Shown: positions 1-64,000 of the stretch, piece after piece
How positions within the stretch are numbered: the stretch's first letter is position 1
Layout: the number at the start of each line of letters is the position of its first letter
Source: Amphiscolops sp. MND2022
Taxonomy: Eukaryota
Assembly (NCBI GenBank): GCA_964187785.1
Contig: OZ076421.1
Span: 23,374,001-23,438,000 of the forward strand
Length of the DNA stretch: 64,000 bases
Reading direction: 5' to 3'
Program-made: the position numbers and the translations under genes
Notes under the pieces: generated by a model
Seen by the model: only the letters and a program-made list of their open reading frames with translations
Databases searched by the model: none
Told to the model about the DNA's origin: nothing

Positions 1-1
1 T

Positions 2-553
2 CCATACATCTCGAAGACAGATGCATGTGAATTGCTGCGCTCCAGCCTGAACCGCTGTGCAATTCTCTTGAGATCTGAGCAGTTTGACGCCCAATGCTAC
101 AAGAAATGGGCTGAAATATACTCTCAGACAAGCATTTTGTTATTTGGTGAATGCTCATTGACACCATATAAGTTGAAGCTCGCAATGATGCCGCAGATTG
201 TAGAAGGAGGGTTTGTGGAAAGACCTTTTGACCACATGTGCGAAGGGCTTGAAAAATCCAATCATCACGCAAATCGCTATTTCCAGACAAAAACCATGCG
301 TGGTGGCGGTAATATTTACCATAAAGATCCTCTTTTCCTGGAATTGTCATCTTCATTTGGAAAATTCCTCCGTGCATCGATTGAATTGGAAACAATGAAG
401 CATGATGGCTTGGAAATATCTGAAATACTTAAGAAACTTGTTGATGATTTGGATGCCAAATACCCCGGACCAACATACCTCGAAATTTGCAAGTCCCAAT
501 TTCCTCGACTTCTCTTGCAATCGGGAAATCGCATCCCGATTCCCAACTTTTAA
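2..553 (+). CDS. C-terminal fragment of a RAG1/Transib/Chapaev-like DDE transposase (5' end runs off the window)
   Basis: Frame is open from nt 2. FGECSLTPYKLKLAMMPQIV...MCEGLEKSNHHANRYFQTKTMRGG lines up with the RAG1 C-terminal core (ITNYFHKTLAHVPEII...ASEGNESGNKLFRRF), including the EGxExxN block that carries the catalytic Glu. The two Zn-binding His residues are not conserved. Confidence 0.5.
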   Translation, partial: PYISKTDACELLRSSLNRCAILLRSEQFDAQCYKKWAEIYSQTSILLFGECSLTPYKLKLAMMPQIVEGGFVERPFDHMCEGLEKSNHHANRYFQTKTMRGGGNIYHKDPLFLELSSSFGKFLRASIELETMKHDGLEISEILKKLVDDLDAKYPGPTYLEICKSQFPRLLLQSGNRIPIPNF

Positions 554-1263
554 GTGGTATGAGGTTCACTTCAATTGGAAGATTAGGGGTAGTCGATGAG
601 ATTTCGTTAACGAAGGATGTTCTGATTAAACTTATCAACGAAATGGGGGGCATATTCATTGAACACGATCAAGCAGACACCCTCATGAAGACACATTCAC
701 GACTGCCTAATTGCTTCGTTCTGGTCAAAGACGAAGAAGACCTAGTAATCGCCACAGGATCTGTGCAAGAAATTGAAGAACTGAAAAAGAAGATGCCGCC
801 GGCGAAAAAACTAAAACTTTCCACGTCCCAGTCTTCAGATTCGGACAGTCAATACCCATCATCGCAACTCACAGCAAAACAGAAAAAAGAAACTGCTCAA
901 TACTCACAAATTGCTCAGAAATTTGCCCAAGGAGGTCTAACTTTTTTGAAGAAGAATTTTATCATGGATGTCAAAAAAGTAGTTACGTTGTTAGACCCCA
1001 AAGATTACACCATCGCCCCCGGAAGTAATTTTCGTCGAGCCAGAGTAAATGATATGAGACCACTCTTCCTTGATCAAATATCAGGGAAAAAATCAAACGA
1101 GAATATATCGGCTGTGGCTTATCTCAAACGATACAGAAATGGACAAACGAGATTACCAAAACTCTTTTTCGAGAATGATGATGACACTTTTGCCGGAGAA
1201 ATTGACAACATTGATGATGACGACGACGACTTAGATGAAGAATGTTCTCAGATCACTTTGTAG
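487..1263 (+). CDS. BRCT-domain-containing ORF with acidic tail; probable frameshifted continuation of the transposase
   Basis: Overlaps the upstream ORF by 67 nt in the -1 frame. MRFTSIGRL...LIKLINEMGG...[insert]...FAQGGLTFLKKNFIMDVKKVVTLLDPKDYTI fits the BRCT beta1/alpha1-GG and alpha3 (xWIxDxxxxxxLLxxxxY-like) pattern. Ends in a D-rich tail. Confidence 0.5.
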   Translation: MQVPISSTSLAIGKSHPDSQLLSGMRFTSIGRLGVVDEISLTKDVLIKLINEMGGIFIEHDQADTLMKTHSRLPNCFVLVKDEEDLVIATGSVQEIEELKKKMPPAKKLKLSTSQSSDSDSQYPSSQLTAKQKKETAQYSQIAQKFAQGGLTFLKKNFIMDVKKVVTLLDPKDYTIAPGSNFRRARVNDMRPLFLDQISGKKSNENISAVAYLKRYRNGQTRLPKLFFENDDDTFAGEIDNIDDDDDDLDEECSQITL

Positions 1264-1519
1264 ACCCCAGAGTTCAACAAAAAATGGGACACCGTAATTA
1301 TGTTGTGTTGATATTTGTGTTCATATCTAGCGATACATTACTATTTCAAAATAATACTATTAGAATTCTGTTCTTGAATTTGCGTATCTCTGTGATAAAC
1401 ATAACTCCAATTTCAAGTTGTGAAAGATTTTTCATACTCTGCTGAAGATCAGATACAGTGAAGAGAAACCAACACATCGTACCCCGTTACGTCGCGAGAA
1501 GTAGAGGTTATGATAAACC

Positions 1520-2175
1520 ATGGTAAACCAATCGAAAAGTTGGAGTTAAACAAAATCTGCCAGATTTTATTTAAAAGCAAAACGAGGAAAAATGCCAGAA
1601 AATTATGAAACGCCATCCAAAATTGAACAATAGTTCCATGACACTAATACGGTTCTTTAAAATTTACATATTGAAATACTACTACCTTTGGTAGTTGTTT
1701 TCTTACAGTTTAAGATATGTATGCGGTTTCAACGACACGTATAAATATATGGTCTTACTTTCCACATTCGCTTTCGTGGCCATCGAACAGTGAATGCTAT
1801 TTTGGTGGAATCCAAGACAATATGCTCAAATTGGTGGAAACCAGGACAATACAGTCAGATTTAAATATTGACGTACTACCTACCACCCCCTTTAGTAGTT
1901 GTTTTCTTACAGTTTAAGATATGTATATGGTTTCCACGACACATGTATAAAGATATGGTCTTACTTTCCATAGTCGTTTTGGGACCATTCAAAAACGAGC
2001 TCATTCGTTGAGTGCTAATGAAAAAATGGCAATTGATCAAAATCTGCCATATTTTGATGACAAGACAGTTATGAAAAAATGCCATGTTTTCAAAAAATGC
2101 CATGCAAAATTGATAGGTGTTTTCGTGAGACTAGGACTTTTGAGACAAATTTTGTGTTTATTACAAGTCAAGGAG
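1520..2175. repeat. Complex interspersed/tandem repeat, copy 1 (internal ~205 bp duplication)
   Basis: The block tagttgttttcttacagtttaagatatgtat...ggtcttactttcc occurs at ~1690 and ~1897, and again twice at ~4500-4790. Confidence 0.75.
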
Positions 2176-2635
2176 AAAAGTATTCGTTGCTATTACATGT
2201 CATGATGGTTGGGACACCGGGGACAAAATATGGGCGGCCTGGTCGCGTTTACAATGTTCATATTCAGCTTCAAAATGTTCTGATTCACGGTTCAATAGCA
2301 ATAGCTGAACAAAGAGAAATTGTTGATCTCACTTGTCCGTAATTAGGATTCTAATTAATTGTTAGCCCAAAAAGGTTATTTATCAGTGTCCGCGTGTTCA
2401 TTAAAGAAAGCGAGTAATGCATTAAAGCCACTTTCAGTGTGAAAAAACGCCAAGGTACCGTGAACAAAAGGGACGTTCCCTTTAGTTGAAATCTTTCAAT
2501 GTTTGCTGAAATTTCGGTTACTGGTTTAACCAGTCTGGTTATCATTCATTTGGAATACTGCCTAGCAAAAACGTCGATAATTTCGAAACAAAATTTTCTA
2601 ACCATAATTTTGATACCTTCATATTATATCGCAAA

Positions 2636-2875
2636 ATGCCTCAGTGCATGGTCTGCCATGAAGAAACACGAACGGGCCTCCACGACCAACACTTCCTCTG
2701 TGAGGGATGCCGCAATCGTTGGATTGAGGTGAAGGATCGCGACAACGAGCGCAGATGGTGGGCCCAGGCGAGATTAGAAGTTGCGTGCCCCCTTTGCAGG
2801 AAGAACTGTGTCTTAAGGAACGGGCCCAGTGGAAGTGTAAGAATCGATCCGTTTTTCGGATTTAGGATGCGCTGA
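2636..2875 (+). CDS. Small intronless RING-finger protein (79 aa), variant C2H2C4 ligand set
   Basis: Ligands C4,C7,H16,H19,C22,C25,C51,C54 with RING-type Trp (W29) and a CPLCR ending; good aaaATG start context. Confidence 0.6.
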   Translation: MPQCMVCHEETRTGLHDQHFLCEGCRNRWIEVKDRDNERRWWAQARLEVACPLCRKNCVLRNGPSGSVRIDPFFGFRMR

Positions 2876-3007
2876 CTGTCATTTAGACTTCTAGTACTAA
2901 CCATTCCTAGTGCTAAACGACCCCACCATACATAAACTTTTAGTTCTCCCCAGTATACAGTGCTAAGTGTGTTGTAGAAACACCAGTGGTTTTAGTTTTT
3001 ATTACAG

Positions 3008-3328
3008 TTATTCGTCGTTCATCGTTCCGCTGCTGTCTTGATTACAAATTGACGCAATTATGCCTTTAAGTGTTTTTCTTTCTTGTTTGCATAATTCGTT
3101 CTGGCGTTCGCTTTCGCCGCCGGCCGTCCGTTCGCTCTCTCCTGCCACTTTTTCCTCACCTGTCATCTTTTCTCTGATTGGTTGCTTTGTTACTTCTTGC
3201 CGTTTCTGCTGATCTAAAACAATTTTCTCATTATCAATTTTGTTTACTGTGAACCAGTTATTCCATAGTTCTTTTATTTGGTTATTTTGGTGACTTGGCG
3301 AGGGATACCTGGAAAAATAGTCAGCCAT
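3008..3328 (-). CDS. Orphan 106 aa ORF convergent with the RING gene
   Basis: Intact ATG-started ORF with charged, protein-like composition. Its 3' end faces the RING gene across a 132 bp spacer. No family recognised. Confidence 0.3.
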   Translation of the reverse strand: MADYFSRYPSPSHQNNQIKELWNNWFTVNKIDNEKIVLDQQKRQEVTKQPIREKMTGEEKVAGESERTAGGESERQNELCKQERKTLKGIIASICNQDSSGTMNDE

Positions 3329-3959
3329 TCCTATCGTTCTGCCTGGTGAGTGCGTTACTGTGAATTGGAACGGTAATAACCTATCTACCCAGCGGGTAGA
3401 TATCTACCTATCTCTCTACTTGCAAGGGTGTTAAAAAATAATTGGTCGAAAAATGATTGGCAATAAAATAAACACAATTTTTTATTATTAGGAGGTAGCA
3501 ATTACAATTATTTATTTTTGGATGCAAATAATTGATTGTACTAAAGAACACAGTATTGAGACGCGTGCTAATGAGAGCGTCGGAGCGTCAAATGCATCAA
3601 ATCATTATCATAATAACCAATGCAATATTAGCCAATGCCAAAATATCCAACGTTACAAAATAGCTTATGCGAAAATAGCCAACGTGACATAATAATGACA
3701 TATTCTTGAGGGGCAGATATACACATAGTTTCGAAAATTCTCTATTGCCCAAACTACCGCCAGGAGTTCTAATTCATTTATTGAATAGTTTTGTTCAAAG
3801 GTGGTTAGAAATTCCCGTTCTGTTTTAGGTGCTGTGTCCGGCGAATTTCAGAAAGCTGGCAATCCCGACACAGCTGACAATCCCCCTGGTGTTGGCACTT
3901 CCCCGCCTGCAGACGTGTATCGCAGCGCCATGTGGAAGGACCCGAAGACATTAGCGTCA

Positions 3960-5015
3960 ACATTCAACTGAACTTTTGAATTGCATTTTTAGCCGAATTT
4001 CGTTGTTATTAGAAGTCAAACAGTTAAAATATATCCCTAATATCTTTCGTGAGGACAAAAAGGAGGCCTTTCAGTATACTAAAATGAAAAAAGATTTTGT
4101 GATGTTTTGGTCCCAATCGTGAGTAAAAAAATTACTCACGATTGGGACCAAAATTAGTCATGATTAATTTCACTTTTGAATTGCATTTTTAGCCAAAATT
4201 CGTTGCTATTAGAAGTTAGAGAGACAAATCATGTCCATAATATCTTTCGAGCGAACAAAAGCCGGCCTCTAAAATTGGTAACCAATCGAAAATGTAGATT
4301 TAATGAAATGGTACATTTAATGTACCATTTCATTAAATTCTGCCAGTTTTCAATAGTGAGCCAGATATGAATAAATGTCAGAATATTCTGAAACGTCATT
4401 GCATTTTGAGCAATTTTTCCATGACACTAATACGGTATATCAAAATTTCATTTTTGACGTACAATAATACAGTCAGAATTAAATATTAACGTACTACCCC
4501 CTTCGGTAGTTGTTTTCTTACAGTTTAAGATATGTATGCGGTTTCCGCGACACATGTATAATGATATGGTCTTACTTTCCACAGTCGCTTTCGTGGCCAT
4601 CGAACAGTGAATGCTATTTTGGTGGAAACAAGGACAATACAGTCAGATTTAAATATTGACGTACTACCCCCTTTGGTAGTTGTTTTCTTACAGTTTAAGA
4701 TATGTATATGGTTTCCACGACACATGTATAAAGACATGGTCTTACTTTCCACAATCGTTTTAGGACCATTCAAGAACGAACTCATTCGTTGAATGTTTAT
4801 GGAAAAATGGCAGTTGATAAAAATCTGCTATATTTTGATGACAAGACAGTTATAAATAAATGCCATTTTTTAATAAAATGCTTGCAAAATTGTTTTCAAG
4901 GTTTTCGTGAGACAAAGACTTTTTAAAGCCAAACTTTGTTGCTATTGGAAGTCAGACATTTAAAATATGTCCAAAAAATCTTTCGTGAGGACGAAAAAGA
5001 GGCCTCTTAGTATGC
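3960..5015. repeat. Complex repeat, copy 2 (same family as 1520-2175) with three diverged ~90 bp subunits
   Basis: Direct similarity to 1520-2175. The subunit ttttagcc.aa.ttcgttg.tattagaagt...atctttcg recurs at ~3988, ~4190 and ~4920. Confidence 0.75.
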
Positions 5016-5077
5016 CTATTTTCTCAATTTATAAAAGAGGAAATGTTATATAGCAAATAACAAATCGTCCAATCAGA

Positions 5078-5150
5078 GGCGCTATGGCCGAATGGTTAGA
5101 GCGTTGGCTTCCTAATTATAAGGTATCGAGTTCGAATCTCTCCGACCGCA
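5078..5150 (+). pseudogene. tRNA-derived pseudogene or SINE head (possibly tRNA-Arg(CCT)-derived)
   Basis: 73 nt with A-box TGGCCGAATGG and B-box GAGTTCGAATC at tRNA spacing and loop TTCCTAA. Acceptor and anticodon stems pair poorly. Confidence 0.55.
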
Positions 5151-5649
5151 AAATCTTGGAATCCTTCGAAAAAATACATACTAGAAAAATTATATTTTGG
5201 TAATCGAACTTTGCTTTCTCGAAATTGTACATACTATTAATAAAGTATCATCCTTGTACATACTACTATTCTCAAAACTCAATTGCGTATCGTTTAATAT
5301 AGGTAGTACCACGAGTATTAAGTAGCAACTGGGAGTGTTTGTATGTTTCGCCTTTTATCAGTATTCGTTTTCGCTTCCTTTGCCTTCGCTTCCTGTGGGT
5401 TGTTGCCCGTTACTTTTTGTGATCATCACATTTTGCCCGAAGAAGTCCGTTTTTGTGCGGTTTAGCTCTCTCCCCTGCGCAGTTCTCGTTCAGCTGTCTA
5501 GACCTGGAAATGAGTCAGAATTTTATCCAGTTTACAAAAATGTTTGTTTGAAATTTCTGTGACAAAAATTATAAAAGTTGGAAATTGCAAATACTGACAA
5601 AAATTAATATACTTGGCACTTTTTTTATTTTCACCAATTTAAAAAAAAT

Positions 5650-6070
5650 TTACATATCAATGGAACTTGTTTTGATTGACACGAAAAATCCAAGAAGTAT
5701 GAATAGAGATACTCGTGACTGGTACCAAAAATGAAGCAAGTCATCAAATAATGGCAGATTGTGATGATCTGGCAGTTTGTTCAAAACTGGTACTAAACTT
5801 GAAAATACGAATATTTGTGTAATATAATATTCATTTTGCATGATCATTATTAGAAAGGCAGAAGAGCTTGAATTAAATCAGTTTATATCAAAGGAAATTG
5901 TTTTGATTGACACAAAAAATCCAAGAAGTACGAATAGAGATACTCGTGACTGGTACCAAAAATGAAGCAAGTCATCAAATAATGGCAGATTGTGATGATC
6001 TTGCAGTTTTTTCAAAACTGGTAATAAACTGAAAAATACAAAAATTTTGTGTGATATTGGTGTGATTGTC
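5650..6070. repeat. Tandem duplication, period ~232 bp
   Basis: ttgttttgattgacac.aaaaatccaagaagta.gaatagagatactcgtgactggtacc... is present at ~5670 and ~5900. Confidence 0.8.
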
Positions 6071-6999
6071 TGAATCATTTTGAATTAATATACGAAAAGT
6101 AGTGCATAATATCATGTTTGTTCAGTCATCCACTTGAATTTAATTCAAACAAGAAATGCCGCGTATCGCGTCCAGCATAAAGTCGTGGAATCCAGGAAAT
6201 TTACGATTTCTGCAATCTGATTGGTTCATTTCGGAAAACTTACGTTTTTGTGGAATCCGGGACACCGCTGCATGCCGACAGTTCGTACAGCTAAGCATAT
6301 GTTACTGGAATCCAGGACTAAATCCGTGGAATCCGGGACAAATGACGTAATTTGCCAATTTTGCACGGTTAAAGGTATGGTCTTGGAATCCACGATATTG
6401 AACGCACTATGCTGCGCTTTCAGCAAATAAGGCTTGCCTGTGCACTGTAATGTGTACACTGATGTGTTGATCATTTATCGGCCGCAAACAAGAAAACGTA
6501 AGAGAGGTGACCCTAAATCAATCATTGCTAAGATCACAAGACGAACTGTGAATGATATCCTGAAATCAAAGCACCATCTTCTGACAACCATTACAATGTA
6601 TACGTGCAAGAGCAATTGACACGAGAGGGATCTACAGCGCTGTATCAAGGAGTCTTCACTAATGAATCTCGTCTTGAATACATGGAGGGAGATTTGATGG
6701 AACAAAAAATTCTCTTGAAGAACTCCGATCAAAAGTGAAAAGTTGAAAGAAGTGTTTAAAAAGTTGCAATCAGACTATGTAAAAAGAAGTGGAAACTAAG
6801 CCGTTAACTATGAACCCAGAGAATTATTTCAAACTGCTTCTCCTAAGTTTTCGTGGAATTGTAAGTAAATTAAGCCTGAAAAAAGTACAAAAAAGAGTCA
6901 AGCCTATGATGTGATATGCCTGACTGAGACACTCACTAACGCACTTGAACCTAATTAACACACCTACTAATAAACGTGACTGGATAAGCTATGTCTCAA

Positions 7000-9900
7000 G
7001 CGACGTATAGGTCTGGCACTGTCAGTCCGCAGAACAAAATGTCATCAATACCAAGAAAACCTTCCATGTCTGTGGCTTGCAATGAGACTAGATGCCAATA
7101 CCTACCCGATTTGTTTATTTTATATGCTTTGTGAAAACTGGGATAGTTCGCATTTTCACAAAAAAAACAAGAGAATATACTACAATACGAAAACTGATAC
7201 TAATGGGAGATTTTATTGCCCGCAACGGTAACATGATTGACTATATTGATAACTATGACGAAGATAAACACCCGCCACCAAGATTTAAGAAAAACTTGAA
7301 AATAAATACGAAACAAAAACTCCTGATCGATCTGAGTAAAACCGCAGAAAGGGTGCTGGTAAATGGATTGGTAAGTATTCGGAAGCGATTACAAATGCAT
7401 AACGCATTAGGCGGGAAGTACAATAGACCAACTCATTGTTGATTACGATGGCTTCAATAAAAGTGAGCTATCAGAACTTGAATTTGATCCATGCTGGTCC
7501 AATCTTCACTGTCCCAAGGCTATGGAACTCAAAATCTATAACATGTTCCGATAGAGATTTATGAAATGAACCAGAAGAAGTGAAGACGGAATTTACTAGT
7601 GCAAGAAAGGTTCTATGAGGAAATTAACGCATGAGGTCTGATTGCACGTGAAACAATGGTAGATAATGGGGTAAAAACCCCGAATACTCTAAATGAAATT
7701 ACCAGTACTCTGGAGAAACCATGTGATAGCGCAAGTAGAGCAGGTGCCTTAGAGAAAGTAAGAAGAAAACTACTTTTAGCTCTACCAACGGTTGGTTCGA
7801 TAGAGACTGTCAATCGGAACGCTCGATATTCCGAAATAGACCAAGCTGGTCTAACAAGAAGAACGATAGGAAAGAATGGAAAGCAGCCTTCAGAGAAAAT
7901 GAAAACTTTCTTAGGGAGAAAACGAAAAATTGGATGGTTGATAAAAAATTGAATTTAAGAAGGAAACAGTGTGAAGACATTGGGTTTTTTTTCAAGGAAC
8001 TGGATAGAAAAGACGAAAAAATGCCTACTGAAATACCAAAAATGTATAATCACTTTAAAATTCACAATGTCCACGAATGTTTGCACTCAAATCAAGTATT
8101 TCGATGTGAATGGAATTGTTGGATTGAACAAAGTCTTCACAGAGAAAGAGGTGATCTAACGTATTCAAAAATTAAGAACAGTGAATAAGCTCGTCTCCAT
8201 AATATTTATCAATTATTTTCTCAAGTATCTTGTTGACCCCTTATAAAAGCAATAACGAAATGCTTCGATCGAATACTAGTAGCGATTGAAAAACTTGACG
8301 AAAGGGCTATCTCTATCTACCAACCCATTGTCAAAAATGTAACAGAAATGATCCAAACAACTACATTGGGATCTCGTTTTGGAGCTATCTATGTAAACTG
8401 CGCTTCGCAGTGAAAGGATACAAAATGATTCAGAAAAAAGGCATTTGTTGGGCAGAGAACAAGCGGGTTTTAGAAACAACATGGATTGTATTGACCATTT
8501 TTTTGTTTTAACATCACTGTTCTCACTGTACCTGGCCAGTAGGAAGAAGTCGTTTCTGACTTTCATCGATTATGAGAAAATTTGACAGTGTTGACTGCGG
8601 CTTATTTCGGAAAAATTGCGGTCAGTCAACATGGAAGAGAGTTAGAAGTAAAAATAAACCTATATCAAAAAACAAAAGCATGTGTTATTGTCAATGGTGA
8701 GCTATCAGGCCTATTCAACTGTCGAATGGCGGAACGACAAAGGGGACACAATGTCACTTCTTCTGTTTAAAATTTACGTTAATGATTTTAAGTTTATTAT
8801 TAGTCAGAAGGTCAGTGAACTACAGTCAGAAACTAGTAAAAATACGGATGTCTCAGATCTCGAATTGTGATTAAACTGTTTCGCTCGTCTATATGCAGAA
8901 TATACCGTGCTTATGAGCGGAAGCGAGATCGATTTGCAAAAAGCACTCGACGCAACAGAACAGTACTGTATGGAACTCAATATAAAAAGTACTGTTGCTC
9001 AGACAAACTTTATGATATGTTCACCTGGGAAAATTAGAAAATATTCCGATGACTTTGTGTATGGTACACCAATTGAACGTGTTTTTGGGAATTGTTGTCA
9101 AGTTTAACATCACTTTTCAAACAACCAAAAAAACAATGTCGATGAAGCTAAAACGGCATGCAATAAACAAGCAGTCTATTCGGGTAAAATTGACATTAGA
9201 AGTAGAAGCAAAACTACATCTTTTCGACACATTGATCAAGCGTATCTTATTGTATGATGTGAGGTGTGGGGCAATGAAAATGTCGAAAAATTGAAAACTT
9301 CCAAAAAAAATTTTAGAGAAAGATATCAAGAACTAAGTAAGGTGCCCGTAAAGCAATGATTTACGGTGAATGAGAACAAACATAGTTGAAGATTTCAATC
9401 TGGCAAAGAATGGCATCCTACTGGAAAAAATGTAATATGAAAAATCAAAAACTTCCAAATCTGATGCTCAAATGGTTAAACTTGATGAAATATGAAAAAA
9501 AGTGGCCGCAAGGTGTAAAAACATACTGATAAACTGCGACTTACCAACGATTGAGAATTACGTCAACTACGATAATGACAATGAGTCCAACAAATAAATT
9601 AAAGGATACTGTGAGGATATTGCTAACCAATCCTGGCAAACTATGACGCGCGCAACGCCCATATGTGAATGATAACAAAAAGCCGAATTAGAAATGTTTC
9701 TTCGTAAAATGAACTTCAAAGAAAGGATAGGACTAACTCATTTCAGGACCAACGGTAAAAGACAGGATCCTAGGGAACACAAGCAATACATGACCGCTCG
9801 GCCCAAATGAATGTAAAGCCGACGAATACCACCTACTACGTAAGAGTTTTAGAAAATGATTTAAAAAGTTGCTGTCAAGATCAAAATGCAACTAAAAAGA
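7000..9900 (+). mobile_element. Decayed CR1/L2-type LINE (APE endonuclease + RT remnants)
   Basis: ILMGDFIAR (~7200, endonuclease), QAGFRNNMDCIDHFF...FIDYEK (~8460-8580, RT) and LYAEYTVL (~8890, degenerate YADD). Many stops and frameshifts. Confidence 0.75.
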
Positions 9901-10733
9901 TCAAGCAATTTCAACAAGGGTCTAAATACCGCTAAACACTTTGCGATGTTTCAACAAACATTACACCTGCTAATTGTTTTGCTGTTGCACAGGCTCTAAT
10001 GTTTGCCTTCGGTCTGCACTCGTCTGTTCCTGACCTCATGTTCTATCCAAAATGGCCTAAACAGCGTAAAAAGCAATTACATGCTCAGTTGCCAATTTAC
10101 AGCAATTATGTGTATCAGAGAGCAACGTTACACCTATTGATAGATCATGTATCTAATGAAACTGCTGTCGGATATTTATTCAATTCTTTTATTTTTCCAA
10201 GATTTCACTTTATTTGCACTCCTTGCTTTTGCAAAAGTGGCTTTTTCTAGGGAGTTATGAAATTTAGCTGTGGTTTAATTTGTGATTACCGATGTTTCTA
10301 GATGAAGCCTGTCTTAGTTCCCCAGGGTAATTTAACGCACAATGACTTTTTCAGAAATTCCCGATAAGACTTTACTTCTTCAGGTGTCGCGATGTGGCCT
10401 ATTCCTTGCTCTTTTATCAATTACTTTATCTACGCATGTCCCTCTTTCTACCAAAAACCTGGCAAAACGACGCTGACCGACATCTATCACACCTTCTTTC
10501 AAAAGAATACAATGAGACAAACAAATGTACATGGAGACTCTTCTGCAGATGTGGAAACTGCAACATCTTTCAAAAACTGCGATTAAATTAAAACTCGGAC
10601 TATCTAAGGGGGAAACTTCCTAGGGACTTCGCCTTTTTTAAAACTGATCTTACTATTTTATGGTTTGCAAGGTGCAAAATGAGTCTGTCACCAAATGTTC
10701 ATCAAATTATTCTAATCAATTTCATCCTCTAAA

Positions 10734-11211
10734 ATGGCTGATCAATTAGTTCTTCTCAATTATTTTTTTACCACAATTATTTTACTTTTAACACCCATAG
10801 CGGTGATCGGTAACACCGCCAGCTTTCGAGTTATGTTGCGTTTACCTGCACAAGGAGTAATCACAAAACTTTTTGCGCTTCTTGCAATATTCGACGTCAT
10901 AAATGTAATATTACTATGCTTACATTTTACAGTTATTCCCCTCGTTTTATCACAAATGAGCGATTTGATTGTCTCTCATTCCTGGTTACCATCATTTTTG
11001 GACTATTTCTGTAAAATTTTCCTCTTTGCTATGGGTGTTTCGTATTCTTGTTCGGTGTTAATGCTTACCTCTGTTACACTAATCCGGCTTTACTGTATTC
11101 TCAGACCTCTCGATTATTATGCTATGAATTCTTACCGTGTGCCGACCCGAATTGCAATGGTTTGTCTCGCCATCTCCGCTGTTCCCGTCATTCCTCCAAT
11201 AATTGCAACAG
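10734..11211 (+). CDS. Class A (rhodopsin-like) peptide-type GPCR, coding exon 1 (TM1-TM4)
   Basis: TM1 IAVIGN, TM2 LAIFD, Cys at the start of TM3 (FCKIF), TM3 end TLIRLYCILRPL, then TM4. The ORF stops 2 nt after a phase-1 donor acag|gttgaa (GT at 11212-11213). Confidence 0.8.
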
Positions 11212-11560
11212 GTTGAAATAATGTGCACAAATTGGCAAAACAGTTTTTCCGTATTCAATAATCCTCGAAAAATAAAATTGTTGAGAAAGCAAAACTTATG
11301 TTAAAAGTGATGAGCTTCGAAACTTTAACTATATTCTCTCGACTTCAGTATCAAAAACGAATCGAATAACAAACGAACATGTAGCAATACATAAACATAA
11401 ATGGAGCAGTCTAATAAGATTACTTCTGAGTTTGTTAGTCAACAACTCTATGGCTGCTCTTCTTGATGACAGGGTGACCTTGGCATTTCACATTCCCCCT
11501 CCGGGTAGATTCGCTTATCCGTACGGTTAATTCCGTATTCCGAATACCGTACGGATCAGC

Positions 11561-13960
11561 GAATTATTAAATACATGATTTTGACAAAGTATTAAATGAA
11601 AACAGGTGGTACTGAATTTAATTGGTTCATTAGGTGGTTTCAGCTGCCATTTGTTTCTCTCACAGTTGCACTTCGGATCCATCACAGCGTTTTGGCTGCG
11701 ACAAAGGACAACCACCAGTGAGTTTTCATTTTATACTTTGTCAAAGTCATGTAATTAATAATTTATGTTTTCATTTCGAAGCGGGGTTTAATACATTTTT
11801 GTTTGATCTTCAAGTTGATGAATTTGATATATCTCGCATTCATAATAGCTGGAAAGTGAATCACAATTATTTATTAGTCATACAGATTTCTTAACTTGTC
11901 CTTTGGAATTTTTGGATTATTACACGTGAATCATTACACATCATCCTGCGACGATTAGTATGATGAATAGGCGCTGAAATGCATTTTTAGTGTACCATAC
12001 TGTAATAAATGAATTGGACCCCTGATTGTAAAAAATGAATTGGACTGAAAATAAATTAGCTCGAAACCCGCGAGACTTTCAAGGTAATCAAAAAACGCTT
12101 GATCAAATATTATTAAATTTGTGAAAACACTTTAGAATCAGTTTTGCAAACAATTTTAGAGCTTTGGGCTCTTTTCTGTTTTCCCCCCCACCACCAAAAT
12201 TTTTGGAAGTAAATTTCTTTAAAAACTTTAGACTACCCCAATTAAAAGTAAAACCTTCTTTCATAATGGGAAGATAACGTCTATTGGAACGTCTAATGGA
12301 TTAGTTTTTTGCTTGAACAAAACATTGTTCACGCTTTTTGGCTATAATTATGTTCGCATTAAGTGTTTATTGATTACTCAAAACAGGAAGCTGTTGATTT
12401 CTTCATCAAAAATGCGTGACTACATATTGAAAAAATGTGAACAAAGTTTGTATCTGAATCCTAAACTGTCACACTGAGAATAAATGTAACTTTGAAGTTT
12501 TCTGATTTGTATTCAAGTCTTTTTGTTATTAGATTTTCACTAATTTTTCAAAAAATTTTCTGGTGGTGGGGGGGAAAACAGAAAAGAGCCGAGCTTTGTA
12601 ATATCACTTTCAACAACTTGTATTTACTACTAAATTTCAATCTAGGAGCAAATTTTTGCAAAATTAGACGTCTCACAGACGCAGTGTTGCAATTTTGGAA
12701 TATTGACAGAGACTAATCCATCCACTAATGACGATAATATGTTTTGTTTACAGAAAACTTGATGAAAATTATGATTATATAAGGGTTCTTTCAAAACTAA
12801 TTTTATGCCCTATCTTAATACATTGCATTCAAGTTTCTTTCTCTGAAATGTCCTGTTCAAGAAGGTTTCTTTTCAAAATTTTGCAATAAAAAATATTTTA
12901 GAGGATACTTTTGTTGAAAAAGCGTCAGAAAGATTGAAAATGATTTTTTTTCTACACTCAAGGCTTTCGAAATTTGAACTAAAATAGGTTAGAAACAAAA
13001 TCATTAGTAAAATGCATAGCTTCTAAGTTTTTGTATATTGGTCTCAGAACTTTCAAACGAAAATGTTTGTAATCAACGTTGAAATTTATTAAAGTTTTAG
13101 TTTTACAATTTTTCAAAAAAATTTTTCGTTCAGAAGATTTTGGTCTCCTTTAATCAAGTCCAAATCATTTTTTACAATCAGAGGTCCAATTCATTTATTA
13201 CAGTATGGTACCTAATACGCGTCATTGTACGTAACTTGGTGTTACGAATATGCGGCAAGATACATTTTTTGTTACACATTAATATAAGTTTTTAGGCAAT
13301 CCGTGTGTGCGGTATTATGCATTTCCTCGACTATGCATTAATATACAACTCTGCGTGATACGTATATGCGGTATTATGAATTTTAAACTATGCTGCATCA
13401 CACACATTATCGAAATATTCATATACGGATCTATATGCATTTTAGAGTTGTCTTGTTTACTGTCGCATAGTTAAGAGTTCTCAATGTGACACCTTTATAG
13501 AATTTACGTCAATATAATTTTAATATTGCGTTAATATGATTATACGGTGCCATACATTCCCCAGTATATGAGGGATTACACTCTTTTGAGGTATGTTGCA
13601 TATTTGGCGTAATATATTTATTGTAAAACCCCTGAACTTTGATTACTAAATCAGAGGTCATAAAGATATATATTTTTTTGAAATTCATATATAGGATTTA
13701 TACTGAATGTAAAGCTATTTATGGTTGAAAAAGAGCATCATACTGTGAGACTTTGTCAAATTTGTCGGTGCTGAAAAAGAGATACACTCTCCAAGAAAAC
13801 CTTCACCGAAAGCAGTTGTCTCCAAAAAACTTTTTCAACTCTTTTGTGAATTACCTTGTGGTATTGTTGTCTTCGAACCTTGATTCTGCAATTTGACAAA
13901 AATTAAATTACTTCTAGCTCTGAAACGCTATTTTCACTCGAGCAAAGTGGCAAACAGATG
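11561..13960. repeat. Interspersed repeat homologous to 21560-22250, interrupted by the 11995-13208 MITE and partly inverted
   Basis: 11722-11960 matches 21665-21880 directly; 11561-11705 matches 21561-21700 as reverse complement; 13350-13460 and 13860-13960 match 21980-22240. Confidence 0.7.
11995..13208. mobile_element. Non-autonomous DNA transposon (MITE) with ~60 bp TIRs and TA flanks (Tc1/mariner-like), with internal inverted repeats
   Basis: Left end ta|CCATACTGTAATAAATGAATTGGACC.CTGATTGTAAAAAATGA; right end TCATTTTTTACAATCAGAGGTCCAATTCATTTATTACAGTATGG|ta. Confidence 0.85.
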
Positions 13961-14649
13961 AAACAGCCTAAAAAGAAGATAATGCAATCTTACCTTAAAT
14001 TAAAAGCTTACTACGACAGGAAAGCAAAAACGTCACCTTCAAAAGCCATCGACTGAATACATCCTGAACCCGAAAGCAGTAAATCAAGCAGCTAAAAAAC
14101 CCTTTCGTGGACTTAGATGGCATGGCGAAGTTGAAACTGGTGAAGTTGAAACAGTCCTTCCTAACAACAACAGCATCATTAGAAGGCGTGGCACTAACAA
14201 AACACAACTGTTGCATAGATTTCGTTTACCCCTCAAGCACCTCTAGCAGTCTTTTTAGTTCGAAAATCAGTTTGGCAGAAAAACGATCAAATGCCTGTAA
14301 CACATGATGACTTTTATGCACAGTCATGGAATGCAAACTTTGGTCCCCACCCATTTGTGGACAATCCTTCGGAATATTCACAAAACATCGAGGACACAGA
14401 ATACGTTCCAATAGCATTGCCCGAAAATAAACACCCACCCTCCCTCGATAATTCAAAAACCAGTGGCGGGAGCGCAGTGGAACTGACCACTGATACTGAA
14501 GAAAAACTGATGAAACTCCCCAGCAAACCCATGATGATGAATCAGATACCCAAAAAACCTTAAAGATAAAACAATACACCAGAAGAACAATCCCAAAAAG
14601 ATAAAATAATACACGAGAAGAACAATCTCAAAAACCTCAAAACATTCTC

Positions 14650-15330
14650 AAAGCGCCCCATTGAAAGATGAACCCACAAATACGATTGAAAATTATATCT
14701 ATAAGTTTCGGACTGCGGAATAACACGAATCTACATCACATTCTAATCCAAGAACTGGAAAGGCAAACCTGTGTGGAATCGAGACTACTGGTGTCAAACA
14801 CAAACAAACATATCTAAAAAACTGTAAGAATTCCGGACGTCTATGAATCTCATAAGAAGTAAGGAAGCGTATCCACTCATCTCTAAGAACTTCTTCGGTA
14901 GTTCGTGAAATCACAGTATTAGACAGATACCTGCTCACCGATTTAGTCTTTCCACTAGCTGTCATCCAAACCTAGGAAATTGACTGATCAGACTTTCAAC
15001 AGCAGTAACGTATATCTGTTTCGGACCATCCAAAATAACAGCATCATCAAAAGCAGATAAGCCACGAATTAGATCAGATTTCAGGATCTCATGGGGAAGC
15101 AAGACACCACAAAAGGCCTTCCAGACCGACAAGCACTGCTCCACAATTTTTTGTGTTGAGGTAAACAGCTTGAGGTAATTTATTCATGGTTATCAACATT
15201 CAGAATATATTCTGCGGGAGTCTTAAAAGACCAACAAGTCTCCGAAATGTCAATTTTTCTATAACTATCCCAACTCGATACGTCACCGAGAACACTGTCC
15301 GAGAGTAATGTTTGAAGTTGACAAAACACG
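14650..15330 (-). pseudogene. Frameshifted coding remnant, probably DNA-transposon-derived (family unverified)
   Basis: ORFs 14962-15144 and 14699-14965 abut through a 1-nt shift and read as one helical protein (…AFDDAVILDGP…EWIRFLTSYEIHRRPEFLQFFRYVCLC…). Confidence 0.3.
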
Positions 15331-15425
15331 AAGATCGAATATTGAATCTACTGAATTGTCAAAGACAGAAGAAGACGAATAATAACGACCAAACCGAAAC
15401 GAGACAAACTATGATTATACGCTAC

Positions 15426-15590
15426 TGTACGTTTTTCAGTATGGCCACTATGCGTCTCCATGGGAACTTCGAATACTTATTATACGTCGTCAGTGTACGT
15501 TGTTCAGTATGGCGACCATGCGTCATCATGCGGATTTGTAGTTCTCATCTTACTTCGGTGTACGTTTTTCAGTATGGCGACTATACGTCA
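15426..15590. repeat. Three-copy tandem repeat, period 65-68 bp
   Basis: tgtacgtt(t/g)ttcagtatggc(c/g)ac(t/c)at(g/a)cgtc at 15426, 15494 and 15559. Confidence 0.8.
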
Positions 15591-15699
15591 CTATTCGGAA
15601 TTCACAACAGTGATAGTACGTCACCACGCGGATTTTGGGAATAAAGCATGACAGCAATGTTTGTCTTCAAAGTGAAGGTTAATCGTCAGTGTGCGTAAG

Positions 15700-17800
15700 T
15701 TTTACTGTTCAATACTCGTAATTGAGGTATTGAACTAAAACAAAGAGGGACATTGTGAATCAGAAGAAAGTGTAATAAATCACCTCGTAATGAAAAAACA
15801 TACTTCTCTCGTGTGAAACCGGTAAGCTGGAAGTCAAGCTACTTGAGAGAGATGTTCTCTGATACGATCCCAATCCCGGGAGAAACAATTGGCGGACGCT
15901 TCATGCTGGAAATACTGCAAGTGAATCACACACTAGGAACAGAAATGAATAGAAAATAATGTCACATCATGATGGAAGTCAACATGGTACAATACCTTCT
16001 GAAGTAGCTGTAAAGACTGCAACTGATCCTTGTCCAGGGTCGTGAGCAACGTCATCAGCAGGAAGTCTATGATTGTGCGGAAATCATGTCTCTCGAACAT
16101 TTTGGCAGTTGTGAGGGATAGACATCGCTGGAAATTATCAGGGTTAAAGCTTTTAACCAAAGTTGGGGGCTGTTGTCCTGGCAGTGTGGAAAAACGGCGA
16201 ACACTCTTTCTTTCGCCTACCCCACTAGCTCTGACACAAGTTGTGGTGAATACAATTAAACAGACCAACGAAGCAATAAAGGGCAAGATCTCTCGAGTGT
16301 TTAGATTCCCCGGGGCCCAGTTCCGTAACACACCGGCTCTCTTACAAGTGGGTTCTGGTGCAGGCAGAATGGAACAGTGACAAAGAATAAGTAACACTAG
16401 AACCTGAACTAGTTAGATAGTATTTGACAAGTTCTCGGAACATGTGGACGACGATTCCCTGGAAAGGAAATACTTTGTCCTCATATGAGAGAATCCAATA
16501 GACTATGGAAACTGGCAATGGATCAGCAGAATTACGAAGTCGGTGGCTAGATAAGTTATCAGGGAAACGTCTTAAGACTAAAATAGGTACGAATAGACGA
16601 TGTGGGCGCCCTTTCCAGATGGCGACTTGTCCTCCCACTTGAGGAACGATTGACCTCGACGTAGATATCAGTCCCAGACAGGAAAGTCGACAGCAACGTC
16701 GTAAAGCAATTTCAAGGACGCAGTTTTGAGAGAGAACTGTCCCGATCGGGCTTCTATCGGTGTTCAAAAAGGAAGCACATCTTTGTCAACTAATAAACGA
16801 CAAGTATCTAGCTGTGGGGCGATTGGATAAGTGTCCTTTGCTACCTTCTTGGCGTTTTGTAATGTCAGTCCTTGGATGTCGCATTCGTCTTTATCATACA
16901 GTGACATCCCTGTAGTCCACGACTCATGAAAGAAAGATCCCGTTACCATACGCTGCATCACTATTAGTAAGGAGTTTATTCTCTGCTCATGGGCCTAGTG
17001 GCTGAAAACTTTAATTCGGGGTGCTTACGAAACATACTCCCTTCAAAGGAATATCGTGGTCTCTGTCGCTTGTTACGTACGGACTACAGGAAGCACGCCC
17101 GTTTCATGTTTTTGCTGAGTTTCAAATGGGTGGGACGTATTATGGTCACTGGTTTCTGTTTGTGAAGTGAAGTGACAAGGGGGCCTAGGTGGATCCTCAA
17201 CTACAGCTATGGACGAGCTAGGGTTCTCTTCTACCAGCATTCGATAGAAACGATAGGGTCATTCTTCCAAGGGCATTAGTCAGTGCGATGATTTCGTTAC
17301 GGGCGATGTTGAGACTGGCAACATTTAACTCCAGTGGCTCGAATACCTCAATGACTGGGGAATTGAATTTTATGGGGCATCATTCTTTTCTTCTCCCAAT
17401 GGTATAATATGTCCCACAATACCAGGCGACTCAGCCGTGACTTCAGACTGATGAGTGGTCTGCAAGAACTGTGTGAATCGTGCTGAAGAAGTTTGTTGTA
17501 GAGGGGGTGACGCAATGTTGCCAAAAATTTACTCATCGGTCACGCCTGGAGAGTTGTCCATGTTCAAGGTAGTTTTTCCAGAAAGAATAGAAGTGACCAA
17601 ATAATCTGGTGTTTCCGGAGACAGGATCGATATCACCATCGGACTCTACTGTCGAACTGTCATTAGTAAACACAGTCACAGGATCGGGAATGGTAGCTGG
17701 AGCAAAAGCTGATGACTCAAAAGGATGGACAACTTCTGGAGGGTACTAATTTTATGGTGGAACGAGCTGGAGACTTCTCAGTCGATCCGAACTCAACTAA
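15700..17800 (-). mobile_element. Heavily decayed Ty3/gypsy-like remnant
   Basis: Minus-strand fragments KKVAKDTYPIAPQLD (cf. LNxxTxxDxYPLPxID) and FNPDNFQRCL...F (cf. NSPATFQR) occur in gypsy RT order. Confidence 0.4.
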
Positions 17801-18803
17801 AACATATGAATTTGCATTCAACTAACAAGGAGAAGCACAGTCGAAACTGGTGGTATTTGTCGTTTTTCTCCAAACGGACGCGGTGAACGGAAATTCAAAT
17901 TAGACGGATGTCGTTGAAATGCATACCACAAACTGAATACTTCTACAAAATTTGAATCTAAGTCTACAATCGAAGTTGACTTTATCTAGATGCTAGACTG
18001 GTCAGCTTAGCATTCGAAACTCGCCGATCGGGAAAACAGTTTGAACAAAACTAAATAAAACAAAAGGTTGAAATTACTGGGAGATTTAGTTGAATGTGAC
18101 TTGAAACCGCACGTTGCTCCTTGTCGCTGTGAAATATGGTCCATCCGAGATTTATTTCCTTGATCGCTGTGGACCCATAACAAAGACAAAATCGTAGTCA
18201 TACAGTAACTGAAAGGAGGTGACGGTATGAAAGAGAAGCAGCCACTCTGGAACACAATTTGATGATGGCTGTTGAAAATACGATAAGAAAGTTCAAAAAG
18301 ATTTATGGATGTCGCAAGAGTAACAGAGACAGAAGAAACAATGCAACTTCAAAACCGACTCCAAAACAACAAAAACGTTTAAAAATCTTCAGAAAATTTA
18401 GACAGTAAAATTAGCAACACAAAAGCGTGGCGTAGAAGATGGCAAAAAGCAAATGGTGGTTCAAATTCGAAGCAACTGAGTTTTGAGCTCAGAGCTGTTT
18501 GGTCAATTAAAACATCAATCACTACTGCCAGAGTGACCGATTTTTTAATTGGCATATGAAACCAAAAATGCTACAACATACAAGCTCACTGGGCGCCAGG
18601 AATCGTCATTATACTCTTTTAGTACCAAATAATATGCGTCAACATACGGATATACTAACGATGCGTGTGTGTTAGTATACACATCTATCATATCTCTATA
18701 TGCATCATTATACGTATGTCTCTTCTGCGACTATGCGGCAACATACGTATTCATCACTAACACCAAAATGCGGCAATACCACCCTGGACATGCGGCAGTA
18801 TGC

Positions 18804-19862
18804 GCCCGGGTCGACCGACCCTCCATGGATATCTTAGTAAGATCTTGGCAAGATCTTGGCAAGATCTTGGAAAAATCTTAGCTAAGATCGTGACAAGATA
18901 TTGCCAAGAATTGCAAGATGCCATGGTAAGATCTTATCAAGAGAGCCATGTTTCCAAGAAAAATCTGACTAAGAAGCCCAATAAGGCAATAAAAATTTAA
19001 CTAAGAAGCCGAATATGGCAAGGAACAAATTGCTACGAACTGCTCGATATCGAGAAAAAGTAGAATCAGAAAACCATTAAATTAAAAGTTATGGAAAAAT
19101 AATCTAGACATCACTCAAAACAAAATTACAGAACGATTTTTACAACCATTTCGATATCGATATTGTTCTTTCAATTGCAAAACTGTCGCCAACAACGGCG
19201 TCAGAAAAGCCTTGAGCTGAATTATTACCCAGATTAGAGCAATGACCGCCGCTTCTAGCAGTATTAAAGCTGCTGAAACAGGCTCAAAGAAAGCTGGAAA
19301 TATGATTTTTACGAAAATTTCAAGATTTTAAGGTCTTTCCTTTGTAACTTTCCGATAGTGGGTCTGGACGTTTGAGAGCATATTTCTCCGCCTCTGGAAT
19401 CGACAGGAGTGGTAAATTACAAGTTTTGGAAAGCCCTTGAAAAGACCTTTCATTTGGTACATTTGCATTTCTCAGTCCTAAACAGGTGAGCAGTTAATAG
19501 GATTCTCGTCAAAATTTGGGAAGCCAGACTACGTTATTGTACTTTTTCACGCATTTTTGCATGCAAAATTTTTTCAGCAGGTTTAAGCATTTTGATTATG
19601 AAAACGAGTAGAAATAGTCGTTGTTGGGTGAAATGAGCCTTTAGATTGAGTCTCGGCTGCTTGTATCGAAGGTATAGTGAGTGTTTTTTAATAATCTTAA
19701 ATTTTTGTCCATCGTGATAAAATACGATCTTGCAATAAGTATTATCTTAGTAAGATCTTAATAAGAATCTTGCCATGGGATCCATGGTTGCCAAGATGTA
19801 GTGAGAATTTGGCAAGATCTTGCCAAGACAGCCAAGATGCTAGTAAGAGGGTCAACCCGGGC
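18804..19862. mobile_element. MITE-like element with GCCCGGGT(C/T)GACC termini and subterminal (c)aagatctt(g) arrays
   Basis: gcccgggtcgacc at 18804 and ggtcaacccgggc ending at 19862. Dense AGATCT-containing repeats lie at both ends. No clean TSD. Confidence 0.65.
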
Positions 19863-22399
19863 GGAATATCACCACCACACCTGTGACAGTAAGCAAAAAC
19901 AATTCCAATGAGTATATTGTAATTTACGGAAACGCTACAAGCGCACGATTAGCAACATTCTCATTCTCTCGCGCCGCTCTGCGAGACAATGATGGGATTG
20001 CAACAACTAATATGAAGCAAATGTACAACTGAACGAAATCAAACAAACAAGATAAAGGGGTTAGTATGGTCATTCAGCATCTCCGAAACTACGCTCTTTC
20101 GAAGTGTAGTGTGGGACTTTAACAAGGAAGTTAATCAATGATGTAACTGGATCTATACATCTCCTTGAAACAATGAATTTGTCCCGATATTTTTTTAGTT
20201 TGAAGAGAAAACTTTTGAAACACTTGAGAAAAACATGAAAATAGGTTCAAAGAAGATACTTACATGTAATTAGTGATTTTCATTATTTATAATCGTTCTA
20301 GTCATTATGAGTTTCGTTTATGTCATACTAAAACTTCGTTGAAATTTAAACGGGCGGATCAAAGGAAGAGTCATCAATATACAGGAATCTGGAACACTTA
20401 CTCGTCACCGCTGTTTACAAACATGAAGAAAAACTCGCGAATGGCACCCATACATGCCATAACACATCTTCCGTATCCAATATATGGGTTGTTTCGAGAC
20501 TAGAAAGCATTGGAATTGAAAGAAATTGAAAAAAGTTTGCCATATGGTCTATATCAAACTGTAACTTCGACACTGTTCAAAACTTGGCCATCCTGTTCTT
20601 CCCGCAAACAAATCCCAAGCTCCGTCATAAAGAAAGAAATGAATAATCTCCAAATCCGCTCAGACGAAGTCATTTTGTACTCACCTCTGTCGCCTGACGT
20701 AATTGATATTAGCAACGGGTCTGGCGGGAACTTGTAGTCGAGCCGGGAAACGTCCCTTAGGCAGAAGAGAAATTCAGGGTCAACCCGGCATGATTTAACA
20801 TGATGACACCTTCCATGGGATCAGCCTCTGCAAATTTGTTCCCTACTGACAATGGTAGTGTGATGCAAACCGATACCATTGATACTGCAGGGACGCGTAT
20901 AGAGCAACAAATTATGGATTTAGTTGAAGAAATCCCACAATTTGCATCTGTGTATCATACATCGATCATAGATTGCAAATTTCAAAACTTTGATCTGTCT
21001 CTGTGAATGAATGTACTGACACAGTTGTGAAAAGTTACGGGCGCCCCACAGCTGCAATTTTACCAACCTCGAGAAGGAATAACCGTCAATCAAATGACAT
21101 CATTAGGTCACTACCAAATAACCGCCAAATTTTAACCCAGACATTTCTGATATCCCTCCACTAAGAGTAAACGAGTCAGTTGAACAAATCCAACCAGGTC
21201 AATGACACTCAAAATAAATTGTCCCCGAGAGGAGCACCGAACGAAAATCAACATAATGCTGATCCGAATCAGCCTTCCGGGTTCAAACTGGTTTCCCTTT
21301 TTTCGTGACGCACAGCCCGAATCTTCCATTCATCCCGATGCGTGCAAGGCAAGGGTTCCGCCTATTCCAGACCGTCTTGTCAAATGTGGCCGGATACTGC
21401 GAGTGCGGGAAATGCCCTGACCAGATAGCTCTGCAGACACTTTACGAATACCTGGCCGCAACTGCTAACAAAGGAGAGACTGTACGTGATAAGGGGTCAG
21501 ATCTAAAGCTTTTATTGATGGTTTCGAAGCTCCTGTCTTTGGTTTCGAAAGAGAGAGACTGTCACAGCCACAACGCTGTGATGGATCCACAGTGCAACCG
21601 TGAGAGAAACAAATGGCAGCTGAAACCATCTGTTGAACATTTCAAACTCAGTAAAACTTGTTGTCATTTTACACTTGGTCAAACTCATGTAATTATTAAT
21701 TTATGTTTTCACTATGATGCAGGGCTCGATACACTTCTGTCTGATCTTTAAGTTATTGAATTTGATACGTCTCATTCATAATTGCTGGATAGTGAATAAT
21801 AATTATTACTCATCCAGATGTCTCAACTTAGCCTTTGAAAACTTTGGATTTCATCATGCCTCATCCTGTGATGATTAGCATAATACTTTTTTCTGTTTTA
21901 TATTAACATGCGCTTTTAGGCATTCCGCAAATGCAGTATCAAGCGTTATCTCGATTATATGTCGATACACTTCTATGGGTGATACGTATATGCGGTAATA
22001 TGCGTTTTCAAACTATGCTGTAACTCACACACATTGTTGAATAATTTATAAACGGAGCTAAACGGATTTTAGAGTTATCTTGTAATGTTGTCTTTTAAAT
22101 ACCTTCTCATCTTCTTTGTGAAATACATCTTGGTAATGTTGTCATCAAACTTCGTTATCGCAATTTGACAAAGAATTTCTTTTCTGTCCAGCACTGAAAC
22201 GCTGTTTTTAATTGCGCAAAATGGGAAGCCGACGTAACAGACCATCTAGAAGGCTAGACACTCCTTCCCCGGAGAGAGATCTTCGTGAAATGCAAGTAAA
22301 AACTTCCAACCAAGGTAAGACGACTTTGGCTAATGGTAATTCGGAAAATCAAAAAGTTAAGAGAAAACAACTAAGGTTCTCAATTAACTGAACCTAGTA

Positions 22400-25300
22400 G
22401 TAATCAGTAACGTAATTCAAGCTGGACCCAGATACTTGAAACTCATGAACAAATATAGAATTCTCATGGTCGGCTCATCCATGAAAGAAACATACCCGAT
22501 GATTCTACTATCCATGCGTTTCGAGGATCAATAACTAAATAAAAAATCTCAACGCTACAAAAATGCCGACAAACACCATAAAACAATCATGATCCAAGAT
22601 GGCACAAATTCAATACTCAAAGCGAAAAACATACAGAAGCGGAAGCATTTTTTGAAGGTTTTATTCAGCTAGTGTATCTTGTGCAAACTAAATTCAAGCC
22701 TGAAAATATAGTATTATGTGAGGTGCCGCCTGTTCAAAACAGTCCTGACAATAATAAACGAATTGCCGAGTTCAACAAACTACTTGCTGACGAATATAAC
22801 AGCAAAGAAGGCTTTCAAATACTGGAAATTAACTAAATGGTCAAATCGTTCAAAAATACTCGGCAACTTCACTACGAGAACATTCATTTCAACATCTCAA
22901 ATGGTCTTCTTTTCCTCTGAAACTGTTTACTATCGCAACTTCTGAAAACGTAAACTGGAGTTTGTAACAAGCGCTACTACCCACAGTCGAAAACAGTCAC
23001 CAGCTACCGAACAAACTGGATTCGAGGATACTACCCTTTCGGATACAATTAGAACTCAATGTCACTAGTCTTTTATGCAATCTCCAATTGTGCACGGGTG
23101 CTTCTGATTTTCATAATGATGAAAACTTTTGCTAAATGTTTTATCCTAATTAACCTACTGGTTTATTGTTCATCAGAAAAAGAAGTGCATGTGCTGGTAA
23201 ACGAAGATAAATACAGAACCAATTCCCGACGATGTTTTTTAATACCGTTTGATACGGTAATCTCTCCTAATTGCCTATATGAACCACCGCTAGTGCTGAT
23301 GCAAAACGTAAAAACCCTTTATACTTTGTATTCCGAGCGCAAGCCTAAATTAAATGGTGATGTTGAAACAAACCCGGGGCCTCAAGTTAACTTCACGCCC
23401 TTAACAAACTTATCACGGAATAATAACAATTATTTGAAAATTTTCCACGTAAATGCACAAAGCCTGATTTAAAAAAGGGTGACTTTAGAATATATAACAA
23501 AAGATCTTGGTACGAATACTATATATGGTATTTCGGAAACACGGGTAAAAGAAACAGATGATTTGAAACTATGGAAAAAGAATCCAAACAACTTCAAAAC
23601 TTTTCGGCGCTGACAGAGATACACCGACCAAAGAATATGGTGGAGGAGTTTTGTTGATAATTCCGTCCAGTCTGATCATAAAGTGCGCAATGGTGTGAAT
23701 TACATGAACAAGAAAAATTTTGAAAGTCTTTGGATAGAAAGCAGTGTGATGTAATAATTCTTCCAACAAGCAAAAACAACTCTATTCCTAGAAGAATTGT
23801 CAATCAGCATAGGTCATGCATTTGTTGAAAATAAACCTCTGACACTTATGCGTGATTACAATATTGATTGTCTCAACACAAGGTAAAAACAAGATTTGGA
23901 AACAGTAACTCCTCCCTATGGCCTGATAGTTAGCAATATTGGCCAGAATAAAATGTACATGAAAAACATTAAAGGATTACATCATACCAGATCACACCTC
24001 TGACATGTTTCTGACACACCTCTCCGTACCATCGGCAAAAAACCCATTGATCATCTAGCCACGTCTGTGATTACTAACATTCAAATGATAAAATCATCCA
24101 TTTTAGAAAAACGATATTTAATGAGAAAACCTATAAAAAAGAACTCTTCCAATATCAAAATTGCGATTGGGAGTGTTTCTTTGGACAAAGTTGTGCAGAA
24201 GGCTTGTTCCCAATATTTTCAATGTTAATTGAAAATTCTTAACTAATCAATTTTGATTAAAACGGTCTTTATCCGGAACGATAAAAGTAACTTAACTTTT
24301 TATCAGAAATGGGTTACGGAAGGGGACTAAACAACATTACAAACAAATAGATCAAAGAATAAATCCTTCTGACACAAAATATAAACTATTCCAGTGCAAT
24401 TTAATTGAAAGTTTGAACTCTGATTGTATCATTTATCTAACAAAATCCAATGATAGAGAAAAATTATAATTTTGGAAATGAAGCCAGAAGTTAACTAAAA
24501 ACCGAAACAATAGTTTCATCTCTAAAAAAGAACCGTAATAGATCGAACGAAAATAGGAAATCTTCTAAACTGTAGATTTTTTGAATTGGGTTACTATTAA
24601 GGTGGAATAATAACATTCAGTGAGGAACTTTTTGATGGAGCTATCAGGCATAAAACCAAATTCAAGAGAAATCCTATTACACTTTTTGAGTGTAAGCAAG
24701 TATTGAAACAATTAAATTCAAACGAATCGCTCGGACCATCAAATATTCTTGCTTGGGCGCTCAAAAGTTTCTCAAAATTATAGCTGAACTTCTTACATAT
24801 TTAGTAAACGCATTTTTAGAAGAAGGAACGCTTACGAATTATCTTAAGAGAGCACATATTGTACCAATATACAAAAACAGGAAAAACCGTAGAACCAAGC
24901 AATTATAGACCAATCTCAATCACATCGGCAATTTCAAAAAAATGAAAAGGTAAGTCGTAATCAAATGGTTGAATATCCCAATAAACATAACCATTTGAGT
25001 CCGATTCAGTTTGAATTTCGTCTTGAATTTAATATTGTCGAATTAGTTGAATAATTCGAAAGTCATCGACTTAATCTCATTGAGGATAAAACCGAATTCA
25101 TTGTCTTCTGGAAAATTCTCAGAACAAATCAACAAAAAATCTCAAAATACAAGTGAAATATAACTCCACATGTCTTAGTCCTTTTGTAAAGTCTTTTGGA
25201 GTTTACTTACACCAAAATCTAAATTTGGAAAAGGAAGTAAAACATGTCTTGAAGAAAATGGCCTGTGGTTTTGAAACAATCTATGCAGTGAAACACTTCT

Positions 25301-25800
25301 TGCTGGAAAACACTTGTCTATTTTTTCTGAATGCTCTAGTTCTTAGTCATCACCAATTTTCAGCATTTTCGCTTCTAGGCATTTCTCAAAATCTCTTAAC
25401 AACACATGAAAAACAATTGTGTTGTGGTGTAAAATACTGTTTTAATTGTCAAAGAGTGGACTCATCTAGTGATTTGAAAGTTAAACACAACATACTCTCA
25501 ATAAGAAATTTTTGACTATAAATCATGTTTTTGATTCCGGAGATATCACAAAAAAACAACTACCAGCCTTCAGTGGTACTAATACAATACCAACAGCTAG
25601 AATGAAGTATCACATTCGAACTAAGAAACTTGTATGCAATACAAAACCCTCTACTGAATTCATGAGAAAAAGTTTCTTCATAAGAATTTTACACCTGTGG
25701 AACAGCCTACCATCTTGTCTGGTCAAAAAGAAATTTTGCTGTAGAACATTGAAAAGCAAACATAAGGTTTGTTTCTCAAATAAAAAAACGAAAGAAATGG
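22400..25800 (+). mobile_element. Decayed CR1/L2-type LINE: ORF1 SGNH-esterase remnant, ORF2 with 2A-like leader, APE endonuclease and partly deleted RT
   Basis: LMVGSS/IQDGTNSIL/LCEVPP (esterase ORF1); LKIFHVNAQSL and YGISET (APE); YRPISITS and KSFGVYL (RT, central domains missing near 25020); C-terminal FFIRILHLWNSLP. Confidence 0.85.
23359..23382 (+). other. 2A-like ribosomal skipping (StopGo) motif DVETNPG|P
   Basis: gat gtt gaa aca aac ccg ggg cct is an exact D(V/I)ExNPGP, immediately upstream of the APE domain in ORF 23059-23472. Confidence 0.8.
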
Positions 25801-25814
25801 GACAACCGGAACGT

Positions 25815-25870
25815 AGAAATCAAGCCGGGAACGACCCAAGTCGGCGCTATATCTAAGGCTCAAAAATAGC
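25815..25870. repeat. Short dispersed repeat end; inverted copy in NUP205 intron 1 (~58865-58925)
   Basis: aagccgggaacg.cc.aagtcgg.gctatatctaaggctcaaaaa is present here and as reverse complement at ~58865-58925. Confidence 0.7.
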
Positions 25871-26699
25871 AAAAGGACTTCAATGTGACAAGTATTCTCT
25901 TCACAGTACCCGCGTGAGGAAAAATTTGAAAAACAAATCCGATTTTCTTTCGAATTCTTTTTTGGCCTCCGGTAGGGCCCATATTACCCAAAAACGTGGA
26001 AGAGATTCCTTTGGGAGTTTTTGAACAACCATTCTTTTGCAAAATAGAAAAAAAATGAAGGCGTGATCCCTTGGAGACGTTTAAAAAATTTGCGAAAAAA
26101 GTCTCACCAAGCCGAAAAAACCTGCACAAAAACATTTTTGGTAATGGGCGGGACTCGAATTCACCTCCTTCTGCTTGGCATCAAAAACTATCCTAATTAA
26201 TCTCAATGATAAATGGCAGCAGAGGTTACAAGTGTTACAGTTGGTAGACGCAGCCTATAAAGCTTATGAGATCTCTCACTTCGTTGGTCTTTAAAAAAGG
26301 AAAAAAGTCACTGCTTTAGCCTGCGATTTCTACAAAACGCGAAGACTAAAAATGCTGGAGAGATTACCGCTTTTGTTAAAATTGATGCATATTTTTGTTT
26401 TTATCGATTATCGACTGCCGTTTTTTATAGAAACAAAATGATGACTCTTTTAATTGAGGAATTCAGTGATTTTTTGGAATTGAGAAAATGAGAGAAAAGA
26501 TAAAAGATAAATTATCAGAAAATATGGTCCAATAAAAGTACCTAAACAAAAACAAACTCAAGTTCTGAGACAAATGAAACTTAGAATACACATTCATCGG
26601 GATCCAAAAATCACAAGTGTGTCTATAGGAGTGTACGCATCGAATATTGAAACCTCAGACTCAGAAAACTAGGATTATACTTTTAGTGCCTCGGAAGTG

Positions 26700-29600
26700 A
26701 AAAATTTAAGACAGCCAGTCAGACCATTGTTACGAAGTTATCGAAAATTAGACGCAACGATAGTTTCAAATGAGGACTCTGAGGAAAATAAGTTTCACAT
26801 CGGTGTATTACAGTTTTCTTTCTCCTCACCGTTCTTCTGTAGTCTGGTCTAGTTTTCCTGTATAGATCACAGTTAGTTTCTTTCACTTTATTGTATTTTT
26901 TACAGTATGGTAAACCGCCTAGTTTTTTTGGTCCGTTTCGCAAATGGTAGCGTCTTTGACTTTCTTACCAATGAATTCACTTAGTTCACTGGGTGACTGA
27001 CCGTAGTTTGTACCTGATTCGGTAGTATGGTTTGTTTCTTTCGGAAGGACTTGTAGTTCGTCCTTTGTATTCGAGTGGAAAAGTTTTCCCTGGCTGGTTT
27101 TGTAGCAATCGAAGTCGTCATCCTGGACGATGCTTGAATCCAAATCCATCGATTTGTCGATGGAATTTCCGAGGGACGCAAAGTGTCCTTTTTCGTTGGG
27201 TGACTGTTCCATACGTCTCAGCCAGTGCTCGTTCTTTTCACGATTCTCAGGAAGAGGTGGTTCGTTTCTTCTATAGCTGCAGGATGCGGTTGTTTGGTAG
27301 CAGGTGGGCTGGTCATTGGTAGTTCGGAGAGTGGTACTTCGTGTTTCCGTTTTTGTAGTGCTCTGAAAAAGTAGCGGATTTGAGATTGATTTCCTGTTGA
27401 TTTTTTTTGTCAGTTGTTATTAAGTGGTCGGTTCCCGATATTGCTAGTTGCGGTTTCTTGTGAAACTCGTTGCCCAGGAAGCCAATTTTATAGGCTTTTT
27501 TGTAAATTGTAAACGGGTAGTGGACCGTAATTTCATCGACAGAATTCCGGGGTAATAATACCGAGAGGTCTTTGGAGTCAACTGGTCTTTCAATTTTCAG
27601 GTTAATCAATTTAGTTCTAGGTTTTTGCTCAGAGTGTAGTTCGAAAGGATACTTTCTTGTTTTCGAATGGGTGGTGAATCCAAGTACATGTAATGCATTA
27701 TCCAGGCTGTCGCATAGATTGTCCCGTCCTCCAAATTCGCTTTCAGTTAGTTCGTTAGTGATTGGGTGGTCCTTTCAGCCAATCCCGTGCCGTTATGTTA
27801 ATTCGTTGTACCGTAATTATGGATTATATTGTTTTCTTTACAGAAAATACTATACAGTTTTGATATAAAACCACTGTCTCTGTCTGTTTTAATTGATTTC
27901 GGTACTTCGTAAAAGCTTGTGTATTCCCGCAGGAATGTTGCTACGGTTTCATAGTTATCGGTTCTCCAAGTTTTTGCTACTCGTCAGCGGCAACGGAACT
28001 TAATAATAAAGAAGAAGTTTCGAAGTGTTTGCTGTGCAACTTTCCCGCAAACTCCATTTGGATTTCTTCGCCTGAGTTCTGTGGTGATTTTGTTCATTTT
28101 TCTGTACTACCAAGTTGAAATTTAAGGTTCTTACCGGCATTTAGACAAGTGGAACAGGCTAAAGCTTCGTTTTTCATATCTGCCCGCGTGTTGGGCAACC
28201 AAGAGATAGTGGCGTCGTAGCATATCTTGTTAAAGCCAGCTTGCCCAAAGTATATGGGGTTGAGTGCTGCGTATTGGAGGCTCTTGCAGCGAGAGGTTTC
28301 GCCCATTGTGATTCCCCATCGGTGTGTCAGTCTCTTGATGACCAGTTTGTAATCTTCCAGAATTTGATTCAAACAGTTATCGTCACGGCAACATTGTATT
28401 TCAATTAGGTCTCAGTCAGCGGCGGTTTCGTCAATCAAGGTTTCTAAATTGAGCAAGAAGTCCAAATCCACCGCTTTGACATTGTTTTCGTGCTTGTTGT
28501 ATGTCGCGGCATCTTTCCATACGACCCGATCGGTTCGAAACGTAGTGTACCGCGATTTCTTCTATCAGTCTAATACTAAAGTCTTTAAGCGGAACTGCCG
28601 GGTATGTGCCAGGTTTCTGGGTGGTCACGGCCTCTTAAGGAAGGGATGATACCGTCGATTTGGAGTCTTTACTGGTCTACATTGGTGTTTTCGCCGATGA
28701 TCCGGGTTTCTGAGGGATGAGGTCACCGAAATCTTTGAAATATTCTCCAACCACGTGCGCATCGCAGCATTCTTCTTTCCAGTCTCATGCGGAGGACGAT
28801 GCGTTTGATTTCTCTAAACTTTTCTTCATCTGGTCTCCTCAGTATCAAGATCTGTCTCTCCAGTATCTTGTAGTACTGTTTCCTGGTTTGGCTATTTCAA
28901 TTCGCCAGTTCACTAGGTCTTGCGTTCCCGGAGTTTTTTCTTGGCTTGATTATCTACAGGATGAGACTTTAGGCGACCATTAGTTTTTTTTTAGTTTTCC
29001 ATCTCCGGAGAATTGATCCAGATATTGGCAACGGAGATAACTACTGTCACTCATTTTGTCTGGTGTATGATATTTTACGATACTATTTTTCAGGGCGATT
29101 AGGCTGATTAGCAGTCAAGTGAAAAATGGTGTGGTAGTTACTTGATTTGCAGCGACGCGCACTGGTTGTGCGCGTCGCGTATCAAGCATGTATGTCGTTT
29201 CATCCGTTCTGATTTTGTCTGTAGTGGGTTGAATTCTCGTCCGATACGGCTAGTTACCTTTGTTAGTTGTGCGATGGCGTTGATTACGAATCTTTCTTCG
29301 TAATTTTTTTCTTCCGGTTCTGCGTTTTCGGTAGGAAGTCTACTAATCAAATCTCTGAACATGATTTCTTTTTCAGCGGTGTACTTTATTGTGATGTCGA
29401 AGCCGTTTAATCTGTCGAGCCACCGTGTTAGTGGGCCGCTCTCTTGTTTGCTAGTTTTGTTTTTCTTTAGAACTGGAGCTAAAGCCTGCTGGCGGACAAA
29501 ACTTGAACCTGTTTCTCGTAGAGATGGAATCTAAATTGTTCCAAACCCCAAACCAACGCTAAAATTACCATTCCGCCGACCAAATCTTTCCTTTTCCGTT

Positions 29601-31650
29601 ATTTGAATATTGGCTGGCAAAATGTATGGGTTTTAAGTCTCCTTTGTTTTGTTTCTGTCATAATGCAATTCGAAGTCCGGATGTTGCCAGCATCTGTTGT
29701 GAGGGTGGCTGTAAATAGGTCGAATTTTTCTGGTCGAAAGGACTGAGGTCGAACCTCTTGATCGAATTACAGGAATCGAATGGAATACGGTCGAATTTTA
29801 TCGTATTTGTTGTATGGCTCGGTCGCTTCGCTCCCTTCGCCAAGTAGCAACATTGAGGCATGGCCATATGGCACGTCGCTTCGCTCCTGCATTCAGGGCA
29901 CTAGGGGTATGTGAACATATCTGACTACGTTATTAAAATTTCGATCCGAGTTGTTTCGATCCCATTCAAAAATTTGATATTGTCGACCTGAGGACTAACT
30001 CTGATTTTCGATCCCGTTCCTTCGACCTCTTTCCGCCCACCCCTGTTGTGACGATGTTTTCTTTTTTCCTTTGTTATGTGCAAGGCTTGGTTGTGATCTT
30101 AGTTTTCGTTTTATGTTATTAAAATCAGTACTTCGTTCGTTTTTCTGTCCTTTCCCAATTTTCCGTCCTTTCGGATGAAATTTGAAAAGTGATGGATTGC
30201 TCCCGAAAAAACAATTTTGGTTTCGTGGTGGTGTTTGTTGGGGGGTCTAGTCCGTTCATCGCCTCGGTTTTTTCTTTGATGGGTCTGATTCCGTCTTGAG
30301 AGATAATGTGGCCCAACCATATTGATTCGTTTTCGTAGTATGCTGATGGTAGAAATTTCTTGCATGCTTTATATCCTCCTTTATCCGGTTTTGTGAGTAC
30401 CAATTCCAGTTTGTGTTTGTGTTTTCTTTTCGTACCGTGGGTGGTCCAACCATGTGGGTGTTTAAGGTCCGGGTAAGCGGTCTTCTTTATACATCCTTCG
30501 TTCAACACGATTTTGACGGATTTGTTTCCTTTTTTACCGTGATAACTACGGGTGATACAAAATAGTCTTCTTCAATGGTATCCAATGTTTGCAGACGTCC
30601 GGATCTTATTAGTCCGTCAAGTTCAATCTTTATATCGTCTCGCAAATAGTATGGCATGGATCGCACATTTTGTTGTATTGGGTAACATTCCGCATTTTTG
30701 ATTGTATGGTTCGTCACGACTAATTTGTGGATTTTTCTGTGGATGTTTTTGATTGGTCTGTTCCGTTGTCCAATGAAGACTTATTTATGGTATTTGGTAA
30801 GTTGACAAATGTTTCAGCCCTCAGTAGTGATGTAATTTCATTTCTTTTGGGGATTAGTACCGGTATCCTCGCTGATATGTTGTTGCATTCCGTATTCACC
30901 TATTTTTTCCCTAAGAAAAAATATTTCGTTATTGTTTACATCCTGATATCTCTCTTTTAGTGGTTTGATGTCTTTGGTGGTCAGTCGATTTTGGTTGCAT
31001 GGCATAATGGTGACCGGAGAGCCAGTGTTAATGATGCTATTCTTGTTCTTTTTTGTTATTTCGAAACCGTAGTAATCATTGTTGTCTGGTAGTATTATGT
31101 TTGTTTGTGTAATTTAGCGGATTTCTTCGGGTTTGCTTCTTTTGTGAGCTTGTGTCTCTCCTATAATTTATTTTTCATGGGCTGTTGTTTGCTGTGGTAT
31201 ACCGATCGAAATGCCTTTTTCTCGCAATTGTTTCACTTCATGGTTTTTGCCGAGCATATGTGTTGCGGAGTCTAATTCTTTTTCTAATGTTCTTCTGGTT
31301 TTTCATCTTCTTGTTTAGCACACAAGAAGTCTCCACGGCTGTGGTATGTGCTCTTGTGAGCTTATAATGTTCCCGGAAAAATTGTAGTAGTTTGTCGGTT
31401 TTGATTTTATCTGGGCCTGTGTTGAATTTTTCTTTTGTAATTATCTCGATTGCCCCAAATGATGCCTTGTCGGATTTCGGGTTCTTTTCTTCTCATGTTT
31501 CACCGGTGGGTACAGTTTCTCCCGACAAAATTTGATATCGACGTTGTGGATTCTTTAAATAAAGTGTCGGATTTTTCAGGTGTATATATTTTCTAAGCAA
31601 GTTAAAATCTTTGAAAGTATGGGGGTGCTTAGAAAGATAAAGCTATGTCA
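26700..31650 (-). mobile_element. Decayed Ty3/gypsy LTR retrotransposon internal region (RT-RNase H-integrase)
   Basis: PYYLRDDIKIELDGLIRSG...VSPVVITVKK (RT start); WLGHIISQDGIRPIKEKTEA (RT thumb); SWLPNTRADMKNEALACSTCLNAGKNLK (integrase HHCC). Many stops; LTRs not recognised. Confidence 0.85.
29703..30042. mobile_element. 340 bp Mutator-like MITE with 9 bp TSD, inserted in the gypsy remnant
   Basis: TSD CTGTTGTGA at 29694-29702 and 30043-30051. Ends are GGGTGG...TAGGTCGAA and TTCGACCT...CCACCC. The right half recurs at 53651-53757 and the interior at ~34560-34680. Confidence 0.85.
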
Positions 31651-32261
31651 AATAATGCCGTCTTCAAGTTCGTCAAATTTATCTCTCGTTTATTGTAGTT
31701 TAATGAAGATAATTGGCAGGTACCACATTCCACTGTTTTTCACGAACTGATCAATTCTCCCTGGTAGAAAACTCAGCTTACATTCTCTAATAGTTACTCT
31801 CAAAACTAAAAATCCGCTGCTAATTATTTTTATTCGATTGCATTGAATGCCTTAATCTGCTGTTTTAGAAAATTTTATACGCAATTTTTTGCAAACTAAG
31901 TAGATGTTCGATAATCATGTGTTTTTGCAAATTCCCAAACCTGTTGAATAGTTCTTGAGTTTTCAGGCGAAAAATTTTTGACTGGAACATTTCCATCAAT
32001 TGAAATCACTTTCGTTTTTTTCCACTGCTGTAGTTTAACTTCGTGTCCTTCTTCAACAATAACGACATCTTTTTCCTAGAATAACAATTCCGTTTATAAT
32101 TTCTAATAGAAATTCGTGTATTTTAACCTGAACTGAATTGCCGGTTCAAGAACATGAAAATTTCTGCAAAACAGTTCATTTTGCGCTGGAAGATTTCGCA
32201 TGAGAAATCACCATATTCACTGGTTTTGCTAAAAAATATACATGGCACATTGTTTCGATAG

Positions 32262-33814
32262 AATACAACATGGATTTGGAAATTTGTGGTCCTCAGTATG
32301 ACCAAAACGTTATAGTAGCTAAAGTACTGGCAGGGCTCACCGGCATCGGGTTCGCGTTTGTTGTCGGGGTTATTCACGTTTTCAGCAACATACGTTTCAT
32401 TATCAAGCTCAGGAGTACCCGAGAAGAGTCTGAACACGTCACGGGTGGAAACGAACCTCGAGAGGGACTGCGAACTAACGCAGTCAACCCTCGTGTTATT
32501 TTTCACAACACAACTCCGGGGCCAGATGTTGGAGACGGAATGGTCTGGGAAAACCCCAGTCATCGCGGCAATCAGCGCCCTAAAACAGAAGCTTCGGTAC
32601 CATTGCCCGAAAAAGTGAACATCGAAAATTCATTGCAAGATTCTCTTTGTAGAGCGGATAAGTCAACTCAACAAAATTTAGGAGGAAGTCATGTAGGTAC
32701 AACTGAGACGAATTTGGGACTCCACGATCAGTCTCCGGGAACACGGGTTGAAATTGAGGTTCATTTCAACGAGCAACTGGGTAAGACAAAAACACCAGGG
32801 AATCCCAGTGATGATGAAGCAATGTCTTCTGACGGTGCCATGAAAGACCATACTGATGGTACGAAGATCCAAGTTGCAGAGACCTCGTTAAACTCTCAGG
32901 TAGATGACTCAGAACTCAGCGAGCATTCAACCACTGGTGGCACCATTAGCACAGATTGCGCTGACCCATATGTAAACCCTAAAACAATAAGTGACGAAGA
33001 TGTCTCGAATAGCTGCAGATGCTCCAATCACGAAGTTAAGCTCAGCGAGAACCCGACTACTGATGTCTCTGAAAGTCAGTCGGATGATCTTGCTGACAAC
33101 AAACAAAACAAGGAGGGACAAAAAGTTGTTGGAAGCTCTCAGAAAACGTTCAACGCCCAGGATCCGGTACCAGAACAAAACGTTGAAGCAGCTCAATTCG
33201 GTTCCAAACCTCAAACTCGAAAAGAAGTTGCCAAAACGATCAAAACTCGGGACACGGGGTTGAATTCATCTGCAAAGTTGGATTTGAACGAAACATCGGC
33301 TGCTGAAACAACAAATGAGATCACAATTGTGCAAACCAGCGAAGCAGTTGCATTTTCGAGCGACAATGCAGACGAAGATCGATGTTTTCCCGAAAACTGC
33401 CCGAACACTGGTCTGTTGATTGGAGGTCCTAATAATAGCGTGGACAGCAGGAGAGTTTATGAACAAAATGCTAGCAGTCGTTCCGAAGGTCGCAACGAAG
33501 GTACTGTATCTATTGTTATGGGAGCTACAACTCAGCCACGCTGCCAGCAAGCTGCAAACGACACCAGTGACAAATTGTTCACCAGGGCTCTCATTTCAGT
33601 CACGTTTCTCTACCTAATCTTGTCTAGTCTCAGCTGGGGATTGCTTTTCGCTTCTTTGGGATTGGATCAAAGCGAAGAGGGAGCAAAGGAGAAAATAACT
33701 TTATTGAATTTATTGCATTCGTTGTGTCTAATTATAAACAGTTCTATCAACTTTGTGTGTTATTATATTCATTCCAGCGATTTTCGCACAACTTTGAAAT
33801 CACTGTTCCATTAA
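32262..33814 (+). CDS. GPCR coding exon 2 (ECL2, TM5, ~390 aa ICL3, TM6, TM7, helix 8)
   Basis: Acceptor tgtttcgatag|aa is phase 1 and in frame with exon 1. ECL2 Cys (EICGP), TM5, TM6 ALISVTFLYLIL, TM7 NSSINFVCY and helix 8 SSDFRTTL are present. Spliced CDS is 2031 nt (676 aa). Confidence 0.8.
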
Positions 33815-34949
33815 ATGAATGACTTCTGTCATCTTAGTGTTGATTTTACAATTTTACCTAACTTTTGTGATGAATGTACACCATTATTAATTCTTTGCGT
33901 TGACTGTACGTTATTTATGTAACTTTTGTGTTGAATGATCAACTTGAGTTCCAAGACAACTATCCTGTTTTTTCACGATCAAAAACTCACCTTGTTGGGT
34001 TACATTTTTCAAATTGTTCTTAATAGAGATAAAAGTACAGACGACGTCTTCTTTTGGATACCATTCCCGCTCAATGCTTTTGAAAAGCTGTCACAAAAAA
34101 CTTTTGAATCGAAAACTCCTAAAAATACCAAACGGTCAAACAAAACTCTCAAAACAGCGGGATAAAAAATCACAATCTCCAGAAATTTGTGGACGAGCAA
34201 CCATACCTTGCAAATAACGTTTGAATAAAGATCACGAACCGAGAACATTGAAAATCACAAACCTTCAGGAGAGGCATTTCGGAAAATAAAATAGCAATCA
34301 AATATAGTTTAGGAACTACTTTGAGGAGAGGTTATAGGAAAAACGCCTCGCGAAAAACCACCCACGGCAAAAATGCTTGACGGAAAAAAACAAATGTCAC
34401 AGAGAAAAATTTTTTGGGAACTTTTGCTAGAACAATTCAATTTCATTTCAGCAAAAATTTTTTAATGGTTGTATGGTTTTCGCCCTTCGTCAAAATTTGC
34501 CACGGTACTAGTAATAGCACGTTGCCCCGCTTCGCTGATATGAAGAGGTTAGCATATTTGTTGTATGGCTCAGTCGCTTCGCTCTTTTTGCCAAGTATCA
34601 ACATTGAGGAACCGCCATATGACACGTCGCACCGTTTCGCTTCGCTTATGAATTTGAGGCACCAGAGGTATTTATTAGGGTATTCAAAGCAGAACTTTCA
34701 AAAATATATCTACAAAGATCAGCCAAAAAATGCGAGAAAGAAGCAGTACTACTCTTCTTGTTCTCGACTCAAACAACCAACTTTGGGACATTTACTTTAT
34801 CAATTTTTTCGCCTTTGGAAGTACCTTTTACCTGTAACTTTACTTCGAAATGTTGCAAATTCAATAAAACATTGTAAAGATATGTCGTTGTCGATGATAT
34901 ACAACGAAACAGGTTTCTTTTGATATTGCTTGAGCTGCAGTGGAGTCAT

Positions 34950-37900
34950 GCTTTTTAGGTTTAATTGTATATAATTGAACTCAGTCAGTCAGTTACAGAC
35001 TTTTGTTATGGACTTTTCAAGCAATTGTTTCTTGATGACTGTTAGACAGGAATTTGATAGGAGAAGACCTTTAGTTTGATTGCTTGTAGAAAATAAGTTT
35101 TTGACTTCAGTCAAAAATTCCACCAGGACTTGATGGCGTGATCGCTCTAAAAGTTCCTTCAACAATCCACTAAGATACTCAGACAAAACAGTAAGAATTC
35201 CGTTGTCGAACAGGATGTCAGTGATACGATTCAATTCTGTTTTAAAAAAAATGATTGCTCTCATTATTCGAAGCTACACTTTTTCAATCTTTCCTTAACT
35301 GTGTTCGCCGCTGAACCGTATATCAGTAAGCCATAAATTATTATCGACTTTGCAAACGAATGGTACAATAGAAGCAGATACTTGCGTGATACAGATGGCG
35401 GCAACTGTATGTTAGGTCACAAAAGGTGCTCTGTTTTTTAGCGACGTAAGCGATGTGCTGATTGAACCGTAGCCATTTATCTAGATGAACTCCTAAATAC
35501 TTACCGAACGTTTTGAATTTTCAAACGCTACGGATTTTTGGATCCAAAAACATCATTTCATTCTAATCTGCATTAATAGTAAACTTGATAGCGACTAACC
35601 AGTCCGAGACTGCATCTACATCCTCTTTCATTGAAAAATCAGTATTTTGTCCGGCGGTGATCAATGCGGTGTCATCCGCAAACACTGTTACGTTACTACT
35701 GCCACAGCTAACATTAAGATCATTTTTGTACAGAAAAAAAAACGATCAAAGTTTTGAAACCGGGGAATGTTGTCACTACAGGTTCCAATTTTAATTATAT
35801 GTTGCAACCAATAACTCAGGTAACTTTTAGTCCTTTCATGTATTGATTCTCTCTAGCCGTATCCTCCTGGTTTTTCTGATGTATTGCGTGATCCAGCGGA
35901 TCAAATGCCTTTTGAAGATCTATAAAACAAGCCCGTCCTGGTGCATCATTGTCACGTCCAGATGTCATGAATTCTGTAGTTGAAACTTTGGCATCTGCAC
36001 ATGATCTTTTCGATCGGAATCCGTACTGGTTGTTTTCACCAACTTCTCGTCTCTCACAGATTTCAACCATTCATTTATGGATTAGTTTTTCGAAGATCTT
36101 ATTTGATGAACTGAGTATGCTTATTGGTCTATAAACTTCTGGTTCTTGTTCTGTCACCTTTTTTTTGTATCGGTACTACTTTGACTCTTTTCCAAATTTT
36201 GGGAAACATACTTTCAACGATAAATCTAATGGACGCAATGGCTTTTGAGTTTTCAACAACTGGGTTCCTGCATTTAGCTATCCCATTTGAAATTCCATCA
36301 CATTCTAGTGTCTTTTTAATTTTCATCTGTGTAAAGTTTTCCATAACTCCTAAATCATTTGTGCTTCGGAACACCATCGAATTATTGTAAATAATTTTTC
36401 TGGTATTCTTTTTCGTTTCATCAAGGTTTGATGCTAGCATTAGGCCCATGGAAACAAAATACTCGTTTGCAATTTTTGAGTCGAGGAGGCAAGGGCTTCC
36501 TTGGGTGTTTCTTTTTATTACTTGAGTTTTTTATAGATGGTTTTTGGCGAGAGCCTTTTTCCAAGTTTTCCAAGTTTCTTGTAACATGTTTCCGGCTTCG
36601 CTTGTCAAAATTTGATCCTCATCTCCTTATATGCTTGCTGTTTTTCAGCGCATGTGTCCACAATCCTTTTTTGGAAGAGTTTATTGCTCTTCGTTAAAGC
36701 ATTTTTTGTTTTGTTACTAATCTTTCCATCTGCTTGCTCTTGTTGCAATTTTTCCTTCTCAAGTGCGAATTTATTCAGACTAACCATTTTCAATTTCTGC
36801 AATTGACGCTACTTGCGCCTCCGCTGTTGCGTCATTTGGTATTTGTCTCAAATTCGCATCCAGAACAAACCAAAAATTTAGCGCTTTTCCACCTTTGATT
36901 TTTCTCAGACCTTGTACTTTAATTTTTGCCTCACCAGTTTCGTTACTTCCAGTTTTCAATGCAATTGATCGCAGTTCTGTATACTGATAAGAGACAGTTG
37001 TTCGCAGCGTCGTTTTTTTCAGCGTGATAGTTCTCCAAAAACAAGGTGGTCCGAACAGGTGTTACTCTTGTCGGCTCGAAATTTTGTATCCCGAAATCGA
37101 AAGCGTTCAATCGGTTTTTATTTTCAATTTTTTTACGACTATCCTTCAACGTGTCAATATTGGAGTCAACAAAGAGGTATGACTTGTATTTTAAGTTCTT
37201 CATATAACTTAGCAGGTTTTCGACTTTTGGGAGAAAGTCAGTGTGTCAACAAATTTCAGGGAGGGAAGGTTTTTTTCGCTTCTTTCTCGTTGTAATTCAC
37301 TTAAATAAAAGAGAAGTCAATGTTGGTATCGCAGTTTAATAATTCATAGTCGATGCTTCTTTTGATGTAGAAAGAGACGCCCACCTGATTCTTTCGGAAT
37401 TGGGTCTAAGATTGACATCAACCGAATAGTCGTTTTTCAAGTTGTAAGTCTTCCTATCATCGCCTTCGGTCATCCAAGTGTCATTTAGAGCTAGAGTTTC
37501 CGGCGTTGTTTGGATTGTTCCCAACAAAACTTTTAATGCCTCTTGATGGTAATTTAAACACCTCGTGTTTAGTCGTAGGATGAAACTCTTATTTTTAGAC
37601 TGATGTGCCAGCGGTTGGTTCCCCCTGTTATACATGAAATGGCTTCAAGAACGTTTTTGGTTTATGGACGGTGTGCAAATTTTCAACAAAATACAGTCAC
37701 TGAAAAGTAAACAATCGTATCATAATAACCTTTTGTTTTGCTCAAATTCCTTCATTAACATACGGTGAAGAGCTTTGATTCGTAATTTTTGGCATTGGTG
37801 TCAAATTGCGTAAATCTTCAAATGTCTTTTCTCGGAAAAAAGATTGACGCTGGTACTCATCTGATTACCACGGGTTTTTCTTCTTCGTTGCAGTCCAATT

Positions 37901-38100
37901 TCTGCTTGTTTATCTACATCTTTTTTGTTTCGCACCACTTTGGAAATAGTTTTGTTTTCGGGTGCTTCCAAGAAGACTTTCACCTGATTGTTGTATGTAG
38001 TCGTAACCAAGTTCTTTTCTTTTTCCATGTATATTTTCAACTGCACATCGTTTTTCGATAATGGTTTAGATAAACCGGTCTTTTGTTTATTGGGTGAACC
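34950..38100 (-). mobile_element. Decayed CR1/L2-type LINE
   Basis: LRLNTRCL...LALNDTW (APE); PKIWKRVKVVPIQKKGD, QYGFRSKRSCADA...FIDLQKAFD and TVFADDT (~35680) (RT). Confidence 0.8.
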
Positions 38101-38862
38101 ATATTGGGGGTATCTTTCCTAATTTCGTTTGGCCGTTAATTCGTTTTATTGGCGTAACTTCCAGTCACATTTCCGAGCAATCAGAAAGAAAGAAGGTTGC
38201 TATAACTTGGTCTAGACTACCTAGTATGTGTGAAAAATGGTTGAAAATTTCACATGCCAAGTCAATGACAAACTCAACATAAGATTCGGGTACCCATTGG
38301 GAATTTGTCCGTTCGAAGTGTCCCCATTCTGCACTGGACCGCCATTGTGTAAATTAACAGATTTTGTATTGTTGGTATTACCACTGCCAGAGGGCGGACT
38401 GCTGTATCCGTTTGGAAGGTCAATCTGAAGTACCTCAGATCACAAAAGACTCGCTGAATGTCAACATACTAAACATGCAATTTTTCGAGAGTTTTCATTA
38501 ACGAGAGATAATATTGGTTTCCGATAAAAGTTATAGTTCGAGAAAACACTAGTTGAGATTGTTGGAAGTTTTTACATGCTGAAGGCCTGCGTCAAGGGTT
38601 GCTTTTTGCAGGAGCAAGAATATTCAGTAAGCTTCCGGTGGTAAATTTTGTAGGATTACAGTACAGTTTACGCTATTGCAATTAAAATAGAATACATTTT
38701 CCGATGTGTTATCGACACTATTATTTTGTATTTGCAATTTGACTTCTGACCTACTCAACTAATGTTTTCACCGCTTGTCAGAAAGCCACTGAAGTGAAGC
38801 TAGTTTGCCATTTACAACATCAGTGAAGTTACAACACTTTGGTATATTCGACGACTTCTCGG

Positions 38863-39400
38863 TGTTACGACTATTTACTGGGGTAGTTTTAGAGCTAGTC
38901 GCAATTGTTGTTTTAAGAGGTATTGACGTTCTAGCAACGGAGATGTTCTCAGGCTCAGAATCAGAATCCTGGTCATTAACGCAAGTAGGGCGTTTTCTAC
39001 TCAAAGGTGCTATCAATTTAAGCATTTCCTTTTGGTTCTCAGCTAGTATTTTCGACATATCAGATGAAATGTCTTTTCTCAAAGACGTTTTTATTTCGTC
39101 TAAGTTTTCTGGCTCAATCCTGAGAGTTTTACTAGGACCTGCCATTAAATCCTCAGGCGGGATGTTCTCGTTTACAGGGGTTTTAAAATCTGCAGAAAAT
39201 AGCTCAGCTACAGCTTTTCTCTTTTGACTTCTAGTTGTCATTTTCAGGTTGAGAAAATCAAAGTCTTCGGTAATATTGAATTGTTCGAAGATTATTTTTC
39301 GTTATGTTAACGGAACAAATTGAGTACAAGTAGGGTTAAAAACTGACTAAACTTTACATGCCTCGACTACATATATATACCTTTCCAGCATCAATTGTTC
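38863..39400 (-). mobile_element. LTR-like remnant containing a gag-like N-terminal ORF that ends at the LTR terminus
   Basis: ORF MTTRSQKRKAVAE...TPVNSRN runs into TCGTAACA (minus strand, ending at 38863), a typical LTR 3' end. A TATA-like tatatata lies ~130 nt upstream of the ATG. Far boundary and TSD not found. Confidence 0.45.
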
Positions 39401-41610
39401 CTCACCTAAAAATTCCTAGGTATCAAAAATCGGGTTTGTTAATCAAAAAGCGCTTATGATTCAATTTATTTCAGTCCTGCGTCAAAAAAAAAGGGATCGA
39501 AATTCCTAGTTGCGTCGCTATTCCGTAAACTTTGTTGAAATTATTTTTGTTCAAGCAACTCCATTTCCTGTTTGAGTCTCCAAATTGCGGTAAAATAAAA
39601 GTCTAGGCGAGATTTCCATCAACGAAACTACGCCGGCGTGATCAAATCGTCAATTCCCAAAGTAGGAAGTTAGTGTTTGAAGCAAAAAAATGACTCGCAA
39701 AAGCGTAAAGGAATTGAAACGGAGCAAAGAATTTCGGGAATGAAAATATCTAGATATGGAAAGGGAACAAATGATGCTAGAATAACACATTCCAATTGCT
39801 GGTACGAACAAACCAATATTGTGTCTCACCCAACAGTGGTAAGCGATAAAACTCAACAAAAACATGAACAATTGCTGACGGAAACTATCCGTTTAAATCT
39901 ATCCGGTACAAATCTTACATACTAGAAAAATTAACATGAAAATTAATAGCAGAAACATGAATGCAACAAAACTGTATGGATTTAAAAAAACAAAATCGAA
40001 TCATCACCAATTTGTTACCAAGTTAACACTTTAACCCTCCTTACAATACAGCTTTTCTTATATGAAATCCAGTCCTAAAAATCTCCTAAATGCGTCGATT
40101 CAAAAAGGGAGGACTGTGTCGTAGTTTCGTTTGACCCAATACCTTGCAGTTACAATTTTACACCTTGCTCCGTAGATGCTCCGTTTGAATTAAGATTGGT
40201 TATAGCTGAGCGGCGGAATACAATTTACAATTCGCTCCGTAGATGCTCCGTACGTATAAAGATAGCTGAGCAGCGGAGGCTGACGGAGAGAAAGTGAAGA
40301 GCGTATGCGATTTCGTTCTCTTTCTCTTAGCAAATTGGCGTTGCTAGGCGCAACCGCGCATAAGTCTATCGGCATGAGGTCAAATAATTCAGTTGAGAAG
40401 CGGCGCTATTGGTCCATAGAAATAGAAAGTCTGGTTACTAGTTTAGTCGAGTGACGCTGTCATAACGTTGTAAACATTTACTTCAAATCACTTGATTGAG
40501 GTTTTAAGTGGATATTGACAACTTCTTTCAATAGTGGAAAAGTAATTCCTCTATATTTTGTATGTTCTTTCATTTTAGATCCTATGAACTCCGTTGGGAT
40601 CTCGGAGTTGAATATTATCTTTGATGTTTTCTTTTAGTGTGGAGCAAAGAAAAAATGCTCCCATTTAGAAAATGTTTCTGTTTTGATATTTAGATTGGCA
40701 TGGGAAAAATCACAAGATGAAACCGGAAATAAGAAATGGCGTTGCGCGTGAAAATATTTGAACGGAAGTTTTAGTTAGTCCCGAATCTTTTCTGAAAATA
40801 TTCCGTAACGCTTACGTTGGATTTTATGGCTGAGATTTTATCTCCAATTAATTTAGCTGTACTGTAAGTAGAATTAGGGGATTTTACTCATTATTGCTAG
40901 CTCAGTGGTTTGGCAGTTTAGTTCTAATGGTACTTGCAGTACCCTCGTCCTCTGCCTCTTCCCAATATTTAGCAGAAGTCGCAACCACGTCCGGAAGCGG
41001 GAAGTGACACTCGGTTGAATCTAAAAAGGAAACTCAAGCCTTGTGAAACGTGCAAATCTTCACAGTTTGAAATCACCGCTTATTCTTTGATGATTTTCTC
41101 AAGCAGCTTGATAAAAGTCTATTACTACAGTTGAGCATTTTTGTGTGCAAGTTTCCGTGAGAGTTTTGGAAAATCAAAACTAAGTTGCAAGCAGTTTTGA
41201 AAATGCAAACAGTTCAAGAAAATACAACGAGGTGAACCAGTGAAAAAAAAACGTGAAGAAATTGTTTCTCTGCCAATTGGAATCTGACGGATAACATCAA
41301 TGATTCCATGTGGCTCTTGGGAGATAAATTATATTCAATTCAACTACCCAGGTTTTCAAGTTTGCGCATCTGTGCAGATCTGTAGGATTTTTGCAGATCT
41401 TTACAGATATGGGCAGATTCGATAAAAACTGACACTCAGAAACCCATAAAAAACCCCACAGCGATGTCAAACGAATGATAAAAATGTTTAAAACTGGAGA
41501 GAAGTCTCATTCATGTCAAAATGATGAAACAATTTCAGTAGCAATCTGAACAGATCTTTACAGTTTTTTACAGTGGCAAACAATGACCAATAAATTACTA
41601 TAACGTATTC

Positions 41611-41830
41611 CAAGTTACCAGCAATGATTAAAAAAACTATAACAAACTACCTTGCGGACTCCTCAAGATAGTTTGTTAGAGTATTTGTAATAATTGCTGG
41701 TAACTTGACATGTGGCAACTTTCTGGGTTGGTCGATGTGTTGATAAAGTGTTGTTGTTATAATACTTCGGACGTATTAAAACAACAACACTTTATCAACA
41801 CATTGACCAACCCAGGTTGCCACATGTCAA
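41611..41830. repeat. Two abutting long palindromes (41611-41707 and 41705-41830)
   Basis: caagttaccagcaat...attgctggtaacttg followed by ttgacatgtggcaac...gttgccacatgtcaa, the second with near-perfect ~55 bp arms. Confidence 0.85.
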
Positions 41831-42578
41831 ATTTTATCAGCCAAAACGAAATCAATATGGCAAACGAGCCTCTCAAAGTTCTACAACCACTTCTGGAAAG
41901 TTCACGAGAAATCGATAAATAACGGCGTATTACAAAACCGCACTTTCTCCAGTCACCAAAATTACCGCGATGGAGAAAATTTTTCCTTCTTGAGAATTTT
42001 GAGTGATGGAGAGTTTCAACGGACAGACCCTAGGTCAGCTAACATACTCGATAAAGTAGTTGAAGTAGTCCAACTTGAACGATAAAGTTGAAGGGAGTTC
42101 CGTTCTCGACATCCTTCAGAACAAACATCCCAAGCTTTGAAAAGCCGACTTTGAACACATTGCGATACCAGATGACTGAACATTAAAATATCATGTTACA
42201 AACTTTGACTGTTTAGGCTAAGCGATGTCGAACAGGAGCAAAGACCTAGCGGGAACGGAGATCGCGAAGCGATCGTAGTGGGAGCTGGTCTTTGCGACGG
42301 TGAGGGCGAGCGTGCATACACCGGATATGCCCCACATTTCAGTTTTTAGATTTCTTTAGATCCTAGGCGGTGGAGCTCTCAGGATATGTGTGAAGGCTGT
42401 TCAGCTTACACCAGATATGCCCGACATGAAAAGTCGAACTTGGTGTCTCGGAACTATTCCATTCGAACTTATTGCACTAGTTCTAATTCGAACTTAGTAA
42501 ATCGAACTTATTGCCCGAAGCCGGTTACGGGCGTACAAACATTACAGTAGAACTGTTCGAGGAACTCAGAATTAGCAA

Positions 42579-44188
42579 AGTTCGCGCGGATGTCCCTCTG
42601 TTGTTTGCGAGAATGCTTTGCTTGTAGCTTGCGAAGTAGTCTCGCCCTTGGCTTTTGAATGGCGGACCACCTGACCACTATCAGGAAATAAGACTATGAT
42701 TTTTGCTGAAGAGACTAGAACAAAACTGAGTTGAAGCTTTAAAGCTTTAATAAACTAAAAGATTATTGCGTTTTGCGTGTTCTTGCAGTTCAAGACAGTT
42801 CACAGCTCTCATCATGGTGGGTGAGGTTTTGACAATGAAGCACAATGTTTAGAATTCATGTACCAGTCAATGGACATAAATGACACAGTATGATGCAATT
42901 GAAGTTATGTAACTGCACGCTTATTGGCTAACAAATATGTTGTATGCATTGGCAAACACCTTGTTCAATTCGGTCTATACAACAAATAGGCAACGTAGAA
43001 CATGTATTCAGCAAAAGCAATGAGAATGAAAGGGGTTGGGAAAGGTCAATCAAACAAAGATAGCATTCAGCGCGTTGTCACAGTGAGCTTGTATGAACTC
43101 AAAAATTCGTTTTCACCTAAAAGTTATAAATCACAATATCAACCACAAATATAGATGAAGGAAGAGTGAAGTTTGCTATTTTAGAGACGAATGAGCTTGA
43201 GGCTGCATTAAGCCTGACAATGGAGTTAGAGTCGGGGAGGCTTCCTTTGACTCGGGTGAGGGAGGGGGGCATAACAGATTTCTTGAGGAAACAGAACATC
43301 CCCATTATTATATGTCGCATTCCTGTGCTGCGTTACACCAACGGAGCAGCGAGGAGGGTTGCTGTTTGTTTCCGTAATGAGAAGCAACTTCTGGCAACAT
43401 TCAAGGGCACACGGATGAAGGACGCTCCTTTCGATGGACTTCCAGAGGCTCCCTGGCGACATGGGGCCCTATACCCAGACCCGCTAGGAGAGCAGTATGT
43501 GGAGGTTGTCCAAGATATTGGCGGCACTCCATCGAGCACGTCTCACTCCTTGCAAGTGGTGATTGGGAATAGAGTGGTTGGCACACAGACTCCAACCCGG
43601 GAGGAAGCATTGTCAGCCAGCAGGAAAGGGGGAGGAAGATGTGGTTCTTCACCACTCGCACACGCGAGGTGAAGACCCTCTGCAGAAAACGCATCGTGCC
43701 TCCGTTGGAAAAGCATCGTTCCCTGCCTAGTACGCTCTGGGATGACTTGCTGCAATTCCGGGCATATATAGCGTACTGCATCCAGGAGCCCGGTGATGTG
43801 GTCCTGTTTTCCTCCTTGACTGCACACTGTGTATTGACGGGACAAGGGCCAGCGGTTTTGATGACCACCACACTGAAGGTCGAGGAGGCCGAGGAAGAGC
43901 TCGTTCAGCACCTGGGTGCGCAATATCAGCCTCAAGGAGTGAGGCGTGCGATAAGACAGCCGGGTTCGCGGGGAAGAAGTAGGGGGAAAAGACGGTCCAG
44001 GTTTTCATGAGGTAAGGAGCGCTTTCAAGCTTTAAAAATATACAAAGTACAAAAACACATATCTTCAAAGGTATTTCACTTGATGTTGTTTCAAAATGCA
44101 CAGCTCGTGGTCTGCAAACGAATTCGATAAATCTTTCCACTTTTCTGGGGAATCCTTTTGAAATTTATTCAGATTAATATATGCGACA
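42579..44188 (-). repeat. 3' LTR (1610 bp)
   Basis: Direct repeat of 51106-52722 at a few percent divergence by eye. Starts TGTCGC on the minus strand right after the PPT; the terminal base appears substituted (…GAACT instead of …GAACA). Confidence 0.9.
43130..44010 (+). pseudogene. JmjC-domain (Fe(II)/2OG dioxygenase, histone-demethylase-like) ORF inside the 3' LTR, antisense to gag-pol
   Basis: Joining ORFs 43166-43672 and 43639-44010 across a 1-G loss at ~43523 gives HVSLLASGDWE*SGWHTDSNPGGSIVSQQERGRKMWFF...YCIQEPGDVVLFSSLTAHCVLT. HxD is at 43582-43590, Lys at 43636 and distal His at 43825. One in-frame TAG at 43570; start codon uncertain (first in-frame ATG 43220). Confidence 0.8.
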
Positions 44189-44201
44189 TACCGCCCGCCT
44201 T
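44189..44201 (-). promoter_or_regulatory. Polypurine tract
   Basis: AAGGCGGGCGGTA on the minus strand immediately precedes the 3' LTR. Confidence 0.7.
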
Positions 44202-44253
44202 GATTTTGCGTGGCGCAAATCAAAAAAAAGTTAGATGACGTACAAATATAGCA

Positions 44254-45442
44254 TCAAAGGAGCTGACAATGAGCGAGCATTAACAAACAACTGATTACAG
44301 GGTGTTTCATTAAAGATTGAGGAGGATATGTATCGATAGGTAGTTTTTTCAACTTGTGAACAGAGCGATTGTATATTCCAGTTGGAGTTTTCACCTTGAC
44401 TACTCTGACGGCACTATCGGGTCCACGGTAGACATAATGGACGCGACCAATTGGCCATTGTAGAATTGCTGAATTGTCATCGGTGATGGAAACTAAGTCG
44501 CCCACTTTCAAATTGCTTGTTTCTCGTCTCCATTTGCTTCTTTCCTGTAATGTGGTTACGTATTTTTTGGTCCATCTGTTCCAGAAATGCAACAGAATGT
44601 TCTGAATGTGATACCATCGTTTTGAGGGACCGCAATTGTCCACGGCATGGGTTTGGTCCAATAAAAAAGACGGTAACACGTCTAGTTTGTGTCCAATTGA
44701 AAGATGTGCTGGTGTAAGTGGTTCAACTTCATTGGGATCATCGGACATTACACTGATTGGGCGCGAGTTTAGCACTGCCTCGATCTGACAAAAAAGAGTT
44801 GTTAACTCGTCAAATGTCAGGACACTGTTGCCCATTGTTCTGCGTAAGTGTTTCTTCGCACATTTCACTGCCGCTTCCCATAAACCTCCGAAATGAGGAG
44901 CCATTGGGGGTATGAAGTTCCATCGAATGCCAAGAGCACTAGATTGGTAATGCAGCGAGTTGTCATGCTTGTTGGATAGAACCTCTTGCAATTGTTGAAT
45001 CTGAACAAAGTTGGTTCCGTTGTCAGAGAATACTTGACTGGGACAACCTCTTCGAGATATAAAAACGTCGTATTGCTGCCATACACCCCAAAGTGGTCAT
45101 ATCGGATACACACTCAATGTGGACAGCTTTACTGGCAAAACAAACAAACAAAGCCATGTAGGCTTTGTCCTGACTTCTGGCCTTGCTGCTTGGTTTGCAT
45201 AGAAAAGGTCCTGCAAAGTCTAGCCCCACGTTTTCAAAGGCTCTGTTTGGGACGTCAATGCGTTCCTTAGGGAGGTCTCCCATAAGCGGCCCACTCAGCT
45301 TGGCTGTGAACATGCTGCATTTCACGCACTGCTGAAGTTCTTGTCTCACAACACTATGGTTGTTGGGTATCCAGAAATTTGATCTGATCTGAGCCATCAC
45401 TTGATTGATGTAGCGTATCCAGATGAGCTTTCTTAATGACAA
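44254..45442 (-). pseudogene. BEL/Pao integrase (frameshifted)
   Basis: CVKC zinc motif, FENVGLDFAGP, WNFIPPMAPHFGGLWEAAVKCAK, EAVLNSRPI and C-terminal WPIGRVHYVYRGPDSAVRVVKVKT. Confidence 0.9.
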
Positions 45443-45822
45443 GCGTAGCGTATCTGCTTTCCCTCGGACTTAATCGCTGATATTGGGCCTCGTCTGGTAA
45501 ATTGGCGTGGGCAAGACGACCACCAACACAAAGGACTCCCTGGAATAAAAATGGGTACAGTTTTAGGATTTTTTGCTTGTCGATTTTACCTAAGGCAAGG
45601 TCTCAAAGGTTTTTATTTCGTCGGAATAAACCTTCTTTTGTTCTTGCCGTAGAAGAATCATCATCGCCTCCGTCATTTCTTCAGGTGAGATGGTTCCTAA
45701 TGAACCCTTGGTGCCTCGGTTACGAATGCGTTGTGTAAATCGTTTGACAAACGCCACTAACCTGAGAAGCCTCGACAGAGAACTGAATAGCGAAAGGTCC
45801 AAAGATGTCTATCGAACGTCTA

Positions 45823-46850
45823 TTAACGTCTATCGAACCTGCAATCGTAGCTGGTAACACACCGCATGTCTTTTGTGAGCTAGAAGCACCCAGAGTTATG
45901 ATGGTTGACGGTGTTTTTTGCACTTTCAAAATTAGTGCCTTCGCTTTTGCCTCTGTAATGAAGCTAACTTGTGATCCGGAATCTAACAAGGCTCGTAGAT
46001 GTACCCTTTCACCTGATTTATTGTGGATGGCTACCATTGCCGTTGGAAGTAGAGCACCGGCGTTTAGAGATCAAGACCCGCAATGCCCAGTCAAGACAGA
46101 AAACTTGTCTATCGGCTTGCTGACCTGCTGAACCGGCAGACTGAATTGTTTTGTTGGCAGAAGTTGACACACTCGCTATTGTCTTGTTTGACCCGTCATG
46201 CAAAGTTGTCTCAGGCTTTGGTCGGTGAAGTAGAGTGTGGTGTTTGGCCTTGCACTTCCTGCAGCTGAATTTAGAACCACATTCGCTGACACTGTGCCCA
46301 GTCTGCAAACAATTGAAACAAGCACGCTTCTTCTTCACCAAGTCGTACTTCTGGGACGTTGACATCTTCTTGAATTCTGGACACGCATGGAGTTTATGTT
46401 CAACGACACATATCTCACTACACGTCATTGAAGCTGCGTAAAACTGATGCCGGGGCTCACGTTGATCGCTCATCTTGTTGGCTTGGGGAATCACTTTGAT
46501 TGCACAACACTCTGATGCCCTGCTTCTTTCATCAAGGAACTTGGATAAATCGTCCCAGCGAAAAACATTTTTGCCAGGATGTTTGTGCTGCCATTGCTTT
46601 CGTGATTTTGCATCGAGCTTGTTGGCGATGCAACAAACTAATACAGCACTCCATTGATTCACTGGTTGACCCAAAGCTTCTAATGTCCTCAGATGCTCAT
46701 TGGTGGTTTCGTGTAGTTTCCTGAGGCCAGACACAGATTCTACCTTCATTGACGACTGAGACCAAATGGCTTGCAAATGAGCTCGCACTATACTTCGTGT
46801 GTTGTCGTATCTGTCCTTTAGTAGCTGCCACGCAAGGGGATAATTGGCAT
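45823..46850 (-). repeat. Duplicated gag-C/protease-N block (copy of 49472-50500)
   Basis: Offset 3649 bp; four substitutions counted in ~1030 bp. Flanked by a second duplicated block (45370-45810 matching 46850-47290, offset 1480). Confidence 0.9.
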
Positions 46851-47069
46851 CCAGAATTTTGATCTGATCTGAGCCATCACTTGATTGATGTAGCGTATCC
46901 AGATGAGCTTTCTTAATGACAAGCGTAGCGTATCTGCTTTCCCTCGGACTTAATCGCTGATATTGGGCCTCGTCTGGTAAATTGGCGTGGGCAAGACGAC
47001 CACCAACACAAAGGACTCCCTGGAATAAAAATGGGTACAGTTTTAGGATTTTTTGCTTGTCGATTTTAC

Positions 47070-49686
47070 CTAAGGCAAGGTCTCAAAGGTTTTTATTTCG
47101 TCGGAATAAACCTTCTTTTGTTCTTGCCGTAGAAGAATCATCATCGCCTCCGTCATTTCTTCAGGTGAGATGGTTCCTAATGAACCCTTGGTGCCTCGGT
47201 TACGAATGCGTTGTGTAAATCGTTTGACAAACGCCACTAACCTGAGAAGCCTCGACAGAGAACTGAATAGCGAAAGGTCAAAGATGTCACGTGCATAATT
47301 GTCAACCTTTGTAACTGCAAGAGACACTGCTGGCACTGTTCTTACCACTCTTGCTAAAGGAGTCCTTTTAGCCGCTCTAGGGTGTAGGATCTGTCGCTCT
47401 GGCCTTTTTACTTCATGTTCAGTGAAGTTTAGTTTCGGTTGTGACGGTAGCACTCCACTACGTAACCAAGTTGGTCCCTTCCACCAAATTTCCAGGCTCT
47501 TGAGTGCACTTAGCTCAACACCACGAGACGCTGCATCAGCTGGATTGTTCTCTGTGGGTACGTGTTGCCAATGAACACGGTCATTGCGTTGTATTTCGGC
47601 AACTCTATTCGCGACAAACGTTTTCCAGTTACTTGGTTCTTGAGAAAGCCAACAGAGAACAATTGTGGAATCACTCCAGCCCGTTGTTGCACGTATGTTG
47701 ACAGAAATTCGCTCAAGTGCCTGAATGACTATTGACACCAGACGGGATCCGAGAAGCACAGCGCACAATTCAAAGCGAGGAATAGATTGTGTTTTCAGTG
47801 GAGAGACTTTGCATTTTGCCACAAGTAGATTGGAATTCCTCTCACCTCGATTATTGCTCGAGACCACGTATACACAGGCTGCATATGCCTTCTCTGAGGC
47901 ATCACAGAAGACATGTAACTCGAAAGGCTCTTGCTGTTCTTTGCTCAGAACAAAGCGTTGCAATTTGATCTCTTTTAAATTGTGTAAATTCTTCCGCCAG
48001 GTCCGATAGCTCACATCAATCTCGGTTGGCAGTTTTTGATCCCAGTCGACATTTGTTTGCCAGGCCCTTTGCATCATGCTCTTCAGAAGCATTGTCACCG
48101 GAGACAACCAGCCCAGAGGATCAAAAGTTTTGGCAATGTCACCAAGCATTTGTCTTTTTGTCATTCCATCGTCATTGATGTCATCAGAGATGTGAGCTAC
48201 CTCAAACGAGAACAAATCATCAAAAGGATTCCACGTGACGCCCAGTGTTTTTATGGTAGGAGTTGGGTCAAGAAATTCAGGTTTTCATTTGCTTCTCTAT
48301 ACTCTGCGGGAAGTGCTATGACAAAAGAAGGAACATTGCTGGTTCATTTTTTCAAATCAAATTGAACTCGTTCAAGAGTTTGTATCAAATCCTTGAGAAG
48401 CTGCTCAGCTTCCTCAATGCTACTAGCTCCTGTCAAAATAAAATGCCGCCCACATAGAAATCACGTAGAATTGCTTCTTTGGCCGCCTTTGGTACACCAT
48501 CAAGCTGGGCTGCTTCCCTCAAGCATCTGATTGAGTGATAAGAGGAACTTGCTACCCCGTAAGTCACACGCGTCGTCTTCACTGAATCGCCAGACGAGTC
48601 GCATGAAGTCCCTGTCTCTGGTGTCTAGACCAACCTGTCGGTACATCTTGGCAACGTCTGCCGAAAACGCAACCTTGAAGAATCGGAATCGTATCAAAAT
48701 GCTGAATAGGTCGTCTTGCAGTTTCGGGCCCACTATCAAGCAGTCATTTAGCGAAAGACCTGTTTTGTCTTGGCACTAGCATCAAAGACCACCCGCAGCT
48801 TCGTAGTTGTACTGGCATCTCTTAATACACAATGATAGGGAATGTAGTAGTGGTTTACATTGTCCAACTCTCCATCAGGTACCTTCTCTAGATGACCCAG
48901 TTCCAAAAATTCAATAATAAAATCAGAATACCTGACTTTCAGCAAGTTGACACGTTTCAGTTTGTTTTCCAGATTGATGAATCGTATCACTGCAGAAGCT
49001 CGGCTCTGACCCAGCAAGTGACCGTCTGCCTTGAAAGGTAACCTCACATAGAACCTTCCGGCTGAGTCTCTTGTGGTTGTTGCATCAAAATGTTCTTCGC
49101 AATGAGCCTCTTCCATCGTGCAATGCTTCTTTTCTGGTACACTCTCTAGTTCCCAGAATCTCGCTAGTAACTTGTTTGACTCCCCGTCGCTTGCCACTGT
49201 CACATGATGAGTCGAAATTACACCACTCGTCTCCAATATTGGACCCGAAACAATCCAGCCCAGGAGTGACTCTCGAAGGATGAGACCATTGTCCTTGATT
49301 CAATTGTCCAGCATTAGATCTTCAATGATGTCGGCTCCCAGAAGCATGTCGATTTTGCCAGGTTCACTGAAGTTGGGATCAGCCAGCTTCAGATGATCTA
49401 CGTGACGCATCTGGGAGATATCCACAATTGCATTAGGCAGTGAACCAGTTATCTTCGGGATCACGTGAAAGTTAACGTCTATCGAACCTGCAATCGTAGC
49501 TGGTAACACACCGCATGTCTTTTGTGAGCTAGAAGCACCCAGAGTTATGATGGTTGACGGTGTTTTTTGCACTTTCAAAATTAGTGCCTTCGCTTTTGCC
49601 TCTGTAATGAAGCTAACTTGTGATCCGGAATCTAACAAGGCTCGTAGATGTACCCTTTCACCTGATTTATTGTGGATGGCTACCAT
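47070..49686 (-). pseudogene. BEL/Pao protease-RT-RNase H (stops, frameshifts; YVDD degenerated to YVGG)
   Basis: RALLDSGSQVSFITE; FWELE; TKLRVVFDAS; VGPKLQDDL; RVTYG after a short deletion; DFYVGG at ~48450; RNase H ORF 47070-48215. Confidence 0.9.
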
Positions 49687-51085
49687 TGCCGTTGGAAGTA
49701 GAGCACCGGCGTTTAGAGATCAAGACCCGCAATGCCCAGTCAAGACAGAAAACTTGTCTATCGGCTTGCTGACCTGCTGAACCGGCAGACTGAATTGTTT
49801 TGTTGGCAGAAGTTGACACACTCGCTATTGTCTTGTTTGACCCGTCATGCAAAGTTGTCGCAGGCTTTGGTCGGTGAAGTAGAGTGTGGTGTTTGGCCTT
49901 GCACTTCCTGCAGCTGAATTTAGAACCACATTCGCTGACACTGTGCCCAGTCTGCAAACAATTGAAACAAGCACGCTTCTTCTTCACCAAGTCGTACTTC
50001 TGGGACGTTGACATCTTCTTGAATTCTGGACACGCATGGAGTTTATGTTCAACGACACATATCTCACTACACGTCATTGAAGCTGCGTAAAACTGATGCC
50101 GGGGCTCACGTTGATCGCTCATCTTGTTGGCTTGGGGAATCACTTTGATTGCACAACACTCTGATGCCCTGCTTCTTTCATCAAGGAACTTGGATAAATC
50201 GTCCCAGCGAAAAACATTTTTGCCAGGATGTTTGTGCTGCCATTGCTTTCGTGATTTTGCATCGAGCTTGTTGGCGATGCAAAAAACTAATACAGCACTC
50301 CATTGATTCACTGGTTGACCCAAAACTTCTAATGTCCTCAGATGCTCATTGGTGGTTTCGTGTAGTTTCCTGAGGCCAGACACAGATTCTACCTTCATTG
50401 ACGACTGAGACCAAATGGCTTGCAAATGAGCGCGCACTATACTTCGTGTGTTGTCGTATCTGTCCTTTAGTAGCTGCCACGCAAGGGGATAATTGGCATC
50501 TGTGATTCTAAGTGAGCTTATTAGTTTCGCAGCAACACCCTTTATGCAGGCTTTCAGTTAATTTAGCCTCTCAGAGTCAGATAAAAGACTGCTTGAGCCC
50601 ACTGCTGCTTGGAAGAGATCGCTGAAAGATACCCAATCCGTATAGGCCCCAGTGAAAGTTGGCATTTGGAGCTTTGGCAGACGCATGCGTCCTGTAGTCG
50701 GCAGGCTTGAAGAGGTTGATGCGGTTGCTGCAAGTCCCGCCTTCAACTGGGTCTTGATATTGTCAATTAGTGCACTGAGTCGAGCCATGGCGATGTTCAT
50801 CCTAGTCTCGTAATCTGAGAATGCCTCCTGTTCTTGTGCCAGCTTGGCATCGTCTTCAATTTTGAGCTCGATCTCTGCGTCCCATCTGAGAATGGTTTTG
50901 TACTTGTTCTGCAACGTAGAAAACAGCGCCTCTGCTTCACAGAGCTTCTCACTGGTGACTGCGTGATCTGCTACGAGGTCATCAACTCTGGTCTCGTATT
51001 TTGTGAAAGCTGCTTTGTGTCCTGCCCTCACACGCACTAGTTTGCGAACATCTTCCTCCCAGATGTTTGTTCCTGCCTCAGCCAT
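49667..51085 (-). pseudogene. BEL/Pao gag (premature stop at 50558)
   Basis: ATG at 51085 just after the PBS. RLPKLQMPTFTGAYTDWVSFSDLF (Pao gag motif), ERLN*LKAC, and CFNCLQTGHSVSEC/CRKCKAKHHTLLH knuckles. Confidence 0.85.
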
Positions 51086-51088
51086 ATG

Positions 51089-51103
51089 CGGGTCGGCGGA
51101 CCA
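51089..51103 (-). promoter_or_regulatory. Primer binding site, probably tRNA-Tyr
   Basis: TGGTCCGCCGACCC begins 2 nt after the 5' LTR. The complementary tRNA end ...UCGGCGG-A-CCA implies C1-G72/A73, the eukaryotic tRNA-Tyr identity set. Confidence 0.7.
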
Positions 51104-51105
51104 AA

Positions 51106-52722
51106 TGTTCGCGCGGATGTCCCTCTGTTGTTTGCGAGAATGCTTTGCTTGTAGCTTGCGAAGTAGTTTCGCCCTTGGTTCTTGAATGGCGGACCACCTA
51201 ACCACTATCAGGAAGTAAGACTATGATTTTTGCTGAAGAGACTCGAACAAAACTGTTGTTGAAGCTTTAGAGCTTTATTAAACTAAAAGATTATTGCGTT
51301 TTGCGTGTTCTTGCAGTTCAAGACAGTTCACAGCTCTCATCATGGTGGGTGAGGTTTTGACAATGAAGCACAATGTTTAGAATTCATGTACCAGTCAATG
51401 GACATAAATGGCACAGTATGATGCAATTGAAGTTATGTAACCTCACGCTTATTGGCTAACAAATATGTTGTATGCATTGGCAAACACCTTGTTCAATTCG
51501 GTCTATACAACAAATAGGCAACGTAGAACATGTATTCAGCAAAAGCAATGAGAATGAAAGGGGTTGGGAAAGGTCAATCAAACAAAGATAGCATTCAGCG
51601 CGTTGTCACAGTGAGCTTGTATGAACTCAAAAGTTCGTTTTCACCTAAAAGTTATAAATCACAATATCAACCACAAATATAGATGAAGAAAGAGTAAAGT
51701 TTGCTATTTTAGAGATGAAAGAGCTTGAGGCTGCATTAAGCCTGACAATGGAGTTAGAGTCGGGGAGGCTTCCTTTGACTCGGGTGAGGGAGGGGGCATA
51801 ACAGATTTCTTCAGGAAACAGAACATCCCCATTATTATACGTCGCAATCCTGTGCTGCGTTACACCAACGGAGCAGCGAGGAGGGTTGCTGTTTGTTTCC
51901 GTAATGAGAAGCAACTTCTGGCAACATTCAAGGGCACACGGATGAAGGACGCTGCTTTCGATGGTCTTCCAGAGGCTCCCTGGCGACATGGGGCCCTATA
52001 CCCAGACCCGCTAGGAGAGCAGTATGTGGAGGTTGTCCAAGATATTGGCGGGCACTCCATCGAGCACGTCTCACTCCTTGCAAGTGGTGATTGGGCATAG
52101 AGTGGTTGGCACACAGACTCCAACCCGGGAGGAAGCATTGTCAGCCAGCAGGAAAGGGGGAGGAAGTTGTGGTTTTTCACCACTCGCACACGCGAGGTGA
52201 AGACCCTCTGCAGAAAACTCATCGTGCCTCCGTTGGAAAAGCATCGTTCCCTGCCTAGTACGCTCCGGGATGACTTGCTGCAATTCCGGGCACATATAGC
52301 GTACTGCATCCAGAAGCCCGGTGATGTGGTCCGGCGGTGTTTTCCTCCTTGACTGCACACTGTGTATTGACGAGACCAGGGCCAGCGGTTTTGATGACCA
52401 CCACACTGAAGGTCGAGGAGGCCGAGGAAGAGCTCGTTCAGCACCTGGGTGCGCAATATCAGCCTCAAGGAGTGAGGCGTGCGATAAGACAGCCGGGATC
52501 GCGGGGAAGAAGTAGGGGGAAAAGACGGTCCAGGTTTTCATGAGGTAAGGGAGCGCTTTCAAGCTTTAAAAATATACAAAGTACAAAAACACATATCTTC
52601 AAAAGTATTTCACTTGATGTTGTTTCAAAATGCACAGCTCGTGGTCTGCAAACGAATTCGATAAATCTTTCCACTTTTCTGGGGAATCCTTTTGAAATTT
52701 ATTCAGATTAATATATGCGACA
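51106..52722 (-). repeat. 5' LTR (1617 bp)
   Basis: TGTCGC...GCGAACA termini on the minus strand, followed by the PBS. A minus-strand AATAAA lies ~170 nt from the LTR end. Confidence 0.9.
51650..52543 (+). pseudogene. Second JmjC-domain ORF copy inside the 5' LTR
   Basis: Same protein with different lesions: 1-G loss in the G-run at 51792-51796, 5-nt insertion at 52333-52337 and the same TAG at 52098. HTD at 52110 and the distal AHCV motif are retained. Confidence 0.8.
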
Positions 52723-52782
52723 TACCGGAATAAATATGTCAACTCCCGGAAATATCTTAATGTGGGGCAAATCCGGTGTATG

Positions 52783-53339
52783 GGTAAATGGTCACTTGGC
52801 TTAATGCCATTTGGCTTAAAGTCATTTGGCTTAATACAATTGGTCACTTGGCTTAATTTTTTTAAGCTAAGTGTCTCGGTTATTGGTCACTTGGCTTAAA
52901 GTCATTTGACTTAAAACCACTTAGTTGAAAACACGTGACAGATTTTGTCGAATTTATCTTTATAACGTAGTCAGCGTATTATTATAACATGTCTTATCAA
53001 GTATCCCTCGGATATGTCCCCATTTCCTCTAGTGCCCTGCGGCCCCTTGGGGCCGCTTATATTCCCATCTTGCTAAGCGAGGTCGAACAGGAGCAAAGAC
53101 CTAGCGGGAACGAAGATCGCGAAGCGATCGTAGTGGGAGCTGGTCTTTGCGACGGTGAGGGCGAGCGTGCATACACCGCATATGCCCCACATTATGATAT
53201 TTCCGGGAGTTGACATATTCATTCCTTGAGTTGGAATGGAGTTGGCTTAATTTTGTGGTCACTTGGCCTAAAATTTTTAAGCCAAATGACTCGATGAAAA
53301 AATTAAGCCAAATGGTATTAAGCCAAGTGACTGGTAACC
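52783..53339. mobile_element. MITE with GGT-starting TIRs, ttggcttaa arrays and 8 bp TSD (Merlin/hAT-like), nested in another repeat
   Basis: Ends are GGTAAATGGTCACTTGGCTTAA and TTAAGCCAAGTGACTGGTAACC; GGTGTATG is duplicated on both sides. Confidence 0.75.
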
Positions 53340-54443
53340 GGTGTATGCACGCTCGCCCTCACCGTCACAAAGACCAGCTCCCACTACGATCGCTTCGCGA
53401 TCTCCGTTTCCGCTAGGTCTTTGCTCCTGTTCGACCTCGCTTAGCAAGATGGGAACATAAGCGGCCCCAAGGGGCCGCGGGCACTAGATGATTTGGGGAA
53501 ATATCAGAGATACGTTTTATACTTACGGCGGTTTATTCAAAATTCGAACACAGTGATTCGAACTTGTTCCGGTTTTTGGAAAATTCGAACATAGTCCATT
53601 CGAAATAAAAATTCGAACTTATGCGTTCGAACTTATTACCGTGCCCTAAAATTTCGATCCGAGTTGTTTCGATCCCATTCAAAAAATTTGGTATGTCGAC
53701 CTGAGGACTAACTCTGATTTTCGATTTTGTTCCTTCGACCTACTTCCGCCCACCCCATCAGAGAAAATATAGATTGGTCAGAACAAAGCCAGAGTACCTC
53801 CATGGACACTAAAATGCCCATAGTAGGCAGTAAAAGAACTCATCATCATCATCTCCGTATGATATTGCGTATTTGGTTTTCTTCAAAAGTTCGCAAGTGT
53901 TTGCGAAGCACGGCTTCGCCTCTGTGGTAAAATGATGTCACCATTGTTTTGTAGGTTGCCAGGCTACTGGGATAACTAATGACGGATTTTAGTAGTCACA
54001 CTAATTTTGTTTTCCTTGAATTTTTCACTGTAGATCATGGCTGTGTGCCCTCTACTCCCTATAACATGGTAACCTACATGGCAGTAAATTAATGACGAAG
54101 GCGAGAGTGCCTTCATACAGCAGGTTTCGTATTGTTACATTTCAGGGTTATATCTGCCAAAAATGATGACTTCTGGTTGTAAGACCGGACCTCCTGTGTC
54201 CTTTTAGGTCGGCCATCATCAAGACTAGCTGCGGGACTAGTCTCGGCACGTCGCTTCGGTTCTGATTTTAGGGCTCGAGGTCTTAATATTGCTGACTGTT
54301 ATAATTAATATTTTTAAGATCGTTTTTCCATTTTTGATTGGAATTGCGACGCATTGGAAGCTTCCGGATCTGAGACGTTATGTGGAATTATTTTTGAAAA
54401 TCTAGCTATGTATCACCCTTATCAACTTGTTTTCAGTTGCAAT

Positions 54444-57400
54444 ATGGCAGTATCTGATTCAGTTCAATTGCAGAAGACTTGCGATCTCTGTGATAGCGTG
54501 AAATTACTTTCAACGCTCACGAAATCAGTTTTAGTTCATAATAATATGTTAGAATTTCCCAGTCTCAAAAAACACCTTTTGAAATCAAAACTGCAACTTA
54601 GTTCTTTCACTGACAACTCCCAACCAGCGAATTCTGTGCATAAAAAGGCGCTCCTTTGTTCGTCCAAAGAGGGTATCCAATTTTCGGATGGAAGCAGCAA
54701 AATTTTGACACCAGACTTTGTCACAGAAGCTTTGATTTTGAGTGATCTTTTTGAACTTAATGAATTGACTGCCGCTGAATTGCTCCTTTTCGGAGAATCG
54801 CAGTTGCCAAGGTACCCTGGCTGGACAAGAGGATTAGTTGCTGTTATGCTCTACTACGATAGCAAATTGAGTTTGGTGAACTGTTTGAAAATGATCACGA
54901 AAGCTATATCTGGAGCTACATGGTCTGCTGATCTGAATCCCGAAGTCCAAAGTTTCCTAAACGGGTTTGTTGATGATTTAGTTAATGACGGTTTAGTTGA
55001 AAAAACTGTGTCAACCCTCTCTTCCTTCGACCTTTCGACTCAGTTTGAAAAGCTTCGTGCTCAGAAAGCTCTGGGTGATTTCAAGCATCGACAAATTGTG
55101 TCTCATCTGATTGAAGATATAATAGTTGGTTTATCCGAGTGTGTTTATAATATTGGCTGTCAAATGCCATTTTCTATCCAGGACTCAACTAAACTTATCA
55201 ATTTTTTCAAATCTGCAGATGAAAATATAATGGACGAAAATGGGGCCTTTATCAAAGAGTTTTGGGTCAACATAATTTTTTCTTGCTTGTTTTCTTTCGA
55301 TGAATGCCAAAACGATAATTGCTTGCAGAGTATCCATCAAGCACTTGCCAACAATTCCCCATATCAAGAAGGGCCAAATCAGAATCGAAGCTTTCAAATA
55401 ATGTTTTCTTACCTCTATTTTCACTGGGCTCTTCGTTTGCGCAAAATGGGTGCTGAAAGAGATTTAACTGATGCCATTTCATCCCTGCAAGAAGAAGATG
55501 AATGGTTTTTCGAGCGCGCTGCTGCAGCTGATATTTTCGGCAATCTGCAACTTCTGATTGCCAACTGTAGTTTTTTCGAAGATGAATTCAAAGTTACGAA
55601 GATGCATCAGATGTTGACTGATTTCATTCTTCATTTTCCCTTGACGATGCGAGATCTTCGCAACCATGGAGACGAAGTTGCAAGAACTGTTGGAGCTTAT
55701 TTAGAAGAAGGATTGTCGCCTCCGTCGGATCTTGCTCATGACTACGAAAATTTCCTGAAACTCATAGGCCAGTTTTACCAGAAAGAAAAATTGAAGCTGT
55801 GTGATGAGTTCTGGAGAATAGACAGTGGGGGTATGCTTCTGAGTCCCACTAAAGCCGTCTCCGAAATGCAAAAATCTTTGGCTTTGAATAAATTTTGTCT
55901 AGGTGCTATTGACTACATTCCACCATTACTGTATGTGCCTGTTGTCACCATGTTGACTGGAATTTCATCATCTGAAGAGGCAGCCTCAGCTTGTTTCCAA
56001 CTTTTAGCATCTGCATCTCAGAATCCGGCACAAACCACAGTATCTCTTGATCACTTCTTCAATGCGCTGCAATTATACTACACGAATTTGAGACAAGAGA
56101 GACCAAACTTCAAAGGTGGAATAGCAGATTACAAACCGGCCGTTTCTGCTGCCAAGTCTCAAAACTCACAAATAAGTCCTTTTGAAACTCAAGGTTTAGA
56201 AAGCATGCTGTTGCTGGTTTCTAATCTCTGTGAGAATTGTCCTGACATCGTCACTGTTGTTGTTGAAAATTCCCGTTGGAAAGTGATCTACACTTTGTTT
56301 GGGCTTATAACTTGTAGGATTCAGATGAGCCTCAAAGCTAAGTGCATGCACGTTTTGGGGGTGATCGCCTCAAACCCGACGTTTGCGCCAATTTTGTGGG
56401 CCTGTGTTGAGAAGTACGGTCTGATTGACCTCTCGACGAACCCATCACGACTCATTAACACCGGAATCATTCAAGAACTTGAAGAATTCGAATCCAAAGT
56501 AGGAACCTATGAGTTATCATGCAGCTTTGTGAATTTTATCAACAAAATTTTGAAGTTCTGTCCTGCTCATTTCAATTTGGAGCTGCTGGTTTCTTATTTG
56601 ATTGAAAAACTGTTGAACAACTTCAACATTCGCCACTATGTTGATCCAAAAAATATGTACTCTGTGGTCGGTGCAGTGCTGGATGTTGTTCTTACATCAG
56701 TTCAAAGCTTGACTCCAAATGTCCAGATTTTTGCCAATAAATCAGTTTCATTGTCTGCCCAGATTGCATCGCAGCTTTTCAAAGATTCAACTTTGACGAA
56801 AAAGCTGTTTTTCATTATCGACAAAACCGCGCAGAAAGTGAAAGGTTTTAGCCACAAAGATAGCGAGTCTGTCTTCCTCGTTGAAGTTAGCAGTAAATGT
56901 CTGGATGTTCTGATCAGGGCTCTGGAAATCCAACCAGATTTTTTTAATGCCATCAGAGAAATACCAGATAACCAGATATACACATCTATGGATTCGCTTT
57001 TACAGTGTCTAAATTCCTCCGACAGCCTCCATGATCATTTGCACAACGTCATAAAAATTGTGTCCTTTTCGGGTTGCGATGAAAAATTGGCATCATTAGT
57101 GAGTAAGTGCACAAAACTCTTATCGTTGCACGCAAAACTGAGTCTCAACCAATCGCGTTCGTTCAAATATGTTCTATCTGATTCGTCAGTGTCTCAGCTA
57201 ATAACTCAGTCTTTCGTGGATATCATTGAGAACTGCAAACAGGACCATGAATCAGCCATGAATCTTTTAGAATATTTCCTGTGTTTGCTGGATTTTCCCA
57301 ACAAAACAGTAGCTCATTTAGTTCTCAACGCGGGAACCTCTGCAAATCTGAGTACCGCCAAGTTGTCCTTGAATGCACCTCGGAACTGTTTACATGCACT

Positions 57401-57887
57401 GACCTACATCCTTGATGAAATTGTAACGAAAAGCGATCGAATTACAAGCCTTGAAACATCATCTTTCGTCTGTTTGGGATTCAAGATCATCTACAAAATG
57501 TGCGTGAGCCAGGAAAACTCGGTTGCAACATTCCGTTTCCTGCAAAATCTGGATTGGTTTCTATGTCGACATTTGTCTGAATTCAACCGCATTTTGCCAA
57601 ACGTAGAAGAAAACATTAAACCATTGCTTAATCATTCGTTCTCATGGCTTATGAAGACGTTCGCCCTGGATTTTAGAAACTGCTGCGTTCAGAATAAAGA
57701 AAGACAGGTTTCTAGACTAGTTGCCACTTTGGCCGAAGTTGGTTCTTCACAATCACGGCAGTTCATGGAAGCTTCTTTCATGCCATCAATTTCCGGATTT
57801 TCTTCCGGCTTAACTTCAGTTATCCATGATTTCACATCCGGATCAGTTCAACCAGACAAGGAATTCAATCGGCCCTGGTTCCTACAG
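54444..57887 (+). CDS. NUP205: Nuclear pore complex protein Nup205, coding exon 1
   Basis: EALILSDLFELNELTAAELLLFGESQLPRYPGWTRGLVAVMLYYD matches the conserved NUP205 N-terminus. Phase-0 donor ctacag|gtcagt. Start ATG chosen at MAVSD; upstream alternative at ~54408. Confidence 0.9.
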
Positions 57888-59250
57888 GTCAGTATATCAA
57901 ATTCGAAGCTAACCCGTCAACGTTCAGAAAACCATTGATGTGCAAAAAATTGTAGCATGTAATATAATCAAGACGCGGGTATCGATGCCTTAAACAGTAT
58001 AATTCATGTTTGAGTGCCTTTGGGCCTCTTTAGATCTCAGGCGAGAGAAGTAGCACTTTTTAGTCACTCATGAAAAGAATGAAAAGCTGAGAAAAAACGA
58101 CAAAAGGCTGTCATAGAAGTCTATATTTCATGAAACGCCAATATCTAACTTGTATAGAACTATTCTTAATGGCGGCTTTATGGAATATAAAAGCTGAATA
58201 TTGTAAATCTTCCTATTTTTAGTCGGCGCTTTTTGAAGAAAAGTGCCCGACTCTTATAGTGGGTTGTTTTTAGCCACTTTTTTGTTCATGTTCATTTGTG
58301 CAACTTGACCAGAACATACCGGAAACGTCAGAACCTCATCCGAAATTAAAAAACCGACGTCCAGAACCTCGAAAACAACTAAGGATCCTCACTTTGGCTA
58401 TCTTGGTGTTTTTAACTTGGATTTTTTCGGCACTATGAGACTGTTCAAAATTCCAATTTTCATTTCGAAAATGTCCCCCCGTTCAATTTTTTTGATATTT
58501 TTTACCCCGTTCAACATTGTAGATATTTAAAAATCCCAAATGGTCCCCCTTTTACATTTTTCGGCACTATGAGACTGTTTAAAATTGTCATTTTTCATCT
58601 GATACTAGGTTTTTTTAATGCATATCCACCAATAATTTTTTTCAATAGTATCCGAAATTTGGACGTAATATCCGGAGTGAAGCGCTATATCCGGATTTTT
58701 GACGTTATATCCGAAGTATATTCCGTGAGGAGAGGAGACGGAGTTTCGAAAACAAGCGCTCCCATTTGTCCCAGCACGCTATATCCGAACTTCTGAAGCG
58801 TTTTCCGAGCACGGAAAGCTTCCTTTGGGTGAAACTTTTGTGAGTTTTTCATTAAAAAACGAGCATATTTTTTGCGCTTTTTGAGCCTTAGATATAGCTC
58901 CGACTTTGGCCGTTCCCGGCTTCTTTATTATTTCTGCGATAGGAATATTATAGAAATCTGAAAGCACCTTTTTTTCAGCCAATTTTTGTCAGCGATCCAA
59001 GTACCTACTGAAAAATTCAGATATTTTGTTCGGCAGTGAGTGTAAGCTTGAGATTTAAATTTCTCAAGCTGCCAGCAACAACTCAATTCTGGTGTGATGC
59101 GAGCGAGTGTTAATTATGGAATAATTCGGTTGTGTTTGAAGTGTATGTCGAAATTGATCTTTTAATCAAGCCACCGCAATTTGTTGAACTCGCCAAGCTA
59201 AGTTTGGCCAATACTTATTGGTTATAATTTTGGCTTTGCTGTTGATTCAG

Positions 59251-61417
59251 GTGATTGCAACTTTCGATTTCGATGCCTCGATGGAACACGAACTGCAAGT
59301 TTCGTATTTCGACACTGAAGCTGTATCTCAAGCATTTGCCGCATCTGAATGCCAACCGTCAACTGCAGTCTCTTCAACCACCGTCAAAAGTATGACATAT
59401 TTTGATGTGAAGAGTCTCCACACGGTTTTGTTTGACCAGTTGAACTTCCAATCTATCACCCCTGCCCAAAAAGACGCTGCAGTTCAAGAGATTGAAGAGA
59501 TATTGACATTCACAGGTCGCGAAAACTTCCGAAAAGACAATTATATGTCAAGACTTACCTTATTAAACTCTTGGTGTCAACTTTTTGAGACATGGCTTCT
59601 GTATTGTCCCATTGAAATAATCAGCGCAACTGAAAAACAAAATTTGATCACACTTGTGCTTGAGACCTTGTGTTCGGCCTTGAATTCCGAAGACTTAGTT
59701 CCCGAATTTGGGCGACCAATGACTAATTGTATTCTGAATATTCTCTCTCATCTGAAGAGCCATCTTGAAAGGTCAAAAGCTAAAAACCTAACCAAACATT
59801 TCTCAATGGCTTCTGTTCATGATTTGAGTTCCTGTGTGCTCGAAAACCTTATCAAGTTTTATATTCATGGTGATTCGGCCGGGCGAGAAAACTTGTGTGT
59901 AAACACGTTATCTGCTATTTTGACATTCTTGCGACTTTTCTCAACTGATAAAGAAAAAGAAAACTGCAGTGCTGAACTATTGCGATGCAGGGTTAATAAT
60001 TGGAGCCATATTTCCTTATTTGGAGATCAATTTTTCCGGCGTCTTTTCTCGGAGTCTACCTTGGGTCATGTAGTCCAGCGAACGCTGGCATTAGCTTTGT
60101 TTTGTGAAGTTGTCGACCATGATGTCAATCAGATAGTGCCTCGTTTAATGGCCAAAGAAGGTTTTCTTCACCAAATAGTGGCCGAATTTGCCTCTGACAA
60201 TGTAGCATTGATTGACTCCATGCAAAGTCCTGAAAAATTCAATGCTTTGTACCTCATAAACAGCTCCAAATTTTGCCTGATCTCCAAACTGGCGCAAACT
60301 ACTACGGGAGCTTCTGCGTTGCTTCAAAGTGACTTCTTTCAAACCCTCTCAAACTTTACTTTCATCGATGTCAGGCCCATAACATCTAAAGTAACAGCCG
60401 ACTCGTCTCAGAACAAGTTGAGGACCAAATTTCTTTCGGATCAGTTGACCTCGTACCGACAAATTTTCATGCCTTTGATGGAATGTTGTCACAACATCCT
60501 CAGCACTCTGACTGTTACTCATGAAGATGCAGTTAACCTCGTGTTCCATTTCATTCTCAGCCATTTGGATGTCTTCATTGACATTCTGGGACCAGAATCC
60601 GGCAAGATCAACCTTGAAGATCTGCAAGAGATTAAAGTAGTCTGTGGTTTGATAAGTTCCGCTGCATTGAAAGGTTCTGTTGATAACAGTAGCATCCTAT
60701 TTCAAAATAGTGGCGCTAACCTTTTAGAAAACACGCGAAAAGTACATCTACAGTTGCTGAAATGTCTCTCAATCTTCGGAGACTTGAGGAGTTGGGAAAT
60801 TGTGGTGAACTCGGTTGAAAACGTGCAGGAGAAAGAAAACATTCGGAGCAATTTGATTGAAATCCTGTCATATTTGTTGTCTTACGTAAGCGGCCACGCT
60901 TTGAGCGCTCAAGACTCAAGAACTGATCAGGCTATGGGGGGTTTGGTTGCTACAAAAATCTTGTTTTTCCCAAGCGCGATTGCCCCCAACGACAATTCTA
61001 TTGAAACCTCGAAAGGTTTGAATGATTATTGCAATATGGGCGTTCTTTATCGACTCATGCTTCAATTGCTGGGAGAAATGTCCACCCTTTTGGAAGAGGA
61101 GAGAGATTTTGAGAAATTATTTGCTCAGGACAGATACTCGGATAAAGAAGTACTATTATACGGTGGAATGACAGCGGACCAATTTTCAACGGCAACTTCT
61201 GATATTCACTTGCAAGCCACCCCAAAAGTGAAGAATAATCTCGCCAAGCTGAGAGTTATGAAGTCGAAACAAATCAAATCTTTGTACAGCGCTATGGAAA
61301 TGCTTGTGTTTGTTGCAGCTCATCACGTGAATTATTATTTCACCAACTTTGACGTGAATTCCGTTGGTGAATCTGGGCCGAATTTCAAAGAAATGAGGAG
61401 ACTGATTGCTTCGAAAG
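59251..61417 (+). CDS. NUP205: Nup205 coding exon 2
   Basis: Acceptor ttgattcag|gtg is phase 0 and in frame. Helical NUP205-like sequence (WCQLFETWL, LISKLAQTTTGASALLQSDFFQTLSNFTFIDVRP). Phase-1 donor aaag|gtaatg. Confidence 0.85.
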
Positions 61418-62275
61418 GTAATGAGGGATTTTCAAAACGTCTCAACTCAAAAATACTTGATTTTTTTGTGTAATTTTTTTGCTGTACGTTTGCGAATTTC
61501 AAATGAATTTTTTTACGTTTATGGAGCTTTTTCGGAAGCCTGGCTGTAATAATTCTCAGAGTATTGCGAAACATTTAAGACAAGTCATTTAAATGCTTGA
61601 TTTCTTGCAAAATTGATGGATGGTAGTAGTCCCGAGCCAAACTGAAAAAAGGATGCTTTTTACTTACAATCGCTGATTCAGAAAAAAAATTGAACTTTCG
61701 ATCATATTTTTTGTGATGAAAATTCGATTGAGTTCAATTTAACGATTCATCGATATAACATTAACAAATTTTGCTATTCCAAATCATTTTTTGTAAACGA
61801 TTGTTTATTATTATTGGCAGCAGGGTTGTTATGTTGTTTTATTCACGAATAAAACAGAACGGAAAAACACGAATAAAACATTTTAGAAAAACATTGTTTT
61901 TTAAATGTTTTTTTTTTCACAGGAAAATTTTCCTTAATAAAAGAGCAAATTGAGGAGTGCAAACGAGGTGGAATTCGCAAAAAGACATGCTGGATTATTT
62001 TGTTTAAAACTGGATGGAAATAGTGTGTATTGTGTCTACTCTTCCCAGAAATGACAAATTGTACCGCTATGTGGAAGATATACATAGCAATAAAACAAAA
62101 AAGCGTTCTGCATAAACATTTTTGTACATAATAGGCACATTTAGGCAAACTGCGGAAAAAACAATAAAATACAAAAAAAACAGTATATTTTGGAAAAAAA
62201 AACATGTTTAAAATACTTTTTGTTTAAAAAACTGCATAATTAACAACCCTGATTGGCATTATTTCATTTGGATAG

Positions 62276-62530
62276 CGACCGAGAGACTTTTGATCATTCC
62301 CAAAGGTACTCCGACCAAAAGAGGACCAGCGCATTTAAACTCGAGTTCAGCTCCTCAAAGAAACTCGATTCAAGACAATTATCCGGAAGAAACACTGGCT
62401 CAGATTAGAGATTTCCAGTTGGAGACAACCAGAACGCTTCCTCCGGAACTGCTGACGCGACTTCTGAAACTGGATCTCATTGTTCAGAGAGACGTTTTTC
62501 ACTCAGTGGGTGACGTGCAATCTGGGAACG
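62276..62530 (+). CDS. NUP205: Nup205 predicted coding exon 3 (phase 1-1)
   Basis: tag| acceptor and aacg|gtacgt donor, both in phase. LAQIRDFQLETTRTLPPELLTRLLKLD resembles the vertebrate NUP205 C-terminal LDQLQADAINAFGESLQKKLLDIE as recalled. Confidence 0.65.
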
Positions 62531-63162
62531 GTACGTGTTTGGTTTCTTAAGAGCTGCAAGCAATGATTTGTATTTGCGAACAATGAATTTTTATTACATA
62601 CAATGAATTTGTATTTTTTTCGAGAAAAGCCTCCCTGGAAAATGTTGATCGATTTGTCCCGACCTTTCAATGAAAATTTCAAATTTCTCAAACTGTCCAT
62701 ATTAATTTCTATAAAATTTTACACAGCCATTCTACACTCAAATGTGCGCCTGTGTGCGCAATAGCATCAAAATCGCATGACTGGGATCTGAGAAACAGAG
62801 TCAAAATTAGCCCAAAAATGACCAAAAGACGGCCAATTTAGGACTTACGATTTTCTCAAAAACTCTTTACTATTTGAAAGAACTTTTTCGAAAGTCTTTC
62901 TACACCATATAAGTGCTTAATATGTGCAATTTTACCAAAATCGTATTCGAGCGAGTCAGAAGGAAAAATTCTAATCCGACCCTTTACCGCACATGCGGCT
63001 CTGGTTCTCAATTGTAGTTGTATAGGTCAAGCATATGAACACAAACCCTGGTTTTCACACAGAAAAATGATCAAGAAAACGCATGTAATCTATGATTTTA
63101 TCTGTTCTTTCACGTATCAATTTTTGAGTGACCTTAAAATTCCCAATTCCTTCTGATTTCAG

Positions 63163-63293
63163 GATTCTCCGAAGAGACTGATGGCAATGGAATTTCGCAT
63201 CAGCCTACTTCTCGTTCATTCTTTGCCTTCCACGTGGAAACCCTGAAAAAACTGATAAGGAAGCATGTCGAAAAACTGGCCATCGACGTTTAA
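63163..63293 (+). CDS. NUP205: Nup205 predicted terminal coding exon
   Basis: Strong acceptor ttccttctgatttcag|ga, phase 1, encoding ...TSRSFFAFHVETLKKLIRKHVEKLAIDV*. AATAAA at ~63461. Total CDS 5997 nt (1998 aa), in line with known ~2000 aa NUP205. Confidence 0.65.
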
Positions 63294-64000
63294 TTGTGTT
63301 CGCTGTTGTGATATATTTTGTAATTTATTTGTCAGTTCTTCAATTTCATGATTGCTCATGTTTTCTTTGCAGTTCATCTTGAAAATTGAATAGTTCCAAG
63401 TTAGATCAGAACTATTTCGTTTCGCCTTGAGTGTTAGCGGTCCTTTCTAAAGAACGTGGCAATAAAATTCGTATCCGGTCGTTTTCATCACAAGGCATTA
63501 AGTCTATAAGCCATATTTCAAATTTGGATGTTATGGCATCCAGATGACTGGACTGATTTGGGATTTGAATTATTGCGAGTCACGTCGGGCAGCTTTTGGT
63601 GCAGATTAAAATATTTGCAAAAATTTTCTGGTACTTTGGGAAAAGCTGTGGCAAAAATTTTGGTTAGGCAAGTTTTCACAGTTTTTAAACATATTTATGC
63701 TGTTCAATTTGCTTCATGCGTTGATATATTTGGCATTAGGTTGTCGGGTGTGGATTAGAGCATAAGTTGCGTTTGGGAACTTTTTTGCTTGTCTTTGTGC
63801 GTATTTTTGACAAAAATTCTAAAAATTTCAATTCAATAATGTTTGTAATTTTCACCACGAAGCAGAAATTCTCTTGAAACCTTATTCCGTGTGAAAAAGA
63901 CCTGCTTCTGATTTTGAGGTTAATAAAGCAAAGCCATCTAACTAAGAGGTAAGTCGTCCTCATGCAAAAGAGCGAAGAGCATGCCAAGACACCTAAACTA

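What the first reader, a model, noticed from the sequence alone, without database searches (positions are those of the whole stretch)
42579..52722. BEL/Pao retrotransposon whose LTRs each carry an antisense JmjC (histone-demethylase-like) gene
Seen: both ~1.6 kb LTRs contain a ~260-290 codon frame on the strand opposite gag-pol. Combining the two copies gives ...EHVSLLASGDW(E/A)*SGWHTDSNPGGSIVSQQERGRK(M/L)WFF...YCIQ(E/K)PGDVVLFSSLTAHCVLT..., ending in the basic tail RRAIRQPGSRGRSRGKRRSRFS. Established: HxD...GxKxW...QxPG(D/E)xVxxP...HxV is the JmjC cupin signature (cf. KDM2/PHF8 YCLMSxxxxYTDFHxD and JMJD6 [20 protein letters not shown]...[20 protein letters not shown]). The Fe(II) triad and the 2OG-binding Lys are all present. 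Mobile-element dioxygenases are known (TET/JBP with fungal KDZ transposons, AlkB in RNA viruses), as are anti-silencing proteins (plant VANC), but I know of no JmjC gene embedded in an LTR. Inference: this may be a self-encoded chromatin anti-silencing factor. Its location in the LTR would duplicate it at every transposition and leave it behind in solo LTRs.
Basis: partly seen in the sequence, partly recalled or inferred. Interest (0 to 1): 0.92.

Follow-up and report, generated by a model that had tools for sequence, protein, structure and literature searches.

The report
Retrotransposon LTRs carrying a JmjC gene
A family of animal jumping genes (BEL/Pao retrotransposons) carries, backwards inside each of its long end-repeats, a conserved gene for a small iron-dependent enzyme that looks like a histone demethylase. 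The two copies in this window are broken, but many intact, selected copies exist elsewhere, so the element may erase the chromatin marks that silence it.

Summary
The window has a BEL/Pao LTR retrotransposon on the minus strand, with LTRs at 42579-44188 and 51106-52722 (about 98% identical). Each LTR has a plus-strand JmjC-like frame. Both window copies are pseudogenes: they share a TAG, have different frameshifts, and the left one has no ATG. The element's interior is also rearranged.

The gene is real in the family. The LTR stretch that holds the gene recurs in at least 40 scored copies in this 1.07 Gb genome. About 17 of the 28 other copies fetched keep the ~293-codon frame open. dN/dS is 0.46-0.48, the same as the element's own integrase (0.41). 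In a second family, dS is 0.28 with dN/dS 0.10.

A family profile hits PHF8, KDM7 and JMJD6 in the PDB. An AlphaFold model (pLDDT 88) matches PHF2, PHF8, KDM7A and KDM2A at Z 15-16.5. The HxD...H triad, the Lys and the Thr/Ser are conserved.

Several BEL/Pao lineages here, one Ty3/gypsy-like lineage, and marine metagenome contigs carry diverged homologues (24-51% identical to this family), always antisense where an element was recognised. No homologue carries a name, and I found no publication.

Expression and enzyme activity are untested, so anti-silencing remains an inference. The scan reported the same gene family in at least 8 other windows of this genome.

The parts
42579..44188 (-). 3' LTR of the element (1610 bp). 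Similarity to the other LTR extends to 42577-44193.
51106..52722 (-). 5' LTR of the element (1617 bp, TG...CA)
43187..44010 (+). JmjC gene remnant in the 3' LTR. It has ACG at the start position, a frameshift near 43523 and an in-frame TAG at 43570-43572. Its HTD, K and H motifs lie in the piece 43573-44007.
   Evidence: Homologous open frames in other copies.
51715..52543 (+). JmjC gene remnant in the 5' LTR. ATG is present. It has a frameshift near 51792, TAG at 52098-52100, and a 5-nt insertion at 52333-52337 that shifts the frame.
43125..43130 (+). TATAAA 62 nt upstream of the JmjC start. The same motif lies at 51653-51658 in the other LTR. It is kept in 93% of 30 copies. Candidate promoter element of the antisense gene (inferred).
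44254..51205 (-). Degraded gag-pol: gag DUF1759, aspartic protease, Pao peptidase A17, integrase, DUF5641. It is split into many ORFs and rearranged: 45823-46851 duplicates 49472-50500, and 45366-45809 duplicates 46846-47288.
51087..51103 (-). Primer-binding-site-like TGGTCCGCCGACCCGCA, 2 nt after the 5' LTR
   Evidence: sequence read directly
44189..44199 (-). Polypurine-tract-like GGCGGGCGGTA abutting the 3' LTR
   Evidence: sequence read directly

Best explanation
The window holds an old, rearranged, non-functional copy of a BEL/Pao LTR retrotransposon family whose LTR carries an accessory gene, probably within U3.

The gene is intronless and lies antisense to gag-pol. It encodes a 274-aa protein that is essentially a bare JmjC Fe(II)/2-oxoglutarate oxygenase domain. 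Its fold is closest to the KDM7/PHF8/PHF2 and KDM2 lysine demethylases, and it ends in a disordered arginine/lysine-rich tail.

Shown:
- The gene is part of the LTR in the whole family.
- It is kept under purifying selection as strong as that on the element's integrase.
- Diverged versions sit antisense in other BEL/Pao lineages and in a Ty3/gypsy-like lineage.

Follows from the mechanism of LTR formation (the assignment to U3 itself is inferred): because the LTR is rebuilt at both ends during reverse transcription, every new insertion carries two gene copies, and a solo LTR keeps one.

Inferred:
- The gene is transcribed from its own TATA-containing promoter, back-to-back with the LTR's sense promoter.
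- The antisense orientation lets it keep its own signals without truncating the genomic RNA.
- The protein enters the nucleus through its basic tail and removes repressive lysine methylation (H3K9me-type marks) or a similar mark, to the element's benefit. It would act in trans on all copies.

I put about 0.9 on 'selected, element-borne JmjC oxygenase gene' and about 0.35-0.4 on the specific anti-silencing demethylase mechanism.
For: Family-wide LTR location:
- At least 40 scored copies (185 candidates) of the 1-kb LTR stretch that holds the gene, at 92-97% identity. Many lie in pairs about 7.07 kb apart.
- The full LTR is conserved in 30 fetched copies.

Open frames:
- About 17 of the 28 other copies fetched keep a frame of roughly 290 codons or more.
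- 46 of the 69 best near-full-length matches genome-wide have no internal stop.
- Only the JmjC frame is open in every lineage. The other five frames hold 2-28 stops.

Selection:
- dN/dS 0.48 (bootstrap 0.34-0.70) in the JmjC frame, against 1.08-1.49 in the two shifted sense frames.
- The integrase C-terminus of the same elements gives 0.41, and JmjC gives 0.46 on the same loci.
- Family B: dN 0.028, dS 0.28, dN/dS 0.10.

JmjC identity:
- Pfam JmjC hits 16 of 23 family members.
- Family profile against PDB sequences: PHF8 E 5.5e-7, ceKDM7A 2.9e-6, KDM7A 5e-5, JMJD6 6e-4. The HxD, K and H columns align.
- AF2 model: pLDDT 88.4, pTM 0.85.
- The Foldseek top 50 are all JmjC enzymes.
- VIA-align: PHF2 Z 16.5, PHF8 16.1, ceKDM7A 15.6, KDM2A 15.2, over residues 1-257.
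- Residue conservation: H 42/43, D/E 39/43, K 38/44, second H 37/44, T/S at -3 37/47.

Other lineages and sources:
- for this genome.
- An intact BEL/Pao gag-pol lies antisense to JmjC in metagenome contigs, one of them a TARA Oceans scaffold with JmjC on both sides.

Candidate promoter: TATAAA 62 nt upstream of the ATG, kept in 93% of copies.
Against: - No transcript evidence. No RNA run holds the sequence, and the four runs that hold it behave as DNA unitigs.
- No canonical AATAAA lies on the plus strand between the stop codon and the LTR end.
- No reader domain (PHD, CXXC, Tudor) that would target histone tails.
- The fold is also close to protein hydroxylases (JMJD5, JMJD6, FIH at Z 13-14), so the substrate is open.
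- Within family A the copies are young. Openness alone is only mildly above neutral expectation (20 observed against 15.9 expected without an in-frame stop).
- Both copies in this window are dead.
- Single-sequence Pfam scores sit at the threshold (24.4 against 24; the window pieces score 22.8 and 20.0).
Confidence: 0.55

Rival explanations
1. The protein is a JmjC hydroxylase acting on a non-histone substrate, in the manner of JMJD6, JMJD5, JMJD7, FIH or TYW5. The substrate could be a host restriction, splicing or translation factor, the element's own Gag or integrase, or an RNA-linked target. It would help replication without touching chromatin marks.
For: The Foldseek E-value ranking puts JMJD5, JMJD6, TYW5 and JMJD7 at the top. 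JMJD6 is a significant sequence-profile hit (E 6e-4). The protein has no chromatin reader domain. An RG/RS-like basic tail would also suit RNA or RNP binding.
Against: Structure alignment by Z-score and aligned length favours PHF2, PHF8, KDM7 and KDM2 (Z 15-16.5, 225-232 residues) over JMJD5 and FIH (Z 13-13.8). The best sequence-profile hits are PHF8 and KDM7. Neither result fixes the substrate.
Confidence: 0.25
2. The fold is kept for binding rather than catalysis. The protein would be a decoy or adaptor that occupies methylated tails or a host silencing factor, as PHF2-like or otherwise inactive JmjC proteins may do.
For: Very small size and no accessory domains. Some family members have substitutions at the K or second H column.
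Against: The complete Fe(II) triad, the 2OG Lys and the Thr/Ser are kept in most members, down to 23-28% identity. A pure binder would not need them.
Confidence: 0.08
3. The gene is neutral or host-serving cargo: a captured host fragment that hitch-hikes in the LTR, or a self-limiting or host-domesticated factor, without benefit to the element.
For: Copies in family A are young, and open frames are only mildly over-represented. No expression data exist.
Against: dN/dS equals that of integrase, and is 0.10 at dS 0.28 in family B. The gene is retained, always antisense, in several BEL/Pao lineages with only 36-61% pol identity and in a gypsy-like lineage. Marine metagenome contigs show the same arrangement. 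No close host paralogue turned up: all 143 scored genome matches scored far above what a distant host JmjC would, though only a handful of loci were inspected for their context.
Confidence: 0.07

Closest known systems
KDM7/PHF8/PHF2 and KDM2 (JHDM1) JmjC histone lysine demethylases
   Same: Best sequence-profile and structural matches. The double-stranded beta-helix core is shared. The HxD...H triad, the Lys about 18 residues after the first His and the Thr/Ser three residues before it all align.
   Different: Only 10-14% identity. The protein is 274 aa with no PHD, CXXC, F-box or JHD module. It is encoded by a retrotransposon, not a host gene. Substrate is unknown.
MMTV sag (superantigen ORF in the U3 of a retroviral LTR; from my own knowledge)
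   Same: A protein-coding gene that lies inside the LTR and is therefore present twice per provirus.
   Different: sag is in sense orientation, belongs to a mammalian retrovirus and is not an enzyme. Here the gene is antisense, has its own candidate promoter, and sits in a BEL/Pao element.
Additional or antisense ORFs of LTR retrotransposons (plants, PMC7264820 and PMC11963269; bdelloid rotifers, PMC5408684) and HTLV-1 HBZ (own knowledge)
   Same: An accessory ORF near the 3' end of the element, often antisense, sometimes shared between unrelated retroelement types.
   Different: Those ORFs lie between pol and the 3' LTR and mostly have no recognisable enzymatic fold. I found none reported as JmjC (titles and abstracts only).
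Fe/2OG dioxygenases carried by mobile elements: AlkB m6A demethylase domain in orchid Ty3/gypsy elements (PMC9289625); TET/JBP in KDZ DNA transposons
   Same: A 2OG-dependent oxygenase recruited by a transposable element, plausibly to remove a repressive or restrictive modification.
   Different: AlkB is fused in frame in the sense polyprotein and acts on RNA. TET/JBP acts on DNA bases and rides DNA transposons. Here there is a separate antisense gene of the JmjC clade.
VANC anti-silencing proteins of Arabidopsis VANDAL transposons (own knowledge)
   Same: The functional analogy proposed: an element-encoded factor that removes epigenetic silencing from its own family.
   Different: No sequence or fold relation. 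VANC is a DNA-binding protein of a DNA transposon. The function here is untested.

Membership tests
JmjC Fe(II)/2OG oxygenases (Pfam PF02373, cupin clan) | Double-stranded beta-helix (cupin) fold of the JmjC type | tested here: met
   AF2 model pLDDT 88.4. The Foldseek PDB top 50 are all JmjC enzymes at E 4e-8 to 9e-7. VIA-align gives Z 13-16.5 over residues 1-257. AFDB and Atlas hits are all JmjC or cupin-like.
JmjC Fe(II)/2OG oxygenases (Pfam PF02373, cupin clan) | HxD/E...H metal-binding triad | tested here: met
   H133, D135 and H214 of the 274-aa protein align with the PHF8 FHID...HAVL columns. Conservation is 42/43, 39/43 and 37/44 in the family alignment. The window copies read HTD...AHCVLT.
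JmjC Fe(II)/2OG oxygenases (Pfam PF02373, cupin clan) | 2-oxoglutarate-binding Lys (and Thr/Ser before the first His) | tested here: met
   K151 is kept in 38/44 and aligns with the PHF8 GEKIF Lys. T/S at -3 is kept in 37/47. The role of these residues in PHF8 and KDM2A is from my own knowledge.
JmjC Fe(II)/2OG oxygenases (Pfam PF02373, cupin clan) | Score above Pfam's gathering threshold | tested here: inconclusive
   Cut-off is 24 bits. One open copy scores 24.4, other open copies 18.4-21.2, the window pieces 22.8 and 20.0, and a distant member (P0047) 29.3. 16 of 23 members hit at E<0.01.
JmjC Fe(II)/2OG oxygenases (Pfam PF02373, cupin clan) | Fe(II)/2OG-dependent catalysis | not testable with these tools
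   Needs recombinant protein.
KDM2/KDM7 (JHDM1/PHF) histone demethylase subfamily | Chromatin reader or targeting module (PHD, CXXC, F-box) and the JHD helical domain | tested here: not met
   Pfam finds only JmjC in the 274-293 aa protein. The protein ends about 60 residues after the second His. So it works like, but is not a member of, this subfamily.
KDM2/KDM7 (JHDM1/PHF) histone demethylase subfamily | Methyl-lysine demethylation of H3K9/K27/K36/H4K20 | not testable with these tools
   There is only fold proximity.
BEL/Pao LTR retrotransposons (Belpaoviridae) | gag (DUF1759), Pao peptidase A17, and integrase with a DUF5641 tail, between LTRs, with PBS and PPT | tested here: met
   LTRs. 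PBS-like and PPT-like sequences. No target-site duplication was found for this copy.
LTR-embedded gene (as opposed to an internal accessory ORF) | The whole ORF lies inside both LTRs, and does so in other copies of the family | tested here: met
   The ORF occupies LTR positions 613-1437 of 1615. It is present in both window LTRs and in many LTR pairs elsewhere. Family B has 1879-bp LTRs, both holding the ORF. Related short-LTR lineages keep the gene internal.
Transposon-encoded anti-silencing factors (functional class, e.g. VANC) | Loss of repressive marks at the element's own copies when the factor is expressed | not testable with these tools
   No RNA or chromatin data are available for this organism.

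The most novel reading that the evidence does not exclude
A clade of animal LTR retrotransposons encodes its own minimal histone lysine demethylase. In some lineages the gene has moved into U3, so that every insertion and every solo LTR becomes a promoter-equipped demethylase gene. The family would then collectively erase piRNA/H3K9me-type silencing in trans. This would be the first retroelement-borne chromatin eraser, and a self-amplifying counter-defence.
Probability: 0.35. Interest if true: 0.9.

Novelty: new variant of a known kind. Interest (0 to 1): 0.8.

Why it matters
Accessory genes of retrotransposons are rare and mostly of unknown fold. This one has a clear enzymatic identity, from the class that includes the erasers of the very marks hosts use to silence transposons.

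If it is active, it gives a directly testable case of a retroelement manipulating chromatin, or a host protein, by catalysis.

It also shows a simple route by which cargo can be doubled and left behind in solo LTRs: a shift of the LTR boundary that brings the gene into the LTR.

Finally, it defines a protein family of at least 74 clusters (at 50% identity) that has no name in any source searched.

Tried and rejected
- Single-sequence PDB search of the window piece and of an open copy gave nothing useful.
- The first AF2 run, with an 8-sequence alignment, failed (pLDDT 31). A 55-sequence alignment was needed.
- RNA evidence: no RNA run holds the LTR. The four holders, laid on a copy with unique flanks, are DNA unitigs. 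Unique flank depth is 16-83, and summed depth over the repeat is thousands. They say nothing about expression.
The selection tests therefore rest on 30 LTRs of family A and a few copies of the other families.
- No target-site duplication could be found for the window copy.
- The context of the 'E' clade of the gene (L042/L049, L033, L054) could not be assigned to any element type.
- Pairs within families C and D are too similar for dN/dS.
- The short contigs L031 and L032 show no poly(A), so they are not evidence of mRNA.
- Literature searches for JmjC or jumonji with LTR retrotransposon, Bel-Pao, transposon-encoded, antisense or additional ORF found no description.
- Rejected: chance ORF, one-off insertion, recent host-gene capture, and constraint from the opposite strand. 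The antisense frame whose third codon positions coincide with those of the JmjC frame shows low dN/dS (0.54) as expected, but it carries stops.


Full report
**1. What is in the window**

Direct repeats 42577-44193 and 51104-52727 are 97.4% identical over 1625 aligned columns.

Between the LTRs, on the minus strand, lie ORF fragments that hit these Pfam families:
- DUF1759 (BEL/Pao gag)
- aspartic protease
- Peptidase_A17 'Pao retrotransposon peptidase' (E 6e-52)
- Integrase_H2C2
- DUF5641 (E 3e-29)

A PBS-like TGGTCCGCCGACCCGCA follows the right LTR in the element's sense. A purine-rich tract abuts the left LTR. So the element runs right to left: the right LTR is the 5' LTR and the left LTR is the 3' LTR.

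The interior is rearranged. 45823-46851 repeats 49472-50500 at 99.6%, and 45366-45809 repeats 46846-47288. This explains why LTR spacing here is 8.53 kb, against about 7.07 kb in other copies. I found no target-site duplication.

**2. The antisense frame**

Both copies are pseudogenes.
- Left LTR: ACG where the family has its ATG (43187), a frameshift near 43523, and TAG at 43570-43572.
- Right LTR: ATG at 51715, a frameshift near 51792, the same TAG at 52098-52100, and a 5-nt insertion at 52333-52337.

The window pieces already hit Pfam JmjC at E 1.3e-4 and 9.8e-4, just under the gathering score.

**3. It belongs to the family, not to this copy**

The genome is 1.07 Gb in 1929 contigs. A 1-kb stretch of the LTR that holds the gene has 185 candidate and at least 40 scored matches at 92-97% identity. 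Many lie in pairs about 7.07 kb apart. The full 1.6-kb LTR is conserved in the 30 copies I fetched.

About 17 of the 28 copies fetched from elsewhere in the genome keep a frame of roughly 290 codons or more, 274 aa from the ATG. In them the window's TAG reads TGG. Their triad reads HID, where the window reads HTD.

A profile search of the genome gives 1302 candidates. Of the 69 best near-full-length matches, 46 have no internal stop.

**4. Selection**

| Comparison | dN/dS |
|---|---|
| JmjC frame, 30 LTRs of family A | 0.48 (bootstrap 0.34-0.70) |
| JmjC frame, one LTR per element | 0.46 |
| Two shifted sense frames | 1.49 and 1.08 |
| Integrase C-terminus, 15 elements | 0.41 (0.27-0.65) |
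| JmjC, same 15 loci | 0.46 |
| Family B, two subfamilies (dN 0.028, dS 0.28) | 0.10 |

- Only the antisense frame whose third codon positions coincide with those of the JmjC frame is also low (0.54), as expected. That frame carries stops.
- In family B the 0.10 rests on 42 synonymous against 17 non-synonymous differences.
- Codon-position diversity is 0.024, 0.032 and 0.048 for positions 1, 2 and 3.
- Openness alone is weak evidence in the young family A: 20 copies without an in-frame stop were observed, against 15.9 expected.
- In every lineage only the JmjC frame is free of stops.

**5. What the protein is**

Homologues:
- A word-indexed search found only unnamed ENA proteins, including a 51%-identical 278-aa one.
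- An exhaustive HMMER search found 74 cluster representatives at E<1e-3. All are 321 aa or shorter.
- None has a name or an NCBI/UniProt accession.
- They align end to end down to 23-28% identity. H133 and D135 are invariant among 23 full-length members.
- Across 55 sequences, first H is kept in 42/43, D/E in 39/43, K151 in 38/44, H214 in 37/44, and T/S at -3 in 37/47.

Sequence evidence for JmjC:
- Sixteen of 23 members hit Pfam JmjC. A distant member scores 29.3 bits.
- The family profile against PDB sequences finds PHF8 (E 5.5e-7), ceKDM7A, KDM7A, JMJD6 and PHF2, with the catalytic columns aligned.

Structural evidence:
- With the 55-sequence alignment AlphaFold2 gives pLDDT 88.4 and pTM 0.85. 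Residues 252-266 are disordered, within the basic tail.
- The Foldseek top 50 are all JmjC enzymes.
- VIA-align ranks PHF2 (Z 16.5, 225 residues, rmsd 3.4), PHF8 (16.1), ceKDM7A (15.6), KDM7A (15.4) and KDM2A (15.2) above JMJD5, UTY and FIH (13-14). The match covers model residues 1-257.
- AFDB clusters and the ESM Atlas agree, and show no close relative; identity is 18% or less.

So the protein is a bare JmjC catalytic domain plus a basic tail. It works like the KDM2/KDM7 group but lacks their reader modules.

**6. Wider distribution and architecture**

In this genome:

| Lineage | Element type | pol identity to window (aa) | LTR | Position of the JmjC gene |
|---|---|---|---|---|
| B (C11:43641000) | BEL/Pao | 48-62% | 1879 bp, 99.3% identical | Antisense in both LTRs; 27% identical to family A |
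| C (C2:22271000, C7:22260000) | BEL/Pao | 36-46% | about 296 bp | Antisense between integrase and the 3' LTR |
| C-like (C1:20480000) | BEL/Pao | 42-44% | 246 bp | Antisense between integrase and the 3' LTR |
| D (C4:78876000, C1:34799000) | Ty3/gypsy-like, 10.8 kb | not comparable | 422 bp | 300-aa antisense gene between pol and the 3' LTR |

- The pol of lineage D carries RVT_1, RT_RNaseH, Integrase_H2C2 and rve.

Outside this genome:
- One metagenome contig has an intact 1755-aa BEL/Pao gag-pol on one strand and the JmjC gene on the other, just past the 3' end of pol, with a truncated second copy at the contig's far end.
- A TARA Oceans scaffold has an intact 1763-aa gag-pol flanked on both sides by antisense JmjC copies. 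Its LTR repeat is 99.6% identical.
- Another contig has JmjC antisense next to a gypsy-type pol.

A maximum-likelihood tree puts the gypsy-borne genes in one strongly supported clade. The BEL/Pao-borne genes fall in several others.

In all BEL/Pao and gypsy-like elements examined the gene is tail-to-tail with pol. Long-LTR lineages have it inside the LTR and short-LTR lineages just outside. This fits a shift of the polypurine tract that moved the gene into U3 (inference).

**7. How it probably works**

Follows from how LTRs are made (the assignment to U3 is inferred from the position of sense-strand signals): a gene inside the LTR is copied to both ends at each insertion and survives in solo LTRs.

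Sequence-based observations:
- A TATAAA lies 62 nt upstream of the ATG and is kept in 93% of copies. A 4-codon uORF lies between the two.
- The sense-strand AATAAA nearest the U5 end lies about 170 nt from it.
- So the sense and antisense promoters would sit back to back in the roughly 600 nt between the ORF start and the U5 end (inference).

Antisense orientation lets the gene keep its own signals without truncating the genomic RNA. This is a general principle, from my own knowledge.

The substrate is unknown. Fold proximity to H3K9/K27/K36/H4K20 demethylases and the nuclear-type basic tail make removal of repressive lysine methylation the most likely function, at about 0.35-0.4. A JMJD6/JMJD5/FIH-like protein hydroxylase role is the main rival, at about 0.25.

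**8. What is missing**

There are no RNA data, no canonical plus-strand poly(A) signal inside the LTR, and no activity data.

**9. Novelty**

Seven full-text searches found no report of a JmjC gene in an LTR retrotransposon. The nearest precedents are:
- antisense or additional ORFs of plant and rotifer LTR elements
- an AlkB domain in orchid gypsy elements
- TET/JBP in KDZ transposons
- MMTV sag in U3
- VANC as a functional analogy

**10. Earlier scan findings**

After finishing my own tests I looked up the scan's notes. The same gene family was reported in at least 8 other windows of this genome, with concordant readings. These are not independent evidence, but they agree.

Noticed in passing
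window 42217-42338, 53072-53193, 53007-53509: A 122-nt repeat (97.5% identical) lies on both sides of the element. The right-hand copy sits in a roughly 500-bp palindrome (80% arms). It may be a MITE-like repeat unrelated to the retrotransposon.
   Followed up: no
window 44189-44193 and 52723-52727: The same 5 nt (CGGTA in the element's sense) precede both LTRs, so the host flank of the 5' LTR mimics the end of the polypurine tract. There is no target-site duplication. Possibly a recombinant or tandem origin of this copy.
   Followed up: partly
L037:2525-7909 (G000:C4:78878524-78883908): The 1795-aa pol of the gypsy-like, JmjC-carrying element has a weak Macro-domain hit at its C-terminus (residues 1667-1769, E 7e-4, below cut-off). 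This may be a second accessory domain.
   Followed up: no
L042/L049 (G000:C5:71074558-71075511), L033:7218-8108, L054:10001-10891: One clade of the JmjC family (318, 296 and 296 aa) has no recognisable LTR element around it. Neighbouring ORFs have no Pfam hits except weak GIY-YIG, PIF1-helicase and SET matches.
   Followed up: partly
L055:1679-1870 and 8841-9032: A 64-aa ORF follows the JmjC gene in both LTRs of the TARA Oceans BEL/Pao element. No function is known.
   Followed up: no
window 43154-43168 and 51682-51696: A 4-codon upstream ORF (ATG AAG GAA/AAA GAG then stop) sits between the TATAAA and the JmjC start. It is also present in the open copy L004.
   Followed up: no
L041:737-3016 (minus strand): A 759-aa open frame lies just outside the 3' LTR of a canonical copy of the family. 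Not examined.
   Followed up: no
L032:1-22: The Logan contig that carries homologue P0025 starts with an Illumina adapter sequence, so its 5' end is not biological.
   Followed up: no
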